Under the pieces are notes generated by a model. The model was not told the origin of the DNA. It saw nothing but the letters and a program-made list of their open reading frames with translations, and searched no databases. The translations under genes were made by a program, and so were the position numbers. From Dictyostelium discoideum (lineage: Eukaryota): a stretch of DNA of 7,355 nt. The stretch is taken from the NCBI GenBank assembly GCA_000004695.1, contig CH709171.1, positions 1 through 7,355 of the forward strand, read 5' to 3'. Below, piece after piece: positions 1 through 7,355 of this stretch. Every line of letters begins with the position of its first letter. Position 1 is the first letter of the stretch.

Positions 1-190
1 TACCCAAAAGGGATCGATCCCCCGACCCTCTATCAAAGGTAGTCTCATCAACCATTACACCATTTGATTGCTTTGATGAAAATTTAAAAATGATAGAATA
101 TTTTATCCCCATTTTTTTTTTCTAAAATTAGATCTTTTTTATTAAAAACCTTAAATTTATGTTTAAAGGAAATTTAAATTCACTTTAAAT

Positions 191-212
191 CTACTTTAAA
201 TCTACTTTAAAT
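191..212. repeat. Tandem 11-mer ctactttaaat x2, preceded by a partial cactttaaat unit. A2 carries x3 at 5629-5661.
   Basis: Seen in sequence. Confidence 0.8.
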
Positions 213-258
213 CCTATTTAAAATTAATTTAAAATAAATTTTAAAGGTATTTTTAAAT

Positions 259-329
259 ATCTTAAAAATTATCTTAAAAATTACCTTAAAAATCACCTTT
301 AAAATCACCTTTAAAATCACCTTTAAAAT
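259..329. repeat. Tandem units atcttaaaaatt x2, accttaaaaat, cacctttaaaat x3 (294-329). A2 has x4 of the last unit at 5743-5790.
   Basis: Seen in sequence. TTTAAA/TTAAAA cores recur with an 11-12 bp period. Confidence 0.8.
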
Positions 330-512
330 TGCTTAAAAATTTATTTTAAAGCAAATTTTAAAGGCATTTTTAAATATCTTAAAAATTACCTTAAAAATTA
401 CCTTAAAAATGAATTTTTTAAACGCGGCTTTAAATTCAATTTAAATCCAATTTAAATCAACTTTTCTTTAAATTTGCTTTAAAGGTTCATTTTTCTTTGC
501 TGTGTCGCTGTG

Positions 513-839
513 TACTTGTGTGACCCTTGAACACACAGAAATAATTAATAATAAATAATAAATAACAAATAATATTATATCTCTTATATAATATAATAAA
601 GCTTTCGTTTGTGCACAATTTGGAATAAAACAACAATGAATTAATTTTTATTTTATTTTCTATTTATACTAAAATTAATTTTACTAAAGAAACCATTGGT
701 AAAATTTCCGAGAATAAAGTAAGAATCTTGTATTTGTTAACGTCTTTTCAGTTACAAATTTATTTCTATATTTGTATTTTACCAGGGTTAAAAACTTTAT
801 ATATTAATTTATGTCGCTTAATTGTTCGCGATTATTACA
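513..839 (-). repeat. 3' LTR of the minus-strand element. It equals 5191-5517 with one mismatch (c709 vs t5387). The boundary may be 517 if the LTR begins TGTGTG on plus.
   Basis: Direct repeat of 5191-5517. In element orientation it begins TGTAATAATCG and ends GGGTCACACA(AGTA). The IN stop codon (818-820) lies inside it. Confidence 0.9.
661..668 (-). promoter_or_regulatory. TATAAATA box within the 3' LTR U3 region (minus strand). AATAAA motifs lie just downstream in element orientation.
   Basis: Plus tatttata is the reverse complement of TATAAATA. Position within the LTR is consistent with a U3 promoter. Confidence 0.45.
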
Positions 840-1669
840 CTCACCCCCGCTCTATTTGATTTTGGGAGTACTACAGGGAGTTGTGTTACAGCTTGACCAT
901 GTTGTGGTGTGCTAGTTGATGGTGGTGGACTCGATACTACAATACTTGGATTAACTAATCTGCTGAATGATAATTCATTCATTGATACTTGGGATGGTTG
1001 ATTTATGAATGAAGGTAATTGGTTCAATTTGTTTATTTTGTTGAAATATCTCTTGCAATTTCTTAATGACTGTGTTGTTGACATGTTTGAACCCAATGGT
1101 ACTTGTATTTGTATTGTTTGGTTTGAAAGTATCCTAACAACTTTAAACGGTCCAATCCAACTTGGTCTGAACTTCTTTAATTCTTCTTCTTTTACGGTTT
1201 GATTTTTCAAGAGTACATAATCTCCCGGTGAGATTGAATTCTTTCTTGTTTTTAATCCATCATAATATTGCTTCTGCTTTGTTTGAGATTCTTGAATTTT
1301 TGTTTTTGCAATCTCTAAACTTTTGTTGATTGTTTCTTCCAACTTTCCAACATAATTATCATTGGTTGTTGCTGAATTATTGAATGGATTTAATGTACCA
1401 AGATCACTTGGTATAGTTGCTTCTCTTCCATAAAGCATTGAGAATGGGCTTGCACCTGTTGATGTATGGACTGAGATTCGATATGCGAATAAACATGAAT
1501 CAAGATACAAATCCCACATAGTGTGAACTTCTTGTGTGAATGATTTTAACATAATTACGATGGTCTTATTGAACCTTTCAACTAATCCATCAGTCTGTGG
1601 GTGGTATGGGCTTGTATTTACTTTCTTTACTTTGAATAATTCATTTACACTACTTATAACTTTATTCAA
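818..1669 (-). CDS. pol: Integrase C-terminal part: third DDE residue (HPQTDGLVERFN), GPY/F module (WIGPFKV), S/P/T-rich tail. No chromodomain. The frame is actually open upstream to 1768. The listed start is TTG.
   Basis: Translation contains TSPYHPQTDGLVERFNKT and FRPSWIGPFKVV. The upstream extension reads IISRHGCPKRLLSDCGTSF. The stop codon lies inside the 3' LTR. Confidence 0.85.
   Translation of the reverse strand: MNKVISSVNELFKVKKVNTSPYHPQTDGLVERFNKTIVIMLKSFTQEVHTMWDLYLDSCLFAYRISVHTSTGASPFSMLYGREATIPSDLGTLNPFNNSATTNDNYVGKLEETINKSLEIAKTKIQESQTKQKQYYDGLKTRKNSISPGDYVLLKNQTVKEEELKKFRPSWIGPFKVVRILSNQTIQIQVPLGSNMSTTQSLRNCKRYFNKINKLNQLPSFINQPSQVSMNELSFSRLVNPSIVVSSPPPSTSTPQHGQAVTQLPVVLPKSNRAGVSVIIANN
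840..853 (-). promoter_or_regulatory. Polypurine tract AGAGCGGGGGTGAG immediately 5' of the 3' LTR (element orientation). It is embedded in the IN coding sequence.
   Basis: Plus ctcacccccgctct is the reverse complement of AGAGCGGGGGTGAG. It is followed directly by the LTR start TGTAAT. Confidence 0.75.
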
Positions 1670-2117
1670 GAATGATGTACCACAATCCGATAGTAATCTT
1701 TTTGGACAACCGTGTCTTGATATAATTAAATTTGAAGTAATGTATTGCTGTTGTTTCGGCAGTGCAATCTACGGTTGCTGCTGCTTCAACCCACTTCGTA
1801 ACATAATCTGAAAACACAATTATGTACTTATGACCTGACATTGATGGTACTTTCATTGGTCCAACGAAATCTACTGCAACCAAGTCCCATGGTTTCTCTA
1901 CTATAATGGTTCCCAACTCTGGTGAGAACTTACTGAATGGACTGGTTTTCATCTTTTGACATATATCACAATTGTTGATGTATTCTTTAACATCCATACC
2001 CATATTATTCCAGTAATATCTTGATGCTAACTTTGAGTAGGTCTTTTGATATCCAAGATGTCCGCCAACTAATGAACAGTCGTGGAACTTCTCTAATACT
2101 TCTTTTTGCATTGACAT
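1662..2117 (-). CDS. pol: Integrase N-terminal part: HHCC zinc finger (H-x3-H ... C-x2-C) and first two DDE aspartates. It starts at ATG 2117. It is out of frame with the downstream IN part.
   Basis: Motifs FHDCSLVGGHLGYQ...CDICQ; AVDFVGP; IIVFSDYVTKW. Confidence 0.85.
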   Translation of the reverse strand: MSMQKEVLEKFHDCSLVGGHLGYQKTYSKLASRYYWNNMGMDVKEYINNCDICQKMKTSPFSKFSPELGTIIVEKPWDLVAVDFVGPMKVPSMSGHKYIIVFSDYVTKWVEAAATVDCTAETTAIHYFKFNYIKTRLSKKITIGLWYIILE

Positions 2118-2179
2118 TGGTACAACTATTCAAATGGCTACTATTTGAGGTCTCTTAAAGAATAATGTTGGATTTACTA

Positions 2180-2680
2180 TTAATCTAAGTATTTAAAGAT
2201 TGGGACTAAGTGTTTATCTTTTCTTTGTTCCTCTGCAATCTTTAAGTCTAAGATTGAATCTAATTTGACTGATTCACCCATTGATATAACTGACATTACT
2301 TCTTCTACTGGACAACTACTAAGTGCGTCTGCAAAAGTATTCTCCTTACCACTTCTATATTTAAATGTGATATTGTAACTAGCCAACTTAACATTCCAAT
2401 TGATAAATCTCTTGTTTCTGATCTTCCCAAGATCATTTCTAAGGAATGATACTGCACTGTTATCAGTGACTACTAATGTTTCTTGGGTGCCAATGATATA
2501 ATGAAATTCTTCTAATGCACATACTACGCTTAAACATTCTTTTTCAGAGGCTGAGTAATTCTTTTCAGTGTCTCTGATGGTTCTTGAATAGAATGATATA
2601 ATACCGTGATCTTGACAAAGAGTTGCTCCAACACCGATATCACTTGCATCAGTTTCGAGTTTGAATGGTTTCTGAATCAA
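2180..2680 (-). CDS. pol: RNase H domain (TDASDIGVGATLCQ, SASEKECL, VVTDNSAV). In frame with RT but separated from it by a TAA at 2684-2686.
   Basis: Conserved Ty3/gypsy RNase H motifs. The listed start is TTG. Confidence 0.85.
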   Translation of the reverse strand: MIQKPFKLETDASDIGVGATLCQDHGIISFYSRTIRDTEKNYSASEKECLSVVCALEEFHYIIGTQETLVVTDNSAVSFLRNDLGKIRNKRFINWNVKLASYNITFKYRSGKENTFADALSSCPVEEVMSVISMGESVKLDSILDLKIAEEQRKDKHLVPIFKYLD

Positions 2681-2683
2681 TTG

Positions 2684-3631
2684 TTATGTATCTGGGTACA
2701 CTAAAATGATCTTATTGTTCTTCAACCTTTCGATTATATTGATACAGATTGACTTATAAGCGTCATTCCATTCGAATATGGTGTCTTGTCTTAATAATTG
2801 GTATATTGGTTTGATTTTTGATGCGAAATTATCTACAAATTTCCTGAAGAAATTTAATGTGCCGATCAATCTTTGTAATTCTTTTACATTCTTTGGATCT
2901 AATAACTTCATTAATGGATCTAGTCTATCATAATCTATTTGAACACCATTCGATTCTATGATATGACCTAAGAATTTTACTTCTTCTTGGAAAAATTGAC
3001 ATTTGCTCAATTTGGCTAACAGTTTATTATCTCTCATTTTCTTGAAGATACCTTCTAGATGTGGTGTATGATCCATTACTGATTTTGAGTGAGATAATAT
3101 ATCATCATAAAATGATTGTAAGGTAAGTCTATTCTCCTCTTTGAATATCTTGTGAATGGTCCTTTGGAAGACTGCTGGTGCATTACACAATCCAAATGGC
3201 ATTACATTGAATTCGAATAAACCTTGTGGTACTGAAAAGGCTGTTAAGTATTTATCACCTTCTCTAATTCGTATTTGATAGTATCCACTTATCATGTCTA
3301 ATTTTGAGTATACATGAGATCCTTTAATTTGATTCCATATTTCATTAATATCTGGTATTGGATATCGATCCTTTACAGTGATATTATTTAATTTTGTATA
3401 ATTAATACACATTCTCATACTCCCGTCTGGTTTTGGACGTAATACTACACTTGATGATACTTGACTATTTGATTCTCTTATAATCTTGTACTTTAATAAT
3501 TCTTTAATATGTTCATCTAAGAAGTCTTTTTGTTCATTTGTGAACTTCACTGGATATGCTTGAAATGATGCATCCTTTTGAGTTAACTTGATTTGATGTT
3601 CAACTCCACTAATCGCACCTGGTTCAGTCAA
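2684..3631 (-). CDS. pol: Reverse transcriptase (YPIPDI, LDMISGYYQI, MPFGLCNAP, FYDDIL, KCQFF..FLGHII). The frame is open upstream to 3655, with a stop at 3656-3658. It is -1 relative to gag.
   Basis: RT motifs in the translation. The listed M is a TTG codon. Confidence 0.9.
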   Translation of the reverse strand: MTEPGAISGVEHQIKLTQKDASFQAYPVKFTNEQKDFLDEHIKELLKYKIIRESNSQVSSSVVLRPKPDGSMRMCINYTKLNNITVKDRYPIPDINEIWNQIKGSHVYSKLDMISGYYQIRIREGDKYLTAFSVPQGLFEFNVMPFGLCNAPAVFQRTIHKIFKEENRLTLQSFYDDILSHSKSVMDHTPHLEGIFKKMRDNKLLAKLSKCQFFQEEVKFLGHIIESNGVQIDYDRLDPLMKLLDPKNVKELQRLIGTLNFFRKFVDNFASKIKPIYQLLRQDTIFEWNDAYKSICINIIERLKNNKIILVYPDT

Positions 3632-4365
3632 TGTATTTGTGAATACATCCTGGGACTAACTCTCTTTAAATCTTGCTGGTTTGTTGTAAAAGATACTTGT
3701 TCAGTAATGGTATTGACTTCTTCTTTGCACTGATTTGCAAAGTGACCAAGCTTGCCACATTTATAACATTTAAGTGGTTTCCCTTTTGGTTTGTTTTTAT
3801 ATTGGTGTTTTTTAACGTTTGCATAATTGTTCTGTTCTTGTTTAACATTATAATCAGGGTGTTTACCTGATGGTGGAAATGGTATCCTGGTTGGTCTTAT
3901 AACTTGTTGTTGTCGTTGAATTTGGGGTTGTTGGTCTTGTACGTTATTATTGATTCTATTTTCTTTATCAATAAATTTGTCTGTAAATCCAGCATTGTAA
4001 AATTCTAAGCTATCATACTTGAATTTTGAATTTGCTTTTGTACGAGCTATCATTATAGCCTCATCTAATAATTTTGGTGCACCTTCGTCAATTGACTTTT
4101 TGATTTCTATATCACTGACCCCTCTAATAAATAATTCAATTTGTCTTTCACTGGTTAATGGAGGATTGATTTGAGCATTGAGTGATCCAAATGCTGTGAT
4201 GTACTTCATGAATTTATCAAATTTTTGATCGGTGAGTTTTGATAATTCATCTTCTGGTTTAAAAAATTTCTTCATATCATATCTTTTAATCATTTCTTTT
4301 TTTAAATCATTATAATTTTCTACTATTTTTGATTTTTGAATAAAAGTAGTTAATGCTGAACCCAA
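3628..4365 (-). CDS. gag: Gag, with CCHC zinc knuckle CYKCGKLGHFANQC near the C-terminus. The first in-frame ATG is at 4293. The frame stays open upstream to 4581, reading through poly-A as poly-Lys.
   Basis: CX2CX4HX4C motif. The ORF start at 4365 is TTG. The upstream extension has no ATG. Confidence 0.8.
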   Translation of the reverse strand: MGSALTTFIQKSKIVENYNDLKKEMIKRYDMKKFFKPEDELSKLTDQKFDKFMKYITAFGSLNAQINPPLTSERQIELFIRGVSDIEIKKSIDEGAPKLLDEAIMIARTKANSKFKYDSLEFYNAGFTDKFIDKENRINNNVQDQQPQIQRQQQVIRPTRIPFPPSGKHPDYNVKQEQNNYANVKKHQYKNKPKGKPLKCYKCGKLGHFANQCKEEVNTITEQVSFTTNQQDLKRVSPRMYSQIH

Positions 4366-4501
4366 AAAATATTTAATTATTTTTCTTTTGACTTCATTAT
4401 ATTCTCCATTATTTTCACCAGTGATTTCGATATATTCAAATAGTGTTGAAATATTTAATGACTCTAAGTCATTATCAGCAAAATAAATTTTATTTTTTGC
4501 C

Positions 4502-4557
4502 TTTTTTTTTTTTTTTTTTTTTTCTTTTTGAGAGGTTTTTTTTTTTTTTTTTTTTTT
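4502..4557. repeat. Two 22-nt poly-T tracts on plus (4502-4523 and 4536-4557), i.e. poly-A in the element leader. They lie in frame upstream of gag.
   Basis: Seen in sequence. Confidence 0.9.
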
Positions 4558-4569
4558 CTTGAAAAGTGT

Positions 4570-4680
4570 TTTGAACTTGATTTACTTGAATTAATTTGAT
4601 TTGATTAATTTATTTTAATTTGATATATCTTGATTTGGTTTACTTTGATTTGATTTACCTTGATTTGATTTTATTTTTAT
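4570..4680. repeat. Degenerate tandem repeats of ~11-15 bp (ttgatttgatt(t)a) in the element leader.
   Basis: Seen in sequence. Confidence 0.6.
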
Positions 4681-4785
4681 TTTGTAATGTTTGAAATTTA
4701 AATTAATTTTAATTGAATTTTGAAACTTGTATTATTTGAAATTAAATGGAATTTATTTAAATTATTATTATTTAATTTTAATTTG

Positions 4786-4848
4786 ATTTATTTAATTTAT
4801 TTAATTTATTTAATTTATTTAATTTATTTAATTTATTTGAAAATTTCC
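4786..4848. repeat. Tandem 9-mer (tttaattta) of about 6-7 copies in the element leader.
   Basis: Seen in sequence. Confidence 0.8.
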
Positions 4849-4972
4849 TTTTTTGGGACCAATATTTAAAAATTTTAATTAATTTAATTGAAAAATTGTT
4901 TTTTCAATTTTGAAACGTTTCTTTTTAATTAATTTTAAGGATTTTTAATTTTTTAAAAAATATATTTTTATA

Positions 4973-4983
4973 TTTTTTTTTTT

Positions 4984-5022
<39 letters not shown>

Positions 5023-5050
5023 CCCCAACCGAAACTATTATTTTTTTTTT
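4973..5050. repeat. Homopolymer cluster: T12 (4973-4984), T34 (4989-5022), T10 (5041-5050).
   Basis: Seen in sequence. Confidence 0.9.
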
Positions 5051-5177
5051 CTTATTTATAAACCTCTCCTAATGTGATTGTTGTTTTTATTATTACTATT
5101 ATTATTATTTGTTGACCGATGTCGCCAAATGTAATGAACGTCGTATTCCAATTCCTATGGGATACTCTTTATAATTT

Positions 5178-5193
5178 GTATATACGTATATAC
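5178..5193. repeat. 16-bp perfect palindrome GTATATACGTATATAC at the 5' LTR / internal-region boundary, where a PBS is expected.
   Basis: The reverse complement equals the sequence itself. It overlaps the first 3 nt of LTR2. Confidence 0.85.
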
Positions 5194-5517
5194 TTGTGTG
5201 ACCCTTGAACACACAGAAATAATTAATAATAAATAATAAATAACAAATAATATTATATCTCTTATATAATATAATAAAGCTTTCGTTTGTGCACAATTTG
5301 GAATAAAACAACAATGAATTAATTTTTATTTTATTTTCTATTTATACTAAAATTAATTTTACTAAAGAAACCATTGGTAAAATTTCTGAGAATAAAGTAA
5401 GAATCTTGTATTTGTTAACGTCTTTTCAGTTACAAATTTATTTCTATATTTGTATTTTACCAGGGTTAAAAACTTTATATATTAATTTATGTCGCTTAAT
5501 TGTTCGCGATTATTACA
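5191..5517 (-). repeat. 5' LTR of the minus-strand element.
   Basis: Direct repeat of 513-839 with 326/327 identity. It ends ...gattattaca at 5517 and is followed directly by repeat A2. Confidence 0.9.
5339..5346 (-). promoter_or_regulatory. TATAAATA box in the 5' LTR, the likely element promoter.
   Basis: Same position as 661-668 in the other LTR. Confidence 0.45.
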
Positions 5518-5963
5518 AAATTTAAAAATGATAGAATATTTTATCCCCATTTTTTTGTTCTAAAATTAGATCTTTTTTATTAAAAACCTTAAATTTATGT
5601 TTAAAGGAAATTTAAATTCACTTTAAATCTACTTTAAATCTACTTTAAATCTACTTTAAATCCTATTTAAAATAAAATTAAAATAAATTTTAAAGGTATT
5701 TTTAAATATCTTAAAAATTATCTTAAAAATTACCTTAAAAATCACCTTTAAAATCACCTTTAAAATCACCTTTAAAATCACCTTTAAAATTGCTTAAAAA
5801 TTTATTTTAAAGCAAATTTTAAAGGCATTTTTAAATATCTTAAAATTACCTTAAAAATTACCTTAAAAATGAATTTTTTAAACGCGGCTTTAAATTCAAT
5901 TTAAATCCAATTTAAATCAACTTTGCTTTAAATTTGCTTTAAAGGTGCATTTTTCTTTGCTGT
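5518..5963. repeat. Direct repeat A2 (446 bp), a copy of A1. It starts immediately after the 5' LTR.
   Basis: Aligns with 79-503. It has extra ctactttaaat and cacctttaaaat units and two 1-nt deletions. Confidence 0.85.
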
Positions 5964-6097
5964 ATATAAACCAATGCCAATAAAAAAAGAATATTGCCAT
6001 TTAAAAAGGTTTGTAATTCTTTAGAATAATTTTTTTTATTTTCATTTTTATTCCTAATATAGTTTACAAAAATTCAAAAAAAATTTTAAAAATTTAT

Positions 6098-6141
6098 CCG
6101 TTAAATAACGGCTTCGAAATCCGGACCTCGCTTTTAAAGCG
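6098..6141. other. Cluster of short palindromes (CCGTTAaaTAACGG 6098-6111; CGCTTTtAAAGCG 6129-6141) flanking a B-box-like motif GCTTCGAAATCC.
   Basis: Seen in sequence. The B-box resemblance (pol III consensus GGTTCGANTCC) is approximate: one extra A and G>C. Confidence 0.3.
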
Positions 6142-6187
6142 ATTAAAAAGCTAATTTTTAAGGTACAAAGCGAAGAAAAATGCACCT

Positions 6188-6240
6188 TTAAAGCCAATTT
6201 AAAGCAAATTCAATTTAAATTTGCTTTAAATTGGCTTTAA
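6188..6240. repeat. 23-bp perfect inverted repeat (ttaaagccaatttaaagcaaatt / aatttgctttaaattggctttaa) with a 7-bp spacer. It sits inside a degenerate A-like segment (~6180-6300).
   Basis: Arms 6188-6210 and 6218-6240 are exact reverse complements. Confidence 0.85.
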
Positions 6241-6839
6241 TGATGCTTTTTAAAAAGGTAATTTTAAAGATATTTTTAAGGTCATTTAAAATTTAATTAA
6301 TTTATAATTTAAAAAAGTTATTTTTAATGTAATTTAAAATTACTTAATAATATGCATGCCACACATGTGACAAACCAAGAGATGGTTTATTTATTTGCCA
6401 TTCAGGTACATTAAGAAAACAAGAAGATATTACAAATTTTCACTCCAACAAACCAAATTATGCTGAATTAAATGCTGATATAGAATAAAAAAAAGTATGG
6501 GAAAAAAAAGCAAAAGATATTGGTATCAAAGGTGTGGGCAGAGGGTGAGTCGAACCTTTGTCCATTAATTATTTAAAAACACAACCAGTCATATTACATA
6601 ATATTTTATTAGGTGTCGCACAAAGATGTTTAAATTACATTTTTGATAAATATAAAAATAAAATTGCAAATTTTTTAAATAATTTAAAAAATGCAAAAAT
6701 AATAGTAACAAACCAAAACCATCAATTTCACTATTTGCAAATAAAACAAGGAAGAGAGAATATTATATTACCTTTTAATATCAATTAAGATTCAAATATC
6801 AAATGATAATTTTTTAATTATGGAACAATTAGTAACTAT

Positions 6840-7061
6840 ATGTTTAAATTATATAGTTACTCTTTTGATGAAAATGATTTAAATTCACTTCAAGTATTAA
6901 TTGAATCGTTTAATGCAAAAGGAAATTTAATTACTGTAACAGAAATAATGAATTTCCACATGTTGTTACATTATCCAATCTATATAGAAAATTGGGTGCA
7001 CCAAAATACACTTCAGCTGAAACTTTTGAAGCACAATTATCAAGAATTAAAAATTATTTAA
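6840..7061 (+). CDS. ATG-initiated ORF (73 aa). It may be exon 1 or the N-terminal part of the downstream gene. It overlaps the long frame that starts at 6914.
   Basis: True ATG at 6840. Protein-like N-terminal half (MFKLYSYSFDENDLNSLQVLIESFNAKGNLITVTEIMNFH). Confidence 0.35.
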   Translation: MFKLYSYSFDENDLNSLQVLIESFNAKGNLITVTEIMNFHMLLHYPIYIENWVHQNTLQLKLLKHNYQELKII

Positions 7062-7355
7062 ATAATAATACAAATAATAGGGATGAACAATATGAAAGGG
7101 TTACCAAATTAAACATGGTGAAATTTTTTAATTCAGTAGATAAATTAAAAAGTATTGAACCTGAAAGTACAGCATTAATTATTAGTACCAAAATAAAAAA
7201 TCCAGATAATTTAGATAAAATAAAAATTAAATTAGATTCATTATTTCAAAATTATAAAAATTTAACTTTTCACTCATCAATTAAAAATAATAAAGAAATA
7301 TACAATGCTGGTGATGCAGTTGAAGATGCATCATATAATGAACTTTCAGGTAGGG
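6914..7355 (+). CDS. Partial host protein-coding region, open from 6914 to the window end. No stop is reached. Product unknown.
   Basis: A 147-codon open frame in AT-rich DNA where stops are otherwise dense. Dictyostelid-like codon usage. Translation ...SNLYRKLGAPKYTSAETFEAQLSRIKNYL...EIYNAGDAVEDASYNELSGR. Confidence 0.6.

Follow-up and report, generated by a model that had tools for sequence, protein, structure and literature searches.

The window analysed here, a stretch of 7,355 nucleotides of Dictyostelium discoideum DNA, holds a minus-strand LTR retroelement between two direct repeats, A1 and A2, followed by fragments of further transposons (Table 1). A first-pass annotation had reported the repeats at 79-503 and 5518-5963, and they are real, as a pairwise alignment brings them into register with ~98.6% identity over aligned bases, a similarity far beyond chance even in AT-rich DNA. 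The differences amount to 6 substitutions and three indels (11, 12 and 1 bp), that is 9 events in ~422 columns, and all three indels fall in 11-12-bp tandem units. We could also reproduce the two junctions as described: the first base of A2 directly adjoins the LTR end (5517|5518), while A1 is set off from LTR homology by gtcgctgtg.

Table 1 Features of the 7,355-nucleotide window. X1 and X2 denote two copies of the DNA transposon X described in the text.
Position	Strand	Feature	Basis
1-78	-	tRNA-like Pol III A/B-box module of X1, truncated where the window begins	bipartite pattern, X copies
79-504	+	A1, right subterminal arm of X1, with 11-12-bp tandem motifs	family alignment, termini
505-512	+	TCGCTGTG, imperfect tandem repeat of the final 8 bp of the transposon (TTGCTGTG), then TA at 513-514
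513-839	-	truncated 3' LTR, LTR positions 62-388	full LTRs elsewhere longer
840-852	-	polypurine tract, sense strand GAGCGGGGGTGAG	direct reading; abuts 3' LTR
833-4488	-	degenerate gag-pol	Pfam; tblastn with the 1692-aa relative P0139, P0139 domains
833-2192	-	integrase (IN), frameshifted	Pfam, tblastn
2183-3652	-	RNase H (RNH) and reverse transcriptase (RT)	Pfam, tblastn
3655-4488	-	gag with CCHC	Pfam, tblastn
5114-5127	-	primer-binding site TGGCGACATCGGTC	2 bp past 5' LTR
5130-5517	-	complete 5' LTR, 388 bp, TGTAATGA...TTATTACA	comparison with full copies elsewhere
5518-5964	+	A2, right arm of X2, terminus GCTGTA	LTR-arm junction common to L001, L004 and L005
6068-6163	-	inverted internal X-type fragment: AT spacer, hairpin ccgttaaataacgg, ex-B-like box, inner arm
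6164-6313	+	third X-like element (AAAGCGAAGAAAAATGCACC...), its terminus and arm, in inverted orientation to A2	I1/I2 78-80%, terminus alignment
6360-7355	+	frameshifted ORF remnant, Dictyostelium-only putative transposase, runs off the window	translations

The retroelement matches the Pfam families zf-CCHC, gag, RVT_1, RT_RNaseH and Integrase_H2C2, and more weakly rve_3 and SH3_Tf2-1, whereas a Pfam search of the element returned no chromodomain match for its IN. This gives the Ty3/gypsy order gag-PR-RT-RNH-IN without a chromodomain, except that the protease (PR) kept in relatives is gone here, being among the ~226 aa that tblastn with P0139 found deleted at 3652-3655. Instead of a single uninterrupted gag-pol ORF there are five ORF pieces with frame changes besides this deletion, as expected of a decayed copy, and published D. 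discoideum copies are not full length either. The domain order gag(CCHC)-RT-RNH-IN is shared with DGLT-A, as are a primer-binding site TGGCGACATCG placed 2 bp past the 5' LTR (TT followed by TGGCGACATCGGTC directly after the 388-bp LTR), a polypurine tract abutting the 3' LTR, and insertion ~11-15 bp upstream of Pol III genes with a 4-bp target-site duplication (TSD). A polypurine sequence upstream of the right LTR has been described for DGLT-A (PMC5006619), and the tract of the window is identical in the copies at L001 and L010. Nothing complementary to the primer-binding site was found within the element, as would be seen with self-priming. Unlike DGLT-A as published, the window copy is frameshifted and has lost its protease, its LTR measures 388 bp instead of 265 bp, the tail of its primer-binding site reads GGTCAAC instead of TCTTTC, and its intact relatives are ~5.8 kb long, as is the L001 element, against a consensus of 5054 bp. 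By these sequence features the element is identified as a Ty3/gypsy copy that is DGLT-A-like or belongs to a DGLT-A subfamily, a naming chosen because LTR length (388-400 bp) and element size deviate from the published consensus.

The two LTRs of this copy are not equivalent. The segment 513-839 equals 5191-5517 with 1 mismatch in 327 positions, and this matching length had been taken as the LTR. However, full LTRs are ~388-400 bp long in seven copies from six further loci (a pair each in L001 and L010) and on the right side of the window; they start with TGTAAT(G/A)AAC, as seen in L001, L004, L005, L006 and L010, end with TTATTACA, and at every 5' LTR the internal flank reads GTTGACCGATGTCGCCAAA. 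The right LTR thus extends over its full 388 bp, and the left one lacks its outer 61 bp. We reject, as the earlier annotation had, a composite LTR made of A plus the LTR; a real extension of 61 bp does exist, but it sits at the internal side of the right copy. The same boundary bears on the reported absence of a TSD: the 5 bp outside the two LTRs do differ, but the comparison set the true integration junction (5517|5518) against a junction internal to an LTR. As the left LTR is without its outer 61 bp, there is no integration junction where A1 meets it, and hence no reason to expect a TSD. Judged from these limits, the missing TSD is attributable to a wrongly set LTR boundary and not to the biology of the element.

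The flanking repeats belong to a ~760-bp DNA transposon, here called X, with terminal inverted repeats (TIRs), the ends CACAGC...GCTGTG and 2-bp TSDs; A is its ~430-bp right arm. Three complete copies in L005 have paired termini and the TSDs TT, TT and TA, the length of 2 bp being based on these three copies in an AT-rich genome. Two of them sit ~790 bp apart inside a DGLT-A gag/leader region, each complete with its own termini and TSD and with DGLT-A sequence between them, and the window (4340-4420) provides the uninterrupted empty-site sequence. With inverted termini, paired-end TSDs and empty sites for two insertions, X has the sequence hallmarks by which we class it as a non-autonomous TIR (class II) transposon. 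It resembles MITE-like non-autonomous elements in being short, in its long TIR arms with subterminal 11-12-bp repeats, in its short TSD, in its multiple near-identical copies and in nesting inside other elements; what sets it apart is that a Pol III unit like that of a tRNA gene is present in complete form. X copies cluster in L004 and in L005, in the latter in the same orientation and near DGLT-A. Within the arms, miRNA-like Rfam matches (mir-1781, mir-548) were dismissed as AT-rich hairpins scoring far under the gathering thresholds.

A1 ends with the transposon terminus GCTGTG (499-504), and window positions 1-505, comprising module and arm, are 98.6% identical to the full copy L005_X1, to which A1 is nearer in the family alignment than to A2. 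At two sites, A1 and A2 each have a variant state that is also present in copies elsewhere. On this comparison A1 and A2 are best described as arms of two members of the X family, X1 and X2, and not as a duplication made by the retroelement. The first-pass annotation had considered A to be the unit of a tandem array and predicted an A-A junction; A is instead an arm of a discrete transposon, and the 213 kb of related loci do not contain the predicted junction, the pattern matching there only the boundary between A and the sequence that precedes it.

That preceding sequence is always an A/B-box module. In the Pol III unit of X, a 5' motif is followed by the A and B boxes and, downstream, by a B-like box; in the window the motif tcatcaaagc (79-70) lies upstream of an A box TGGTGTAATGG at 62-52 and a B box GGATCGATCCC at 21-11, the latter having lost 1 nt that other copies retain. 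X copies from 5 sources yielded 7 occurrences of the bipartite A/B pattern and shuffled sequences none, which is significant, whereas a scan of the window for the B box alone gave 5 matches, a number also reached in 5 of 200 shuffles and therefore not significant. ARAGORN found no tRNA in the window or in the X-bearing loci, Rfam gave none for 1-78, and a complete X copy had no Rfam tRNA match at E<=10. The tRNA models thus recognise no cloverleaf in the module, which is tRNA-like only in its promoter boxes and their spacing, and we therefore name it an A/B-box unit only. Motifs and insertion positions would be consistent with binding of the Pol III machinery at the module, and they suggest that the A/B boxes of X may be bound by TFIIIC/TFIIIB in vivo.

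The retroelement integrates beside this module repeatedly. DGLT-A-like insertions adjoin it at four loci, and the same junction between the LTR and the start of A is found in the window and in L001, L004 and L005; in the window and in L001 the junction lies ~14 bp upstream of the module's position-1 equivalent. In L001 both junctions are visible (module|LTR...LTR|arm), and comparison with the locus' own intact site reveals the TSD AAAT, the right copy of which is expected in the window and present at 5518-5521. Near genuine tRNA genes the family behaves alike, as L010 has a canonical copy 11 bp upstream of tRNA-Ala with the 4-bp TSD ATTT and unrelated flanks, and L007 has an insertion ~13 bp upstream of tRNA-Tyr. 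DGLT-A is known to integrate 13-33 bp, mostly 13-18 bp, upstream of tRNA genes, and the window insertion falls in this range, the target being a tRNA-like module and not a called tRNA. The junction 5517|5518 is thereby shown to be a canonical integrase junction. The window LTR shares 87-89% identity with the L010 copy at tRNA-Ala and with the L006 copy, against 79-80% with those embedded in X at L001 and L004; the X-embedded copies are therefore not each other's closest relatives, which points to repeated independent targeting. The idea that A repeats form an insertion hotspot was right in spirit, the reason being that they carry a Pol III A/B-box module ~14 bp upstream of which the element inserts. 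Insertion into a tandem array had been expected to go together with normal TSDs and unrelated flanks at other copies and with A-A junctions elsewhere; TSDs and unrelated or canonical flanks were found (L010, L001), and A-A junctions were not.

Position-specific integration is shared with Ty3 of Saccharomyces cerevisiae, which inserts ~15 bp before the start of the mature tRNA, although a different host-factor contact, Tfc4, has been reported for DGLT-A (PMC6101501). Another parallel is the Dictyostelium DNA transposon DDT-B, in which a tRNA-promoter-like A/B box draws a tRNA-gene-targeting retrotransposon, TRE5-A, which integrates there (PMC9012585). A few hundred bp separate the A/B box from the end of the transposon in X as in DDT-B; the retroelement at DDT-B is of the non-LTR class and inserts at ~46-50 bp, whereas at X the LTR element DGLT-A inserts ~14 bp upstream. 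X has the trait of the DDT-B/DDT group, an A/B box near one end that draws tRNA-targeting retroelements, and is probably related to it, as judged by the published description of the boxes.

Downstream of A2, the first-pass annotation had noted A-like relics at ~6180-6300. A-like sequence does exist there (6164-6313), but it is inverted, being 78-80% complementary to the end of A, and is no direct relic. The adjoining fragment 6068-6163 is 90% identical to L005 9044-9143, inside X1 of L005. The ORF remnant that follows has relatives in L005, L008 and L009, its homologues all being Dictyostelium hypothetical proteins, and it gave no Pfam match. Because the related ORF in L008 and L005 has another family of termini (CACAGGGGCG...) at its flanks, we do not claim it as the transposase of X.

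Taken together, these features make it probable that three ordinary events of transposon nesting are stacked at the locus. X would have inserted as a TIR transposon carrying a tRNA-gene-like Pol III unit; a DGLT-A-like element would then have integrated on the minus strand ~14 bp upstream of the unit in X2, the same upstream position as the family occupies at real tRNA genes, splitting X2 at the module|arm boundary into left arm plus module on one side and right arm (A2) on the other. The third event would concern a second copy, X1, in the same orientation as X2, whose right terminus meets the TA at LTR positions 62-63 of the 3' LTR, where a second GCTGTG is followed by TA+CTTGTG, an X terminus and a TA target in the LTR. 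We favour, as an inference, transposition of X1 into the LTR. As the window starts inside X1, the left terminus of X1, a TA, positions 1-63 of the LTR and the X2 left half would lie outside; the missing 61 bp of LTR and this half of X2 are predicted at least ~255 bp beyond the left edge of the window.

Alternatively, a deletion anchored at the X1 terminus may have removed these parts. X1 would then have lain upstream of X2::DGLT-A, and a transposase-mediated or NHEJ event would have fused its right terminus to the LTR TA, with loss of the intervening DNA, the X2 left half and the outer 61 bp of LTR. The junction falls exactly at a transposon terminus, the 8-bp terminal duplication or filler resembles a repair scar, and the L005 copies show the clustering near DGLT-A that such a history presupposes. 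TCGCTGTG is absent at 12 of 12 other termini and is thus a departure from clean insertions. Against a deletion stand one event more than a simple insertion requires, the TA being an ordinary X target, and the demonstrated clean nesting of X in DGLT-A, so that we regard the deletion as unlikely, if worth keeping in mind. A local duplication of A during or after retroelement insertion, be it as a long 'TSD', a segmental duplication (already a candidate of the earlier annotation) or sister-chromatid transposition via the X2 end, would match the geometry in which the element is flanked by A as after a 425-bp target duplication, and the canonical right junction. Yet A1 and A2 are separated by more events than the LTRs (Fisher p ~0.05 for all events, 0.14 for substitutions alone), share variants with copies elsewhere, and A1 ends exactly at the family terminus next to a truncated LTR; we consider this reading very improbable, and equally so its corollary that 1-78 is the module of X2 itself.

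A chimeric join during assembly is conceivable in a region full of repeats 96-99% identical to each other, but A1 and the LTR are joined in unique sequence and at a biologically sensible point, transposon terminus plus TA, and similar nesting occurs in an independent assembly (L005), which makes an artefact more improbable still. The model favoured earlier, in which the element inserted cleanly between two units of a tandem A array, could draw on the A-like sequence nearby and on the clusters in L004 and L005; it is contradicted by the 0 A-A junctions, the constant presence of the module before A, the separate and complete state of the L005 copies with DGLT-A sequence between, the shortened left LTR and the inverted orientation of the nearby A-like piece, and retains hardly any credibility.

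With nesting as the preferred reading, the apparent anomaly is gone, as neither an LTR integration devoid of TSD nor an exotic mechanism is needed. The new point is a modest one, namely that a DGLT-A-like element repeatedly targets a transposon-borne Pol III box at the distance that it keeps from genuine tRNA genes, so that TRE5-A at DDT-B, the only case published, is joined by a second retroelement class unrelated to the first. If the boxes are bound, transposon-borne Pol III boxes would provide a gene-dense genome with more 'safe' landing sites. It is a doubtful but conceivable extension that X acts as a mobile 'landing pad', spreading a functional A/B-box unit and with it new safe-harbour targets for DGLT-A, as well as for TRE5-A in the manner published at DDT-B, and that the composite X::DGLT-A can be moved by transposase. 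Were this true, a composite with both TIRs intact could be mobilised in this way, and a decayed, protease-less retroelement would have a second route of spread, which would explain near-identical LTRs on a defective copy.

The direct repeats described by the first-pass annotation are real, as the left copy (A1, 79-503) and the right copy (A2, 5518-5963) align in register with six substitutions and three indels (11, 12 and 1 bp), the latter all within 11-12-bp tandem motifs. The LTR boundary set in the same annotation was misplaced, since full LTRs at other loci extend further. Within the window, which is very AT-rich and carries the LTR retroelement on the minus strand, 513-839 matches 5191-5517 with a single mismatch. 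In L001, a D. cf. discoideum locus holding a complete relative, the LTRs are ~392 bp each, start with TGTAATAAACC and finish with GATTATTACA, and GTTGACCGATGTCGCCAAA follows the 5' LTR on its internal side. Every full LTR found in four other loci (L004, L005, L006 and L010) shows this start and adjoining sequence, as do the LTR copies of L007, which are all partial (first 222 positions). Because of these shared features we set the right LTR of the window at 5130-5517 (388 bp, TGTAATGA...TTATTACA); it is followed on the sense strand by TT and then the primer-binding site (PBS) TGGCGACATCGGTC, and a polypurine tract (GAGCGGGGGTGAG) adjoins the left LTR. The left copy (513-839) comprises LTR positions 62-388 only and lacks the outer 61 bp, therefore the boundary between A1 and the LTR is not an integrase junction. 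The proposed absence of a target-site duplication (TSD) was based on flanks compared at this boundary, a comparison which cannot reveal a TSD.

We identify the retroelement as a decayed copy of DGLT-A-like type, with an LTR longer than that of the published DGLT-A consensus. The closest relatives of its reverse-transcriptase ORF are found only in Dictyostelium discoideum, D. cf. discoideum and D. citrinum. Its gag-pol is frameshifted, with frame changes in the integrase (1700-2192), and ~226 aa including the aspartyl protease, equivalent to residues 273-498 of the 1692-aa relative protein P0139, have been lost at a gap at 3652-3655. The two LTRs are only 1/327 bases apart despite the protease loss and integrase frame changes in the same copy. 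Such near-identity on a defective element would reflect either mobilisation in trans or within a composite, or else LTR homogenisation. The leader, from the PBS to gag, is composed of poly(A) runs, seen as T runs on the plus strand, and microsatellites, and the gag ATG, present in the L005 copy, is apparently gone in the window (GCCAT to GCCT, ~4499).

Coordinates of features in the window and in related loci
Feature	Locus	Position	Strand	Source
gag with CCHC knuckle	window	3628-4365	minus	Pfam
RVT_1	window	2684-3631	minus	Pfam
RT_RNaseH	window	2180-2680	minus	Pfam
Integrase zinc-binding and core pieces	window	818-2117	minus	Pfam
Leader (~620 nt)	window	4489-5113		
T runs in leader	window	4502-4557, 4965-5022	plus	
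Microsatellite in leader, e.g. (AATTTATTT)n	window	4750-4838		
Inverted internal X fragment	window	6068-6163		
B-box-like match GGTTCGACTCA	window	6546-6556	minus	
(A/T)TCATCAAA	window	70-79		
(A/T)TCATCAAA	L002	~11474-11488		
(A/T)TCATCAAA	L007	~9432-9444		
(A/T)TCATCAAA	L010	12404-12414		
Second TIR family	L005	~12400-10575	minus	
Second TIR family	L008	10873-11120		

Positions 1-78 of the window (the 'pre' module) recur with A as a unit in L001, three times in L004, which also has one arm-only copy, and three times, at 96-99% identity, in L005. By reading L005 base by base, collecting all termini and aligning the copies, we defined X, a discrete element of 757-760 bp. On its left side X has the terminus CACAGC(A/G)AAGAAAAAACCACC and a ~190-bp arm that is complementary, in inverted orientation, to the end of A. 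Next come a B-box-like sequence beside the hairpin CCGTTATTTAACGG and an AT spacer, followed by the 'pre' module, A itself as a ~430-bp arm, and the right terminus ...GCATTTTTCTTTGCTGTG. In three L005 copies the ends are paired and bordered by 2-bp TSDs (TT, TT and TA). Two of them are inserted within DGLT-A gag/leader, a region which is uninterrupted at window 4340-4420, so that the empty sites of both insertions are known. Paired ends, TSDs and empty sites together show that X is a mobile, non-autonomous TIR transposon; a relationship to DDT-B is a lead.

Judging from these alignments, A1 and 'pre' are the right two-thirds of a separate X copy, X1, cut by the window start, as window 1-505 is 98.6% identical to one of the L005 copies (L005_X1) and closer to it than A1 is to A2. 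Duplication of A at or after retroelement insertion is unlikely, because A1 and A2 each share the variant they show at two polymorphic sites with copies elsewhere, and because they differ by nine events over ~422 columns, against 1/327 for the LTRs (p ~0.05 when all events are counted, 0.14 with substitutions alone). The tandem A-A junction predicted by the first-pass annotation did not occur in the 213 kb of related loci, where the predicted pattern matched only the junction between module and arm. The right end of X1 (...TTGCTGTG TCGCTGTG TA CTTGTG) shows a last GCTGTG followed by TA and CTTGTG, the expected look of an X terminus inserted at a TA, here LTR positions 62-63. Between the X1 terminus and this TA, TCGCTGTG (505-512) repeats the last 8 bp of the transposon imperfectly and in tandem, and these extra 8 bp were not found at any of 12 other X termini. 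The simplest reading is that X1 would be a nested insertion into the 3' LTR, the main alternative being that a terminus-anchored deletion joined X1 to the LTR. With a nested insertion, the left half of X2, the X copy holding A2, would be found just beyond the window, together with a stub of the LTR.

Further downstream, the relics, at 6164-6313, are indeed A-like, but they are inverted and do not form a local A array. They belong to a third X-like element, of which they form the terminus and arm, and adjoin an internal X fragment. Beyond this element lies a frameshifted ORF of a putative transposase that is restricted to Dictyostelium. A second TIR family, whose terminus is CACAGGGGCGAAAA and which has long tandem repeats of AAGTATACTTAATAAG, carries a relative of this Dictyostelium-only ORF (window 6360-7355). 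In L008 the family interrupts an X copy, and in L005 it adjoins a truncated DGLT-A gag. Overall, the locus consists of ordinary nested transposons.

The 'pre' module contains an A box (TGGTGTAATGG) and a B box (in most copies GGATCGAATCC), separated by a tRNA-like distance; the B box of the window copy has a 1-nt deletion. The bipartite pattern occurred seven times, always in X copies (window and four loci), and 0 times in shuffles, and is conserved even where the X arms are only 70-80% identical. The module was not accepted as a tRNA by ARAGORN or Rfam. Elsewhere in the window the best B-box-like match, with one mismatch, falls within the remnant of the transposase-like ORF; no A box was seen at tRNA spacing from it, and the window-wide B-box scan was not above chance.

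The right junction of the window (TTATTACA / AAATTTAAAAATGATAG) falls exactly at the boundary between module and arm of X, which is intact at window 75-92 (gatgAAAATttaaaaatg). This LTR-arm junction recurs in L001, L004 and L005, within 1 nt and in identical orientation. L001 carries both sides (...GACGAAAT / TGTAAT...TTACA / AAATTTTAG), and their comparison with its own intact X site (GACGAAATTTTAG) gives a 4-bp TSD, AAAT. The canonical copy of L010 has full LTRs, unrelated flanks and a 4-bp TSD, ATTT. The X-embedded copies are not one lineage, since the window LTR shares 87-89% identity with its counterparts at tRNA-Ala in L010 and in L006 (no target identified), but only 79-80% with those embedded in X in L001 and L004. 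X has therefore been a repeated target of DGLT-A-like elements.

We also observed (A/T)TCATCAAA between LTR end and gene start in 4/4 DGLT-A-occupied Pol III targets seen (tRNA-Asn, tRNA-Tyr, tRNA-Ala and the X module), and not at the sole unoccupied tRNA gene in these loci (tRNA-Cys, L002 19053), a sample of only five. The motif could be a 5' box conserved among Dictyostelium tRNA genes, or else reflect a preference of the integrase. Beside tRNA-Tyr, L007 9441-12047 holds two partial DGLT-A-like 5' regions (leader and LTR), inverted in a palindromic arrangement.

The insertion point in X lies ~14 bp upstream of the module's position-1 equivalent. The L010 copy lies 11 bp upstream of tRNA-Ala, the L007 copy ~13 bp upstream of tRNA-Tyr, and the published distance for DGLT-A is 13-18 bp in 18/20 copies (PMC6101501); the distance to the X box is that kept from genuine tRNA genes. 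TRE5-A specifically targets the A/B box of DDT-B (PMC9012585), and the small new point here is that a Pol III A/B box borne by a DNA transposon likewise serves DGLT-A as a target.

Follow-up and report, generated by a model that had tools for sequence, protein, structure and literature searches.

The unplaced 7355-bp contig of Dictyostelium discoideum AX4 analysed here in full (the window) carries on its minus strand a Ty3/gypsy LTR retrotransposon of the DGLT-A type, and raises the question of how an element with nearly identical LTRs came to have a disrupted pol region. The original prediction described a young insertion whose pol is broken in four places, and considered lesions inherited from a defective master copy, expression devices or sequencing errors. 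In our reading, to which we assign a probability of roughly 0.85, the element is a single dead copy that integrated recently and was disrupted by ordinary mutations, without any translational device. As first posed, the lesions are of little importance, since the transposon copy that bears them has decayed. The RefSeq model on the 7355-bp contig, "hypothetical protein" DDB_G0294338 (P0007, D. discoideum AX4), represents a pseudogene.

We compared the window with relatives in other strains, which show 75.6-92.6% nucleotide identity to it. Three of them (L004, L007 and L008) contain an uninterrupted gag-PR-RT-RNH-IN reading frame of about 1500 codons. The single ORF of L004 (2887-7434, 1516 codons) gave Pfam matches in the order CCHC, Asp protease, RVT_1, RNase H, Integrase_H2C2 and rve; that of L007 has 1509 codons, its gene translating exactly to the 1496-aa protein P0002, and that of L008 has 1480. 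The window shows the Ty3/gypsy order PR-RT-RNase H-IN minus PR by Pfam, together with a PBS and a PPT, and its coding region consists of five ORF pieces instead of one. No match to the chromodomain (PF00385) was found by Pfam in either the IN C-terminal piece of the window or the L004 ORF. The features of the window copy are collected in the table.

Table. Features of the DGLT-A-type element and its surroundings in the window (-, minus strand).
Feature	Position	Strand	Evidence
Left arm of a ~1.47-kb near-perfect palindrome splitting the 3' LTR	1..512		L001 13798-15271
First 327 nt of 3' LTR	513..839	-	326/327 identical to 5' LTR; final 61 nt displaced
Remaining IN core, GPF motif and C-terminal extension	818..1730	-	Open frame; matching L004 region hits rve (PF00665)
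Polypurine tract AGAGCGGGGGTGAG	840..853	-	Read from sequence; abuts 3' LTR upstream; conserved in relatives
AAA run with one extra A, +1 frameshift in IN core	1731..1733	-	AA in 7/7 relatives
IN zinc-binding domain and first part of catalytic core	1734..2129	-	PF17921, PF09337
Nonsense change TGT>TGA, IN frame	2130..2132	-	TGT (Cys) in 7/7 relatives
Junction of 91-nt deletion between TTAGA direct repeats	2184..2189	-	91 nt kept in 7/7 relatives
RNase H segment	2190..2674	-	PF17917, PF17919
12-nt insertion TAACAATTGATT, private	2675..2686	-	Missing from L002, L003, L004, L005, L007, L008
RT segment	2687..3654	-	PF00078, E=3.9e-34; frame open 3655->2687
Junction of 673-nt deletion	3654..3655	-	MAFFT vs L004, L003, L002; flank alignment vs L004, L007, L008
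Gag remnant, Retrotrans_gag and CCHC zinc knuckle	3655..4500	-	Pfam PF00098, PF03732
Lost start codon ATG>AAG	4501..4503	-	ATGGTAAAAAAT (MVKN) in L002, L003, L004, L007; AAGGCAAAAAAT in window
Leader, A/T-rich, low complexity	4504..5115	-	Family-normal length
PBS TGGCGACATCGG	5116..5127	-	2 nt past 5' LTR; same in window, L001, L002, L003, L004, L007
Complete 5' LTR	5130..5517	-	388 nt, TGTAAT...ATTACA; end-to-end alignment with 384-387-nt LTRs of relatives
Target DNA upstream of 5' LTR	5518..5966		Another copy of the repeat at window 79-503, 93.5% identical

In the minus-strand direction, an open gag frame runs from 4581 to 3631 and ends at TGA 3630-3628; with its start codon lost, the next in-frame ATG lies at 4293. 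A 673-nt deletion has taken out the aspartic protease in full, together with the linker (aa 285-509 of the L004 ORF, in which the protease matches of Pfam fall at aa 285-388) and has shifted the frame. The gag and RT frames overlap by 25 nt in a -1 configuration (TCCCAGGATGTATTCACAAATACAT, 3655-3631) because this deletion joined them. The original prediction had placed this overlap correctly and noted the lack of a slippery X_XXY_YYZ heptamer, and indeed none lies inside it; what had been missed is that the overlap is a deletion junction, and that one in-phase heptamer, T_TTA_AAG, occurs just outside (3670-3664). A -1 slip at this single site meets TAG 3658-3656, and the same heptamer is present in single-ORF relatives, which have no gag/pol overlap at all. 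The TAA reported between RT and RNase H (2684-2686) was found at that position, as the opening codon of the private 12-nt insertion. The RNase H frame is closed by TAA 2182-2180, and all three frames carry stops from there to ATG 2117, as had been claimed; the cause is the 91-nt deletion, followed by the TGT>TGA change. The missing 91 nt (5977-6067 in L004, with TTAGA at both ends in relatives) correspond to ~30 residues of the linker between RNase H and IN, and their loss also shifted the frame. The frame switch reported in the IN core near 1725-1768 was likewise confirmed and is due to the one extra A at 1731-1733, the N-terminal part (2129->1665) and the C-terminal part (1768->821) lying in separate frames; the IN stop TAA 818-820 falls within the 3' LTR. 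The count of four breaks was too low, the ATG>AAG change (4503-4501), the TGT>TGA change (2132-2130) and the split 3' LTR having to be added, and the window copy is unable to make pol products.

None of these lesions was seen in any relative covering the respective site, that is 7/7 relatives for the RNase H-IN lesions and three to six for the others, some frameshifts of L002 and L003 themselves possibly being assembly errors. It had been argued beforehand that an uninterrupted ORF in other copies, with the lesions in this copy alone, would mean plain decay or sequence error; this is the pattern that the comparison gave, and it points to plain decay. Judged from these alignments, the breaks result from deletions, insertions and stop mutations of an ordinary kind, private to the window copy among the relatives compared.

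Were the breaks to serve translation, gag and pol would be linked by -1 frameshifting, ribosomes would read through TAA 2684-2686, and integrase would be started separately at ATG 2117. The -1 overlap of the gag and RT frames, the fact that TAA is a single in-frame stop and the location of an ATG upstream of the IN zinc-binding domain would all fit this idea. However, the deletion that makes the overlap also deletes the protease, the overlap lacks a heptamer and the nearby one runs into TAG, the TAA belongs to a private insertion, ATG 2117 is ACT, ACA or GCA in relatives, and the IN core is frameshifted by the extra A, with a TGA before IN. Moreover, L004, L007 and L008 encode the same domains in a single ORF with no stop, frame change or ATG 2117, as does published DGLT-A, and we consider such devices practically out of the question. 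As individual candidates, stop-codon read-through was rejected on the absence of the TAA from 6/6 relatives covering the site, and programmed -1 frameshifting on the absence of a heptamer in 3655-3631 and of any overlap in relatives. In Ty3 of Saccharomyces cerevisiae, a Ty3/gypsy element that inserts about 15 bp upstream of tRNA genes (PMC6101501), GAG3 and POL3 overlap and POL3 is produced via a programmed +1 frameshift. The window family uses one ORF, unlike Ty3, and a frame change in the window copy is therefore a defect. Errors of sequencing or assembly could be suspected in a small, repeat-rich, unplaced contig that ends within a palindrome and differs by two 1-nt indels from its counterpart in its first 40 bases. 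This counterpart (L001), the locus in the separately sequenced assembly GCA_054883475.1, is nevertheless 99.82% identical over all 7355 nt, has the same five ORF pieces, and carries the identical 673-nt and 91-nt deletions, 12-nt insertion, extra A and both stops; the differences (4455, 4857, 7326, one poly-T run and the contig ends) are all away from the lesion sites. Such errors are thus very improbable as an explanation, the agreement confirming the sequence rather than an independent evolutionary history, since L001 may share the laboratory lineage of the window.

The age of the insertion was addressed through the LTRs and the coding region. The difference of 1 in 327 holds for the direct repeat 513-839 versus 5191-5517 (sole mismatch 709/5387), which is not the whole 388-nt LTR, the 3' copy breaking off after nt 327. 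The dN/dS ratio between the window and L004 is 0.076, close to the 0.057-0.065 of comparisons between intact copies; the coding region has been under purifying selection, and the lineage was therefore functional until recently. The window branch carries 76 synonymous and 25 nonsynonymous changes, against 79 and 11 on the L004 branch (Fisher p=0.04). The nonsynonymous excess of ~14 corresponds to ~0.5% neutral divergence, which predicts 3.2 LTR differences where 1 was observed (P(<=1)=0.17). The estimated neutral phase is thus short and compatible with the 1/327 difference, although six coding lesions and a split LTR are many for 1/327, and the fit depends on broad Poisson limits and a nonsynonymous excess of modest size (p=0.04). 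The insertion looks recent, in agreement with the claim of a young insertion. An old insertion whose LTRs were kept alike through gene conversion could account for the many lesions and the secondary insertion in the 3' LTR; the interior is not old either, however, with its small nonsynonymous excess and ~0.5% neutral divergence, and we regard this scenario as improbable.

The lesions might instead predate the copy, either in a non-autonomous lineage that lacks the protease and is mobilised in trans by an intact relative or, for the two deletions, through RT template switching in the very cycle that produced this copy. Such an origin would account for LTRs 326/327 identical despite at least six coding lesions, and for an intact PBS, PPT and 5' LTR; the 91-nt deletion between 5-nt direct repeats is compatible with template switching, and another D. 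discoideum strain has intact relatives that were evidently active not long ago. Against it, the annotated relatives of several assemblies included no second copy with any window lesion, the frameshifted IN product had no hit in an exact look-up, and the dN/dS of 0.076 indicates selection over almost all of the 7.4% divergence. The short neutral phase explains the LTR divergence without this assumption. Six separate lesions from one replication cycle would also be unexpected given retroviral error rates. Pre-existing lesions are thus an unlikely origin, and descent from a defective master copy that was mobilised in trans is neither demanded by nor at odds with what the window copy shows. Most lesions, we infer, were acquired at the present locus once the element had integrated, and do not date from its final round or rounds of replication.

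The history of a decayed copy would then start from a functional family member making all its proteins (gag with a CCHC knuckle, aspartic protease, RT, RNase H and integrase) from one ORF of ~1500 codons, in a family that would integrate 7-15 bp upstream of tRNA genes. The window copy would be a recent insertion that duplicated 4 bp of its target (ATTT) and landed 13 bp upstream of a tRNA-like remnant. After integration it would have lost its start codon, the protease and the frame through the 673-nt deletion, and the linker through a microhomology-mediated deletion between the TTAGA repeats; it would also have acquired the 12-nt insertion with its TAA, the TGT>TGA nonsense change, the 1-nt A insertion and, in its 3' LTR, the 1.47-kb palindrome.

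The AX4 contig ends within this palindrome, the arms of which lie in L001 at 13912-14345 and 14749-15182 (91% complementarity, centre near 14550). In L001, a 1474-bp insert is followed by the missing 61 nt of the 3' LTR and then by ATTT, so that with the split LTR rejoined the element has TG...CA ends and ATTT/ATTT flanks. On the other side, the repeat at 5518..5966, with a TTTAAA periodicity of 11-12 nt, loses homology to its paralogous copy exactly at the LTR, and this uninterrupted copy represents the empty site. Relatives lie 7 bp upstream of tRNA-Lys, 11 of tRNA-Phe, 13 of tRNA-Val and tRNA-Ser, and 15 of tRNA-His genes. The remnant next to the window copy has box-A-like and box-B-like motifs, and was called by neither ARAGORN nor Rfam.

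The published catalogue of such elements in D. discoideum consists of Skipper and DGLT-A. Skipper-1, found in the same host, is a Ty3/gypsy relative; Skipper comprises two ORFs, encodes a chromodomain, targets centromeres and carries a polypyrimidine tract where a PBS would be, and none of these traits was seen in the window element. DGLT-A has a single in-frame GAG-PR-RT-RNH-IN ORF, a PBS 2 bp past the left LTR and only incomplete copies in AX4 (PMC6101501, PMC5006619, PMC5633606). Dd_DGLT-A (Glöckner 2001, Spaller 2016, Kling 2018) shares with the window family the Ty3/gypsy order, the single ORF (as in the intact relatives), the lack of a chromodomain, a PBS beginning with TGGCGACATCG 2 bp past the left LTR, a PPT immediately before the right LTR, and incomplete AX4 copies. 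Integration upstream of tRNA genes, at about 10-30 bp by the published definition, has a counterpart in the relatives of the window copy, at 7-15 bp. The window family nevertheless does not match the published consensus in lengths, PBS and GPY/F motif, the points on which they were compared: 5054 bp, 265-bp LTRs and 1437 aa stand against ~5.8 kb, 384-388-bp LTRs and ~1480 aa, the 17-mer PBS diverges from that of the window after nt 11, and the GPY/F stretches (IQTGDFVYLHTPYSQTSIGPKFYKPWRGPFKVQEK in Dd_DGLT-A, ISPGDYVLLKNQTVKEEELKKFRPSWIGPFKVVRIL in the window) agree at ~14/35 positions by hand count. A search with the machine-read Dd_DGLT-A IN core returned no close protein. Among other dictyostelids, Dp_DGLT-A.1-3 and Dl_DGLT-A.1/2 have the architecture of the window family and the tRNA-upstream targeting seen in the relatives; retrotransposition-competent copies with intact ORFs have been reported for them, as intact ORFs occur here in wild D. 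discoideum-group strains. No listed GPY/F motif of these elements equals that of the window. The Dl_DGLT-A.2 row looks closest to the window IN, as a lead from a machine-read alignment with reading errors.

In at least one wild-type assembly, copies have LTR pairs 99.7-100% identical, one intact ORF of 1516 codons and insertions at four different tRNA genes. It is conceivable, and we propose it tentatively, that D. discoideum carries a second, uncatalogued DGLT-A-type lineage, active-looking in at least one wild-type assembly and represented in AX4 by one dead, protease-deleted copy; in a weaker variant, this dead copy may itself have been mobilised in trans. Intact copies of a DGLT-A-type element with recent-looking activity exist in other D. 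discoideum strains; the DGLT-A population of AX4 has been described as probably unable to amplify. For research on Dictyostelium mobile elements it could be useful that these natural copies confirm the protease-bearing, single-ORF layout.

The family also offers information on priming. Downstream of the 5' LTR (5517->5130), two nucleotides (TT) precede the PBS, which starts at 5127; in L004 the leader from the PBS (2359) to the ATG (2998) is about 640 nt. The PBS of DGLT-A had earlier been reported without any complementary tRNA. Complementarity is exact between the 12-mer found here and the 3' end, with CCA added, of a tRNA-Ser(AGA) gene (L008, 7173-7254). From this complementarity, tRNA-Ser(AGA) probably primes reverse transcription in the family of the window element, providing a concrete candidate primer for this PBS.

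On the minus strand of the strongly A+T-rich window (GC content 12-35%), we found in order gag (Retrotrans_gag with a CCHC knuckle), reverse transcriptase (RT), RNase H, the integrase (IN) zinc-binding domain and the integrase core. Re-reading the window confirmed the coordinates of the original prediction, according to which pol is broken in four places between near-identical LTRs. The direct repeats at 513-839 and 5191-5517 are indeed identical at 326 of 327 positions, but they do not represent the full LTR, which measures 388 nt at the 5' end, the 3' copy ending after nt 327. On the minus strand, gag is open from 4581 to 3631 (stop at 3630-3628) and overlaps in a -1 configuration with RT, open from 3655 to 2687; no canonical heptamer is present in the overlap. 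An in-frame TAA follows RT at 2686-2684, RNase H stops at 2182-2180 and is followed by stops in all three frames ahead of ATG 2117, and IN is split across two frames around 1768-1665. The leader between the primer binding site (PBS) and gag (4480-5115) consists of ~620 nt of low-complexity A/T sequence, including poly-A/T runs of 56-58 nt, (AATTTATTT)n and (TTGAT)n. Its repeat lengths vary among copies and between both assemblies of the locus, with an 8-nt difference in the poly-T at 4989-4996.

Features of the element and its flank
Feature	Position	Strand	Description
Complete 5' LTR	5517->5130	minus	388 nt, TGTAAT...ATTACA; matches the 384-387-nt LTRs of relatives
TT, then PBS	PBS 5127-5116	minus	TGGCGACATCGG, 2 nt after the 5' LTR
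5' insertion junction			...TTTTTAAATTT|TGTAATAAT
tRNA-like remnant	window 4-75; L001 14232-14311, 15346-15421	minus in window	GCAATCAAATGGTGTAATGGTTGATGAG...GGGGGATCGAATCCC

Homology search and cluster look-up retrieved eight loci, the relatives being gene models annotated in several recent D. discoideum, D. cf. discoideum and D. citrinum assemblies. One of them, L001, is the same locus in a separate assembly (GCA_054883475.1). It is 99.82% identical to the window over all 7355 nt and shows the same division into five ORF pieces. Apart from the contig ends and one poly-T run, it differs only by three substitutions (4455, 4857, 7326), and no difference coincides with a lesion. Sequencing errors, one of the sources proposed for the breaks, are therefore excluded. 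Among the seven other loci, L004 (D. discoideum, GCA_054859385.1) has a single uninterrupted ORF of 1516 codons, in which Pfam identified CCHC, aspartic protease (aa 285-388), RVT_1, RNase H, Integrase_H2C2 and rve domains and no chromodomain. Uninterrupted ORFs were also found in L007 (D. cf. discoideum; 1509 codons), whose gene translation corresponds exactly to the 1496-aa protein P0002, and in L008 (1480 codons), whereas L002 and L003, 99.5-99.7% identical to L004, carry one frameshift apiece. A single gag-pol ORF is thus the normal strategy of the family, as reported for the published DGLT-A retrotransposons, whereas Ty3 uses a +1 frameshift (Kling et al. 2018, PMC6101501). The stop of the polyprotein ORF (TAA, 818-820) falls ~20 nt inside the 3' LTR (window 818-839), so that its last seven codons (VSVIIANN) are LTR sequence; the ORF also ends inside the 3' LTR in L003, L004, L005 and L007.

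Lesions were defined by alignment of the window with the relatives covering each site. The gag/pol overlap proved to be a deletion junction: 673 nt are missing after window position 3654 (L004 3851-4523). Their loss takes out the entire protease and the linker before RT, corresponding to aa 285-509 of the L004 ORF, and, 673 not being a multiple of 3, shifts the frame as well. As the overlap is a deletion junction with no heptamer inside, programmed -1 frameshifting is ruled out. The nearest in-phase sequence of this kind, T_TTA_AAG at 3670-3664, runs into a -1-frame TAG at 3658-3656 and occurs also in relatives that need no frameshift. A 12-nt insertion, TAACAATTGATT (2686-2675), supplies as its first codon the TAA after RT, for which read-through had been considered; this insertion is missing in all six relatives covering the site. 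Between RNase H and IN, 91 nt have been deleted between two TTAGA direct repeats (L004 5977-6067), again shifting the frame, and a TGT>TGA change is present downstream at 2132-2130. Independent initiation of IN at ATG 2117 can be discarded, since the relatives have ACT, ACA or GCA at this position and the ATG is not a conserved start. The frame switch within IN results from a single A inserted into the run at 1733-1731. In addition, two lesions had been overlooked, loss of the start codon (ATG>AAG, 4503-4501) and the splitting of the 3' LTR. The first of the four breaks is a deletion and the second an insertion, the third combines another deletion with a nonsense mutation, and the fourth is a 1-nt insertion. 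Neither recoding signals nor sequencing errors can be their cause, and the original observation is real but ordinary. The gene models DDB_G0294338 (XP_628729.1, 693 aa) and ACTFIT_000004 (751 aa), which cover window 2183-4520 on the minus strand, span the frameshift and the TAA by means of invented introns and are pseudogene artefacts, not host genes.

The youth of the insertion was upheld: the window copy is recently inserted and now dead. In the coding region it shares 92.6% identity with the L004 group and 85.8% with L007; the most distant relative, L008, is 75.6% identical. L005, from a third strain, appeared nearer to the window at the protein level only; at 92.3% DNA identity it is no closer than L004. 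The Nei-Gojobori dN/dS ratio between window and L004 was 0.076, compared with 0.057-0.065 between copies with uninterrupted reading frames, indicating that nearly all of the divergence arose under purifying selection, in functional ancestors. When changes were polarised with L007 as outgroup, 76 synonymous and 25 nonsynonymous codon changes fell on the window branch, and 79 and 11 on the L004 branch (Fisher p=0.04). Set against 2933 nonsynonymous sites, this excess of ~14 nonsynonymous changes points to ~0.5% of neutral evolution, from which 3.2 LTR differences would be expected; the observed number is one (P(<=1)=0.17). The LTR count thus fits the predicted neutral phase, and a short decay in place suffices to reconcile young LTRs with many lesions. 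Given the wide limits of this estimate, some lesions could have arisen during the last one or several replication cycles; for the 91-nt deletion between TTAGA repeats in particular, template switching by RT would fit. That the breaks were instead inherited from a defective master copy mobilised in trans is possible but unsupported: none of them is present in any relative covering the site, L008 included, no second lesion-bearing copy was found among the annotated relatives, and an exact-product look-up of the frameshifted IN-N ORF gave no match.

The missing 61 nt of the 3' LTR were found 1474 bp further along in L001. They are followed by ATTT, after which the sequence continues as it does behind the empty site of a paralogous target copy. 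As ATTT also stands ahead of the 5' LTR, integration was normal, with a 4-bp duplication, and the 3' LTR was split later. The LTR is interrupted after nt 327 by a near-perfect palindrome of ~1.47 kb (L001 13798-15271; window 1-512) bordered by a GTA duplication, and the unplaced AX4 contig represented by the window ends within it. In each arm, which exceeds 430 nt, a tRNA-like remnant and a box-B-like GGCTTCGAA motif accompany a TTTAAA-type repeat with a period of 11-12 nt; additional arm copies were located at two places in L001 (4519-5031 and 8355-8801) and at one in the window (5518-5966), which also has a partial inverted copy at 6164-6300. The palindrome may be a foldback-type element. 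The possibility that the flanking repeat is a poly(A)-tailed TRE5 3' end was rejected, since all copies share the sequence beyond the A-run and the repeat forms palindromes. DIRS-like ORFs (RVT_1 and Phage_integrase) at L001 240-3194 and 17897-18684 put the window copy in transposon-rich surroundings, a possible reason why the AX4 contig remained unplaced. On the plus strand of window 6558-7355, ORFs of 76 and 73 aa overlap a 201-aa L001 gene model (6838-7478) with no Pfam match.

In the relatives, the distance between element and tRNA gene, counted from LTR and tRNA coordinates, was 7 bp (Lys), 11 bp (Phe), 13 bp (Val), 13 bp (Ser) or 15 bp (His). The window element integrated 13 bp upstream of one tRNA-like remnant, uncalled by ARAGORN and Rfam, that shows motifs resembling boxes A and B and an ACCCT/AGGGT stem enclosing TTGATAG but no evident acceptor stem. 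tRNA and Rfam scans of the window gave no matches, and scanning the longer L001 left the tRNA-like stretch at window 1-75 uncalled even at E<=1; only chance miRNA-like matches to palindromic A/T repeats appeared. The PBS is conserved in the window, L001, L002, L003, L004 and L007, and all 12 of its nucleotides are complementary to the 3' end, extended by CCA, of the tRNA-Ser(AGA) gene adjoining the L008 element (L008 7173-7254). The expected 3' end of this candidate primer is ...CCGATGTCG(CCA).

Architecture, PBS and absence of a chromodomain, together with the targeting upstream of tRNA genes seen in the relatives, place the window element within the DGLT-A group (Spaller et al. 2016). In the published layout, the PBS follows the LTR and TT as in the window, and no complementary tRNA has been found for the canonical DGLT-A PBS (PMC5006619), which has its first 11 nt in common with that of the window and departs from it thereafter. 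The D. discoideum consensus, Dd_DGLT-A, has 5054 bp, 265-bp LTRs and 1437 aa, whereas the LTRs of the window family measure 384-388 nt. Its GPY/F motif resembles that of the window at ~14 of 35 positions (hand count), the window motif has no equal in the published motif table, and the machine-read Dd_DGLT-A IN core used as a search query gave only one match, at 52%. The window element is thus not the published Dd_DGLT-A consensus, being set apart by one motif, lengths and PBS. Compared with published descriptions, its family looks like a further DGLT-A-type lineage with intact copies in other strains; a literature search for recent long-read surveys of transposable elements in wild D. discoideum found nothing relevant. 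Reviews give D. discoideum two LTR families, Skipper and DGLT-A, with all AX4 copies of DGLT-A incomplete, a status with which the window copy agrees. Where both LTRs are present, the LTR pairs of the relatives are 99.7-100% identical, and GCA_054859385.1 holds at least four copies of the family (L002, L003, L004, L006) at different tRNA genes (Lys, Phe, Val, His). The number of copies, their alike LTR pairs and the open ORF suggest recent or ongoing activity in this strain, unlike what has been described for AX4.

Follow-up and report, generated by a model that had tools for sequence, protein, structure and literature searches.

DGLT-A stands for Dictyostelium gypsy-like transposon A, a family treated by Glöckner in 2001, Spaller in 2016 and Kling in 2018. 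Internally deleted, non-autonomous LTR retrotransposons include the gag-defective BARE-2 of barley, as well as deletion derivatives of Ty elements and of retroviral proviruses. The operational trait used by Spaller et al. (2016) for DGLT-A is the absence of a chromodomain from the C-terminal extension of the integrase (PMC5006619), and integration takes place 13–33 bp upstream of tRNA genes (PMC5006619). The Skipper elements have separate gag and pol ORFs, a chromodomain following the integrase, and a polypyrimidine tract that replaces the primer-binding site (PBS) (PMC5006619). In the 1437-aa DGLT-A polyprotein, Kling et al. assigned residues 231–425 to the protease (PR) (PMC6101501); DGLT-A is also listed with GAG, reverse transcriptase (RT), RNase H (RNH) and integrase (IN) only (PMC5006619, PMC5633606), and this omission of PR may have favoured the notion that the element has no protease. 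The D. discoideum copies of DGLT-A were all described as incomplete (PMC5006619, PMC5633606) and are probably inactive (PMC5006619).

In the present study, we analysed a stretch of 7,355 nucleotides of D. discoideum AX4 (hereafter, the window), for which a first-pass annotation had reported no recognisable aspartic protease between the zinc knuckle of gag and RT. Comparisons with related loci indicate that the window very probably carries one degenerate DGLT-A-type Ty3/gypsy copy, in which PR was lost by an internal deletion of 739 nt.

Results

The retroelement occupies the minus strand, and the Pfam map of window and strand gives gag, RT, RNase H and IN in this order. The element is bounded by direct repeats, 5517→5191 and 839→513, that are identical at 326 of 327 positions, with the sole mismatch at 5387. 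The true 3′ end of the LTR, …TTATTACA, was set from the complete LTR pairs of two related loci (L005 and L008), which continue through to this sequence. With the LTR extent TGTAATAA…TTATTACA, as seen in complete pairs of the related loci, the 5′ LTR spans 5130..5517 (5517→5130; 388 bp, TGTAATAA…CATTACA), and the 3′ LTR (513..839) lacks the last 61 bp, compared to the full LTR ends of the relatives. The flanking repeat (“A”) was also considered as a part of the LTR, and this was rejected because the complete LTR pairs of L004, L005 and L008 start at TGTAATAA. A PBS-like stretch, TGGCGACATCGG (5116..5127, minus strand), read from the sequence, is located 2 nt past the 5′ LTR, is kept in L001–L005 and L008, and is followed by a long A-rich leader, while a purine-rich tract, AGAGCGGGGGTGAG, lies before the 3′ LTR. 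Direct LTRs of the TG…CA type, a PBS after the 5′ LTR and a purine-rich tract are thus all present, as in Ty3/gypsy elements generally. Compared to the Ty3/gypsy domain order gag–PR–RT–RNase H–IN, PR is absent; this is specific to the window copy and is not a trait of the family.

The 5′ leader, from the PBS to gag, is about 610 nt long and holds two long A/purine homopolymer tracts (window 4505-4560 and 4985-5040, in the minus-strand sense). It should also be noted that, where the 3′ LTR stops 61 bp early, 9 nt (CACAGCGAC, 504-512) join position 513 to a full copy of the flanking repeat; this join could be the result of insertion of the repeat into the LTR, of recombination, or of mis-assembly of a repeat-only contig.

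The gag frame (3628..4503, read 4503→3628 on the minus strand; Pfam Retrotrans_gag, E=2.1e-5, and zf-CCHC, E=5.1e-7) includes the capsid domain (~4338→4114) and the zinc knuckle CYKCGKLGHFANQC (3768→3727, the zf-CCHC match), and it stops 32 codons past the knuckle. The end of this tail, past the deletion junction, consists of eight out-of-context codons, PRMYSQIH*. The RT frame (2687..3655, minus strand; RVT_1, E=1e-33) is −1 relative to gag, the gag end and the RT start being 2 nt apart, and the encoded RT is 97% identical to that of the related locus L004 (tblastn). RNase H (2183..2683, minus strand; RT_RNaseH, E=8.3e-25) ends at a second internal deletion. The integrase (818..2117, minus strand), with an H2C2 zinc finger, the rve core and a GPF motif, is split by a frameshift near 1669; its conceptual translation matches Integrase_H2C2 (3.4e-21), rve (1.6e-6) and SH3_Tf2-1 in Pfam, and has no Chromo match at E≤1. 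The C-terminal part of the integrase is 100% identical to DDB_G0294336 of D. discoideum AX4.

The sequence between the knuckle and RT was scrutinised for any trace of a protease. The first-pass annotation placed the end of gag about 30 residues past the knuckle, described pol as opening straight into RT motifs, and reported no retropepsin signature in gag or in the pol N-terminus. Our analysis confirmed all three points: the tail comprises 32 codons, the frame starting at 3655 leads directly into RVT_1 and RNase H, and D-[ST]-G tripeptides are absent from all frames of the window. The profile search that the same annotation proposed returned no RVP, RVP_2, Asp_protease or gag-asp_proteas match at E≤10 in gag, in pol, and in three minus-strand frames of 5200→3400 with masked (X) stop codons. 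An HMM built from the protease of the relatives, run with filters off (--max) over six frames of the whole window, reached −0.4 bits at best, and tblastn searches for PR in the window at E≤100 gave noise only. Nothing in the window corresponds to a retropepsin, i.e., a profile-detectable fold of ~100 aa with a D-T/S-G loop. The segment SIDEGAPKL (4095→4069), which had been put forward as the closest protease match, is a capsid motif and not a protease remnant: it falls within the Retrotrans_gag/Ty3_capsid match, and the relatives keep it as AIDEG.P..L.

Relatives were obtained with a gag query, which returned a handful of Dictyostelium proteins, and the loci encoding them were compared with the window. 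Several of these relatives contain Asp_protease_2/gag-asp_proteas after the knuckle, where they read …DLKRVSLYGVLLINDQPTRCLIDTGST…KYQDVFTNTL…, and also …CKEEINTITEQVSFTTNQQDLKRVSLYGVLLINDQPTRCLIDTGSTITMIH…LIIKYQDVFTNTLIEPGVISGVEHQ…. About 246 codons separate “DLKRVS” from “YQDVFTNTL” in L001, L004, L005, L006 and L008, and this stretch holds a retropepsin, LIDTGST…LLGIN. By tblastn, each of the five other copies that cover both gag and RT (L001, L004, L005, L006 and L008) has PR directly between the two; in the rearranged L002, the first 57 PR codons follow gag and are succeeded by an inverted copy of gag. For example, the L004 segment that is absent from the window translates to LYGVLLINDQPTRCLIDTGSTMTMIH…FKCLLGINTLKV… and an acidic linker, and has Pfam matches to gag-asp_proteas (4.7e-13), Asp_protease_2 (1.7e-10), RVP_2 (1.7e-6) and RVP (1.4e-3). 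An uninterrupted frame of 635 aa runs from the gag C-terminus through PR to RT in L008, and gag, PR and RT share one frame in L004; therefore, the organisation of the family appears to be a single ORF, which deletions and frameshifts have broken up in the window copy.

Some of the relatives have lesions of their own. The catalytic motif of PR is mutated to LIGTGST in L001 (~9168) and to LIDTSST in L008 (~6770). The LTRs of L004 are 100% identical over the 369 bp retained by both, yet its PR contains an in-frame stop and several frameshifts are present. Either the family contains many decaying copies, or indel errors are present in the long-read assemblies.

Direct comparison with these loci locates the deletion in the window and defines its breakpoints. 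Colinearity of the window with L004, L005, L001 and L008 extends through gag to 3654/3655, then resumes at 3657/3652 and continues through RT; in BLASTN alignments, window 4540→3654 corresponds to L004 9461–10329, and window 3657→2184 to L004 11065–12524. The segment absent from the window is 739 nt in L004 and L008, 744 nt in L005 and 675 nt in L001. The junction (3653..3657, minus strand) reads …AGAGTTAGT|CCCAGGATG…, compared to the intact flanks …AGAGTTAGT|TTGTATGG… and …AATTAAGT|ACCAAGATG…, and the break falls within a microhomology of 3–5 nt, AGT or T(T/A)AGT. The lost 739 nt (246 codons plus one nucleotide) comprise the whole protease and the PR–RT linker, between the …DLKRVS codons just past the knuckle and YQDVFTNTL… at the start of RT. 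Because 739 equals 3n+1, the gag frame runs into a stop eight codons past the junction and RT is placed in the −1 frame; the gag stop and the overlapping −1 pol ORF are by-products of this deletion. A programmed −1 frameshift organisation was considered and rejected, since the relatives carry one continuous frame; no X XXY YYZ slippery heptamer was seen by eye near the gag stop. Splicing of genomic RNA is an unlikely cause of the deletion, as no placement of the breakpoints within the microhomology yields GT…AG ends.

The PR-bearing relatives have 81–86% DNA identity to the window in gag, and L001 has 93% in RT. The subfamily of the window is represented by one copy of ~97% identity, L003, which is truncated before the junction, and neither the first seven related loci nor a metagenome contig collection contained the junction 22-mer.

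The same comparisons reveal that, besides the 739-nt loss, the window copy carries five lesions: an ATG→AAG change of the gag start, an insertion with a TAA, a 91-nt deletion, the integrase frameshift near 1669 and the truncated 3′ LTR. The gag start (4503–4501) reads AAGGCAAAAAAT in the window versus ATGGCAAAAAAT in L003. An in-frame TAA (2684..2686, minus strand) lies in a 12-nt insertion at the RT/RNase H boundary, such that the window reads YPDT*QLIQKPFKLETDA, compared to YPDTKKPFKLETDA in the relatives. At the second internal deletion, 91 nt are gone between 2184 and 2183, according to BLASTN breakpoints versus L004, L005 and L008; short microhomology is found at both internal deletions. 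The window copy is dead, in agreement with the published incompleteness of all D. discoideum DGLT-A copies. Since at least five disabling lesions add to the 739-nt loss, it represents a decayed copy and not a protease-less lineage.

A repeat of ~425–447 bp is present in direct orientation on either side of the element (window 79-503 and 5518-5963; 93.5% identity). It is rich in 11–12-bp tandem units of the TTTAAAT type and begins with (C)ACAGCAAAGAAAAATG. An inverted partial copy is located at 6169-6296, with a palindrome at 6176-6251, and L003 holds an inverted copy of the repeat end, suggesting terminal inverted repeats. A unit of the repeat is also inserted inside gag in L003, so that the repeat appears to be a separate mobile element. 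To the right, at 6558-7061 (plus strand), there are two short ORFs of 76 and 73 aa, with no Pfam match.

Five copies of the LTR element start at one and the same position of this repeat, …AAATTT|TGTAATAA (window 5517/5518, L001 7986/7987, L003 5357/5358, L005 6803/6804 and L008 5445/5446). In L005 and L008, the rest of the repeat is found downstream of the 3′ LTR, and 4 bp, ATTT, are duplicated. A-box-like (TGGTGTAATGG) and B-box-like (GGATCGA[A]TCC) motifs occur in a stretch (window 60→1) that lies 10–15 nt downstream of the site, which could be a recurrent target of the pol III type. No tRNA gene was called beside the element in the window by ARAGORN or Rfam, and the A-box/B-box-like stretch gave no tRNA call with ARAGORN, or with Rfam on parts of L003 and L005. 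The related copy of D. cf. discoideum (L002 7348-7445) starts 12 nt before the 5′ end of a gene for tRNA-Tyr(GTA), at the classic target position of DGLT-A and Ty3-like elements.

Discussion

According to the model that we favour, intact members of the family would translate gag, a DTGS retropepsin, RT, RNase H and integrase as a single ORF. The deletion of PR and the linker leaves an arrangement that mimics a gag/pol frameshift organisation without PR. The microhomology at the junction points to template switching by RT as the most likely route of deletion formation, or else to replication slippage or end joining. Template switching may date to the replication round that made the window copy, whereas slippage or end joining would be later. 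Of the two options left by the first-pass annotation, a protease-less element relying on a trans-acting or host protease, or a PR diverged beyond recognition, what survives is that this copy has no protease. A protease-less, trans-dependent design is unsupported, as gag-PR-RT-RNH-IN appears to form one ORF in the family, and the window is this arrangement minus 739 nt.

The divergent PR is rejected, because the gag end and the RT start are separated by only 2 nt and the relatives have a DTGS retropepsin at the same place. That a protease persists in the window in a highly divergent form, or elsewhere in the element, is hardly credible; the general difficulty of recognising short retropepsins is all that speaks for it, whereas the 32-residue tail past the knuckle could not accommodate a fold of ~100 aa, the Pfam (E≤10) and filter-free family HMM searches over six frames were negative, no D[ST]G is found in the window, and the PR of the relatives is easily recognised. 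It is also highly improbable that the deletion is an assembly artefact of a short, repeat-only contig. In favour of an artefact, the window is a 7355-bp unplaced AX4 contig, nearly all of which is repeats; against it, the junction is in unique coding sequence, its 3–5 nt microhomology is not a collapse-prone repeat, and genuine decay is evident from the other, 91-nt deletion and from the point lesions.

A different possibility, corresponding to the trans-acting option of the first-pass annotation, is that the form without PR is a non-autonomous derivative, for which reverse transcription and integration followed the deletion, with intact members of the family providing gag, PR, RT and IN in trans. 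The 326/327 identity of the LTRs despite some six disabling internal lesions suggests that some of the lesions predate the insertion, and one mismatch in 327 positions is hard to square with slow in situ decay; the 5′ LTR, the PBS and the sequence up to the start of the 3′ LTR are intact, and the microhomology at the junction fits template switching by RT. Conversely, the junction occurs at no other locus among the first seven relatives and the metagenome collection, PR is retained in L008 and in every other copy spanning gag to RT, the 3′ LTR of the window copy is truncated, and the published D. discoideum copies of DGLT-A are all incomplete and probably inactive (PMC5006619); moreover, the LTR identity may also be due to gene conversion or to a very low mutation rate in the host. 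We consider such mobilisation in trans quite unlikely. Unlikely, too, is the broader scenario of a PR-less copy that was born or moved non-autonomously with trans-complementation, within an uncatalogued AX4 lineage of the DGLT-A type homing to a fixed site that lies upstream of a tRNA-like module (A-box/B-box) in another repeat. A copy-specific deletion in a decayed element is the interpretation that we retain.

These results call for caution in interpreting single copies: a gag stop and an overlapping −1 RT frame without a protease mimic an unusual genome organisation, which in this case results from the loss of 3n+1 nucleotides in a single dead copy. The family keeps a conventional retropepsin; thus, Ty3/gypsy polyprotein processing needs no revision. 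A copy-specific internal deletion in a decayed retrotransposon is an event of an already known kind. It should be noted that cartoons of DGLT-A in print sometimes omit PR, and the relatives analysed here have a clear DTGS protease. Of minor value is the finding that the copy belongs to a DGLT-A-type lineage unlike the published D. discoideum consensus.

Comparison with Known Families

The window copy resembles internally deleted LTR retrotransposons in that LTRs and cis signals are kept, a part of the coding region is lost and the breakpoint lies in microhomology. Deletion derivatives of the BARE-2 type differ in being propagated families, with many copies per deletion, whereas one copy with the present junction is known.

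Skipper-1 and Skipper-2, the Dictyostelium chromoviruses, share with the window element the host, the Ty3/gypsy domain order and a gag with a CCHC knuckle; the chromodomain, the separate gag ORF and the polypyrimidine tract of Skipper are all absent from the window element.

By the definition of Spaller et al., i.e., no chromodomain, the window element is of the DGLT-A type. This assignment is further supported by the apparently single ORF of the relatives, by a PBS that starts with TGGCGACATCG and by the location of the L002 copy 12 nt upstream of tRNA-Tyr. The similarities to DGLT-A comprise the apparently single gag-PR-RT-RNH-IN ORF in intact relatives of the window copy, a CX2CX4HX4C knuckle, the lack of a chromodomain, and a PBS beginning with TGGCGACATCG, 2 nt past the 5′ LTR. 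The first 11 nt of the PBS-like stretch are those of the published DGLT-A PBS, TGGCGACATCGTCTTTC (PMC5006619), after which the window diverges (TGGCGACATCGGTCAAC). The conceptual polyprotein is ~1430 aa long, compared to 1437 aa published for DGLT-A (PMC6101501).

Among the differences, the window copy is without PR, through the deletion, its LTR is 388 bp versus 265 bp, and its 5′ leader, at ~610 nt, far exceeds the untranslated length that follows from the published 5054-bp DGLT-A consensus. In the GPY/F region, the window reads ISPGDYVLLKNQTVKEEELKKFRPSWIGPFKVV, compared to IQTGDFVYLHTPYSQTSIGPKFYKPWRGPFKVQ in the published Dd_DGLT-A (Fig. S1, PMC5006619; OCR text of the figure). Three LTR families are catalogued in D. 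discoideum, namely Dd_DGLT-A, Skipper-1 and Skipper-2 (Fig. S1, PMC5006619), and the GPY/F sequence of the window differs from all of them. As far as the OCR text of Figs. S1 and S2 (PMC5006619) can be read, the GPY/F block and the RNH/IN lines of the window differ clearly from those of Dd_DGLT-A, Dd_Skipper-1 and Dd_Skipper-2, and look nearer to the DGLT-A lines of D. purpureum and D. lacteum. Judged by these sequences, the window represents a DGLT-A-type lineage other than the published Dd_DGLT-A consensus, which may be an uncatalogued or differently named DGLT-A type, possibly DGLT-B.
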